A DNA stretch of 64,000 nucleotides, from positions 35,714,001-35,778,000 of the forward strand of contig NC_087436.1 of NCBI RefSeq assembly GCF_036321535.1. The letters run 5' to 3'. Made by a program: the position numbers and the translations under genes. This DNA comes from Camelus dromedarius (taxonomy: Eukaryota). Below the pieces are notes generated by a model, which did not search any database, was not told where the DNA came from, and was given only the letters and a program-made list of their open reading frames with translations. Below are positions 1 through 64,000 of the stretch, one piece after another (the stretch's first letter is position 1; the number at the start of each line of letters is the position of its first letter).

Positions 1-502
1 AACTTGTACACCAATGTTCATAGCAGCACTCACAATAGCTAAAAGGTGAAAATAGCCCAAGTGGCCATCAAAATATGAATGGATAAATTAAATGGATATA
101 TACATACAGTGGAATATTATTCAGCTGTAAAAAAAAATGAAATTCTGGTACATGATACAACATAGATGAACCTTGAAAACATTACGCTAAGTGAAGTAAG
201 TCAGACACAAAAGGACAAATATTGTATGATTCCACTTATATATCAAGAATCTAGAATACACAAACTCAGAAAGGCAGAAAGTAGAGCAGAGGTCACTAAA
301 AGCAATTTTTGGAGGGTGGAATGAGGAGTTATTCCTTAATAGGTTCAGAGTTTCTGTTTGAAATGATGAAAAAGTTCTGGATATAAACAGTGGTGATGAC
401 TACACAATATTATGAATATATCTAATACTACTGAATTAGATACTCACGAATGGTTAAAGTGGTAAGTTTTATTTTATGTATTGTTCACCACAAATAAAAA
501 GG
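1..502 (+). mobile_element. L1 (L1MB/L1MC-like) 3' end fragment
   Basis: Typical L1 3'-region motifs 'aatgttcatagcagca', 'gtggaatattattcagc', 'gaaccttgaaaacattacgctaagtgaa' and 'gtatgattccacttata', ending at 'cacaaataaaaa'. Confidence 0.85.
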
Positions 503-621
503 AAGAAATACCCCCCAAAAGATGACAGGAAACCCATATAAGCAGTATCACCAAGACCTCATACCTCTCAGGCATGAAAATTAGGGCTGTATTAGCAGAG
601 AAAGAACTTCAACCAGCTGAA

Positions 622-1010
622 TATGTATCAGAATTTTCGGAAGCAGACTCTGAAATGGAGGTTAGCATGCAGAAGGTGGGTCAGGGAGTGCTCTCGGGAT
701 CCACCTCCATAGAGGAAGAGAAGGAAGCAGGATTAGGCAGAGGGCAAAGTAGGGCTTCCATTCAGGGTCATCTAGGGCCTCATTTGACTCCATGGGGAGG
801 CTTTGAAATTGGGGTGGTTTTTCAGAAGTGTCTTGAGTTGAGGCAGGGGAGCCAGCCATCTTCAGTTGGGGTGAGGGCTCTCTTCAGTCAAGGGCAATTC
901 CCAGACAGGGCTGGCAGTTGGATGGCACATCTGGTAGCACTTCCAGAAAGTGGGGGAACAAGTCCTTCAGTGCGGAAGGGGGCTCTGGGTGGAACATCAT
1001 GATATCCACT
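622..1010 (-). mobile_element. Ancient ERVL-type solo LTR fragment (LTR16/LTR33-like class)
   Basis: 'aagcagactctgaaatggaggttagcatgcag...gggagtgctctcgggatc...ggaagcaggattaggcagaggg' resembles old ERVL LTRs in reverse. Subfamily is uncertain. Confidence 0.55.
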
Positions 1011-1196
1011 AGGCTGAACCCCTTGCACCACCTGGGTCCTCAGACACCAGATACACTCTGGGAGCAGCTCCTCCCGGACTGCAGTAACCTCCTCCCCTGG
1101 GGACCAGTTCTAAGAGGAAGGTTAGAGGGGCAAATCAAAGTGTGTACCTAATTGCTTTGGTGATCTAACATCCTCCAGGCTCTCCATGGCACATAC

Positions 1197-1280
1197 GTGG
1201 GGTAGTCAGTTTTCTGTGTCAACTTGGCCAGGCTGTAGTTCCCATTTGTTTGGTCAGACATGAATCTTAGGTGTTGCATG
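1197..1280 (+). mobile_element. MLT2 LTR 5' fragment
   Basis: 'gtagtcagttttctgtgtcaacttggccaggctgtagttccc...cttaggtgttgc' matches the start of MLT2-type LTRs. Confidence 0.6.
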
Positions 1281-1639
1281 ATCACTGAATGGAAGAACGG
1301 AGCCACAGGCTAGAAGGTGGTCAGGAGTCTACTACTCTGGAATTAAATGGCATCATCATGTTTGGAAGTATTGGCTGAAGGGTCAGGCTACACCCTGACT
1401 GACCAGCTGGGGTACTGCAATGGGCCATCTGGACACACCGTCTTTCTTGGGCAGGCATTATGAACACAGATCTCTGTCTCCTGGTAGAAACAGTCAGTGT
1501 GGGAGTTTGGGTTGAAGGAACAAAAAAAGAAGATAATAAAAGTAGCTTGAAAAGTCTGAGTGGACTGAAAAATCCACTAACTGGCAGATACCTGTTTAAC
1601 TCAACTGGGGGTCAAGATCTATCCTAGATATTAATAATG

Positions 1640-3865
1640 CTTAGTCAACATCACACATAGCTGGAATTGGGATTTGTATACCGCCAACATAGTCTCAGGA
1701 CCTCAAACCATAACATTAACATATAAACTGGCCCTAGGCCTTTAAATCCCTGGAAATGCTGGCAGGGCAAATACAGACTCTGTGAAGTGTACTCACAACT
1801 CAAGATGCACAGAATTCACAGAGATAGAGCCTTACTGAAAATGATCTCACACAATATCGAAGGAATCTACCACATTTGGGAGTCCGCAAACCCAACAAAC
1901 AACAGACTTAAACAGCAAAATTAAAATAATGAAAAACTCTAAGATATCATTAAATAAATATATGTACATTGATTAAAGACAAAATAAATAATTAAAACAC
2001 TAAAAGAACAAAACTCTCTGAAAAAATACTCAGAATTCAACACAGAGAAAGAGATTTTAAAATATGAGAGTTTAAGAGACAGAATAGATAATGACAAAGC
2101 TCCTCACAGGATTTCCAGAAATTTTTATGAGGGAGAAGTAAAATTTGAAGATGTAGTGGTTAATGCTTTTCCAGAATGAATCAATGATATGAATCCTCAG
2201 ATTCAGCAGGCAGAATGAGTGCTGAACAGAGTAAATAAATATAAATTAAATCTAGATAAAGGGAGATCATAAAAGCAAGCAGAGATTAAAAATGTGATAG
2301 GGGAATGATACATAGACTTTTATCAGACTTCTTAACCAAAGAAATGAGCTGACAATAGAATATAATTTCAACATGCTGAGAGAAAATACCAGATAAATCA
2401 GAATTCTATTCCCAACCACATTTTTATTCAATAGTGAGGAGGAAATAGACATGTCCAAACACACAAAGAATCAAAGCCTTTACTATTATCACTCTCATTA
2501 AAAAAACTTTTAAAATATGTACTTCAAAAACAAGAGATTGAGCTTGGAAGGAAAAAATAAGACGCAAGAAATAGTTTTATGCCAGGAAATGGTAAACGTG
2601 TATATAAATCTTAACGATACTTTACAGTATAATACTAAAATTCAAGATGGAACTAAAATGCTACATGACTATAACTCTTAAAGTAAAAGTAGACTTTTCA
2701 AGGATTTTATATACACATGCACACGCATACATTTATATGCCTACACACACGCACACACAAATATATACGCATGTATTATGTATGTATGTGTAGAAGGCAT
2801 CACTTCCAGACAGAATCAGTGGAGAATTGGGAAAAAAGTTTAGTCAAGCGAAAAAGACAGGAAAGGAAAAGGCGGGGAAGGGAGGTAGAGGAAAGGAAGA
2901 AAAAGAAAAATTCATGGTAAATAAAAGGCAACAAATAATTTGTAGAAAAAAAGGCAAATATGTCAGCAATCACATTGAATGTACATAGTTTAACCTGTTA
3001 AAAGATTGAGATTGTCAGATTAAACAAAAAGACCAAATCCAATTATATGCTGATTCTAACAGACATACCTATAATTTAACATCATGAATGTTTATAAAAA
3101 TATGGTGGAAAAGATATACTAAATAAATATTAATCCAAAGAAGGTTGTTCTAACTAGATTAATAGCAAACAAAATAGACTTTAAGACAAAAGGATTTTTA
3201 GAGATAGATACTATATAATGGTTAAGTGAAAATTTTGCCTACAAAATGTAATAATTTTAAGCTTGTATGTACTTAGTAAAATAGCCACAAACTGTGTAAA
3301 GCAAAAATTTACATTATTACTAAGAGAAATTGACAAAACCATCCCACATTCATATCTCTCTGAAACTGCTGGATGACAGCTACACAGATCAGTAAGGATG
3401 GAAACAGGAATTACTGCACATGGGCTGGAGGGAATCTCTTTACGGTGAAATGGTCTAAAACTACTATCGTGATGTTTGCACAATCATGTAAATTTACTAA
3501 AAATCATAACATTTTAGTACAATTTTAGATAGATGAATTTTATGATATATAAATTATACTTCAATAAAGGTATTAAAACAAATCTATAAGGATATACAAA
3601 ATTTTATGAATCTGTCTAGTATACTGCATCTGCTGATTAAGAGACAAAAATTCTACTCAAGCACAAATGGCATATTTAGAAAATTTGACTTCACGTGGAA
3701 CCACAAAGTAAATCTCAACTAATAAAAAGAATTGACATCAGGTAGACCATGTTTCCTGAACATAATGTAATTAAAATTAGAATAAAAATTGGTTTTTAAA
3801 ATTCATGTTTGAAATACTTCTAAGTCATTAGCTTAAGAAGAAATCACAATGCAAATTAGAAAATA
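1640..3865 (+). mobile_element. Degenerate ancient L1 (ORF1/ORF2 remnants)
   Basis: A-rich strand with L1 motifs 'atgaatcctcagattcag', 'agaattctattccca', 'ccaattatatgctg' and 'aaaatagactttaagacaaaa'. An L1 3'UTR-like insert lies at ~3400-3580. No intact ORF. Confidence 0.75.
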
Positions 3866-5019
3866 CAGTTGACCCTTGAACAACGTGGGGGTTAGGGGCA
3901 CTGACCTGACCCACTCAATCGAAAATTCAGGTATGGTTTTTGACTCCCCCAAAACTTAACTACTACAAGCCTACTATTGACCAGAAGCCTCACCAATAAC
4001 ATAGCCGATTAACACATATTTTGTATGTTATATGTATTATATTCTGTCCTTTTACAATAAAGTAAGCTAGAAAAAAGAAAATGTCATTAAGAAAGTCATA
4101 AGGAAAAGAAAATACATTTGTCATACTGTACTGTATTTATTGATATGGTAAGTTTACCTCGTGTTTACGAGATGAATCAATCTGTTAGTACCTACATCAA
4201 TATTTCTCATATGATAAAACACTGCAGATGTTACATGTGTTACTAACACTAGACATCAAAAATGAAAAGATAATATGAAAAAGAAATTCATATTTATTTA
4301 CAGGTAAAATGATTCCTGCATTGATAATGAAGAAGTAATCAATATGATTGCCTAGTGTAACTGATACAAATGCTTCATGGTAGCCTAGCCTATATGCTAA
4401 TGAATAAATTATTATAAAATTTTTATGGCATACAATATTTCAGTCAAATTTATCATACAGTATTGGAAATAAGGCAGGAGGGTATAGCTCAAGTGGTAGA
4501 GTGCATACTTAGCGTGTACAAGTTCCTGGGTTCGATCCCCAGTACCACCTCTAAAAATAAATAAACCCAATTACGTACACCCCTCTGCCAAAATAAAATA
4601 ATTAAAAAAAAAAATCTCAGATCACAGTATTGGAAAGTGTTACATTTTTTAAAAAAAACCACTTACCTGTGATGATAGGCTGATACACAGTTTCTCCAAT
4701 TACAAGAGAGAGACAAGCATACCATATTGTAATTCTTCGAAAGCAAAGTTAAAAGAAAACTAACACATTATTAATTTCATATTATATACCACTCACCTGT
4801 GCCTATGTAAGGATAGACTAGTATCTACATGTATCTTATGCATTCATGACATGTCTAACTTTTTCTTAATTTTTTTGATATTTCTAGGCTACACAGTTCA
4901 TCTGTGAGTTTTTTCTACTGTCATAAATCTCAAAAAATTTTTCCAACATATTTATCGAAAAAAATCCATGTATATCTGTACTCACGTAGTTCAAACCCAT
5001 GTTGTTCAAGGGTCGGCTG
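3866..5019 (-). mobile_element. Tigger2-family non-autonomous DNA transposon (TcMar-Tigger), ~1 kb plus nested SINE
   Basis: Terminal inverted repeats 'cagttgacccttgaacaac' (from 3866) and 'gttgttcaagggtcggctg' (to 5019), with TA duplications at 3864-3865 and 5020-5021. The flanking L1 rejoins as 'aattagaaaata|cttagaactgaa'. Confidence 0.9.
4474..4614 (+). mobile_element. tRNA-derived SINE (camelid vic-1 type), nested in Tigger2
   Basis: A-box 'tagctcaagtggtagag', B-box 'gggttcgatcccc' and A-rich tail. The direct repeat 'acagtattggaaa' occurs at 4457-4469 and 4624-4636. Confidence 0.9.
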
Positions 5020-5021
5020 TA

Positions 5022-5850
5022 CTTAGAACTGAAAAAAGTAAAAGTACTGTCATTTATATCAAAACATGGAGAATAAGCTAACGTAGATACTTAAAAGGAC
5101 ATGCAATTCTTAACTGTTGATACTAGGAATACATGGAAAGGGAACATTATGACACAGTGAAGATTTTTTAATCTAAAGGGGCAAATATAAATAACTCAAC
5201 TTGAAAATTTAGACACAAGCATGGACTGCAAATGACTCGAAAGAATATTCCGAGGGTCATAAATGTCCCTGCCACAACTAGAAAGGAAAACATCAGCTGT
5301 CATGGTTTGTAGATGATGGAACTATCTAGAAAATTCAAGAGAATTTATACACTATTAATCTGATATAGAGTATACTATTAGAACGAATATGATGGTAAAG
5401 TTGCTTATAACAATGTATAAAGATCAATTTCATTCCTATACAGCAACAATAAATAGCAAAGAAACACAATTTTTTAAAACACAATTTAAGAGATTTTGTA
5501 ATCAATGTTACAAAAGATGAGCAAGACATGTGAAAAAATTTGAAAACTTCACTGAAAGACATAAAATAAGACTTGATTTTAAAAACATATCTATATTTAT
5601 ATATATATAAAATAAAATTAACATTATATATATATAATATTCATAGATGGGTATACCCAACATCAGAAATATATTTATGTTCCTCAGATAAATCTTTAAA
5701 TACCATACAATGCAAGTTAAAAATTACAATAGATTCTTTTCTTTTTTTTCTCAAAATATATGCATTTAACTTGTTCAGTCAACCCTAAAATCCTTACGAA
5801 AGAGGAAAGATCCAAGAGAAACATTTTTTGACCAAAGAACAAGAAATATC
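5022..5850 (+). mobile_element. Continuation of degenerate ancient L1 (ORF2 remnants)
   Basis: L1 ORF2-like motifs 'atcaatttcattcctatacagcaacaataa' and 'gaaaacttcactgaaagacataaaataagactt'. Confidence 0.65.
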
Positions 5851-6034
5851 AAGATGACATCTGGTTGCAAAGTAACAAAAACCATCTACAGTGGCTTAAA
5901 TTAATTGGGTATTATTGGTATCAGATAACAAAAATATATGTACCTATAAAGAGGAAAAATGAAAATATGCGAACCAAAGCATTTGCATCTGGGATCTCTC
6001 TGCCAGTCATTTCTTAATCTAAATTAACAAACTG

Positions 6035-6270
6035 TAAACTGGGAGTTCAAGATTTGCAGATACTAAATAATACATATATAATAGATAAATAACAAGTTCA
6101 TACTGTATAGCACAGGGAATTAATATTGAGTATCTTATGGGGAAAAAGAATATGAAAATGAATATATGTATGTTCATGTATGACTGAAGCATTGTGCTGT
6201 ACACCAGAAATTGACACATTGTATACTGATTATACTTTAATAAAAATATATATTTTTTAAAATGATAAAT
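6035..6270 (+). mobile_element. 5'-truncated lineage-specific L1 3' end
   Basis: 'actgggagttcaagatttgcagatact...ctgtatagcacagggaa...gtgctgtacaccagaaattgacaca'. Probable TSD 'aattaacaaactg' (6022-6034) / 'aattaataaacgg' (6271-6283). Confidence 0.85.
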
Positions 6271-8516
6271 AATTAATAAACGGACATTGTGATTATACAT
6301 CAGTCCCCATGAGCTTGACTAGTAAGAGGCAGCTTCTATAGAAAGAACACATTTCAGCATAGTGATAAAGTCAGATTTCTAATCCTACACGTTCAGATCA
6401 ATATGAATTCACGAACATAAATCCCATCTTGGGAGGGCACTTGACAGACCTTCATCAGGTAGCAGCTTTTGTACTTTGCCACATGTAGCCTTGCATATGA
6501 AACTATTTCCCTTTGTGCCAATACCTGTTTATTCACCATCCTGATTGGAAATTCAGCATCTCATATTAATCTTTATAAAGATTATTTCTCCATCCTATAA
6601 GACAGTCTTTAATCAAAATTGCTTACAATGTGCTTGACACTGCTATAAAGTGGAAGAGGCGAGGGTCTTGACGCAGATTACAGAGAGAAGAATCTACTAA
6701 GTAACTAAGTGATCATTGCCATTCCAGAGCGTGATGTAGATTTCACAGCAGCGTATGGCACTGGGCTTTGCCTAGAGCAGCGCCCAGTAAATATTTGGAT
6801 TAACTGGTTGCGACAGCAAATAAAAACATAGCAATCCATAATTTTCAAATATTAAAATTCCCCGGAAATATTTCTTTACCGTATTATTCCCATCATATAC
6901 CTAGTAGAGACAAATTAAATCAACCAAATTAATAGGTTAAATGGTTCAACGTGGTTAAAAGAGGCATGTAGCATGGTGACACAAGAGCCTACCAGGTAAC
7001 ACTGCTCTTGTGTCTAAGCTGATCTTTTTCAGAATAATTATCAGCACATCTTAACATGACATGGATAGGTATGAAATGCACTCTGGTCTGAAGTGAGGAG
7101 AAGGATGTGGGAGAGGGAATAAGTTTTTTTTTTTTCCTTTCACAGTCAAAAAATCAAAGAAAACTATGGTTTCATGCTCTGGGACACTACCCTGCTGGGA
7201 TGTGGGGGCTCGTGGGGCTCTCCATCCGGAGCATCTTTCTCTTTGTGTTGCTGTCACAGCCTTTCTCCCTTAAGGACATTACATAAATCACTACCGGAGA
7301 AATAATTTATAGTGGCAGAGGAGGAAGGGGGCAGAGGTAAAGAACACTCCTTCATAGATGACAATGCAAAGTCCTAAATTTTCAGCAGACTTTATAAAGA
7401 CAGAAGCAGAAGGCAGCTGGGCAGGAATATGAAACATATTGTCCCAAACAGATTTCCCATCTTCATGCTGTGGCTAGGATCCATCTGTTTATCACTGGGT
7501 GCAACACAAGCTGGGGCAAAATGTGTCATTCATCGTTCAGGGGAGGCTGGGAAGCAGAAGAGGAAATGGTGAGCCACAGAAAGTTCCCCAGAATGAGCTG
7601 CCTTCTAACTAGCCACATTTAACACTCTGTTTACAGACAGCAGCAACATTTGCAATTTATTCTTCCCAATCAATCTTGGGGACTAAGACTGTTTCTTACC
7701 AGGGAGAATCAAATGTGGGGAGAAGAGATAATTTGGGATATGTTTTTGTGGAGAGGTAGCCAAAAGGACAAGAAACTTAACTCTCAGCATATTTCTCCTT
7801 CTGCTTGTCTCAATTTTGATAAAATGCAAAAGGAGAGTAAGAGACTATAAATCTCATTTACATTTGCAAACAACAGATGAGAAGAAATGATTGGCGTAAT
7901 TCATTGTATGATCTGCTTTTCAGGAAGATGTGGGCTTTCAACATTATCCCCAAGAGGGAACCTTGAACAAACCTACATTTCTGCTATTTGTAAGTTTCAC
8001 CCCATGGGTCATTCCCCTGAGAGGTACACAATTAGTCCGCTGACATGTCAATTACTGCACTGGACACAGATGTTTAATCTGAATAATTCAAACTAAAATA
8101 TTTATTCTCCTGAATTTGTGATGGGCTTTCATTTTTCGCCTGTTTCCTGCTAGGTATCATGGAATACTAGTCTAATATATTCACCAACATGTTTTATCTT
8201 CTGATAGTTTCTGTTACCTTTGCCCCTGCCCTCTTCAGTTAGATTGGAGGAATCCACCCCCAAAGGAGGATTGTTTTATGAGAACTCTGAGAACCAAAGT
8301 GTCAAGACTGAGATTCCAGGTATTTAACAAAAGAAATGGAGGAATATGTGACCAATCCCCACCATGCACCCTTGTTTACTTAAGAATGTGAATCATACAC
8401 AAAATTAAAACATTTCGTCCATCTGATCGCCCTGGAAGCTCCTGAGTCTGTCCGGAATTCTGAACTGTGGCCTACATTTGTCTAACTCATGTTTTCTTGC
8501 CTTCTTGCCTTTACAG

Positions 8517-8604
8517 TACTTGGAAAGAGTAAGATTATAAGTAGGCTAACTTTCCTGGCCTCCAAGGGCTTAAAACTTCACAGAGGAGGAAGAAATATAT
8601 CCAG
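8517..8604 (+). other. Candidate non-coding exon (88 nt)
   Basis: Branch point CTAAC at 8482-8486, pyrimidine tract 'gttttcttgccttcttgcctttacag', and consensus donor CAG|GTAAGT at 8605. No transcript evidence is available. Confidence 0.35.
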
Positions 8605-8649
8605 GTAAGTCTAATACAAGGCACCATGTGAAAGTGCCACCAGAGAGGT

Positions 8650-8865
8650 ACCACTCAACCTGAAATGCCACCCACCACAGCCCCTATGTCCTTCCTACCA
8701 TCAAAAGCTATCATTATTTTTGGTGGGGTTATTTGCATGTTAATAGTCTTCCCGACTAGAATAAGCAGGCATTAGTCTGTCTCTGTACAATAGCATTCCA
8801 AGCACATAGCACACAGCACATAGCCTGACTACTCGAGGCATATTTCATTGAATGAATGAAGGAAG
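8650..8865 (+). mobile_element. L2 3' end fragment
   Basis: 'cccgactagaataagc...gtctctgtacaatagcattccaagcacatagcacacag...ttgaatgaatgaa' is a typical L2 terminus. Confidence 0.65.
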
Positions 8866-10739
8866 GAAGGAACTCATGCCAAGGTCTATTTTTGTTCTGT
8901 GATTATATTGATTTTTTTTTTCTGCAAGAGTTTAGAGAAGTAGGCCATATGCTAGATTGGCTACTGCCAATCCAGTGCCACCACTGACCCCTTCTAAGCC
9001 TAGGAACAGCCCCGGAATCTTCGTGGAGAGTTTTGGAGAGGACTCGGGACAGATGTGCAAGGTGAAGCCAGTTCTCTGAGCCTTTGGAAGCATTTGCACA
9101 CAAAAGCACAGGCAGGTCTTTGAGAACCACCCACTCGGCCCAGCAGACTGAGACAGTGAGAGCTTCTCAGAAGTTCTCAAGAAGTACTGCAGCTTGCAGA
9201 CAAGCTTTTGGAAACTACTCCAGTGGGCTTCAGAGTCAACTCCTCTGACCTTCAAGGGCAGCTTTACAAAGCTCTGCACCGGTGCACCCCACCTCACCAC
9301 CCCCACCCCCAGCTTTTCCAAAAGTTGTGTAAGTTCCTAATCCTCAATTAACCTCTTTATATCTGGAACACAGAGAGCGACTACTATTTTCCTGGCCAAA
9401 CCCTGCCCCCACAAATGACCACACTCACATGAACAGTGTCCGTCTCTGGAACATTCCATCTGATTCTAGATTAACTTCCCTTTTGTGTAAAGAGAAACCA
9501 AACAGGTAGATAAAAGATTTTATTTTCACATGAGACAACTGATATTCAGTCAGTTAGTCTTTAAGATATCAAGCTGGTTCTGCTTCTAAACATTCAGTAT
9601 GTCAATAATAATGCATTTTAAGTCATGATGATCGTTTTGTTAGGCATCTCCAATAACTTGAAATGAAGCCACACCTTTTAGCAGGGTGTTTTTATGAATG
9701 CAAGCACTGAGACATGTAAGAGCCAGTAGTAGCTCTGATATATCACATTCCTTACTTTGGAATAATACTAAAAACCCAGTATCATTTGAAATAGAAAGTT
9801 TTCAAAAATAGTGGTAATTTTTATATGAATGTTATAAGGGGCCACACCTGGAAATTCAAATTTGAGCTTAAGAATATAAGCCACACATATTAAAGTGATC
9901 AATTTTAACTCTCAGGAACATTTTCTCTTCCTGAAAATTTTTACTCAAATTTTCCCCGTCTGGCATTTCCCAATCCAAGTTGGTCCTGATGTCTGCCAAA
10001 TCCACAAGATTGCTCACAGATAATGCCGAGGGTACAGCAATTGCAACAATATTGAAAAAATAATAACAATTTTTTCTTCCAGTTGTCCCAAGTTAAGAGC
10101 AGAGTAGCCATTCCCTTTGTGGATTTATGGCAGGGTGTCGAGAGCACCAGGGTGTTACAAACACAGAGCAATGCGGGACTGAGACCCCGATTTTCTGGGA
10201 GTTCCCAGTGGCCTCTTCACTTTGGGAGCTGCAGTCCTGCCCACAGATGGCTCACATTTTCCTCACTTCTCGTCCCAGATGGCCCTGGTGTCCCCCGTGC
10301 TTGGTTTCGCGTGTGTACATTTCAAAGCCCCCCTCTCCCCGAACATCTCGGGGACAGCCAGACCTCCTCCACTGACGTGTCATGCCCATGACTTTCTTCC
10401 CTCTTCGACATCCCAAAGCAGGGCCCAGCCCAGCTCCAGCAGGCGACGGGAAGGGGAAAGCGATAGAGCACAGAGTGAGACACAGGGCCATGTTACTGAG
10501 AGGGCTAGAGTTTAAAGAGCACCCGAGGTGCATCCGGTGACCTGATTCCAAATGAGAAGACTGTCCGGATGACGTGATCCTCGGGTTCCTCTTCTGCCAT
10601 CACCGGTGCCAACTCTTCAGTCGTAGTGAGAAGTAACTGGAATAACATTCATGAAGCACCAGGTACAGTGACTGGCACATGGTAACAACCATGATACTAG
10701 TGGAAACCCATGCTGATTGAGCCATAAGTGCTTTTAGAG

Positions 10740-10905
10740 AAAGGAGCCTGGCTCTGCGACTTCCCAACTGTGACTTGGACAGAAGCCCTTGGCCTCCCTG
10801 AGCCCTGCGGCCTCATCTGTCAGATGAATCTAGTAACACCTGTGCTGCTTACTCACGGCTGCTGTGCAAGGAAGGTGAGAACACCTGTGTGAAGGTGCAC
10901 TCTGA
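10740..10905 (+). mobile_element. MIR SINE fragment
   Basis: MIR core 'gctctgcgacttcccaactgtgacttggacagaag...ctgagccctgcggcctcatctgtcagatg'. Confidence 0.65.
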
Positions 10906-11470
10906 ACTGTATACCCCTAAACGAAAGAGAGCGAAGTCCCTCCATCACCCACCAAGCTTGCTTGGGTGAACGGGACCTCTTGCGAGGCCACAGGGTTAGC
11001 AGTATTGGGAAGCACCAGGGTACAGTAATGATTATTAGATGCTTGTATTCAGTCATAATGCCTGAAACCAATTTGTACTGAAAACCTTTGAAGAAAGACA
11101 AACCAAAGCATAACTGATCAGCATTTTTGTCAAAAAAGAAATGGGCAGGGAAAAATAAAAAGCTATAGCAAATATAAGAAGCTGCATGTGCTTTATTAAA
11201 CTCCTTTACTGGGGGGCAGGAAGTGTGTGAATGCACATCTCCACATTCCTGAGCAGGCAACCCCAGCCACGCACACACCCTGATATCCCCCCAACTCCAT
11301 TAGCTAAACTCCTACCTTGCAATTCCAGAATCACACAGTATCCCCAACGTTTTAAAAATACATACATTTTACATGCACAAAAAAATACATTCATTTTACA
11401 CACACACACCCAATTTAAGAACACATTGTAGAAATTGTTCAATCATAAGATTTGACTTCTTTTCAAAGAA

Positions 11471-11613
11471 TTTCTTTGGATTTTTTTGAGGGGGAAAGAG
11501 GGTAAGTAGGTTGATTGATTGATTGATGTATTTTTAAATGGAGGTACTAGGGATTGAACGCAGGACCTCGTGCAAGCTAAGCACGCACTCTACCACTGAG
11601 CTATACCCTCCCC
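11471..11613 (-). mobile_element. tRNA-derived SINE (vic-1 type)
   Basis: The reverse complement reads 'ggggagggtatagctcagtggtagagtgcgtgcttagcttgcacgaggtcctgcgttcaatccctagtacctcc', followed by an (AATC)n and A-rich tail. Confidence 0.92.
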
Positions 11614-11689
11614 GCCTTAAAAAAAAAAAAAAATCCAGCTAGACTTACAAGAGGAAGAAGGAATGTCAGGAGGAAACCTGGCTGTCTAG

Positions 11690-13110
11690 GAGGGCCAGAG
11701 AAGGACCGCGGGCAAACAGTAAGCTATGCTATCAGGCAGAATTGAAACAGGTCGTCGGGTTTCTGAGTGTGGAAAGGAAAGAAGTTTCAATTGGATGCCG
11801 TTCAACAGGACATAAGCCCGGAAGGACTGCTTTAGTCTTATGATGTAAAAAGAAGTTATATAAGTTGAACAAATGCTCCTCTCTTTCAGGAATGTCTTAC
11901 ACAAGTGGCCCAAACTGTCAGCAGCCTCGGGGAAACAGCCGCTGGTAAAAATGTTTGTCCAGCGCTCAGCTGATAGGCATGCATTGCAAAACTCTCCCTG
12001 GTATTTACTCCCCCGCCCTGCCCCCAGCACACAAACACACAACCACATCAAAGTGGAGTCCTGGCTCCCCTCTTGCCCTTCTGAGTGCCCGCCAGCGGGC
12101 CGGGCCTGCCTGGTGCGCGGAGGTGTGCCTCTCCCTCGTTCCCGCCTGGGCCATACCTGTTCTGGACAGAAACCGAGGCCTCCGTCTCCACAACAGTTCA
12201 TCTGATAAAAGACACATTGTTCAAAGCCACGCCAGGCAAAGGGGTACAGACTGTTCCACAGGAATATCTCAGCAGCAGAAAGATGACTTCAAAGATCTAA
12301 CCGTTCCCACCCCTAACTCTATGGTCCTTTAGAATTTTCAAGGGAAGAAATTCCAATTGGGCTGAAGAGATGGAAGGAGTGAGAGGGGGGAAAAAAGAGA
12401 GAGAGAGAGAGAGAGATTTGATTCTTTTCAAATCACTTGACCTTGGGTAATTCGTCTCTGCATCCTAAGAACTGGATCTTCATTTACTGAAAATCACTTT
12501 TGTTTGTGCTTCAAGTGAAGTCCTAATTTCCCTTTACAGCTTGTTTTAGTGTGATGAGACCAGCATCTTTTGCTTTTTCCTGCCATGAAAGTCGAAAAGA
12601 ACAGCACACCGCCCTCCTCCAACCCCCCCCCCCCCCAGTGTTGTCCGGGGCTATCTGCCCAAGTGTTATTTAAAGGTTGGGTTAATGACATGAACGGGGC
12701 GGACACCCCCGCCGTGGGATGCTAACGGAGGGCTTATTAATCTAACTCTTATCTCCTTTTTCAAAGAGGCTACTGTTTCTGACTTGTGTGTCTGCGGGAA
12801 CCGGGCCACGTGAAGGGAATAACAACAAAGGCCATAAAGCACCTGTGCCGCGCGCCGGCTTGTGCCAGAGCCCCCTGCCTTTCCCGAGGCGCAGGGTGCT
12901 CACGGCAACCCCGCGGGTCCCGCACTTCCTTCCTGCGCCCGGCCCGCAGCTGCTGGGTGACACACACGCCTTCCCCCGCAGGGCTCCCTGCTCGGCTGGC
13001 ATCTGTGGCCATTGTTCGCAGCGACTTCCGCCACCACTTCTTGGCGTCACAGGATGTCGAGCCGCTGCCCCTCCGGCCGGGGCCTCCCAGCTACAAGGTT
13101 TCTACGCTTT
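11690..13110. promoter_or_regulatory. CpG-rich island-like region (core ~12780-13110); candidate enhancer/promoter
   Basis: Dense CpGs and high GC against an AT-rich, CpG-depleted background. Motifs include E-box CACGTG 12807-12812, CCATTGTT 13009-13016, ACTTCCG 13024-13030 and GGCGTCA 13043-13049. Confidence 0.6.
12396..12416. repeat. (GA)n microsatellite
   Basis: Directly visible AG/GA dinucleotide run. Confidence 0.95.
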
Positions 13111-13303
13111 TCTATTTTTGTAAATCAACACAGATGTGCCTTTCTGGGAGTTGTTTTTCAGGGGATTGGTACCTCCTTTCTTTTCCTGGGCTGTTCTCAC
13201 AGCGCTTGTCATTCAAGCCACATCTAGTACAGCTTACTAAAGGGATTTTTGATCTAGGGGCTAACTGTGCTGCAGAGCAACACTGCACAGAGGTAGGGGT
13301 GTC

Positions 13304-13336
<33 letters not shown>
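13304..13336. repeat. (TG)n microsatellite, one interruption
   Basis: Directly visible. Confidence 0.95.
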
Positions 13337-13349
13337 TCCCCAAATGGAG

Positions 13350-13545
13350 CTACAGTGTACAAAAGCACAGGCTTTGGAATCACACAGACCTGGGTTAGAA
13401 TCCCAGCTTTATCACTGGCTCCTCTGGACCCTTAGAAAGATGACTTCATTTCCTTAAGCCTCAGTTTCCTTCTCGGGAAAATGGGAATAATGATAATACC
13501 TACCTCAAATAGATGTTGTAAAAATTAAATAAAATTTCGTATACT
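13350..13545 (+). mobile_element. MIR SINE
   Basis: 'ggctttggaatcacacagacctgggttagaatcccagc...aagcctcagtttccttctcgggaaaatgggaataatgataatacctacctca'. Confidence 0.85.
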
Positions 13546-13752
13546 GTAGTTATTGTCACTTGAAAAATACTAGCTACTATTACTGCTGTGTTTTTAGATT
13601 TTCACACTGCAAGCATCATCATCATTCACTTAACAGCACTCTGTTCGGTGACCTAGCCCTTCCGTACTTAAGTGGATTCCCCAGGGAAACTTGCACTTAC
13701 TTGTACAAGGAAAGCTTTACTGGAATGTCTTTGAAGCATTGTCTGTAACAGT

Positions 13753-14141
13753 TGTTAGGGGCTGAATTACATGCCCCCAAATACGTATGTTGAAGTCCTA
13801 ACTCCCAGTACCTCAGAATGTGACTATATTTGGAGATAGGGTCTTTAAAGAGGTAATTAACTTAAAATGAGGTCATTAGTGTGGGCCCTAATCCTGTATG
13901 ACTGGATTCTTATAAGAGAAAGAGATTAGGAATCAGACACGCACACAGAGGGAAGACTATGGGAGGAAACAGGAAAGAGAAGACAGCCATCTACAAGCCA
14001 AGGAGAGAAGCACAGAAGAAACCAGCCCTGCCAACACCTTCGTCTTGAACTTCTAGCCTCCACAATTGTGAGAAAATACACTTCTGTTGTTTAAGCCACC
14101 CAGTCTTTGGTGCTTTGTATGGCAGCCCTAGCAAACTAATA
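13753..14141 (+). mobile_element. MaLR solo LTR (MLT1B-like)
   Basis: 'tgttaggggctgaatt...gttgaagtcctaactcccagtacctcagaatgtgact...gccatctacaagccaaggagag...ggcagccctagcaaactaata'. Confidence 0.9.
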
Positions 14142-14369
14142 GTTGTGATTTTTATTCATAATCTGGTGTATCTTAATTGGATTAATCGTGATCCTTGGTT
14201 CATGACCCATGTTCAGCTTATATTTAATTATTTACTTATTTTTAATAATGTAATAAACATCTGTTGAATCCATCTCCCAAAACAAAAATAAGCCTAGAAA
14301 ATAACTCACATCAATCACATATTCCCCCACCAATCTTACCCATGTCTCCTAAACATCCATCAATTTGAA

Positions 14370-14655
14370 AGTGAGTAAATTACACTGTATTCATATTGTG
14401 GGATACTATACATCAGTGGAAAGTGAATGAATTAAAGCTCTCATTATTAACATGCATAAATCTCAAACACATATAACCCTTGGGGAAAGAGGGAAGATGG
14501 AGATAGGATTGGGGTGGCTATAGAAAGGGTTTCAATTGTATTTGTATTGCTCTATTTCTTAAGCAGAATGCTAGATGCCAACAAATATTGTATTACTATG
14601 TATGCTTTTCTGGACCTGATTCAGTCATAATGACAAGTTTTATAAAATAATTTTT
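14370..14655 (+). mobile_element. L1ME-like 3' fragment
   Basis: 'gtaaattacactgtattcatattgtgggatactata...atgcataaatctcaaacac...ctctatttcttaagc'. Confidence 0.55.
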
Positions 14656-15189
14656 AAAGTAGTTTTTCTGCAGCTTTAGTATCCCCGCCCTCCCCCCTTT
14701 ATTAAAGATAGGGAAGGAAGAGGCGCTGTGGCCTGGGAGGGACCCCATTGTTCATTGCCATCCTCACCACTTTGGCCCCTTCTGAACAATTTGGAGACCT
14801 CTATAGCTCTGGTATCTGTGATGTCCCTGACCTTGAATTTCACCGGGACTTTCCTGATGGATCCACAGCCAGGCTGTTCTAGAAATCATATTTCAAATTC
14901 TCCAAGTTGGTCCATAGTTTGCCATTTGCCACGGAGGGTGGCTGTAGGTAACTGTGTGAACATGAGGGTTCTCTGTAGCCACCAGGACAGACGTATGGCA
15001 AAATAAAGTGGAAACTATCATTGTTTTGAGAGTTTTAACTCATTGTAAACCAAGCCACAAAAAATAAATTCTGTCTAATTGAAAGCTTTAATGACATACT
15101 AAAAATGCTAATTTTAATATGCCAGATCAAACTAAGAAAGAACCAGTTGAGCTCTTATTTTTTAAAATAACAAAAGTACATTGTGTAGC

Positions 15190-15400
15190 AGCAAGAACTC
15201 AGAGAGACCTGAGATCAAATCCAGTCTGATGTAGACTCGTGGTTTCACTGGCAAATTACCTAAGCCATGTAAGTCTCAATATCCTTTTCTTCACATAGGA
15301 ACAATGTTCCCTACTGGCAGGGGTGTTGTAGAATTGTTCCAGGTGATACACATAAAGCACCTTGCACAGTGCTGCCACGTAGCATGTTTCCAGCAAATAT
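15190..15400 (+). mobile_element. MIR SINE
   Basis: 'agagacctgagatcaaatccagtctga...ggcaaattacctaagc...cataaagcaccttgcacagtgc'. Confidence 0.65.
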
Positions 15401-15824
15401 AAATCCATCCCTTTGCACCCGCAGACAGTTAAATTATCCAAGATAAACAAGAAATTTAAAGGAAACCAAACCGTTATTACTGCAACTATTCCTGGGATCC
15501 CCTTAAAGTCTTTGATGTCCCAGCAAAGGCAGGAAATAAATATGAAGGAGTAAGAAGGGATAGGGGTTCAAGACAAGTATACAAATCACTCTTTACCGCA
15601 GGTTTCTAATCCTTCTTAAGGTACAGGCTACCGGTGAATCTGCAGGATTGAAGCAGATTCGAGGGAGAAAGGGACATTTACAAAATGGTAAAATGCTAAA
15701 TAATGAGGAAAATAGTATAATAAAGATATTTAATCTGATAAAGGAGATGTCTCATGTGGTTTTATTAGTGTATAAAGCATAAGAAAAATGTTCTTACAGT
15801 TTTGAAGACCAGAACAAGAAGATG

Positions 15825-16015
15825 TGGTTTTAAATTAAATCAGAGAGATTTCAGTTAAACTTAAGAAAAAAAAATTCTTGACCATCAGAGTTAAAAAACA
15901 CTACGAATATTTGTGGAATTTCCATCCCTGGAGATTTTCAAATGGATAATTATTTGTCCTGGATATTTTGGAGCATTCCTTGCTAAACAAATAAATCCTT
16001 TTTATATTCTATGAT
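15825..16015 (+). mobile_element. L3/CR1 LINE 3' fragment
   Basis: 'gagatttcagttaaacttaagaaaaa...ttcttgaccatcagag...tgtggaatttccatccctggagattttcaa' resembles the CR1 3' end. Confidence 0.6.
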
Positions 16016-16099
16016 TAAAAAATATCTATCTATAGATCTGTATTGCACATGTTTATGAACAGCTATATATGATGTAATATTCTAAAATGTCACTTTGAA

Positions 16100-16500
16100 T
16101 TTTTATCAAAATTCTAATGCTAAACAATTTTGAGATCCTACTTTTTTCTTATTCAGTGTTGTGTCAAAAACATTTCCTTATGTTATTTAATATTCTCTGA
16201 AAATATAATAGCCCCTCATTATTTGGTTGTTTCAGATTTTTCTTTACTATAAACAATTGTATGATGAACGTCCTTGAACATAAACATTTTTGAAACTCTT
16301 TTTCGTCTGTTGCCCTCTAGAAAATATGTACCAATTTACACTCCAACCAGAGCTACCTACTTCACCTTCAGTTGCTCTGAGGCTAGTGTGTAAAACTTCT
16401 CTGTCCTCGTGTTTAGCAGGGAAATAGTCTCCCATTGTTGTTTTAATATGCATATTCTTTACTACCAGTGAGCCTAAAGATTTTTTTAATGAACCCATTC
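16100..16500 (-). mobile_element. L1ME-like fragment
   Basis: 'ggttgtttcagattttt...ctataaacaat...tgatgaacgtccttgaacata...accaatttacactccaaccag...gttttaatatgcatattctt' is reverse L1 3' sequence. Confidence 0.7.
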
Positions 16501-17369
16501 ACAACACCTGGTTTACCCTAAAAAAAACTTACATAAAAGCAAGCCTTCTAAAGAGTCCTCTACTTATCTGACTCTGCAGAGGCTCTTAGACAGTCATCTT
16601 AATTCAAACTAGTTGCCGGAAATCAAAATTAGACAGTAATTTATTAAGATTCAGAGCTCTTCCCACTAGGTCCATACCAGTTACTCACAACAGGTTTTTC
16701 AGTTCTCCTTAGAAATATGAAAATCCTGGAAGCAGGGGAGGGGAAAACTGGCTTCTTAAACAAACCCATTTTCACAGTGAGGCTACAAATTTTCCCTGAA
16801 ACAATGGAAAAATAATTTGATGAGAGGGTCTTAAGTCTTTGGCATCAGAAGTCCTGTATCTTACCCAACTGCAAACATAGGCAATATATATGTTCAATTA
16901 CAACACTCTTTTATTCAAAAAAGACTGGACTTAGCCTTCATAGAAGCATTGATGGCATCTCAAGGAAAACACATGCAAATTGCTAGCCCTTGCTTTATCC
17001 TCTAACAGTACTCTCTGAGAGTTCATAAAAGTGTGGTATTTTTCCTTGGTATCAGTAAATTGAAATGCTCATGACTAATTTAAAATATTTATTTACTTTT
17101 TCTTTGTTAAATAATATTTCTAAGGCAATGAGGGCACCAGCAAAAATAACCTAGATAGAACATACTTACAAATAATTTTGAAAAGTTCAAATCCTAAATG
17201 GAGTACACATTTTAATAACAGGAATCTATTATTTCTATTATCTTATAATCATTAAATTCTAGACATCAAACATGAGCTTTAATGGACAAAGTTCTGCCAT
17301 TTTTTGGCCACTCATCCTTAAATAATCATCAAGGTAAGGAGTTTCTCTCTTCTGCTCATTATAAAAACT

Positions 17370-18860
17370 ATAGGGGCTTTCAGCCACAATGGAGTAACTA
17401 GAACCAAAATAACCCTTCCTCTCTCCAAAACAATTGTAAAATTGAACAAAATAAATGTTTCCAGGAAGTGGTTAACAGGCAGTACAAGACAGTAATCCCT
17501 GAGGAAATTTCCTCACCAAGGTGAAGAGAAGGGGAGTCCAAGTTGGGCATGGTATTTTGGCTAAGCTGGGCAGGCAGAGCTCAGAGATTTGGGGCAGCTG
17601 GAATGGCTGGAATTTTCAAGACAAGGTGACTGAACAGGAGGAAGCTGTGCAGAATAAGGGCCCAAGAACTCTATACATGGGATGAGCGAGTGATCTCATT
17701 CAAGGCTCCAGATAGTAGCTGCTAAAAGCTGAGAAGAGAACAGAGATACTAGACGTTGAAAATTGATGGAGGACGTTAAAGCCCCAGACCTGCCAGATCA
17801 AGAGATCTAATTAACACCCCATTAACACCCTTGGAATTCATCTGAGACTATGGAAGTCCATGTCTTAATAAGACCTGCCATAAACCTGCTCTAATCAACC
17901 TAAAATCTAGCCCAGGCAAGATCTTTAGGGAAGACAGAGCTTAGAGATTAAGTTTCACCAAATTAGAAGAGCTTCAGATATATTTTAAGCTTTCCAAAGA
18001 TACAAATTCAAGGTAATTGACCAAAACTGAACTGACTACAAACACAAGAATTAACATTCCTTACGGGAAGATAACAGAATCCAGAGTCTTTACAACTCTG
18101 TCAATAATCATATTTAATGTATGTGACATTCTAGTTTAAAAACAAACATTGTCAGCCTAGATAAAAATGCAAAATCCAAATATACACATATTAAATATAA
18201 AGAAATAGATACCTTGGACATCAAAGTCTATTAAAAATCTTTCAAATAGTGAATTAAGAAAGCTAGAGAGGCTATATTAATATCAGATGCAGTAAACTTC
18301 AAGAAAAAGTATTATAAGAAACAAAGTAGACATTCTGTAATAATAAAGGAGGTTTGTCAAAAAGACATAACAATTCTAAATATGTATGTGCCTAGTAGCA
18401 GAACATCAAATTCATGAAGCAAAAACTGACAGACTCAAAGGGACAAACAGACCAATCCACAAAATTAGAGATTTAATAGTCCTCTTTCAGTATACTTGAT
18501 AGAACAAGTATAAGCAAAATCATGATAGATCTAGATAGTCTAAATAATACAATAAGTATAAGCAAAATCATAGTGGATCTAGATAATCTAAATAATGCAA
18601 TTGATCAAATTAATCTAATTAACATTTACTGAACACTACACCCAACAACTGCTGAATACACTTTGTTTTCCAGAGCATACAGAATGGTCACCCAGACAGA
18701 TCATATGCTGAGCCATAATACAGAATTCAATGAGTTTCAAAGGGTTTAAATCTTACAGAGATTATTTTCTGACCACAATGGAAAAGAACTAATGAGTCAT
18801 TATGTGGGTAGATAATGAAAAAACATTCAGGACAATTGTGTCTAGGGAAAAAAAAAATCA
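17370..18860 (+). mobile_element. Degenerate L1 (5' region and ORF2 endonuclease remnants)
   Basis: 'ggctatattaatatcagatgcagtaaacttcaag', 'gacataacaattctaaatatgtatgtgcctag', 'atgaagcaaaaactgacagact' and 'acacccaacaactgctgaataca'. Confidence 0.8.
18506..18601. repeat. 48-bp tandem duplication (2 copies, 43/48 identical)
   Basis: Copy 1 at 18506-18553 and copy 2 at 18554-18601, compared base by base. Confidence 0.9.
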
Positions 18861-19009
18861 TCAAGATTAGTATGAGCAATAAAAATAATTTATGAGGAAA
18901 AAAAGAAGAATGAAAAAGACTGAGAAGTCTTAGAAAGGGCAAAAAATGATAGTAAACAATCAGTAAAAAGAGAGGTTCTATGAAGGAGATACAATAGCCA
19001 TTAATTTTA

Positions 19010-19235
19010 TTCTTCTCAAAGTGGTCCTAGTAATGAGACAGCTGACAGCAGTGCAGGTCTTCAGGAACTAAGGACGAACGTCCTTCATGTGCACACGGGA
19101 GACCTGAGGCTCTTGTTAAACCACAGATTCCTATTTAATACATCTGGGCTGGGGCCTGAGAGTCTGCATTTCTCAAAAAAAAAAATCCCAAGTGATGCTT
19201 ACACTGCTAATCTGTAGACCACATTTTGTGTAGGA
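19010..19235. mobile_element. MER5A-like hAT-Charlie MITE
   Basis: 'ttctcaaagtggtcc...tctgggctggggcctgagagtctgcatttct...cccaagtgatgct...gaccacattttg'. Confidence 0.75.
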
Positions 19236-19399
19236 AGCTTTAGAAGAGACCATGTCATACAGTCTTCCCATCGCATCGTGTAAAAAAATTAAGTCACACA
19301 GGCAAAGCCAACAGTGTTTTCCCATTCCAGGGCCCTTTCATCATTAATTACAAGATGCTCTTATAGAATGCATAAGATATATTTTCAAATGTATTTGAA

Positions 19400-19975
19400 T
19401 CTTTAACAGTACAAAGAGCACCACATGCCTTTTACCCAGATTCTCCTGTTGTCAACATTTTGCCCCATTTTCTTTATCATTCTGAACCATTTGATACTAA
19501 GTTTCATACATCATGACCCTTTACTCTAGATGCTTCGGGCTGTGTTTCCTAAGAAGGACATTCTCTTACACAACCACAGTACAGTTATCTGTAATTGTAC
19601 TGTGTCTATAACTTTAGTAAATTTAACATTGATGCAATACTAGCTAATCAAACATCTGTAGTCCAAATTTGTCACTTGCTCCCAAAATGTCTTTTATAAC
19701 CTTTTTTTCCTTCAGAACTGAATCTAGTCTAAGGTCAGATGTTGTATTTAGTTGTCATGTTCCTTTAGTGTCATTTGATTTTGAAAATTCCTTTAGCCTT
19801 TCTTTGTCTTTTATGACACTGACATTTTTGAAGAATTCATTCTCTGTTTTTTTAGTAGAATGGTTCTCATTTAGAGTTGTCTGATGTTTCCTCGTGATTC
19901 AACTCAGATTATGCATTCCTGGCAGGAATTTTAGGTAAAAGATGTTATGTCCTTCTCAAGGTATCACATCCAGAA
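19400..19975 (-). mobile_element. L1MC4-like 3' UTR fragment
   Basis: 'tttacccagattctcctgttgtcaacattttgcccc...gacattctcttacacaaccacagtacagtt...tttagttgtcatgttcctttag'. Confidence 0.75.
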
Positions 19976-21899
19976 AGGATGATAATTTTTAAGTGAAAAA
20001 AAAAAAGAAAGAAAAAGAAAAAGAAAGAAAACAAACACAGTGTCTTAATAGACTAAATGGTTAACTTTAAAATATGCTCTTATTAATTTCATATGCTTTT
20101 TCTAAGTGAAGTAAAATGTTTTTATTACATAAAATTTTTGTGTGTTTAGAATAAGTACAAAAGTCAACATTTTATGTGTATATTTCCTGAGACTTCCTGG
20201 TCACTACCTTTTCTATGATCTTGCTTTACGATCAAGCATTCAATTGCTGCAGGCTATTCGATATTCTACAATAGTTGTAGGAGGGAAACTTCCAGAACCA
20301 CTTTTAGAATATTCATTAAATTACCGTCAGTGAGTTTTTTAAAAATGTCTTCTTTCAAAAATATATTTGAAATAACAACCTCCAAAATGAAAATATTTGC
20401 ATTTGTCCCACATCACTGGTTTACTTAATCATAATCATCACTGAATTAAATGAGCCATTTAGGTCTTGTGGCAACTGACACTAACATTTGTGTCTCTGAA
20501 TTGACACTAAAACTACCATTAAATACGGTATGATTTCATGAGACTTAGGCTCTGGTTCACTACGAGTCTGTATTACAGATGAATTCTAGAGGAAAAGTGC
20601 ATCCTGACAGATGGTTTCAGTTCATTGTACTTCTTCTTAAAGAACATTTGTTTCTGATTTGTCTATAAATAATGAAAGAAAACACAACTGAGGAGCCCAG
20701 TGTGATTTTCTAGAAGGTTCATTTCTGGAAGTCTGATAAGCTTATATATGCATATGTTTAAAATCATTTTAGCATAAAATGAAGAAAATTGGGGTGGAGA
20801 AATCCTACTTGTCAGGCAACTCAATGTGACTTTATCTATCGATTACTTAGTACTATTTGTCAAACATTCTGTGTCTTTAGAAATTTTAGAAAAAAATTTT
20901 AAATATGTATTAAACTTAACAATGCTTATTACAAAATGTTAGCATGTAGGTGTTACTTAGAATCATACTTTAAGATTGTATGTCCATGGACAAATAGAAA
21001 CAATAAATGTGTGTGCTAGTGATGCAGAATGAGAGGATTATGCATGTGCACATGGACCTATTAGAAGTACAGAAACACGTTTGCACACATGGGCACACTG
21101 AGCATGGGTGTGTTTGTCTTGCTAGAGAATCTATCTTTTACTATTCTTATTAGAAGGGTGTAAATCTAGCCATACTAAATCAAACAAAACAAGAAATTGT
21201 AAAAAGTCTTCAAGATAAAAGATACTTTTCGGTTGGGCAATGATCTGACCAACAGAATTTAATGTTATGTGCTCTATAAATTCTTCATAAGATAGGCCAA
21301 ATCTTTACTTATGTCAGACATAACGCTCTGCTTTGGAAGCTCAACAAGCAAATTTCCAACTAAAAAATCAGCTTGTTATATGTGTGTATTAATCATTCTG
21401 GAAGGTAATGTGAGCAACTCAAATCACAGTTTCCTTAAGTTAGTTTTGAACTGAGTTTCGAACACTGTATGAGATACTTAAGAGCATTTGATAAGAATTT
21501 AAACAATAGCTTTAAGTAGTTTTAGAGAACTATTCTTTAACATAAATTTTGATTAACACTATGCCTCCTACTGTCCAGTCTATAAAGGTAAACTTTGACA
21601 GACCACAATGACAAAATGCAAACTTCACATTAATGTTCAAAATGGAATCTAAGTATCTCTTTATCATCTTTGAGTAATATACGTAGGACTGGAAGAAGCC
21701 AAAGGAGTTATTTCTTGGTTTCTGCCTATTGTTGTAAGAAAATAAACAGAAGCTGAAAGTTCTCCTTCAGAACTATCCGGCATGCCATCTGTCCCCAGGG
21801 TGCACAAATGTATAGCTAATCCAAATGTATGATCCCCCAGGTGAAATCCTGGATGAGCATGGCATATTTCACTATTCGTCTGATAAGCAATTACTTTTT

Positions 21900-22195
21900 T
21901 GTCAAAGGGTACAAACTTCCAGTTACAAGATGAATCAGTTCTGGGGATGTCAGGCACAGCACGGGGACTGCAGTTAACAATACTGTGTCACATACTTGAA
22001 AATTGCTAAGGTAGGAACTCTTAAATGTTCTCACCACACACACACAATTGTACTTATGGGAGGAGATGGCTGTGTTAACCAATCTTATTGTGTGAACCAT
22101 TTTGCAACATGTATGTGTATCAAATCATCCATGAAAACCTTAAACTTACACAGTGGTTAAGTTAATGATTCCTCAGTAAAGCTGGGGAAATAATT
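21900..22195 (+). mobile_element. 5'-truncated L1MA9-like 3' end
   Basis: 'gtcaaagggtacaaacttccagttacaagatgaat...cttaaatgttctcaccacacac...ctcagtaaagctgggg'. Flanking repeat 'aattacttt' at 21889-21897 and 22203-22211. Confidence 0.88.
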
Positions 22196-22634
22196 TTTAA
22201 AGAATTACTTTACAATGGTCATTAGATTAATCTCCTTTCTTAAAGATTTCTCAAATACCATTTCTAAAGCCAAATGAGGGGAATCTGTTCAAAACTGAGA
22301 GAAAGGAGAAATCTGACAACTCACAGGCTCAGCATTGCTGTCATCGATGGAGAAACGAGACGAATGCATCCTTTGCCATAGGTGTTTTCTTTAGGTCTTG
22401 AACATTTTTGCCAGAAAATTGCTGAGATCCAAATGTCACACAAGTGAGTAAGAAAGAGGATTTCCTTCTGAACACAATTGACAGAACAGGTGCCGGGTAA
22501 AAGGGAATTTATCCAGCCCCCAAGGAAGGACGCACTTCACGTTTGTCAAAGCTTACTCATACTTTTCCTCGAACGCAAAGAAGTTGCTTGTCCCGTAACA
22601 CAGAAAATGCCAGCATTCGGAGAATGGCAAAGTT

Positions 22635-22870
22635 GTTTGGAATGTGGACTTGGTTGCCAGCCATCAAGTTTAAATTCTAAATTTGCTGCTCATTTGCTGT
22701 GTATTCTTGGCAGCTTAACTTTTGGCGCCTCAGTTTCCTTACCTGTACGATGAGAATCACGATACTTATCTCTAGAGTCATTATGAGGATTAAATGAACT
22801 AGTGTCTGTGAAGTACTTAGAACACTTCCTGGAACAAATAAGTACTCAGAAATGTCTGTTATTATTATCT
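22635..22870 (+). mobile_element. MIR SINE
   Basis: 'gcctcagtttccttacctgta...attatgaggattaaatgaactag...aagtacttagaacacttcctggaaca'. Confidence 0.85.
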
Positions 22871-23529
22871 TTCTTCCTAGAGCAACACAACGTAAGGGAA
22901 CACATTTGCCAAAGATCTGTTTCACCAAAGATTGGCTATTTGATTTCCTGGAGTTAGTCTGATCCAGGAAAGTCTATTCAGCCAGATTTACTTTTACGAA
23001 GAACTTATTTGTTACTGTTGTTGTTGTTGTTGTTGTTATAATCACCGTTTAGCCTAATAGCATCTTAAAGGCAAAGCACACAACTCTAAAACAATGTTGG
23101 ATTTATTTAGCACACATCTCCATTTTAATCTCAGTTTCCACATTGCTTTATGTTATCAGGCCTCAAACAATTACTATGTATTGAATCAGCCCTTAACACT
23201 TTGCAAGGCACAATAAGGAGACATTTCAGAGGCTTCCAGTCTTGTTAAGGAGACTAGACTTAATGACCTGAAATGATTAAGGAATTCAATACTGTCCTTG
23301 GCCATATCTTCTTCGCTTCAACTTCCTCAACCATACCAAGTACAAAGTCTAGATTTTCATAGCTTTTTGCTTCCTCTATTTTTCTCATAGAACTTTTCTG
23401 CCTTGATGGTAAGCAAGTTCAAGTTCACTCACCCTTACTAGACCCTTGCTGCTGCTCAATCGTATTTTTCTTCACCTCTTGAGTCCTTTTCACATGTCCT
23501 AAAACTGCTCCAATAACGGGGTCTATGGA

Positions 23530-23715
23530 AGGGAATATAGGTTTTGCAATTAAAAGGCTTGTATTTTAACAGGAACTTATAAGTAAGTGAATTGCTATTT
23601 AAGCCTCAATTTCCTTATCAGCAAAATGGGAATAATAACTAATTTACAGTGCTACTGTGGAGTTTAAAAGAAACTGTGTGTAAGTGTCTATACAGTACCT
23701 CAGTCACAGAAGACA
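23530..23715 (+). mobile_element. MIR SINE fragment
   Basis: 'ttaagcctcaatttccttatcagcaaaatgggaataata...aagtgtctatacagtacct'. Confidence 0.7.
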
Positions 23716-24420
23716 GTGGCTTTCCTCAGGCCCTGCCATCTCTCCTGCTAAAAGTCATCTTGGATGCCACTTTACTGAGGAAATGGAAACCACCTTGCAT
23801 GAGTGGTCTCTTCCTTTGATTAAAACTTTCAAAACTATGCCTCTCCATTCCTCCCTTCTCCTTTTCCTCCTGCCTCGGAGGAAGGTGTATCTCTCCTATC
23901 CAGAGCTAACTGCTCCACTCCTTCCCTAATTTATTTGGCGGGCATTATTGTCTCCTTATTTTGTGCCAGGAACATCCAAGATACTAGTGATCCAGAGATA
24001 AAACACCTAGGCACTGCCCTGCGGAGTTAGCTGGGGAGAGATGAACAAGCAAACATCATCACAACACAGTGAGGTCTGAAAGGAACAGGAACTTAAGAGA
24101 ACAAGAGCAGCAACAAAAACCAACCAAACAAACCAGTCAGCAATGCAGTATGATTTTCTACCCTCCCATCTTATCACACCAAAAGACAAAACCACCAGAA
24201 GTGAAACTTTTGCTTTCTGGGGTCCATGCACTTGGATTCTGTTTGTTGTTTATGAATATATTAAATTTGCAGTGTCACAAGGCACTGGGAACCAGCACCT
24301 GAGGGCACAGGTGAACCCCTTAGCCTTTCCAAGCTTGGACAACCCACTCCAGCCACCACTAAACATTCCACTCTGATTTATTCAGCAGTGACACCCATCC
24401 CTACCTGCACCCCTGTACCC

Positions 24421-24421
<1 letters not shown>

Positions 24422-24455
<34 letters not shown>
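24422..24455. repeat. (AC)17 microsatellite
   Basis: Directly visible. Confidence 0.97.
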
Positions 24456-24458
<3 letters not shown>

Positions 24459-24899
24459 CCTGCAGGGACAAACTTCAATAGTCACCTCAAACTTCACATG
24501 CAGTCAGTTAGTCACACATATGAAACAGTCTTTCATTCACACCTGCTTTCTCAACTCCATGCCGCTTTCTCTGACATCTCCAGTCCTTCATGTCTCCTGG
24601 CTTTCGATTGTCTGACTTCAAACAGCAACATGCCTGTCCCCTCGATGTCCTTCACGTGAGTGGGGTACCCTGTCCACCCCCACCTTACCACCAAAGTTCT
24701 TGAGTTTTCATGACTGCTGCCCCTGCTTTCGCTCCTAAGTCATTCATAACATGGCTGTGGCCTCGTACTTTCAAAAGCCAGCTATGGTCTTCCCCGTTTA
24801 CAAACGCAGTGCTCTGTTCTCCGGCTTCCTTTTCTCTGCAGTGAACCTCTCTGGGGATTTTGTTTGTTTGTTTTTGCCTGTTCCTCCTCCTTTCTGCCA

Positions 24900-25800
24900 T
24901 TGTCTCCTTTGTTCCTTAATAGGACTAGGCTCACCTGGGTCCCACCTACCTCTAATCTCTTTTTTTACTTTCTCCTTTTCTCTGCCATCTCAGAAAATGA
25001 GTACTTCCCAAAATCTAGTCCTTGTTGAGTGCTTCAACTAGCAGTCGATATGACTCTGAAATCTGCATTTCTAAGCCAGGGTTCTCTCTGGAACCTGAAT
25101 CCCGCATCCCAAACCACCTATGTGACATTTCCAATGACATAAATTGCAGTCATTTCAAACATCACTACATACACACAAAACTCCGGATTCTTCTGGCTGC
25201 TCTGTTTCTCCTACTCATCAAACTTAGAGTCATTTTTTAATCTGTTCCCTCATAACCATTTAATTTCCAAATCCTATAAATACTTCCTTGTCATTGTCTC
25301 TCACATCTGTCTCCACTTTTCTCTTCTCCTTGCCTTCACCCAATCAAGCTCCTTACTCACACCTGGATCACAACAACCGTCTCCTAACCAGTTTCTCTGC
25401 CTCCAATAGTCCATCCCCACCTAGTCCGTCCTGTACAAAGACCTGTAAATGAGTCTTTCCACATGATGAGATCACTGCCCTGCCCAGACATCTTCCACGG
25501 CTTCCCCAAACCTAGAGGACAAGTATCTATAAGCTGATAATCAAGGCCAACCTAACCTACTTTTCAGAGTCACCTCCCACAAGTCTACTAGCCGTGCTCC
25601 AAAACACTCTTGTGTCTTCGGTCACTGTTCCCTAAGAGAAGACATGTGGTCCCTTGCCACTTCTCTTCTAGCCAAATACTCCTCATTTCTTCAAGGCTTG
25701 TTTCAAGTCCACCTCCTCCTGATTCCAGGATCGTTTCCACTTCCAGCCATCTCTGAAGCATTCACCACCCTAGCTCCCTCCGCTTCCCTTTTAGCTAGTG
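24900..25800 (+). mobile_element. Degenerate L2 LINE body fragments
   Basis: C/T-rich strand with L2 motifs 'tgactctgaaatctgcatttctaagcc', 'cacctggatcacaacaaccgtctcctaaccagtttctctgcctcc' and 'actcctcatttcttcaagg'. Confidence 0.65.
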
Positions 25801-27676
25801 TGGTGACTCCTTGTGAAATGGATTACATTTTTATATTTCTCTCTTGGGTTTTGGTATATTTAAGGAGGAGTGTCATATTATCCTTCAGGAAGATTATTCT
25901 TGTGGTGGCACGCAGGATGGATTGGGTGGAGATGGGAGGCTGCAATCAAGGAAATTAGTTACTAACCTACCCCAGGGTCAAGATATAAGACGATGAGGGA
26001 AGAATCAAGATGCACTTGCTGGAGAGCTGCCTCCTCAACTGGACTTGGCAGCACAGTACAAAATGAAAGATAAAATGCATTTGTGTTACAAGCTTGGAGA
26101 ACACCATTAAGGCTTTATTTCACAAGAAAAAAAAAGGGGAAATGAGCAGGATTTGGAGAAAAACTAGTGAGAACATTAATATGGTTCACTTGGGGATTTG
26201 GTGGTGAATGTGTTATCAAGTAGAACTCTTGATCCTGAACTTTATAGTTTCAGCAGTGTCTCAGTGTGAACCCAGCCTTCTCTCTCATGGTTAGCTTTAA
26301 AACAAATGCAGTATAATGGCAAATTACATATTTAAATTTGGTTAGGATCCAACAAGAAATTCTTTCATTTCTTCTTGTGATGGGAAATTATAATTCAAAC
26401 CAAGCTCTGGTAAAAGGAGCTGATTTTTATAAAACATTGTCTTTAAATGATAATAAGCCTGAAGATAACAATCCTTTTACCATTCAAATCGTCTATATTC
26501 CTTGAGTACTGAATTCAGCTCTACTAAGCATAATTATTCAAAATTCAACTTTGGTAAACAGGCAAAGCAAACCCAGTCACTATGGTAATTTGGACTTCCT
26601 TGGTTGTATTTCCCACAGTTCCTTCATGTTAATAACTTTTTCCCTACAGGTGAAATGTCAGTGACACTGGTTTTAGCATCCTGTATTTGCAAAGTTGATT
26701 TTTATCAGAGCCTCTGTCTGATCAGTTAAAAAGTTCAAGGATATGTTTTAACCCTGATATTTGGAGCAGTGAAATGCAGTGTTCCTGCACGTTTTTTCTT
26801 TCCCTCTTTTCAGGTTTGCTGATTTTCATGTTTATTTTCTCATGGTTTCAAAACTTACTCTACCAAATTCCCAAGCCTGGAGCTGTTTTCTGCCACTGCA
26901 GCCACTGAAGCATAGCATTGTTTTGTTTGCCATCCAGAACATCCTCCAGTTCCACGCAGAGGGGAAGAAGAGGAGAAGAAAGGGGGAGCAGGTGCAGAAG
27001 TTCTATTCACAAGGGCACTGACCCTCAGCAGGGGCGTGACAGGGCTTTAAAATAGGATTAGACACCCAAACAAGAAAAAGGTCACACTTGACATTTCCAC
27101 TGGAAATACCAATGCAAATAGAGCTGATCTTAGGAACATTTTTCACACACACACTCACACACACGCACACACACTCAATTTTAGATAGGTTCAAGAGAAA
27201 AATGATGCATTTTAATGAATTATTTTCCTAATAGCGCAAAAAAAAAAAAAAAACAACTATCGGAAACAGGGCTCAATGATAACAGTAAATATGAATCAAA
27301 AAGCTCCCTTGAAAATTTTTTTCTCTTTTACTCACTTGTCTCTGAGGGTTTGTTCTTTACCTTATCATGGGAAGAAAACTAAGAATGGAGTTGATGGGGG
27401 AAATGACATAATGATTCGGAAACTTTGATTATGTTGTAGTCAGACTCATTTAATTCATTAAAAAAAATTTAGTCCCTAATCATATCAACCCCATTTCTAC
27501 CTGCACATTGTCTCATTTGACTTCTGTATAGCTGATAATAGATTAATAGTTATTCCTGTCTATTTTCCACTTGTATATTCAAAAGTAGCTGGCCAAAGCA
27601 TTCAATACCAAAGTAAAATCTGGAAGCACCTAGAGGAGGAAATCTAAAGCTGCATCAAGATCCACCAACATCACCG

Positions 27677-27746
27677 TCCTCATTAGTATAGTGGTGAGTA
27701 TCCCTGCCTGTCTCAGGAGACCAGGGTTTGATTCCCTGACTGGGAG
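27677..27746 (+). pseudogene. tRNA-Asp(GTC) pseudogene / retrocopy
   Basis: 'tcctcattagtatagtggtgagtatccctgcctgtctcaggagaccagggtttgattccctgactgggag' aligns to canonical vertebrate tRNA-Asp-GTC. Essentially every CpG is mutated, there is a 2-nt deletion in the anticodon stem, and no 3' CCA is present. Confidence 0.92.
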
Positions 27747-27762
27747 GCAACACTCCCCTTGA

Positions 27763-27907
27763 GAGGGAGGGTATAGCTCAGTGGTAGAGTGCATGCCTAG
27801 CATGCATGAAGTTCTGGGTTCAATCACAGCACATTAAAATACATACATACATACATACATACATACACACCTAATTACCCCCTCCCCCCAAAAATTAAAA
27901 AAAAAAA
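27763..27907 (+). mobile_element. tRNA-derived SINE (vic-1 type) fused downstream of the tRNA-Asp copy
   Basis: 'gggagggtatagctcagtggtagagtgcatgcctagcatgcatgaagttctgggttcaatc', then (ACAT)n, 'cctaattaccccctccccc' and poly-A. Confidence 0.92.
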
Positions 27908-28884
27908 TCCACCAATACCTTCTGAAGATCTCCAAATCATTCACCAAAAAGCAAATGGTCCATTGAACTCATAGCGTTATTCTGAGAAGGATTCATGTAA
28001 TTTCTAGCCTCAAAAATGTGTGCATTTGTTGGTGCAACTGAAAGCAAAAGCAGAAAAAAGCAGAAGAAAGCAACCCTCCCATGGGAAAAGGTATGAGTCC
28101 ATTAAGTTACTTGGAATTACAAAAATAAATTCAAGGACTCTCATAAATACCTAAGTTAGCTCCTAGGGACCCCACATCTCAACCTGAGACAGCTTCCATA
28201 AACTGAAGCAGCACACAAAAAGTCTGGCTGAATTTCACCCGGAACATGCCTTACCACGTTCTCATCTCACAAGTTGAGTGTAATCACCTAAATTGCTCCT
28301 TTCTTCTTAAAGAACCTGTCATTGAGGAAAATATTCTTTACTGAAGATCAGCTTTAAGGTCACAGTTGTGATCAAGATTTTTTTAAACCACATATGATAT
28401 TCAGAAGTGTGGATATCAACTATAATGGAGACCATGAAGAAAGTAAGAAATAGACTTTAGTTTAAGCTGAATTTTGGAAAGCCTCTTCTTTGCTGCAATT
28501 GGGATTTACCAGTCAAGAGAAAGAAATTGTGTAAATTACCTTTAAAAATATTCTAACGGTAATATCTAATTTTACCTTTGGAAGTTTGCCAAAATAATCT
28601 CACTTAAGTACTTATATGGCTGTTACCACTGGGATCAATTAAGTGTTTAGCTGAAGATGCAGTATTAAGCTGAAACGTGACTTGGGAACTCTTGATGATC
28701 ATATTATACAAAGCAGTTAAAGCAAAAATTCATAATTACAAGGGTATAATTTATTTTTCTTTACTAAAGAGCTATAGGTCTTGATGAAGATATGTAAAAT
28801 GTGTCTTGGGAGGAAAAGGGAGACTAGAAAAAAAGAGATCAGACCACTTATTCGCAGCTCTTAGATTACATGGAAAGGGAAGAG

Positions 28885-31600
28885 AATTTTTTTAACTTCT
28901 AAATATAACATTCAATTGTTTTTCCAGTTACAAAAGTAATACATTCTGATTTGGTAAACTTTGAAAAATACAAAACTTAAAATCTTAACATGTATAAATA
29001 ATTACTGTTTTGGGGCTTTCATTATATATATATATATGTACATGCATAAATAAATGTAAGTATTTCTATCAAAAAAAGATTATACCGTTTATATAACCCC
29101 ATGTACTTTTCAGTCATCTAGTTATTTCCTTGGGATCAATTTTTAGAGGAGATTACTGGGTCACTAAAAGCATTTGTAGTATCTTATTACCTAAAGCACA
29201 ATTGCTTTCCAAAAGGATTATCTATGTATACTGCCACAAGCAATGTATTTCTCTTGCTAATAGCAAATATTAGATATTTTAATATATTTAGATATATAAA
29301 ATGTATAGATATTGTATAAACATATATTTTAAAACATATCATTATTGCTTAAATCTGTATTTCTTTGATTACTAGTGAGGTTGAAATTTTTTGTTGGTAG
29401 TCATGGTTTTCTTATTGATTTATAATAGCCCTTTTTTTTGATGTTTTTAACTAACTTGTGATTTGCTATTTTCAAATATTATTTTCATCATTTTACTTAT
29501 GCTTTTTGAATAAATTTTTTATAATTTATTCCACTGCATTTTCTACATTGTCTTATACTTAGAGAGTCTATCCTCATCTCAAAATTAAATATGTATGCTC
29601 TAAAATTTTTGTAGTTTTAATTCATTGAATATTTATTATGATTTATAGTGAAAGAGTGAAACTCTTAACTTTATTTTTTCTCCAAATTCTTGGTCTGCTC
29701 TCCCACCCAACTTGTTCTTAATCCAAGACTTTCTTTTTAAATCATGAACTGTCATTATAAACATGAGGGGCTTTTCCAGGGCCCCCTATTCTGCTATGGG
29801 CTTGTTTGTTTATTCTTGTTTTGGTCTGGTCCCTTGCTATTTAATTTTTGTCACTTCTTTAGGAGAGACAGATAATCATCAATCAGTCTTAAAAAAACAA
29901 GTCATGGACATTTTCACATGTTTAGTTATATAGATAAACTTTAAAGTAATTTGTTCCAGTTTCTAAAGGAAACTATGTTGGATTAAAAGTGCATTAAATC
30001 TACAAGTTAATTTGGAAATAACTATCAATTTTATCATATTCAATCTTTCTATCCAGAAGCAAAGTAAATCTTTACAGTTTCCTAATGTTCTAGTAAAAGT
30101 GTAGTTATTATTATTGATTAACTCTTTTCCTTCTTTATGTCTTCTTAATTTTTGTTGTTTGTTTTGTTTTGTTTTTTGCTGCCAAATAGGAAAGCTATTG
30201 ATCTGGGGACAGTTATCTCACAAATTATTCATTATTGATCCACTACCTAGCTCCTTTAAGGAGAATTTCCACACTAAGTGTTTCAAAGTTGATTCTCTTA
30301 TATTTTATATTTATATTTTCATCATAAATAACAATCCTCCTTTTCTGTAAGTTTTACTTCCCATTTCTACTTCAGACAGAGTAATACTAAATAATGAGTT
30401 ACAGAAGCACTCTTGTCTTATTCCTGACTTTACTTCTAGTGTTCCATTGTTAAATTTTACCTTGCCTTTTGGTTTGGGGTGGAAATTCTTTATCATTTAG
30501 GGTTTTTATAGAGTTAGGACCAAAACTTAAAGGAGTCAGCATGTTGTGTTAAGCAATATTCACTCCATGATGGTATCTAACCACATCATCTGATTTATAT
30601 CAGGCCTAGAAGCTTCATTTTAAAATATTTAAATTGTTTATGTAATTGAGGCTACCATATAAAACATGCCCGAATGACAGAATTGGAAGGTGGGAGAGTT
30701 AAACAACAGAAATTTGATTTCAAGTAGAAATACAGGGCTCCTGAGATTAAAGAAACTCACAAGGAGGGAGAAGTCTGACATGGTGGCTAAATTTAATAAC
30801 AGTCTCTGAGGAAAAGGAATGGTGGTTCCTCTACAAAAAGAAACTATTACTGAATTAAAAACTTAGTTCATTTATTTTCTTTCTTCCTTGTAACAGAAAC
30901 ATTTTAAGATTATGAATATGTCTCATCATATAGCTTTGGTCATATACCATAGTCCTATTAATGTTTTTGTTTCCTTGGTAAAATTTCCATTTTTTCTTTG
31001 ACCCAGAAGGTAAAGCATTTCATTAATTGTAAAACACACATTTTTGCACATTTTACAACTCTCAGGTTGAGATGTGTGTGACAATCAAGGTATCTTAGTT
31101 TCATGAAAATATGGTATTTAATTTCCAGGACAATTAATCAGTTTGTTTAACCTTTTGTTATTAGTTTTTAGTTTTATGGCATTAAGATCAACACTATGGC
31201 CCATTTGCTTTCTACTTGGGAGGAACTTATTGAAATATTCTTTATGACACTATATAATCAATTTCTGAAAATGTTTCACATATGTTTAAAAAGACTGTTC
31301 TTTGTTTGAATTATACAAGCTTCAATAATTTGATGTAAATTTAACTTTTCTATTCAAATTTTTTGTCTATAAATTACCTACCTGATTTCTCAAAGGCTAA
31401 AAAAAATTGTGTATTACTTCTACTATAGCTATATTTGTGTCCATTGCTTTATATATTTCTAGTATTTTTTACTTAATATACTGATTTGGATTCCTATCAT
31501 AATACCTATGTAATTTAGTTTATTCAGGTTTATGATTTTTTTTTATGTAGGGCAGACTGTGCTTTTTATCAGTGACCCAAAACATACATTTTGATTCTCT
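28885..31600 (-). mobile_element. Highly degenerate ancient L1 (L1ME/L1M5-like)
   Basis: T-rich strand with reverse L1 motifs 'atctgtatttctttgattactagtgaggttgaa', 'gcattaaatctacaagttaatttggaaa' and 'cttgtcttattcctgacttt'. Interrupted by other sequence. Confidence 0.65.
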
Positions 31601-31789
31601 GTTCTGCTTCAGTTTCCTATTATTTATACATTCCCCCCAGATTCTGATAATAAGATGGCTAATAGTCTTATCTTTCAATGCTGCTATACAGGTTTCATTT
31701 TACTTTGAGCCTCTGGTTACATGTTTTTCATGGGAATTTAGAGGAGGCTAAGTCAAGTTTAATTTAGAACAGAAACTATCCCTGAACCA

Positions 31790-31935
31790 AACATATTGAA
31801 TGTCCATGGTCTACCAATCTCTGTGCAGAGCACTTTACATACATTAGTTCATTTAAACATCACAATAATTTCACTAGATGGACAAGCCACTTCCAGCACC
31901 TGCAGGTGTGGTCCAGAGTACAGACGGAGGGCTCT
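31790..31935 (-). mobile_element. MIR fragment
   Basis: 'tattgaatgtccatgg...gcactttacatacattagttcatttaa' is the reverse MIR 3' end. Confidence 0.55.
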
Positions 31936-34900
31936 TTCCCGCGCCCAACTCTCTGGCACTTGCAGGGGACAAGGTCTACCTTAGGCATCTTACACGTGCG
32001 TGTGGACCCTGCAAACCCCCACATCCCAGTTCCATCTATTTCAACCCCCTCTTCTGACCCTTTCCTTTTTTTTAAACAGAGGTACCGGGACCTCGAGTGA
32101 CCGCTTCCCTTGACGGCAGCACTACCATACCACTGTCTACCCTCTGAAGACAGACCTGAGAAAGAGTCCCATACCTGCCTGAAGGCGGGCCCCGCTGTTT
32201 GGGTCCCAGGTACCCAGATTATGGAGAGGCACAGGCAATGGGAGAGTGGCCATGTCGCCTTGGACCACAGGCTCCCAGCCACATGGGAAGAGGGGGTCAG
32301 AGAAAGGACAGAGCAAGGCCCTCTGAGGTGGGGCGGGCCAGTGTGCCAGGATAGGGCCAGGGTGCCCAGGTCTAAGGGCAGCACTGGAAGTAGGTACCGT
32401 CCCCTGCAAGTGCTGGCCTTGAGCCTGCGTTTGTCCAGTCCTAAGCCCGTGCTTTCCATCTTTGTTACTAATCTTTAATTTATGTGTATTATAGAGGTAC
32501 AGTGGTTTCAAGTGATGGGCTGTGGTGCTCTGGAAAGGACTTTGGGCTTCTTGAAGTTAAAAAGGAAGTTAAAGTGTACAAAACTCCTCCTCAGAATGGT
32601 TGCATTATTTTGCTCAGAAATAAAACTGAGCTACTGAACCTGCCTTCATTAGAGTTAGACTTCCTTATCCCCTAGAGATGCAGATTTTAGATGGACTCAG
32701 AAGTGTCCCCAGTACCTCTTGTGTCAGAAAACATGACTGGAAAGAGGAACACAAGGGTGCTGCACAGCCGTGCAACACTGCCTTGTCTATCTCCAGGGTG
32801 CCCAGGAGGAGGGGGAAGTCCTCGTACCACAGGGCCAATTTCTCACAGCAAAAAAATGACTCTATAAATAGGTTTGCCGACTGCCTCTCACAAGGGAGCC
32901 TGGCACAGACCATGGGCTCCAGCAGGACCTTCCGAGCCTGAAAGATGTACCATAATTTCTCTTTTGTGACTAACAGCAGTGACCTGGTGCGTCACCCGGC
33001 AGTTTACATGTAACAATGAATGCTCATTAGCTCACTCTTCCCCCTCAGAGCCGTGTGCAAACCGGGCTCCTCCGTCAGCCTGCGTTTGTTTAACTTTTCC
33101 CCTCTGTTCTTCACTAAGTCAGTTTTTCTTTCATCTCCCTTCAGATGTCTTTTTTTTAAAAAGTCATTCTGTACTTTTGCCATCCTAACGTCACCACAAT
33201 TTCTTCATTCTCGTTACTTAACAAAGCCATTTCCCTTGTTGTGGGTCTTTCCTCTGAACGTATTCATAAAATATTCCTCCCTTCTGCTCACCTCTGGGAG
33301 GGCAGTGTTTGCCACTATCAGTCCACCTGGCCTGTTCATTGTGGTCATCTTTTCCATCCCACCTACTTTGTGACTGAAAAACACTTCATCTCACCCAAAG
33401 CATGTTATACCTTTTAGGTAGAAACAACTGAAGATTGTGATTGAGGCTTGGAGGAGGCTTTTGTTTGTTGTAGCTGAGGTGGTGGGGTGGAGCGGAAGAG
33501 CTCAGAGTGTGTGTGCTTAAATCAGACATCCAAATATGCCCACAGAGACTGAAAAACTAGCTGCCACAGCCAGCACACCTTTGGGGTTAAGGGGATCAGA
33601 GAGAATGGAAGAGGGCAAAAATATCAATGAGGGAGTTGGGTTTGTTGATGTCTGCTTACCGGATATACAAATTACTCCTGGTGAGCAACACTACAAGCGA
33701 ATCTTTTAATCATGCCCTTTTCTTGCTCCCAGTGGTGACTGCAGCGCTGGCAGCTCTCCCGGAACGGCACATGTGTGGGCTCCTCTCTCTGACAGTGAGC
33801 AGTAGGTATCGCCTATTATCTGATGTAGCAAAACTTTTTTTCAGTTTAGGAAATTATCATTTTATCAGATACCATTATCCATTCTGAATGGTTTTCTTTT
33901 GCTCTTGGCTGATTTAATGTTTTTGAGCAACCCAGGACATTAAAAACCTAACTTATGAGATTTAGAACTGCTTTCTTTTAAAGACTTTCAAAAGTTTCCC
34001 TTGGAATTGACCTACTTTAAAGATTCAAAACAGAGAAAAATGTTTTTTAAATTTTAAAAAAAAAGTATATTAAAACTTGTTTGACAAAAATGTCATTTCT
34101 GCAATTACTTTCATCTGCATTTTTTATACCTAACTATACATGGATTCCTTAATAAGTTTTTTTTTAATTTAAGAGAATTTAGTAATTATAAACTTCCTAT
34201 TTTAAAAAGTCACTATAATCCAAAGTAATCAGAAAAAAATACCAACAAATAAAATTGAAATATTTTCTTAAGGATCAGTGTTACTTCTCTAACATGTACA
34301 ATAATGTGACATATTTTGTAGTTCAGACTCGTTTATGTTAGGCTAAGGATTTTGAATCATTTAAAATTATTCTTTGTTCACTCTTACTAATGGTAATATG
34401 TGTCATTTTCTTCTAAATACCATTAGAGTTTAAAGTTCATGGATTCAGAGATGGTTTTTCTCCATGTGAGAGTATCAAAGTCTGAGAGAAGGAATACTGT
34501 ACCCCTCAACACCTGTCTCCTGTGCCACCTGGCTTGTAGTGCATGATCAATAAATACTTTTTTGAAATCAGTGAAATTGAAAGTTGACCTTAAGCTCTCA
34601 AAATTTGCCACGCATTGAGTATTAGACTAAAGGAACTCCATCCTCCTTATGACCATATAAATCTAGCTACCTAGCACCACCAAAGTATATTCAACATCCT
34701 AAATGCCTAAGTTACTATTAAGGCATAACCCAGACACCAAAAAAATATAATGTGTGGCAAAAATGAAGCCTCACTAACTTAGACCAGTTAAGCTGCTGGC
34801 TAGCTTGACGTAGCAAAATGACTGATTCTTTTCATATATTAGTTCTAATTTATTCAGTGTCTACATCTGCTGGCCTTCAGGATGTTTTAATAGACAGAAA

Positions 34901-35584
34901 ATATAACTTCCTAACTTTTAGAATGTGGTTGATTTGGATATATCTAGAAAATAACATTGGTTTAGTGAATAAAATAATACCTCATTTATATAGCATTATC
35001 AGAAATAAGGCATTTCAATTTTATTTACTTTGACCATTTTTGAGAGAAATCTGCCTAAATCTAAAGTGACCTACATACTCCTGACCCTTGTTTAGGAAAA
35101 TAAACCTAATTTAAGTTTTTGATGGCTCAGGAATATGAGCTTCCATCACTATACAATGGAGCAGGGAGGCTGTTCTCCCTTAGGTAACACCATGCATCTG
35201 TGTGATGCTGCACAGCTCACAAAGCTTTTATGAGCACAACATTCCGTTTGATATAGACCAAGTGGTCCCAGACTGCCCCATTTTTAGAGTTCCTATAGCA
35301 GTTTTTCCATTTCTTAACTCACTCAGGTTGTTGACTGTCATTTCTTGCTGGTAACAGTGTCCCCTTGGATTCCTCCCTAGCAACTCCTAATTGTCAGCCT
35401 CCAGTTTCACATAACTGGGAACTAAAAAGCCAGGCTTGTTAAAACTGTCTCTAAAATAAACTTCAAGTTGGAATGAAGGTTTGAGAAATCCTACAAATAT
35501 TAATGCTCATTAGCTTTAGTGCATGGATTTTCTGATATCCTTTTGGACTTCACAAAGTGAATTTTCTTGGGGCTATTATTAATC

Positions 35585-35760
35585 CTCATCCATCCATCCA
35601 CCCCACAAATAAATATTTGTCGAGCGCCTTCCAGAGCCAGAATCTGTACTATGTAAGAGGATTACAGTGGTTAATAAAGCACACGTGGCCCTTCCTCCAA
35701 CAGAGTTTACAATCTAGTGGGGGAGAACGACAATAAACAGACGAACAGATAAACACTTCA
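35585..35760 (-). mobile_element. L2 3' end
   Basis: 'aaatatttgtcgagcgccttccagagccag...acagtggttaataaagc...gagtttacaatctagtgggggaga'. Confidence 0.8.
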
Positions 35761-36789
35761 CTACAACCATGGACTCATGTTCTCGTGGCAACTGTAGCAA
35801 CCACACATCCCCAGCAGGATCATTACAGTATAATTAACTTCTATTTATATTGCTTAGTACCTCGTAGCCTTTTCGTGTATTTCATCTCATGTTAGCCACA
35901 AAAGTGAGGGAGTAAAACCCCTTGGCAAAGGAGAAACTGAGGTTTAGAGAGTTTTATGTGGTCAGCGGTCCAATCAGGGCTTGAACAAAGGAAGTGACCC
36001 TCCACTTTCACCTTGGGTTCTTTCCTTTAAATGAGAGGAACAAGTTCCACGAAGGAGCTACATCTCTCTCTCTCTCCCTAGGTTTCGTCATCCATCTAGT
36101 CCTCTCCAATCTTTTGAGGATTTTTATCTATAAGCCAACAAGTTTGTGTTGGTTTTTCTTTCCCCCACCTCTACCCAGCAAGTTAATACCCTTTGCAAAG
36201 TCACCCAATAAACAATTATGGTGGTAAGAAAGAACAGGTTCATGTGGGGATGTAAGTTTAAAGATGCTTTCTCTTAGTCATCAGTAGAATATCTGAGCAG
36301 TACTATCCTCAGAGTAAGATAGAAGGCACTTAGAAGGGCAAGGAGGTGAAGGAAAGCTGAAGGCAATTTGAATTAAGATGGTCATGAACTTTATTTCTGA
36401 AGACCACAAAGGAGTGATAGGAGAGGAAGAGGAAAGAGGACAAGGATTAGGGCTTTGGAAGTCATTAGCCTTAATGGGTGACAGAAAGTACAGTACTGAA
36501 GAAAGACCCCTGTGAAAGTGTGGGCTGAGTTATATAAAGAGGCAGAGACCCTGATGTCACTAAGACCAAGGTCAGAGGGGTGAAGACAGAGAAATCTAGA
36601 ACTGCACAGCTAAAGGATTTAGAAGAACTTCAGACATCCAGTTCAGCCAAGGGAGTGAAACTCAATTTGTAGAGTGGCGTAAGTGAAATTAAACACTAGG
36701 AAATATTGGCATATAATAATCCAACAAATGCTTTTTTTATTTCCTGACAAAACTAATATCCAGTTAATTAGCTGCAGGCTGCCCTTTCT

Positions 36790-37316
36790 TTGGCCCTGTA
36801 TATATACATTTTTATTGAAGTATTGTCAGTTTACTATGTTGTGTCAATTCCTGGTGTACAGCATAAATGCTTCAGTCATATATGAACATACATGTACTCA
36901 TTTTCATATGATTTTTCACCATAAATTACTATAAGATATTGAACATAGTTTCCTGTGCTAGACAGCATGAACTTGTTGTTTATCTTTTTTATATATATTA
37001 GGCAGTATCTACAAATCTCAAACTCCCAGTTTATCTCTTCCCATCCTCCTGCCCCAGTAACCGTAAGTCTGTTTTCTGTCTGTGGGTCTGTTTCTGTTTT
37101 GTAAATAAGTTTGTTTGTCTTTGGGTTTTTTTTAGATTTCACATATAAGTGATATCATATGGTTTATTTCTTTCTTTCCAGCTTACTTCTCTTAGATTGA
37201 CAATCTTCAGGTCTATCCATGTTGTTGCAAATGGAATTATTTTATCATTTTTTAGGCTGAGTAGTATTCCTTTGTATAAATATATCACAACTTCTTTATC
37301 CAGTCATCTGTCATGA
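36790..37316 (-). mobile_element. 5'-truncated lineage-specific L1 3' end
   Basis: Same family as 6035-6270, in reverse ('tgtgtcaattcctggtgtacagca', 'agtatctacaaatctcaaactcccagttta', 'tagatttcacatataagtgatatcatatgg'). TSD 'aggctgccctttct' 36776-36789 / 'aggctgccatttct' 37317-37330. Confidence 0.92.
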
Positions 37317-38672
37317 AGGCTGCCATTTCTATATGATATTTTACCATGCTTTTATTTTTAATTCATGCTCCTACTTTCAATCAATTTTTTAAGAATGAGT
37401 TTTAATTTTCTTCCTAATCAAAAGAATCTACTTTGGCTTGCTTTAAAGACTTTTTTGTGATTATATACATAATAATCAGCAAATATGCTCTGTGGCCTTT
37501 ATTACCAAGCTTTTATGCCCTCCTTAAGGTTAACCTGATTAATAATTTGCTAGTAAGTTACTTTTCAGTGAAAGTATAATTTTATCTTTGCATTTATATG
37601 TCATTTCTTATAAAAGTCAAAAGTAGACATCGCTATGTTAAATGTGCAGAAAGTCAGCTTTCTGGGCATGGCAGCAAAAGAATATAATTTACAGCTTTAC
37701 CACCTATTTAAACTTTTTATATCATTGCTGTCCTAATATTGAGGTAATTAATAAATATTTGTTGGCTTGAATACTATGACCACATAGTCCTTTTCATTTG
37801 CTAGCTTGTTTTCGTCTCTGTTGCTACAGTGGGGGTTGTCAGGAATATCATATACCTCTCACCCACTATTTTAACAGTAGTGTGAGTCAGGGGAAAGGTT
37901 TTAGTCTTCTCAAAACATAATCAACAGAAGGATCTTGGTCTGCTGAATTCTAGCCTCTCTAGTCTTTTTTAAGTTCCTGTGTAAGCTAAATTCCTCTCAT
38001 AAAGAATTTACTATTCTATTTATGAAACTCTTAGTTTCTACAACATCTCCGTTAAGTAAATAAAAAGAGAAGTTTCCTTATTTCAGATACAAGGGGTTTA
38101 AAGAAAATAAAGTTAGATAAGCAGTACTATGACCCAGTCTGTCTTCTACAAGCCACAGTGATGAACAGACTCAGCGTTTCCTTTGCTACTCACTCAAAGG
38201 CCCTCGAGGAACCTTCCAATATTCTCCCCTGTCACTCACGCAGTCTGTCCAATTCTCAAAATAGTACTGGAGCTGAGGATGCCCTTCTTTGGGAAAAAAA
38301 AAAAAGTGGAAAAAGAACTTGGAATCATCTACTGGTCTTTTTAAAAAAACTCAAATGCTACCACTCAGACTTACCATCACCTCTCTAGAGATATTCAGAG
38401 GTCTGCCCCTGCTAACAGACCGATGGTTGAAACCAAAGGAAATCCACAAACAGGTCAATGGCCTGTTTTCATTTCCCTCAGCGACATCTCAGCATCCATC
38501 TTCCCTTGGTCATTCCCACTCAACTTCTAGGCTCAACCAGGGAAATCCACCAAATGGCAGCTTATTCTGGCAAACTGTTTATCCTGTCTGCTAAAATGTG
38601 ATCAACAATATCCATTGCTCTTTTAACAACCAGTTCCTGCTGCTTCATCTATAACCGGTAATACTTACTCAC

Positions 38673-38840
38673 TCTGCGCTTCACATCTCTAACTTCCTTT
38701 GCGGTGAAGGCTGATGTACATATTTCCACACTGTGTAGAAAGATAATCTCTCCATTGACACTGGAAAACAGTTGCAGTAATGTCTCAGGTATCATTACCC
38801 ACCACGACAAATCTCTGAAACAAGAAATGGACCAGACCAC
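38673..38840 (-). other. Candidate exon (168 nt) of a minus-strand spliced transcript
   Basis: Acceptor 'ctctttgctttatttcag|G', overlapping donors AGA|GTGAGT and TGA|GTAAGT, and an open phase-0 frame. No homolog recognised. Confidence 0.4.
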
Positions 38841-39609
38841 CTGAAATAAAGCAAAGAGGTGGCATTCATTTTAAGCCACCACCACTGGCAGGCCAAGAGT
38901 TAAGAACAGTATGGCCATTAGCATTAAGAATCACCTACAATAAAAATTTAGAGTTGCCTGGGTTGTAGGAAGGTAGGAGTGCGGAAGAGAAGACATTTCT
39001 CCCCGCTCACGTTGAGGGCTAGGAAACTTCAAGATTTCAGATATGAATAATATATTAGTAAACTTCAAAATGAATCCCCTAAGTTTCCCATACCTATTTA
39101 GCAGAATGTTCAACTCGAGAGTGAAACTGAAGGTTTTAAAACAAAAATTTTAAACTCACCCACTCTACTAATTCTAGTAGATATTCCTGGCAATTTGAAA
39201 TCCAAAGAATTTGAGAACTATTATGAAAGATACAAAATCACAAATTCCTTTAATCCAGGAAGCAAGTAAAGTCATGGACATTTTCCCTAATTTTTAAAAT
39301 AAAAAATGAGTTAGCTTTTAGTGATTAAGCACATTCTCTATTTCATGGTTTATTACACTTGTTACTTAGAATAATTGGGACCTTCTGGAAAACTCTCTCT
39401 GAAAAATTCAATAGGACGTTTGATTAATATTCTAATGTAAGACTATACCCTCAAGTCACTTTAACAGTATATTAACATGCTTAAGTACTATAAGTGAAAT
39501 CCTGAAGGAATCTTCCTCTGAAAGGCATGGTTATTAAACAGGAGTGAGTTAAATATGTACAAACCAATTTAAAAATATACCATTTGTTTTCCAGTTTACC
39601 AGAGGAAAG

Positions 39610-39935
39610 ATATTTTTGCAAGCAGGATCCGCGGGGCCGCTTTATATAACCCCCACCTCCCCGCCCCCACCTATTCCACTCCAGGCCTGAGCTGTACTAA
39701 AATTTTGCAAAGCCCCGCATTGTTCTCCCTGACACCGGATCAGCCGACACAAAAAAGCAACTGCCAGCTCAAAAGCAATCCGGCGATGGATCCTGCTGCT
39801 ATCTAATCAAGGGCAAAAGGTCACTTCCGAACAACTGGGCAATAAAAGATTATTTCTAGCGACAAAACAGAGAGGCCCAGAGGTGGGGGGTGGGGAAGGG
39901 GGGGGCGCTGGGGAGGAAGGAGGGCAAAAGGGCTC
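39610..39935 (-). promoter_or_regulatory. Candidate TATA-containing Pol II promoter firing on the minus strand
   Basis: TATATAAAG (minus, 39648-39640) with a C-A initiator 31 nt downstream (39618/39617). GC box GGGGCGGGG (39667-39659), AAAGGTCA at 39816-39823 overlapping the ETS site CACTTCCG at 39822-39829, and local CpG retention. Confidence 0.55.
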
Positions 39936-41304
39936 CCGTCTGTGGGAGGAAGTGCATTGACTCAAGGCAGCAGACGGGAACCATCTGGCTCCTTTCGAGG
40001 TCTGTTCTTAAGACAAGAGAGAAAGTCCCCTTTAAAGGGGCCAGTGACTCTGGGCTATGCAATTCAAACTTCTTAATAATATAAAACCAGCTTTCCCAGG
40101 CATGGAAAAATCAGAAAGAGAGAGACAGAGACAGGCAGAGAGAAGGGGAGAAATCTTTTTCCAAATAGGATAGTTACTGGCAAACACTAACTAGAGAATG
40201 CATTGCTTTTCAACTCATCACATCAATCAATAAACCCTCTTGGTAACTACTAAGTAGATGACCCAGCAACTGGTGTTTTATTATTATTTGAAGTTAACCT
40301 TAAGTTAAAACACACACCTCAACACACGTCATTTTTAAAAGAACATCAAAGCCCTTCTTAATGGTACAGTTTTTCAAACTTCTTCCTCTGGCCTCCCAAG
40401 ACAACTGAATTCTCCCTCCCCCTATTTTAACACTCCCGCCCCTCTTCCCAGTCCTCTCCCTTCTGTAGTCCTCTCCCTGCTCTGACTGAAGCACCTAGGA
40501 AAGAGTGCAGGGAAAGTCAAGGGCCCTATTACATTCAGCCTAGATGCCTTGGTCTAAGGAAAGCTAGAATTACAGTGTACCCTATTTTCCCCACCCCCCA
40601 AAAAGAGTCAGTACCAAGTAAACTATGTCCTCAATTCCCTCATCTGTGATTCTTTTTTTTTAACCACTGAGTAATTACCAACTGAAATAGAAAGTGCCCA
40701 GGCTGAGAGACCACTGCTGGCTGTGTGGCTGCAAACATGAGATACTAATTACAGTAATTCAAAATCCACAGGACAGGAAGCCTAATCATTTTCGGACTTT
40801 TTTTTTTTTGGAGGGGTACAGCCCAGCTAACAGCCCAGCTGATCTGAGACAGTTCAGGGTGGGCCTCAGGATGACATTCAGATTTCTAAATGTGAACATC
40901 TTTTGAAAATGGCTGTGTCCAAGAACTGGGATATGGAATGTGTCTGCCTACCACACCAGCGGTAGTGTTGGATAGGAAATTGAGCATTTAAATGTCTACT
41001 TCTCCTAGGACAACTAAACCTTTGCCCCAAGAGAACACTTTGAGAAACTGGTCTACAGCAAAAGTTTCATGTAAGTAGGAAACAGAAACCTAGATAAGAA
41101 AATTGGAACTCCCTTTTTGACATCCACATAAGCATGAGAAAAACATTGCAAAAAATATTAAAATCATATAAAAAATTATAACACAAAGATATTTATGAAG
41201 ATTTCCTCTCAAGAAGAATAACATAGGAAAACTTAAACACCATAGTGTACATAAATAAGTAGTAATAATGATGAAGATGATGATGACAATGTTGGTGGTA
41301 GCGG

Positions 41305-41790
41305 TCAGCAACTTTAATAAATGTCTACTGCACATTGGTCTCGGAACAGCAGGTGTAATGGGATTGCCACAGGAAGTTACCCAGGATCCATTTCCTCATG
41401 GAGCTTATAATCTAAAAGTGGGTGGGATAAACCCACTTGGAAAACATGCTAAAGAATATATAAATAAGCTCAGTATTAATTGTTCCTCGGTGCTTAAGGG
41501 ATACTGAAATAAAATACACAGTGGGATTAGGCCAGGTTCCTTTGGGGAAGACTTTAATGGTGGGATGAATTTCAAACAGAATTTCAAAGAAGGTAGACAC
41601 ATGCTTTGGCAGAGTGAGGAAGACATTGGTCTTTTCCAGCCAAGGGTGTTTAAAGGTGGAATGACAAAATCTGAGTCTGGTCAACTGGCTGTGATGCTCT
41701 GAACTGAAGAGACACAATAGATGATGACAGTTCAGAGAGTGAGGGCCTGCTAGAAAGGAGGGCACCAAAAGTGTCTTGTTTGAAACTTGT
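41305..41790 (-). mobile_element. L2 3' fragment
   Basis: 'tttaataaatgtctactgcac...cctcatggagcttataatcta...ggggaagactttaatggtgggatgaatttcaaacaga'. Confidence 0.7.
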
Positions 41791-41847
41791 GGACTTCAAC
41801 TGCAAATCAGAACCAGAATGCACCCATTAGATGGATACATTTTTTAA

Positions 41848-42240
41848 AATTAGAAGTGTTAGTGGGGATGTGGAGAAATTGGAGCATTTACGTACTATTG
41901 GTGGGAAGGTAAAATGGTACAACCACTATAGAAAAAAGTATGGTGGTTCCTCAAAAAATTGAACAGAATTACCGCATGATCCAGCTATTCCACTTCTTGG
42001 TATATATCCAAAATAATTGAAATGAAAGGACTTGAATAGAATATTGTACATCCACGTTCATAGCAGAGTATAAAGTTTCCATTTGGAATGACAAAAAATT
42101 TCTAGAAATGGATACCAGTGATTACACAAAAATGTGAATGTAACTAATGCCACTTGATTGTATATTTTAAATGGCTAAAATGGTAAGTTTTGTATTAAGT
42201 ATATTTTACCACAGTAAAAAAAATGCATTAAGATAAAAAT
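41848..42240 (+). mobile_element. L1MB-like 3' fragment with internal deletion
   Basis: 'gtggggatgtggagaaattggagc...tggtggttcctcaaaaaattgaacagaattacc...gttcatagcag' jumps directly to 'agtataaagtttcc...tattttaccacagtaaaaa'. Confidence 0.88.
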
Positions 42241-42259
42241 ATTTTTAAAAAGCAGGGTT

Positions 42260-42418
42260 GGGGAGGGTACAACTCAGTGGTAGAGTAGATGCCTAGCATG
42301 CACAAGGTCCTGGGTTCAATCCCCAGTACCTCCATTAAAAAAAAATAAATAAATAAACCTAATTACTTCCCTCTTCCCAAAATTAATAAATAAAATAAAG
42401 ATTAAAAAAAAAAAAAAA
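42260..42418 (+). mobile_element. tRNA-derived SINE (vic-1 type)
   Basis: 'ggggagggtacaactcagtggtagagtagatgcctagcatgcacaaggtcctgggttcaatccccagtacctcc' with a bipartite A-rich tail. Confidence 0.92.
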
Positions 42419-42564
42419 GACGCTCTTCACTTAGCCACACAACATGGCCAACGTACTTACTCTTTGAGACCTAAATTCCTCAACTGTGGAGCAGGGATAA
42501 TGACCCCCACAATCCAGGTTTATAAATTCAACAAATAATGTAAACTGCCTAACACTTAGGGTAT

Positions 42565-42945
42565 GAATTAACTAGGATTCTTGGCTGCAAGAAATGGAGT
42601 CACAAATGAAGCAGCTCAGGTAATTTATTGGCTTATAGAAGCAAACTGCTAGAGGGTCTAGGCTGGAAGCTGGTCATAGGAACAACAGGAACTAAGGATT
42701 CCAGTGCTGTTAGGTTCTTCTAATCTGGCCTGTCATTTCTGTATGGTAATTTCTCTGACTGATAGAGAATGTGACTAGTGGGATTCCAGGCACACATTCT
42801 TACGCCTTCACAACTGGACAAAAAAGAGGTCTTCTTTGGTCCTGTTTGAAAGACTCTGATTGGACTATCCTTGGTCACATGCCCATCCCCTGGACCAATC
42901 ACAGTGGCTAGGGAAGTGAAAAGCCCCCAATAAAAGCACAAATTA
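42565..42945 (-). mobile_element. Old MaLR LTR (MLT1J/K/L-like)
   Basis: 'aggattcttggctgcaag...ctctgattggactatccttggtcacatgcccatcccctggaccaatcacagtggctaggg'. Confidence 0.7.
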
Positions 42946-44065
42946 AGGAGGGAGGATGGAGACAGCCACTGGGAGAGTAGGTGTGAACCAGGTAGCCATC
43001 TGATTGGGTGACCACTACAGCAAACTCAGGAAATGGTAAGCCTGATGCTATACACAATGTAAACAGAAGCCATCTTAGATATTGGAGCAGAGAAGTGATC
43101 GTTTTAGCTAAGAAAAGATCATTTTATGTTATTTTGAACGAATTGATTAATTTAGTTGCTCATTTATTAACAATATCTTGAAGTAAGTTACTACATATAG
43201 GATAATTTTCTGAATAACTGTAATTGACTCTTCCAAATATTAAGATTTTTATCTTGAATTTTATCTAAAATATGTTATTTTTATGATGGAATGTAAACAT
43301 TAAAAAAAATTCAAGATCACTTGTTATGAAAATAAAATATCATGCTTTGTTGTAATATGCTGATACTCTCAGGAACAATTTTGGTGCTTAAAACTGCTTA
43401 AGCCTTTCACTCCAAGGCCCAGAGGACATCTTTTGATCAACGGTTGTTACTCCTCATTATTCTCATTTTTCTGCATCAAAAAAATCCCTTCTTATCATCG
43501 TTCATCCTACTTCTAATTGCCGAGTATTGAACATCCAGATAATTAGTGACTGTGAGTAAAATAAGGTTTTCAGGGTGTATTTCACAGGGAAAAATGGATT
43601 GGCTTTGGTCCAAAGAATTATTAAAGGTGTTCAAGGGTTTGTTCTTCAGGTCCACAGAAGTGGTTTGGAAAGTTAGAAGCCAACCTCTGCCTGAAATCCA
43701 GGTACTTCAGAACATTGAGTCAAGAAGTATTAAACCTCATGGTGCAATCAAAGATCACTGAAGCACTGAAAGTTTCTAATCTAGTTATTAAAACACATTT
43801 TTTGATAATTAACTACATAGAGAATATCATCAAGCTTTAAACTTGCATATATAATAGGAATTCAGAAGAAGTATGTGAGACTACTTGCAAAGCGGCGAGT
43901 AGTTTATTTGGCCCAGGTTATATTGGTTATTGAATTTCTTGACTAGATTTTCTGAAGAAGTGTCAACCAGATTAAGAAAATCTTGACTCTAAGACAGATC
44001 ATTTAAGTGATCGACAAAGTAGCTACGAAACAGAAACCTCTCACAGTCAAGACAGCAATACTTAC

Positions 44066-44254
44066 TGACACTTCACTGGTTTCCACAGTTTCTCCTTACG
44101 GGGGCTTTGATTCTGCTGTTGACCAAAGTCCTGACGGTCGTGGCACCAACAATGAATCCATGGGAAGTGACCAAGAAAGATCTTCAAGAACACGTGTGCT
44201 CTCTTTACATGTTTCACAGTCTTCAGAAAGATTTGTGATATTACCATCCTTCAC
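44066..44254 (-). other. Candidate exon (189 nt) of a minus-strand spliced transcript
   Basis: Acceptor 'tgctttatgtttacag|G' and donor TCA|GTAAGT in unique sequence. Contains a strong-Kozak ATG at 44247 (AGGATGG). Confidence 0.45.
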
Positions 44255-45202
44255 CTGTAAACATAAAGCACGTGGCCTAGTATTTTCAGTAGCAAACGCT
44301 CAGATACTTGAAGAATTTAATCAAATCCATGACTGCACATTCTTAAAAGAGGAACTATGTGTTGAAGGGAAGGTCAAGGAGGAAAGGAGAAATCCAGAAG
44401 AGCTCTCTTCCTTGTTTGCTCCTTCTGAAAACCTAGTGGGCATACAAAATATTTTCTTGTCATGTGATTAAAAGAGGAAATATGTGATAAAACATCAAGA
44501 TTAACCCAAGGTAAAAAGAATGCAGTTCCTACACACACTAACTGCCTGCCATTCTAGGAGATAAAACCTGTGCCCCTGCCAAGGCGTTAAGTCTCTACAG
44601 CTATGTAAACTGCAAAGAGTTTGCAAAGGAACAAATCCAGGACATAACCCCCTTGAGAACAACAAAGGGGATACTTGTCCAGACAATCACATTGTATCAC
44701 GCCACTTCACAACTTATAATGAGTCTAGAAAAAGAGGCATGATTTTGGCATGACCCAGTCCTGTTACTCTCATTCCAGAAGGCAAGGCAACCATATCCTT
44801 ATTTTCTGGTTTACATTTCATCTGCTTGAATCCACCTAGGGAGACATTGACAAACCTGTTAAATCAAACTAAGCCAATCAGTGCAGGGCAGCCAAATAAC
44901 TTACAACATCCTAAAAAATATTAGTGTTTTGCTATTAACTACAAAACTTATTAGCAATCTATCAAGACCTGATACTTAATGTTAGGGATTTATCTAAGCA
45001 CCATTTCCTTTTCTTCCCCCTATTATCTCACTGACAATTGGCTTCTAGCATAGAGTTTGAAGAACTTTTGTTGTGTTTCCTGTATATTTAGTTCACGATG
45101 CTGTAGCTTAAGTTGTAAGATATTTTATATACCTTACAAATACAAATATATAAACCCAAAGCTCTTAGAGTGAGAAGCAGAATTTTGCAGATAAAAACAC
45201 AT

Positions 45203-45290
45203 GTAGGTAGATAGGTAGATAGGTAGGTAGATGGATGGATAGATGGAGGCTGGCTGGACAGGTAGGTGGATAGACAGACAGCTGATTGAT
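45203..45290. repeat. Compound degenerate tetranucleotide repeat (TAGG/TAGA/TGGA/CAGA)
   Basis: Directly visible. Confidence 0.85.
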
Positions 45291-46218
45291 TTGCCTTTGG
45301 CCACTAGGAGATCTAGAGGATAATCTTCCATTCCTAGATCTTCCAGATTTACCCATCAGACCAAATATTTGTAACCTGCACATTGAAAATAGCTACAATA
45401 TGCAAAGAGCCATATCTGACATCTACAAAGTTAATAAAGCCGTATCTAAAGTTTCAAAACATGTCCATTTCATAGATTTTTTCCCCTGGCATTCTTGAGT
45501 TTGCCTAAATTTTGCCAGATTTAACACAATTTTAGTTTTAGGTTTGTATATATTTGGACTCAAATTTTTCTGTTTTAGGTGAACCTGATAAAATTTACCC
45601 CATTGCCTATATTTACAATGTGAAGTAGTAAAGGCCACAAAAAATTATAAGATTAAAAAAATGTACCATAAGAGATTTATTGTATACTATTTATTCTTAT
45701 TTCCTGCTATTCAAAAGATTAGAGGAGAATTCAGAAGACCAAAGTCACAACTTTTTTTTTCTACGAGCTTCTTTTTCCTGCCTTCTGCCGTTTGGTCTCT
45801 CGAACTACTTACACTGATGAAAATATGGGAGGAAAAATAGATTACTCATTATCTCAGTACTTCAAAGCAGAAACTCTGCAGCTCAGTAACCCTTCTCCTG
45901 CTAAATAGTGAAGAGTGTTTATCGAGATAAGGATTAGTTATATATGGCCCAAAGCCACTGGTGAGGAGCCTATAAACTAGTTAGAGTCAGAACTAACCTA
46001 CAGTAAGCAATGCATTGCCAACTGAAGGCAATTCATTTGCTTTGGAATCAGGGGCATTGGTCGGGCCAACAAGCTCTTATGAAAGTTATGGAGCTGCCTG
46101 GTGGATGTTTGCTGTAAAGCCACTGCCCACTTCCGCGTGCTGCCAAGTCACTGAAGTACCTGCACAAGGACTCCTGGTTGTAATGTTTGAAGGATTATCT
46201 TCTATCCAGAAGCCATGC

Positions 46219-46636
46219 TGTATTAGTCAGCTAGGGCTGACATAACAAAACATCACAGACTGGGGGCCTTGAACAACAGAAATGTATGTTCTCACAGTTC
46301 TGGAGACTGAAGTCCAAGGTCAAGATACTGGCAGAGTTGGTCTCTGGTGAGACCTCTCTTGCTGGTTTGTACATGGTCACCTTTTCACTGTCCTACATGG
46401 CCCTTCCTCTGTGCTGAGAGAGAGAGAGAGAGACTGTCAGACAGACAGACAGACAGAGAGCGAGAGCTCTCGTGTCTCTTCCTCTTCATACAAGGGCACC
46501 AGTCCTACTGGATTAAGTGTTATGACTTCACTTAACTTTTATTGCCTCCTTATAGGCCCTGTCTCCAAGTGCAGTTATACTGGGGGCTAGGACTTCAACA
46601 TATGAATTTGGGGGGAATACAATTCAGCCCATAACA
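46219..46636 (-). mobile_element. MaLR solo LTR (MLT1B-like) with internal (GA)n/(CAGA)n expansion
   Basis: 'tgtattagtcagctagggctgacataacaaaac...ttctcacagttctggag...ggacttcaacatatgaatttgggggg...ttcagcccataaca'. Confidence 0.9.
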
Positions 46637-48299
46637 CACAGCTTCAGTTTAGAGAGTTAAGGAAGAATAACACCACCGAAAGGTTATGACTTGGCCCACA
46701 AAGTTTAGGCCCTTGTGAGTTCCCTGGGGAAAAAAATCAGTTCCCCTCACCGAAGTATGGTTTAGTTTTATATCTCTGGCTTCTATTGAAGTTTGCTACA
46801 AGGAATAACCACATGAACTCTTTCTACCTATTTTTGAGCATACTGTCCATTCTGAAAATTCAGTTCCATCTACAAAACTCTGTATAAGAATTGTCTTTTA
46901 GAATTTAGTGCCACGGGCAAAAATTGTCTTCCATGAGAACTTCCTATAATTCCTAAAAATCCCAAGAATCTCATACTATAATATTTTCACTTTTTCTTCT
47001 AGTCTGGCAGGCAATTTTGGATCATATTGGAAGCTCAAACATAGCAAACGGATTAACTATTTGTATTTATAATCATCTTCTTACATTGTTTGCTTTTTAC
47101 CCTAATTCTCTGATTTCTTTTTTAGTAACAATTCTTTTACTATGCTGTTTAGCTTTTTAAAGCTAACACCTGGCACTACAAGTATTTTCATGAGATTGAA
47201 CCAGATTTTTAAAAAAATCAGATGGTAGCTATTGAGTTCTGTGAAAAAAATACCTGGAAAATTAAAAGAGAATAACCACCAAAAAAGAGAATCCTGATTA
47301 TCCTTTAAGTTTTCACTCACCATACCCAGGAAAGTGAACAGCTAGCAATGAATATGAAAATAAAACTTAAAAAGTAGCAAAACCCATTTAAAAGTGGAAG
47401 ACAGAGATTCCCGCAGAGTAAATGGATAATTTTGAGCCATTATAGGCAAATTAATTTTCACACTGGTTGCTAGTTTTTAAAATTAACCACTCTCTTAGTA
47501 ATAGTTGCTAGGAGATGAGCCCTTCCCTGTGGCTGATGTGAGCCCACTGTTCTCGGCACTGGACCTCGCTAAGACGGAGCGCGCTGCTGGACAGCGCAGT
47601 TTAAAGATTAAACAAAAGCAGCAGCAGCGCATCCAGGAGCAAAGGACAGATGCCCTTCTGGGTCTGCACATGTACCAGGATGTGACTTCAAGGCCTCTCC
47701 CTGATAAGATTAATGCCTAAGAAAAAGCTGAGCTTTTTAAGTTTTAGAAAGAACTGTAGTTTCTGGAAAGGGAGTTTGTAAAAGGAGAGGTCCAAAGAAT
47801 CAGACACAAAAATGCTTAGTTCTTTTATTATGGTACAAAAATAGTGCCTTCAAGTAACACGTTGCACTGTTGTACAAATGTTTTGCACATGTTGCCCAAA
47901 AGTCCAGAGGATGCCTTTATAAAATATCAGCAGCATGTGTTAAGATAATATTTAAACTCTGTCAATCAGGTGTGGATGTCAGAAAACACTATGTTTTGGA
48001 CCTGCTGAACAAATGAAAACTAATACAAAAAAACTGGGTGAGGTCTTCCAGAAATTCTTCACAAATAGGACAGACTTCCATAAAAACTGTCTTGTATTGT
48101 GGTCTCAACTGAATGAGAAAAATAATTAATTAAAGCAACTTACATTCCTATAGAGGAGTGATGGGAGTTCTCTGGAAAAATAAGTTTTTACAAACCCGGT
48201 GAAAAAGACTAGGCTAAAAACCGGTATGGAAAGTTAGATCAAGATGGAGACTGAGCACAAGCACCTACTTTCCCTGTTGAAAGCCCTCTGAAAGGATAG

Positions 48300-48397
48300 G
48301 AGACACTCATTCTCATTTCTTGCTGGTGGGAATGCAAAAATGATGTAGCATTTTGGAAAGGTTTGGCAGTTCCTTATAAAGTTAAATATACACTTAA
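48300..48397 (+). mobile_element. L1 fragment
   Basis: 'ttgctggtgggaatgcaaaa...ttttggaaaggtttggcagttccttataaagttaaatatacactta'. Confidence 0.75.
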
Positions 48398-48739
48398 CTT
48401 TGGACTGAATGTTTGCGTGCCCCCAAAATTCATATATTGAAGCCTAATCTCCAACCTGATGATGACGCAGGTAAGGTCTTTGGGAGGTGATTAGGTCATA
48501 AGGGTGGATTCCCTTAAAAAAGAGACTCCAGAGAGATCCCTCACTCCTCCTGCCGTGTGAGAACATGGTGAGAAGACAGCCTTCTGTGAACCAGGAAGAA
48601 GGTCCTCACCAGGCATAGAACCTGCCAGCACCTGACCTTAGGCTCCCCAGCCCCCAGAACTGTAAGAAATAAACTTCTGTTGTTTATAAGCCGCCCAGTC
48701 TCTGGAATTTTATTATACCAGCCCAAACAGACTAAGATA
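48398..48739 (+). mobile_element. MaLR solo LTR (MLT1A0-like)
   Basis: 'tggactgaatgtttgcgtgcccccaaaattcatat...tttgggaggtgattaggtcat...agaaataaacttctgttgtttataagcc...cagcccaaacagactaagata'. Confidence 0.9.
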
Positions 48740-48839
48740 ATATGTTAGTTTCTTTTTCCACATGCCATGACAGAAAAGGCAAGAATCTCAGAAAAAACTG
48801 TTGTTCATCTGTTTAGCAAACTCACATCTCACACTGCAC

Positions 48840-49010
48840 TGCCACTGCACAGTGGCACTTACAACATATTAGTGTTCCCCGTTTATAATTGTCTATTTCT
48901 CTTATTAGAGCATCAACTCTGTGAGGGAAAAAAATTGTAGTTACTCTGTTCACTGCTGTATCCCCAGAACACTAGCAAAAACTTGACAAATTTGTTGAAT
49001 TGAATGACTC
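48840..49010 (+). mobile_element. L2 3' end
   Basis: 'ttagagcatcaactctgtgaggg...tgttcactgctgtatccccagaacactagca...aaatttgttgaattgaatga'. Confidence 0.75.
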
Positions 49011-49879
49011 AATTCCAATGTAAGTGGTGAGGTACCCCATCTGAAAGAGTGGCTACATCATCATTGCACCCCATATCCATCTTACCTCCACTCACGGTAG
49101 TAACCTAAGTGAACATTTTACAAATCAGCTCATCACCTAGCTCACCCTCCTTCAGAAGAAGTTAGTGATCCCTATTTAATATAGTGATTCAGTACGAGGA
49201 GTAGTAGAAATGTGCCAAATTAATCACATACTCATATTAATTTTTGAATAGCTTTCAAATGGAACTCTGGAAAGAAAGCCTCAAATTGTAGATAGTATTT
49301 ATTTTCCCAGTATTCCTTGATCTGGCATTATGGAAAACCCAAGGCTCAGTTAAGCAATTTCTGAGCATTAAACAACATGAAGCTTTTAAAAAGATCTATT
49401 TTGGTTGGAATGTTTTAAGAAAAACTATAGGCAAAATCAACTATTGAAAAAGGCACAGTTGTATGAGTATATAAGGATGTCTTGCCCTTGTTACTAAAAA
49501 GTCTTAAAATTGCATTTCTTTTTCAATGATTGAGGACTATTTGGAAAGTGGAGATTTGGGTAGATCAGGAACAAAAATTCTGGACCCAAATTCAGCCACA
49601 GAAAAGATAGTGAAGTAATTACCATTTGATTGCTATGTGATGATAATCCAGGTGGAATCATTTAATGGTCCCCTCTAGTTTCCAAATGATCAGGGGCAGC
49701 ATTTTAAAACTTTATGCTTATATTTGTTATAAATTATCCAATCTTCACTAATTATCTCAAAAAAGAAGTTCTGCATAGAAAATAAAGTACCTTTTCTGTA
49801 GCTGGGGCAGTGGGTTCTTATCCCTATTTGGGGACAGAGATTCTTTAATAATCTGAAAAAACCCTGGACTCTTCCCCAA

Positions 49880-49880
<1 letters not shown>

Positions 49881-49924
<44 letters not shown>
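49881..49924. repeat. (AC)22 microsatellite
   Basis: Directly visible and uninterrupted. Confidence 0.97.
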
Positions 49925-49926
<2 letters not shown>

Positions 49927-50399
49927 TTGTGTATCACTTTAAAAGTTTACAGTTCCCCAAAGGCTCTCCATAGATGACTGCTCATCTGTTCATTAAATTC
50001 ATGGTTTTAGAACTACTCTGGGGGAGTTCGGGGAGAGGAGGATGGGAAAGCCTGAGGAGGCGGTGAGGAAGAAAGGCCACCCACCAGCCTCTCTCTTCAG
50101 TTGGAGTGGTGACACAGTAACCCCTTTTATATACTGACTTTTAGGGAACATTATTTGGTCAAAAAAGGTTCTACTAGAAAATACATTTGAGAACCTGGGA
50201 ACTGGACCAGGAAATCTACATCTGGCTTATCACAAGAATGACCTGGGGAGGTTTGTTTTAAAGTAATACTTTACTAGCTCTCACACTGTAGCATTTATTG
50301 GATGTTTTCTGTATATTGGTCTTACCTCACTCAGTTAGACTGAAGGCTCTTATAGAACAGTGTCTACTATCCAGCTGATAATACTTTGAGGGCCAAGAC

Positions 50400-50550
50400 G
50401 CTCTCTGGGGTCTGTTTTGTAAGGGCATTGATTCCATTCACAAGGGCTTCACCCTCATCATGTAATTGTCTCCCCAAAGTCCTACCTCCAAACACCATCA
50501 CACTGGCCATTAGGATTTAATATAGGAATTTGGAGGGAACACAAGCATTT
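50400..50550 (-). mobile_element. MLT1A-like LTR fragment
   Basis: 'ctctctggggtctgttttgtaagggcattgattccattcacaagggc...cctccaaacaccatcacactgg...gaatttggagggaacacaagcatt'. Confidence 0.8.
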
Positions 50551-50629
50551 CTAAAGAAAAGTAGCAACAGCCACTCTCCTAGAAATCTGTGGCTAATACA
50601 ATCAAAGGTAGATCTTAAACTCGCATGTT

Positions 50630-50870
50630 ATGTACAGGCTCCATTGTCAGATCATTAGAGTTCAAATCCTGATTCCCCAAGTTTTAGCCATGGGAACCTG
50701 GGCTAGTTACTACGCTTCCCCCTGCTTGGGTTTCCTCATCTATAAAAGAGGGTAATAATGGTACCTAGCTCATACGGTTGTTGGGAAAATCAAATAAATT
50801 AATTCATATTAAGTTATTAGAACAGTTCCCAGCTACCCCAGTGTAGAGTAATCATTTAATAAATTTGAGC
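50630..50870 (+). mobile_element. MIR SINE
   Basis: 'gagttcaaatcctgattcc...tttcctcatctataaaagagggtaataatggtacctagctcatacggttgttg'. Confidence 0.85.
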
Positions 50871-51106
50871 TAGGAATGTAATGACAGGATGCGAAAAGAG
50901 AGATCTGTTCTTTGGAGGAACTTGTGATAAAGTGAGAAAAATCATAAATAAAGTAAATTACCTGGGAATGAGTATTAACCTGGATAGGAATAAATATATA
51001 CCTTCCAAACTGAAAATTCAGGAAATGGAGATTACAGAGCAATGGCAGTAAACTTTTATTGACGAGAAATCAATCATAAAATAAGCAAAGAGTTCAAATG
51101 CCTTAC

Positions 51107-51172
51107 CTGGTAATAAGAACTGAAATGATGAGGACCCCAGCCTAGGGTTCCACTACTTTGTGGCCTGGGTTC
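51107..51172 (-). other. Candidate exon (66 nt) of a minus-strand spliced transcript
   Basis: Strong acceptor 'ccacttccccttttctgtacag|G' and donor CAG|GTAAGG. Only phase 0 is open (EPRPQSSGTLGWGPHHFSSYYQ). Confidence 0.45.
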
Positions 51173-54100
51173 CTGTACAGAAAAGGGGAAGTGGCTCGTC
51201 TTTTTGAGTTTCATAGAAGAATAAATCTCAGAAGAAAAAGAGAAATTTCATCTCCTAAGGGTGGCAATATCTGAAATACAGAGCTAGGTGGGGTGCTAGT
51301 GCTGAAATTATGAAGGTTCCTTCCCCTCCAAAAAATCATTTTGCTCTCATAATTAGGAGGAGAAAAGAAGAGACCATGCAAGCATCACGCCTGTCTTGTT
51401 CACCACCGTGACTTCGGAACCTGGCCCACTGCCCATCTCCTGGCCCGTGTTTGCTCCCTCATCTCTACCTCCAGAAATGGTCACTTACTTCTCCAGAGAC
51501 TCAGTATTTCAATTTGCTTCTCTAAGAGAAGTCAGTGCGTTCTAGTTCCTTACTATGGCTGTGTAGAAGTTGGGTTTACAAAACATTTTTGCTGAATTGC
51601 TCAATTATTTAACATAATTACTGTATTCCACCTTTTAAAATTATTGTATTTTGTAAGTTTAATTTGTCACGTAGTAGAACTTCCTCTCCAGAAATTTTAA
51701 GTTATCAGTGGTTTACACAAGTTTCTTAAGTGTCTTGTTTTCTGTAATTTGTTCCTTTTTTGCCTTTTTCTTTAAGTCATAAAATAATTGTAAGTAAGCA
51801 TGCACAAGTGCAATACATGACACCAAATATGTTTTCTATTCCCCAATGAGCAGGAGAGATTCACTATCAAACACTTCAGTCCTCTTGACACTTTCAGCAC
51901 TTAATTCTAATTCCAAGTGAGTTTCTAAGCCTAAAATCTTGACCCTACCTTAAATGTTCCTTTCTCAATTGAGAACATAAAACAATTTGGCCAACATGCA
52001 GAATGCTAGGCTAGCTGTGATTTTGAAGAAGGAAAAAAATTTTTTAAGCCTGTGAGCCCTTAAAAGTGAAAGGTTTAAAATAATCACTTGCATCATTCAA
52101 TCTCCTATTTTTACTTTTACCCTCCTTTGCGGGGCAGAGATGCAGGCAGGACAGAGGTTGTATATTTCTTGGGTTCATCAGTATTGTGGTTTTAATACTG
52201 TTACAACTTTAAAAAGCTACTGTGCTTCTAAAGCTTCTGATCAGGGGCTTTTTGTCCCTAGAGTTTTAAAACTTAGGGCAAATGGTTTTCTCCAACGCCG
52301 CTTAACTCAAATATGAAACAGGAAACTGTGATGTCGTGTCTAGTAAACCATCAAAAGCACTCTGTTTAAAACAGAGAAATTAAGTGAGCTCATTGCTGCT
52401 TTCAAATACCTTACTTTTTGGCAGAACACTTATCTATCTAGGAGTCATTGTAAAAAGTTAATTAAATAAAATCAAATTAGGGTCGTCACTTCTTCCTAAG
52501 TGCCTCAGTTGTTTCAGCAAACGAGTTCTTTCATCGGAAAAGATGAAAGATGTCAGCGTTCTAGCATGAGGATGATACAAACTGAAGAAGTTATTTTGCT
52601 TATGACTCCAAAAGTTTCTTCAACCTATGGAACAAAAGAATAATAGAACTTGAACATTCTAATAGTATCGTTGGGGCAGGACTATGTTAACGTGGATAAA
52701 ACTTCGTGGAAGTACCCAGAGCTAATCACAACTGTGTGCAACCGGGCAGCCACTTAAGGAAAACAAAATATTTCTCTGAGGCTTTGACATGGTAAACATA
52801 CAAGTTCACTGTCTAAACATTAAGTCATATTTTAAATGGATACTTTAAGTAATCACTTCCTGTACAACCGGAATGAAATATACACTGATTTTAATGACGG
52901 TGATAATAAAGTTGGTTACATAATCCCAAGCCAGTGACCATGGGGAAAAACTATGAGCATTAGTCTTCGGAGACAAAGTTTCTTAAGGGAAATTATTAGC
53001 CCCATTAACGTGGTTAACATAAAAAGTAGGCGCCGGGCAAGAGAGGGAACAGTGACCTCGCTCTCACAGCAGAGCCGCGGTTGACATTTTCTTAAAAGTG
53101 CTTTCTTACCAGGATTATTTCGCTGTAATTATTGGCAATATCAAGTAATTATAGTTTATTTTAAATAAAAATCCTGTATTCTTGCCACCGAGCCTTTACG
53201 CCTTCACTGGTGACCCCAATTTTCTTAGTTTTCCTCCAATAAACGTGCCTAGCTAGTAAGTACTGGACAGCTATACAGGACAACCTTGAGTTTTTCCCTT
53301 CTTAACTCTCTGAAAAGACAGTTCACCTCTTAGATGATAGAAAAAACAGAAGTAAATGAAATAAAATACAAACTCTGGTTCATTTCAGAGTGACTATTTT
53401 CTGAAAGATCCCTCCGGTCTATACTGTATTTTGGAAACAAAATCTCTCTTCTAAAAGATTCAGTGAATAATAGAAGGGAGAAGAAAAGGAGAGGCATACT
53501 TCTGAAATGTCTAATTTTTTTTTTTTAAGAAGGTAAAGCAAGTAAGACATAGGTAAAGAGAGTATGCAGAGAATTGTTAAAGCCCCTTTGTAACTAAGCA
53601 CTGAGTAGCAGGATTGTGTGTGGTTTATATTTTCTGCTTCATGCTTTTTCTAAATTTTCAAAAACAGTGTTACAATAAACATATTACTTTTATCAGCAGA
53701 AAAGAGACTTAAGTGCTTTCCTATTTCCGGTTGCCAGGTCAGCCTCCTGATCCAGCTCTTAGTGGAGCTCAAGAGCTTACACTTTTTGTTAAGCCCACAG
53801 CCCTGGCACAGCGCTGCACACGGTCTGGGCGTGCAGCAAGTCTGGGCTGACGAACTAATTGATGTAGGGCTCCTTCACCTTTGTACACCTCTGCACTTAA
53901 AACACTGTTCTCCAGGGTGTCTAAACACACTTAGAAAGAGCTGCTCTGGTTTTAAGCGGTATATAAATTCTCTACTAAAGCAACTTCTCCATATTCATCA
54001 TCTCTAAAGAGCAGATGAGTAAGGTGACATTTTCATGCTGCTAGCTAGAAGTGGCTTGGAACAAAAAGCCACTAACTTTGGGTTTAGAGTTATGTTCACT

Positions 54101-55849
54101 CTAAAAATAAGTTACTTGGGGATCTCAGACATGACCCAGTCTTCAGATTTTTATCAAGAGCGCTCCCGACACATTACAATTATGGATGTAAAGTTTAAGT
54201 ATTAAAATTGAGATTTTTTTTTTCCCCAAACGAAGCCTCCACCTTCTTTTGGCAACAATGGCGGGAAAGAGATGGCCATAATCTCCTCAAGGACAGAGCT
54301 CCCCCACTGGCTTTTTATCCTTAGTGGGTCAGCCCGTATGTGGGGCAGACTAAGTATTTTATAACTGCTGAAGATTGAATAAATCAATTAGCCTGTCAGC
54401 ACGGCTATAAACCTACTTTGTCATGAAGTGGACATAATATGTTTCAGGAAGAGGGTAGTCTAAAAAATTATTTATTCAGGGTAGAGTATTAAAATAAAAA
54501 CCCTATCACTGCCAAATATACAATAAAAGGAAGGACAAGATACACTGTTTTCTACACCATGTCAGGCATCTAAGACCATTTCATAAGAGTATCTGTAGCT
54601 AATGATGAAATATGATGGCAAAACTTTTTAAGCTGGCATTATTTTAACAAATAGGTGGATTCTAGAGTTGAATGTAGAGAACATAAAAAATTATCTTGAA
54701 TAAGTATCAAGTGATGAAAATTGTTCCCCTCATAAAACAGATAGAGATATAATAAATGCACCCTTAAGCAAACTGCATGGCTTAAAGTGACACAGTTTCT
54801 TTAGCATCTCTAAGGAGGGCTTTCTTGCTTATCCATCAGTGTTTTAATACTATTTGTTTTTCTTCTACTTTTTAAAAGTTTTGTGCTCAGTCATATATGT
54901 GACCCAGATATTCAATGCCACCTTGCTGATGCTAAGACAGTTATTGTATCCATAAAACCACTGCACAGTGTCTAAATCAGCAGCTGAATATGTTCTTCTA
55001 CCTTTTATCAGCTCTAAAAAAATGCAGAGCAAACATTATCTATTGTTAATTACCTGTAAAGTAGGGCTTTAGCCACTTCCCCTGTTTCTAAGAGCCCTGA
55101 AGTGAAACCTAAAAGAAGTCACCCATTGTTTTCCACTGTGCAAGGGCCAGGAGCAAACAGGGCTCAAATTGCAGCTCTGAAAGGCCACAGGAAATTGGCA
55201 TACCACTAATCTGCACTCAACTATTCAGAGAAACAAAGCCCACATTCCTGCTGAAAAACGCACCAGCAGAAACCCAAGGCAGATCTGTTCAGTAAGGACC
55301 ACGGAATAAATCTGCAGAAATAAAAGTGTTAATTAGAGTGCCATGAGACCTGGCTCTAGTTTCCTAGCTCTGAGAGTAACAGGCGTCATTTAGATTTCTA
55401 CACAGTCTTCCCAATTTTCCCCCAAAATGAGACTATAGAATTAGAATCCTTTCCACTTAATAATTTGAGCAGGGATGGGGCTGGAGGTGACAATGTTATC
55501 AGAGGCCAACGATTCACTACAGATAGCTGAGTTATAGTAAACTAGTATAATAAAATAATCAAAATCTAAAGCAATTTAAATGTGCTTTGTGTATTTGGGC
55601 TACATACATTCCTTGTAAATGCAACAACATTTTTTCTAAACCATAGGAATGGAATGCAATTAAGAAATTGGCCAGATTATCTTTCATAAAACACAGCACA
55701 ATTTAGAATGAAACTCCCTCCAAAATCCAAGCATGAAAGTAGGCATTGTTTTTTTCATCTGGATGCTTCACCACAGCAAAAGTCATGGGTAGAACACTGA
55801 TAGGCTGGTGTGGCAGACCCACTTATTCTTACACAGGGGGCAGAATGAA

Positions 55850-56030
55850 CTGACAGTAAGGGAAGTTAGGTCTTAACCTTACCAGGAAATGGGAAAACCA
55901 TGTTTCTTCCTTGTGTCAAACTTCCTCATCTATAAAACTGGGCTAATAATTTGGTCCCTCCTCATCTCACAAGCTTGTTGAAATACCATAATTTTATATA
56001 CCTTGATACTTACAAAAATGTTATGTTCAA
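55850..56030 (+). mobile_element. MIR fragment
   Basis: 'cttcctcatctataaaactgggctaataat...ctcacaagcttgttg'. Confidence 0.65.
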
Positions 56031-56866
56031 TTGTAGGATTTGAGAAAGAACTTAAATTGCATAGTATCATAAATCTCTGCAAAGAGCATTCAAAAGCATG
56101 CAGAGCCATTGTACATTTGAAAAAAGGGATGCTTTGAAGAGTTTCGTGCCCAGGCCAAGTTCAGCCAGAAGAGTGAGCAACTGTTTCATGTCCAGGAGAA
56201 AGAGCATTATTAGCACCTAAGGAGCTGAGAAGGGTTCTGGCATCCTCCAAGCCTCCCAAGTCAACTCAAGACGAGTTGCTCCTAAGGAAACTTCTACTCT
56301 TAATAGAAAGGACCAAGTGGTTTGCATTTTGAGTAACTAAGAATAGACAGGTAAAATGAAAGAGTAAGTAATTCTAGGTACTCCCATGTCAGGACCTGTC
56401 TAGGATGTCAGAGAGAGTGCATTGCTACAGCAGGAGGAAGGTAGGATGATTCAATGACCTCTAGTGTCTGTCCCTTCTAGAGCCCGGACTTTACACCCCC
56501 AGTTCTTAAAACTATTCTCTTCTGGAAACTTGAACATTATCAGTGATATTACCAAAATTCTCTGCAGCAAATAATTCCATAATTTCTTAGAACTCTGTTT
56601 GCTAGTATATGCAAGACTAAGACAAATTAAAGCAAGTTACAGATCACATCAGAATATATATTTTATTAATATAGTAAATGTTCCTCTGGTTAGAAAAACA
56701 AGATATAAATATGGGCTTTTACGACTTGATTGGAAAATGCAGGAAAATATATAAGTATTCTGACTGACTTCTATGTGCCAAGCACCTTTAGGGTCCAGGT
56801 AAATCAACAACATAATCTCAGTCTCAAAAGAATTACGATACCAAAGGAGAAACAAGACATAAACTT

Positions 56867-57356
56867 TGGACGGTGGCAGAAAATGCCACCCCAAAATATG
56901 CCACTTTAGCATAAGGATTATATTGAGCTAAAAGCACTGAAGGACAGCAGGTCCAAGAAGGGAGCTCTGACCTCCCCTTTTCTTTCTGAAAGCAGGAGAT
57001 AAAACTCCCATGTGAAAGATGCCCTCCCTGTGCCGGGAGGAAAGGAACATTCTTATCGCCAGAGACAGAGTGAGGTCGAGACAACTCTGTACAAACAGAC
57101 TTTGTTAAAATATCTCAACTTCCTTTAGTCTCTTCGTATACTTAGTTACTTCTCCACAACTGTGTCTCTTTGTTCACTCTAGTCTATAAACACTTAGGCT
57201 TGGCCACATCTTTGGGTCTTCATTTTCCTATGGGGTTCCCAGGTACATGTAATAATCTGTATGCTTTTCTCCCGTTAATCCATTTTATGCCAATTTAATT
57301 CTCAGACCCAGCGAGAGACCTTAAGATGGTAGCAGTAAAGTTTTGCCTCCTCTCCA
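56867..57356 (+). mobile_element. ERV1 solo LTR (MER34A-like), inserted in an L2 remnant
   Basis: 'aaatgccaccccaaaatatgccactttagcataaggattatattgagct...tgtatgcttttctcccgttaatc...ttttgcctcctctcca', with TG...CA ends and a near-TSD actt/acat. Confidence 0.85.
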
Positions 57357-58874
57357 ACATTAAAAAGTAGACATTAAAAGTAATGAGCAGTTTATACAAT
57401 GCTGTTACTAAAGAATTTCTGGGAGAGATTATTTTGGCATGACTTAGAGAAGTAGGGTTTAAACCCAGCTATAAAAGAATAGGATTAAAAAGGTAAAGGC
57501 AGTCCCTAAGGTCAGGATTTGAAGGCGTGATTCAGGGACAGAGAGCGAACCAATTCCACTGGATAGAAGATTCATGTTGCAGAAGAGCAGGAGAGAAGGG
57601 CGAAAGGGCAGGCTGGGAGTCCGAGAGCACAGCCGTGAGTGCCCAGCGCACGCGTTTTATCTTAAACCCATAGTTAATGTGAAGAGTGATGGCAAGGGGA
57701 GAGGACAAGGCAGACGGGAAAGAGAAAACGTGCGGCTTCCAAAAGACGTGCAGTCTGATGGACTGGAAAAGATTAATTTTTAATATGGTTATTTGTTATG
57801 CAGTCATGCTGTGTAGGCCAGTAACATCATATGATAAATGACACAAATGTTTCCAAGTGTAAATCATCATATTCCAACGAGGCAGCCACCAGCAGACACA
57901 CATTTTCCATTGGGTCAAAAGGACCCAACATTTTATTTGCACACAAAAATACAGTTCTGTGTTTTTTCCCCTTGAGAAACTGTCCCATAGGTAACATCTG
58001 AACAGCCTGTCGTGAAATCACCACCCTGCGCTCCGCGCTGGCTGCGGTTGACTTAGTCATTTGTTGTGCCGTAGGAAGGAGGTGACAGTTACTGCTTGGA
58101 TACGTTTGTAGGGCATAACCTCAAAGGAACTTCCTCACGCTCTATAGTAGAAAGGAATAAATGTTTGTTTTGAAGATAAGCATGGGTAAGTGGGAAAAAA
58201 TGCTCAAGGGCAAATACTTCTGGAAAAAAATGCTTTATGAAAGAATGTTGGGTTTTTTTTTTTTTTTTTTTCAAGAAAGGCAAGTTCCAGCAGACCTTTT
58301 TTGTTGTTGTTGTTCAGGAGAACTGCCTCCTTTTCTTCTTTCCAAAATTTGCCAGATTTTACAATCCATATGAAGCATATTTTCCCTAAGGATTAAGATC
58401 TTCCCCCCAATTAAAATTTGTGCTTAAGAAATTAAGGGACTACATAGTACCTACTTCAGTGCCAAGGAGAAAAACAATCGCTTTGTCTACACAGGACATG
58501 AAGAAGTGTGGACTTGCACACTTGGCTTTTTTTTTTTTTTAACTAAACTTTTGAAATCAAGCAGTGCCAGCTTCCCTCAAATTCAAGTTATTCTGCTTTA
58601 TAATGATCACCTCTCAAAAAAGCATTTCCAAGCCTCTACATGTGCCACATACCACCTATCAAATGTAGAAAATGTTTAACTCCAATGTTCTCATTTACAA
58701 GCATTTCAAACTGCAAGGGGAAAAAAATGACCAATTCCAAAATCCAAATTATTCTGTTCTTCATTTTGTGCAGCTTCTGCAAGAATTTGGGTTTCATTAA
58801 GCCAGCCTATTGCTATGGTATATTCTATTTAGGAATTCTACGTCAAACTCCCAGGCTTCAAGTAGAGGCAAGGT

Positions 58875-59080
58875 CTATATAATGGAAATAGTATAGGAAC
58901 TTTAGAAGTAGTTTTCACATCTTCTTCTCATTCAGCTGGTTCACTTTCCTATCAGCTGTTTATCCATAAGTCATTTCATCTCTCTGGGGTTCAACTTTCT
59001 TTACTTTAAAATGAAGGAAAGGAACTAAGGAGTCTTGAAGGTCCCTCCCAGTTCTGACTTTGAGAGGCTTCCCTACTCTC
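58875..59080 (+). mobile_element. MIR3/MIRc-like fragment
   Basis: 'aagtcatttcatctctctgggg...aaaatgaaggaaaggaactaag...gaaggtccctcccagttctgac'. Confidence 0.65.
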
Positions 59081-59729
59081 TAATCATAATTCCCAATCAC
59101 TTAATATATGTATTCCCCAACCACCCTTCTTCCTTTGACCATCATTGTCACTACCTTCTCTGAGTTTGACAGAGAAAAATACAGAGAATGAGGGAAAATT
59201 GAAGTTGTAAATAGTGTTTTTAAGATACTCCAAGGCTTCCAAATGTAATGTCTGGGGTGGGGTGGGGGGCGTAGAGGGAGGGGTGGGGGGTGTTTTAATG
59301 TTTTCTGATAATCAGGAGAAAATGGTTGGCTTGCTGAAATTCTTATTCTTGAATTTGGTATTTCTGACAACAGAGTTCAGATACGTAATTCACTTTTCTG
59401 GGTGATATACAGTGAACTCTGTCTAGGGAGCTGGGTGGAAGAAAGAATTAATAATTAAGTTTGTTTGATTTTTCAAAGCCTTTGATTCTCTTTTCTGCCT
59501 TCCGTCCACTTCATTACTCATTAACTGTTCTGGGAAAGATGTGTGCTAAGGGGAAGAAAAGATTCTCCAACCTGCACAATTAGTAGAATGTTCAGTGTGG
59601 AAAATTTTGGTCTCCTTATGCATTTATTTATACAAATGTCCCCTCTGCCTTTAAGTTACCAGGTACCAGGTACGTACGGACCAGTTATGAGTCGGTCCAG
59701 TGATTAGTCACTTAGATCCCTCCTCCCTC

Positions 59730-60340
59730 ATCTTCCTCAACCAATCATCTCAAACCCATCCTTCCTTTCAGTCTCCACTGTCCCTGTCACATTAATCACC
59801 CTGACCATTCTATTAACCAACTAGCTGGTCTCCCTCTTGGATGGCAGTCTGTCCTCCACAGTGCTACCTGAAGAATCTTTGAACTCTCATCTGGTCATGC
59901 CACTCTCCCGTTTATAACCTGGCCTGTCCGTGACTCCTTATCGCTCACAGGAGAGCACTCAAACCTCCCAGCTTGACATTTCACTTTCCATGACTGGCGC
60001 CTGTCCTTCCCACAGACCCCCTCACATGCCAAACATTCTAAATTACTTGCAATTTTCCCACCATGCCAGGATCACTCCTACTAACACGCCTTTGTACTCA
60101 TCTGAAATGCTTCTCTCTCCCTTGTGCACCTGACGAATTGCCTCTCATCTTTCATGTCTTCTCTATGAAGCCTTCCCCAACTTGCAAAGACAGATGTGGC
60201 TGCCTCCTCCCAGAGTGTTTCCACAGCCCCAGTTACCAACCGATACCAATCACATGCTTAAAAACTTATGAATTACTAGTCAAAGACTGGGATCCTCAGT
60301 ACCTAAAATATTATCGTTAAATAAATGATTAAATGGTTGA
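59730..60340 (+). mobile_element. L2 fragments
   Basis: 'tctcatctggtcatgccactctccc...tcccaac...ctatgaagccttcccca...aaataaatgattaaatg'. Confidence 0.65.
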
Positions 60341-61999
60341 CAGAGTCAAGCAATTCTTATTTTCTCTCAAAATTGCCAATATTGCTGACATTAGAAACAG
60401 TATCAAAGACTCTGCAGAAACAAAAATTCAATTCATTAATCTAAGCATCTTTCTTACTCTGAAGCTTTTAAATCTAGCAAGGCAAGCAACAACAAATATT
60501 ACAGAGCTCCCACTCTGCTGTAACAAGCACTGTTCTAGGTATTAGACAGTAAGAAGTCAAACTGATAAATTTTAGTTTCATCTTTGTTTTATTTTATCTT
60601 CTCTAATTGGATTGTGTTTCTGGTACTGCTAAAGGGCAAAAGCCAAAAAATGGCCAAAGGCAGATACAAAGAGGAAATTACAGGTAATTCCAAAAGCAGG
60701 TTTATAAACCACAAAGTAACCGGTGAGAACTCCACAGTCTCTAAATAACTCTGTCACCAGCAGTTTTCTTTATAAAGATAGGCTTCTCTACATTTGAAGA
60801 AGGTGGCAGATTCAGGGTGGCCCAAAAGAATAAAATTATTTCTGTTAAATAATCAAATTCATTCACAGCTTCTACTGCACATTTGCAACATACAAACTCT
60901 GTGAAAGAGACAGGACCAAGATCTTGGACCCAATCCCTTTGCTTTTCGAAGTGCCTCCAAAGTGTGCAAAAGCTTAAAGAAGGGAATGTGGAAAGCAGAA
61001 AGTCTTTTGGCTCTGTGTATTATTTTGACTGAATTGACTGGTTAATCAATTTTCATGAAGATATTTTCTTTATTTAATAACAGATTTTGTTAACAGACCA
61101 TTTGTGCTATAAATGGAGCACTTCCCATTTGAAAAAAATTCTACTCCATTAGTTCATTCCTTTTTAAGAAATCTTACATTTTTATTGGATCTTAATTACT
61201 TAATTTATAATCCACTAACTTAAAAACAAGTTAAAGTGTCTAAAAACATCCTTTCCAAACATAAACACCAGCCTCTAAATTTTCCTCTCCATCTGTGGCA
61301 TTTTAATACCTAAATTAACAACTCTTCTAACACACTGGACTGTTTTCTCCTCCTCTTCATCCTTTGCTCCCCAAATGTCCTCTCTACCTCACCTCCCCAA
61401 GCACAGAGAAACCCCAGATTTCCTCAGCATTTGAAAATGGCCCACCTTCTAAGATCTGACTTGAAAATTCTCTGTCCTTAACAGTCTACCTTTGCTATTT
61501 CCATACTCTCTATAAGCCTGCATTTCATCCTCAGTGGAACCTTCATCCAATTCTTCTGGCCAGCCATTTCAGTAAATACTCAGACTACGGCCCTAAAATT
61601 CCTCTTTGAAATTCACTGTTTCTTAATGGTCCCTTATTCTCTCTCTGCCTTAACTGCCCCTCTAACCAGCTGCAAGGACTGTCTTGATAAAATCTGAAAA
61701 CCACTTAGTGGCCCACGAAAAAATTCCCGGTTTGCTTCATCAGTTCCCACTGACAATGCATTAGCATCTGCACCTCTAGCCATTCTAGACTCTGCTCCCA
61801 GGAACCAGGAACCAGTCTCAGTTTCTGATGCGTCCTAACGTTCAAGAGAAGACCATCCTCTATTTACCAAAATCACGGTGCATTTCTACAACTTCCCTCT
61901 TAAATTCCCATTGTTTTTTTCTTCTCTTTTCTTCTTTCCTCTGGGAGAAGAACCATTCTTGAGAAGGTTAAAATGCCCCTTTGTGCTCCCTCTTCCGGA

Positions 62000-62875
62000 A
62001 TTGTGTTCCCTCAGCTCTTTCCTCTGCCCCATCTCTCCATCGCCCTTGTTCTCATCCGACAAAAAGGCACAGGTTTCTGTTACTCTAAAAATCTTCCTCA
62101 GCTGTTACCTGCCTCTAGTTAGTTTCCTATCATCTCAAAACCTCTAGAGTAGTTTAAAGCTGTTACCTGCATGTACTCACCACCCACGCATTTCCTGATC
62201 CCATGCGATCTGGTTTTTATTACAATTTCTCCTAAATAGTAAAGACCAAATTTAGCTGGGAGTCTGCACAGCTTCTGACATTTAGTTACTAATTTCCATC
62301 TTGAAAGTCTTCTCTGGATTCTAAAACATACCAGCCTTTCGATGCCTATGTTTCTTTGACCACCCTTCTGGCCTACTGGCTCTAAATCCCCATTCTGCTC
62401 CCTAAACCAAAGTATGTTCCTCAAGGTTTTGTCCCTAGCCTGCTTTTAATTCCATTCTTTCCCTTAGGAACCTAGGCTGCAGATTCCCCATCACCCTCAT
62501 GTGGGTGACAGACCATCACCCACCTCTCAAACTTCAGACTTTTTTCTCAGTAACCTACTGGCAACTCACCTGCCCTTTAAGAGTTTATCCCAACAGAACT
62601 CATAACTTTCTCACCCCACATACCTCCTAAGCTAATTCCACCCATTTCTTTTAACAGACCTATAATTTTCAATGCTTTCCTCCGTCTCAGACCCACACAC
62701 AAATAACCGCAGTCCTACAGACTTGCCATTTGTGACCCCTTCTTCCCGTTCCTACTGACCTCCAAGCTAGTTCTGACCCTTCGCGCCTCCACCTTTCTTT
62801 TTCTAAATTGGTCTCCTTACCTTAATATCTGCCATTTTAATCTCCCGCAATTCTTCTACACATACCTACAATCCC
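62000..62875 (+). mobile_element. Degenerate L2 body
   Basis: 'ttcctcaaggttttgtccctagcc', 'ctctcaaacttcagact' and 'ctaaattggtctcc'. Confidence 0.55.
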
Positions 62876-62879
62876 ACAC

Positions 62880-63025
62880 AGAGGGACTGGCTGTGTCTTA
62901 GAATCATCTGGGGTGCTTCTAAGACAAACAAAAGCCAAAGCCTCACCCAGGACACAAGTTTTGTTTGTTGTTGTTTTACTCCCAGATGATTTTAACCCAC
63001 AACTAAAGTTGAGATCCACTGCTAG
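62880..63025. mobile_element. MER5-like hAT MITE fragment
   Basis: 'ttagaatcatctggggtgcttctaa...ctcccagatgattttaac...aaagttgagatccactgcta'. Confidence 0.7.
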
Positions 63026-63314
63026 CCAAACTGGAACTCACTTTTCTTAAACACACACCTTGCTTTCTTACATCAAATTTCTTCAGCTAGTTTGGTCTGA
63101 CTCCTTTCTTTTGGTACTTATTCCTATGCCTTGGACTACCATTAGTCCACTGTGCTTTAACAAATTTGTTAAACTGATAAATTAACCTGAAACTTTGCTT
63201 CAAACCCTCCCCTTACCCATCAACCAACCTCTCCTCTCTTCCAATCATTTACCACAGGTACATATGCAGCGAGCAGTTTTTTTTTTTTAAGTTTACTTTA
63301 TTTTGGCAACTAGA

Positions 63315-63432
63315 TCATGACTTTAGGTAAGTAACCTCTCTGAACCTGGCTTTCTCATCTCTAAATTTTAAAAGATGGATTAGATGACCTCTAAGTTTCT
63401 TCCTACTACTGAAATTATGATTCTATGATTAT
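63315..63432 (+). mobile_element. MIR3/MIRc fragment
   Basis: 'tgactttaggtaagtaacctctctgaacct...ttctcatctctaaa...ggattagatgacctctaag...attatgattctatgatt'. Confidence 0.75.
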
Positions 63433-64000
63433 TTTACCAAAACAAGGTCTTGGACTACTTACTAGTGAATAATAGAGGTTTCTAGTATATTTTCCAAAAT
63501 CACCTACTTCAAAACAGTTCTAGGTCCTCTGATGTTTTTGCTATTAGAATTATTGCCATATCTTGTATGATTCAACTCACAGATTGACACCAATCTTTTT
63601 AATAGTACAAAACAGAACATTTAAATCTGCTTTTTAATCACTGTAATCCTGATGCAACCAGAATAATGGCAAGAAATGTCATCACACAAGTTCTTAAATC
63701 TAGATACCAAGTTACTTTTACAAACTGATCAAATCAATTTGTTCTATACCATACAAACTTGGCCAGCACACATGCTGTTTTCAGATGAAGTTGTTAATTT
63801 TAATATTAACATGAAAAATAATCACGGCAATGATGTCGTTTGCTACTTATTCCTGATAGCTAAGTGTAAGTAATATGTGCAGAAAAACATTCCATGTCCT
63901 GAATTATGGTCAAATATATTAATTATGAAGGAAAAACTTTCTGGCAAAGAAAGGCTAATGTACACCATGAAGGCACCAGGCTTGCTGCTGAGAAATGAAG

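Follow-up and report, generated by a model that had tools for sequence, protein, structure and literature searches.

Chimeras in which a small RNA and L1 or Alu share one target-site duplication (TSD) form an established group, with U6/Alu and U6atac/Alu as its rare members (PMC4476161). According to the available text of that paper, its Group IV chimeras (U6/L1, U6/Alu, U6atac/Alu) contain a complete Pol III RNA that ends at its U-tail and is fused to the 5' side of a retroelement with matching orientation; one TSD encloses both parts and the chimera does not propagate. tRNAs take part in such events as well. Law and Burns report 21 human tRNA/L1 chimeras within one TSD, most of them built from tRNA halves; 16 of the 21 are antisense (twin priming) and 5 are sense (PMC11838501; PMC13174262, supplementary file 3; available portions). 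Pre-tRNA retropseudogenes have also been noted (PMC4476161), and in the tailless kind (Schmitz 2004, as described in the accessible text of PMC5322556 and PMC4476161) L1 copies a pre-tRNA together with its leader, the copies being 3'-truncated, primed directly on the target and free of a tail. Finally, the dimeric or complex SINEs Tu, GarnAlu, B1-dID and Bov-tA have gained a tRNA module 5' of a SINE (PMC4494074, PMC7245038, PMC3531059), and template switching has been proposed as one origin of RNA-gene heads on SINEs (PMC4494074, PMC7245038, in the parts available). For small-RNA chimeras the origin, template switching versus RNA ligation, is debated.

Here we describe a composite insertion of Camelus dromedarius in which a tRNA-Asp copy stands directly in front of a SINE. 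The window, by which we mean the whole stretch analyzed, comprises 64,000 nt (C1:35714001-35778000) of the 2.3-Gb assembly, and positions within the element are window coordinates. An earlier sequence-only reading had listed the parts of the insertion with their positions, and all of them were found in the sequence as listed. With the donor assignment described below, the element reads as follows:

27657..27670, forward strand, 5' copy of the TSD; exact core 27660-27668; its final 2 nt may be leader that decayed at CpG
27671..27676, forward strand, pre-tRNA 5' leader of 4-8 nt with an uncertain border; it agrees with the leader of the donor at 5/8, and of the three differences two are CpG to CpA
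27677..27746, forward strand, tRNA-Asp(GTC) copy of 70 nt; no CCA, a 2-nt deletion in the anticodon arm, no CpG at all, B-box C changed to T, A box intact
27747..27760, forward strand, 3' trailer of the donor gene at 12/14 identity; stops two T's into the T5 terminator of the donor
27761..27838, forward strand, vic-1-type SINE head; 5'-complete, starting with gaga (a short purine extension as in standalone copies), with a small deletion near its 3' end
27839..27906, forward strand, SINE tail; a (TACA)n repeat, a conserved cctaattac/C-run motif and an A-rich end that runs into the 3' TSD
27904..27917, forward strand, 3' copy of the TSD; exact core 27907-27915

Both modules scored above the gathering cut-off in cmscan (27677-27746 as tRNA with 32.1 bits, the SINE head at 27767-27837 with 34.8 bits), and ARAGORN called neither of them. 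Two descriptions needed refinement. The tRNA-Asp copy had been termed full-length; both of its ends are indeed present, but the 2-nt deletion leaves it at 70 nt only. What had been taken for a 16-nt spacer is free of T4 as claimed, but really consists of 14 nt of donor trailer followed by the first SINE bases (gaga, 27761-27764). Between the tRNA-Asp copy and the SINE core, which begins at 27765, lie 18 nt. The lack of CCA and the two sets of A/B boxes had been recognized correctly, and together with the A-tail and the lack of an internal T4 these boxes give the element the anatomy of a dimeric SINE. The SINE has the same orientation as the tRNA-Asp copy and its 5' end directly abuts the TT of the trailer. 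Inspection of this junction revealed no A-run, no duplication or TSD and no microhomology.

A genome search with the tRNA module gave 36 matches, 25 of which reach into the flanks and belong to a tandem array on C23 with a period of ~8.3 kb. This array (C23:11.09-11.30 Mb, L002-L026) holds 25 tRNA-Asp units, 24 on one strand and the last one inverted, and in the fetched units ARAGORN called genes for Leu(CAG), Asp(GTC), Gly(TCC) and Glu(CTC). This gene set is also that of the human 1q23.3 tRNA repeat, which is unstable in copy number and has non-tRNA sequence that is not conserved to mouse (PMC4041453, available text); the camel array looks like its counterpart. The trailer in the window matched the tRNA-Asp trailer of the array at 12/14 positions, versus 3-7/14 for the nine other tRNA-Asp loci compared, and among the 127,972 14-mers of the window a single one reached 12/14 to the donor trailer, namely the copy's own trailer. 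As evidence for the donor, the leader match would be weak when taken alone (5/8 for the array gene, 4/8 for three other loci). By this comparison we assign the copy to the tRNA-Asp gene of the 25-unit array. The donor trailer enters five T's; the copy retains two of them and then ends. As the copy starts a few nucleotides upstream of +1 and stops inside T5, the 5' module is a copy of the terminated primary transcript. The idea that an unprocessed pre-tRNA-Asp had been copied thus gains a source, with leader and trailer both traced to the array gene.

The sequence-only reading had also suggested a search for an intact tRNA-Asp gene that shares leader and trailer with the copy and adjoins a SINE. 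The gene was found in the array, but the SINE was not: all 25 units are identical around tRNA-Asp, each has an intact T5 terminator, and none of the 25 carries a SINE at the tRNA-Asp terminator. Because the donor lacks a SINE, the product would have been formed by joining a terminated pre-tRNA to a full-length SINE and not by read-through. Of the two origins that had been considered, read-through from a SINE-bearing source locus therefore loses ground, given the intact terminators and a trailer that ends inside the terminator, and template switching is now the best supported. Read-through from a source that has since been lost would nevertheless yield the same product. In that case the terminator of one array unit would have harbored a SINE, and turnover would later have purged this unit; an array as homogeneous as this one, whose human counterpart varies in copy number, could well lose a variant unit. 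Yet the assembly contains neither such a unit nor such a locus, the GC-rich donor trailer offers no sense-strand endonuclease site when judged by the L1 consensus, and from an active source one would expect more than a single copy. We consider a lost source highly improbable.

Both modules sit inside one TSD. The flanking repeats match at 12 of 14 positions, nine of which form an exact run (atccaccaa), and the border between TSD and leader is uncertain by 2-4 nt. We scored TSDs with a strict test in which the 3' copy had to start at the end of the A-tail and to show at least 4 non-A matches. An equal score was obtained for 2 of 4000 random window flanks, and for 48 of 2977 in a laxer test that admitted matches within the A-run. 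For the SINE alone the strict test found no TSD (score 1), and the sole match of a wider search was a 6-mer of the SINE's own tail motif. The single TSD around both modules, with none belonging to the SINE, which the sequence-only reading had proposed, was thereby borne out. The L1 endonuclease has the target consensus TT|AAAA, that is TT followed by an A-run; the insertion site reads TC|AAGA, two changes from it. From this one decayed TSD (9 exact, 12/14) we infer that the tRNA-Asp and SINE modules were inserted together, with L1 as the presumable enzyme.

The TSD also bears on the idea that array DNA was captured by or duplicated to a site beside a pre-existing SINE. The array would have been a 25-copy source of identical DNA for such an event. 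However, the copied stretch has transcript ends on both sides and brings along no GC-rich array flank, and one TSD surrounds both modules; the GC content is 33-38% in the flanks of the insertion, of which the 5' one is single-copy, and 75-78% at the array. We give this scenario next to no weight.

The 3' module has a tRNA-like head and a tail and occurs in many dispersed copies, as expected of a simple SINE. Its exact 42-nt head is common to 127 places, one of which is the present locus, and its tail motif is common to other fetched copies. In line with the sequence-only reading, we take the module to be of the vic-1 type and of tRNA-Ala origin. G or A was found just before the core in all 34 SINE copies fetched. 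A scorable TSD was present in 18 of these 34 standalone copies, and in 12 of the 18 the TSD and the head core are separated by 2-4 nt, which are nearly all purines; the other 16 copies have no scorable TSD. The 4-nt gaga at our locus fits this purine extension, so the SINE is probably 5'-complete. vic-1 is entered in SINEBase as a simple SINE found in camels (PMC3531059), and the available text of the camelid TE survey PMC8605555 holds nothing on vic-1. Among other copies, those at window positions 4478 (+) and 11539 (-) have a common 5' extension, taaggc, before the head and may represent a longer-leader subfamily. Five further places, C11:72846498, C22:1911252, C35:6652527, C86:1282898 and C98:3175800, have one SINE 5' junction in common, which suggests segmental duplication, and L113 and L120 are another duplicate pair of this kind.

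We compared the decay of the two modules. All nine CpGs of the donor tRNA and trailer were lost in the copy, in which 10 of 84 aligned bases differ from the donor, 9 of them at CpG; the 2-nt deletion, of ambiguous placement, comes in addition. In the SINE head, 8 of 54 positions deviate from the sample consensus; for 27 other copies the mean is 11.7%, and CpG masking was poor in the SINE alignment. Judged from these few sites, the modules seem to be about equally decayed and not separable in age. The B-box C is important for the promoter B box. Neither the cloverleaf nor the B box nor the terminator of a functional tRNA-Asp gene is preserved, given the 2-nt deletion, the C to T change in the B box and the lack of an ARAGORN call, and the first T4+ run downstream of the element lies at 28378. 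The element is old and probably silent. Folding z-scores (-0.52 for the tRNA-Asp copy, 0.28 for the donor) were uninformative.

Could the two modules have arrived one after the other? A polyadenylated pre-tRNA retrocopy would have come first, and the SINE would have landed later at the trailer TT and the A-run behind it, with a TSD of its own that either did not form or was lost. A TT ahead of an A-run corresponds to the L1 target consensus, and the camel genome holds an A-tailed, 3'-truncated tRNA-Asp copy (L065; C15:40979963) in which positions 1-65 are followed by an A-run, with no clear TSD. As a scorable TSD is missing in 16 of 34 standalone SINEs, the lack of a SINE-only TSD is no proof of co-insertion. 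Moreover, poly(A)-tailed small-RNA retrocopies exist, and a U6atac/Alu pair without TSD was read as two events by Doucet et al. (PMC4476161, available text). What speaks against nesting is the junction itself: no A follows the TT, the 4 nt up to the SINE core are all explained by the usual SINE 5' purines, and a duplicated A-run or a target of ~10-15 nt would have had to disappear cleanly. Full-length trans-mobilised copies were not associated with short TSDs in Kojima 2010, a survey whose available text indicates that TSDs of <5 bp were not collected (PMC2912911). The similar decay of both modules also argues against two separate dates. Altogether we regard nested insertion as unlikely.

The nature of the joined ends is informative with regard to ligation. 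A 3'-OH and a 5'-triphosphate are the ends expected on primary Pol III transcripts. RtcB is the tRNA-splicing ligase, which makes it a plausible agent for joining a trimmed pre-tRNA that ends in a 2',3'-cyclic phosphate to a 5'-OH SINE RNA; retrotransposition of the ligated RNA would then have followed. Such a ligation has been demonstrated for U6/L1 (PMC6789731, available text) and gives the same sense-sense geometry without homology. The two of five T's that were kept could reflect trimming, and since the SINE 5' purine run varies, a loss of 1-2 nt is possible. On the other hand, the SINE looks 5'-complete, unlike the variably 5'-truncated L1 joined to U6; a 3'-OH or a 5'-triphosphate sharply lowers joining by RtcB (PMC6789731), and the 3' end of a nascent pre-tRNA is a La-bound oligo-U (PMC10498592), as far as the available texts describe it. 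Both joined ends of the camel element appear, as far as sequence can reveal chemical ends, to be unprocessed Pol III ends, which this published chemistry disfavours. Ligation before insertion is thus a rather unlikely origin, one that we rate slightly below nested insertion.

We favor, with a probability of about 0.6, a single L1-driven TPRT event that included a template jump from the 5' end of the SINE RNA to the U-tail of the pre-tRNA. Having nicked the target, L1 ORF2p would have used the poly(A) of a vic-1-type SINE RNA for priming and copied this RNA to its 5' end. The enzyme would then have continued on a nascent, terminated pre-tRNA-Asp from the C23 array, entering this RNA at the oligo-U 3' end and copying it through the 5' leader, after which the insertion was closed with one TSD. 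The order of parts is the one expected from TPRT if the enzyme starts on the SINE poly(A) and continues on the pre-tRNA 3' end. Human ORF2p indeed jumps to a new template in vitro and makes concatemers (PMC10830420, available text). With only two terminator T's kept, the new locus would at first have been a dimer with a tRNA head, two promoters and no terminator inside, which then left no detectable daughter copies and decayed.

We searched the genome for sister chimeras. The donor, used as query, gave 35 scored matches, and the array trailer occurred outside the array region only at the window copy; the query also reached one diverged gene beside the array, with an alignment that enters the flank by a few bases. 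When up to 3 mismatches were allowed, the junction pattern matched at 98 places, and the single exact match was the locus itself. No tRNA-Asp lay upstream in the 29 fetched of the 97 non-self matches, and none of the 97 coincides with a tRNA-Asp match of either genome search. Likewise, a tRNA was found upstream in 0 of the 34 nearest SINE copies fetched out of the 127 with the exact 42-nt head, and four loci that matched the trailer pattern with 2 mismatches (L057-L060) contain no tRNA-Asp. The DNA search misses diverged copies (L065 was found with the tRNA module and not with the donor query), so these counts are lower bounds.

These numbers bear on the suggestion that the element belongs to a multi-copy dimeric tRNA-Asp/vic-1 SINE subfamily. 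Its two A/B-box sets, its A-tail and the absence of an internal T4 would suit such a subfamily. In the searches, however, the junction and the trailer outside the array region were confined to one locus, with tRNA-Asp upstream in 0/29 junction matches and tRNA in 0/34 head matches. SINEBase defines a family by at least 100 interspersed copies (PMC3531059), and one copy was found here; that a family of this size was missed by our searches is very unlikely. A subfamily accordingly has almost nothing in its favor, and the fallback of the sequence-only reading, a one-off chimera, agrees with the single copy. The stretch is also present in sequencing data: 20 of 24 listed runs (12 studies, two organism labels) hold 0.94-0.95 of its words, a measure of presence only in a list that ranks holders first.

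The search for further chimeras covered three other donors, namely U6 and the tRNA-Gly and tRNA-Leu of the array. A pattern of the U6 3' end followed by the SINE head had no match in the genome, in which 48 U6 copies are listed. The Gly trailer followed by the SINE gave 3 weak matches, with a tRNA in 0/3, and the Leu trailer followed by the SINE gave 6 matches, all at 3 mismatches. The route to such chimeras is therefore rare, as judged from one case.

How does the camel element relate to the systems described above? It is a direct same-sense fusion within one TSD, has no TSD for its 3' part, and has a 5' part that stops where the donor RNA itself terminates; all three features are those of Group IV. 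It behaves as a chimera of the U6/Alu type would and does not belong to a dimeric SINE family. Unlike in Group IV, the 5' partner is an unprocessed pre-tRNA and not an snRNA, the 3' partner is a 5'-complete tRNA-derived SINE and not a truncated L1, and an internal tRNA promoter was carried along. The chimeras of Law and Burns differ in that their partner is L1, and the available text discusses no donor gene, leader or trailer. One of their human rows (chr6:162,787,885-162,789,069; PMC13174262) joins a full-length sense tRNA-Glu 1-72 to L1MC1; gaps of about 8 and 11 nt lie upstream and downstream of the tRNA, respectively, and the 11-bp TSD is listed one row off. Going by the coordinates, it is likely a pre-tRNA/L1 chimera whose gaps could be leader and trailer. 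In contrast to the tailless tRNA retropseudogenes, the camel copy has its full 3' end and trailer, followed by the SINE, which provides the A-tail. Tu, GarnAlu, B1-dID and Bov-tA are amplified families, whereas the camel element is one decayed copy. The chimera class is known from U6/L1, U6atac/Alu and tRNA/L1. In the literature we found no complete pre-tRNA joined to a SINE, and the available text of PMC11260458 contains nothing on pre-tRNA/SINE chimeras; Buzdin 2003, Schmitz 2004, Garcia-Perez 2007 and Kramerov and Vassetzky 2011 may already list a tRNA/SINE case.

The locus itself is minor, being one decayed pseudogene, and its value is mechanistic. This one copy illustrates how a tRNA head is gained and a terminator lost, the step proposed for the origin of dimeric SINEs. 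We tentatively suggest, well short of even odds, that it is a fossil of this birth step with a named donor, in which an end-to-end jump linked the 5'-triphosphate end of the SINE to the U-OH end of the pre-tRNA, a join that RtcB should not make. The element might then belong to an overlooked, rare mammalian class of chimeras between terminated pre-tRNAs and retroelements. If this is true, the class could decide between template-switch and ligation models and supply two-promoter seeds for new SINE families. Donor-specific trailers used as queries are a cheap route to further cases.

Other genes of the array have left copies as well. Its tRNA-Gly had 152 candidate matches, of which 40 were scored; 8 of the 40 are 5' halves with a start 5-8 nt into the leader. 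The three fetched all stop within the anticodon loop and lie between TSD-like flanks, which are exact over 15-16 nt in two cases. These three (L132, L133 and L134, on C9, C8 and C10) are tailless pre-tRNA-Gly(TCC) retropseudogenes with a leader of ~5-7 nt. Their structure indicates that the array also supplies other pre-tRNA templates to L1-type insertion in this genome. A candidate Glu pre-tRNA copy at C3:115363133 was rejected as it is an intact gene with its own T-run. Within the array, a partial unit near 11,294,000 contains an intact Glu gene and an 88% Gly gene, and the unit around L018:2286 has a single-base change beside the tRNA-Gly(TCC) anticodon. The tRNA-Glu(CTC) at L002:2720-2780 has no four-T run in the next 60 nt and may use a non-canonical or distant terminator.
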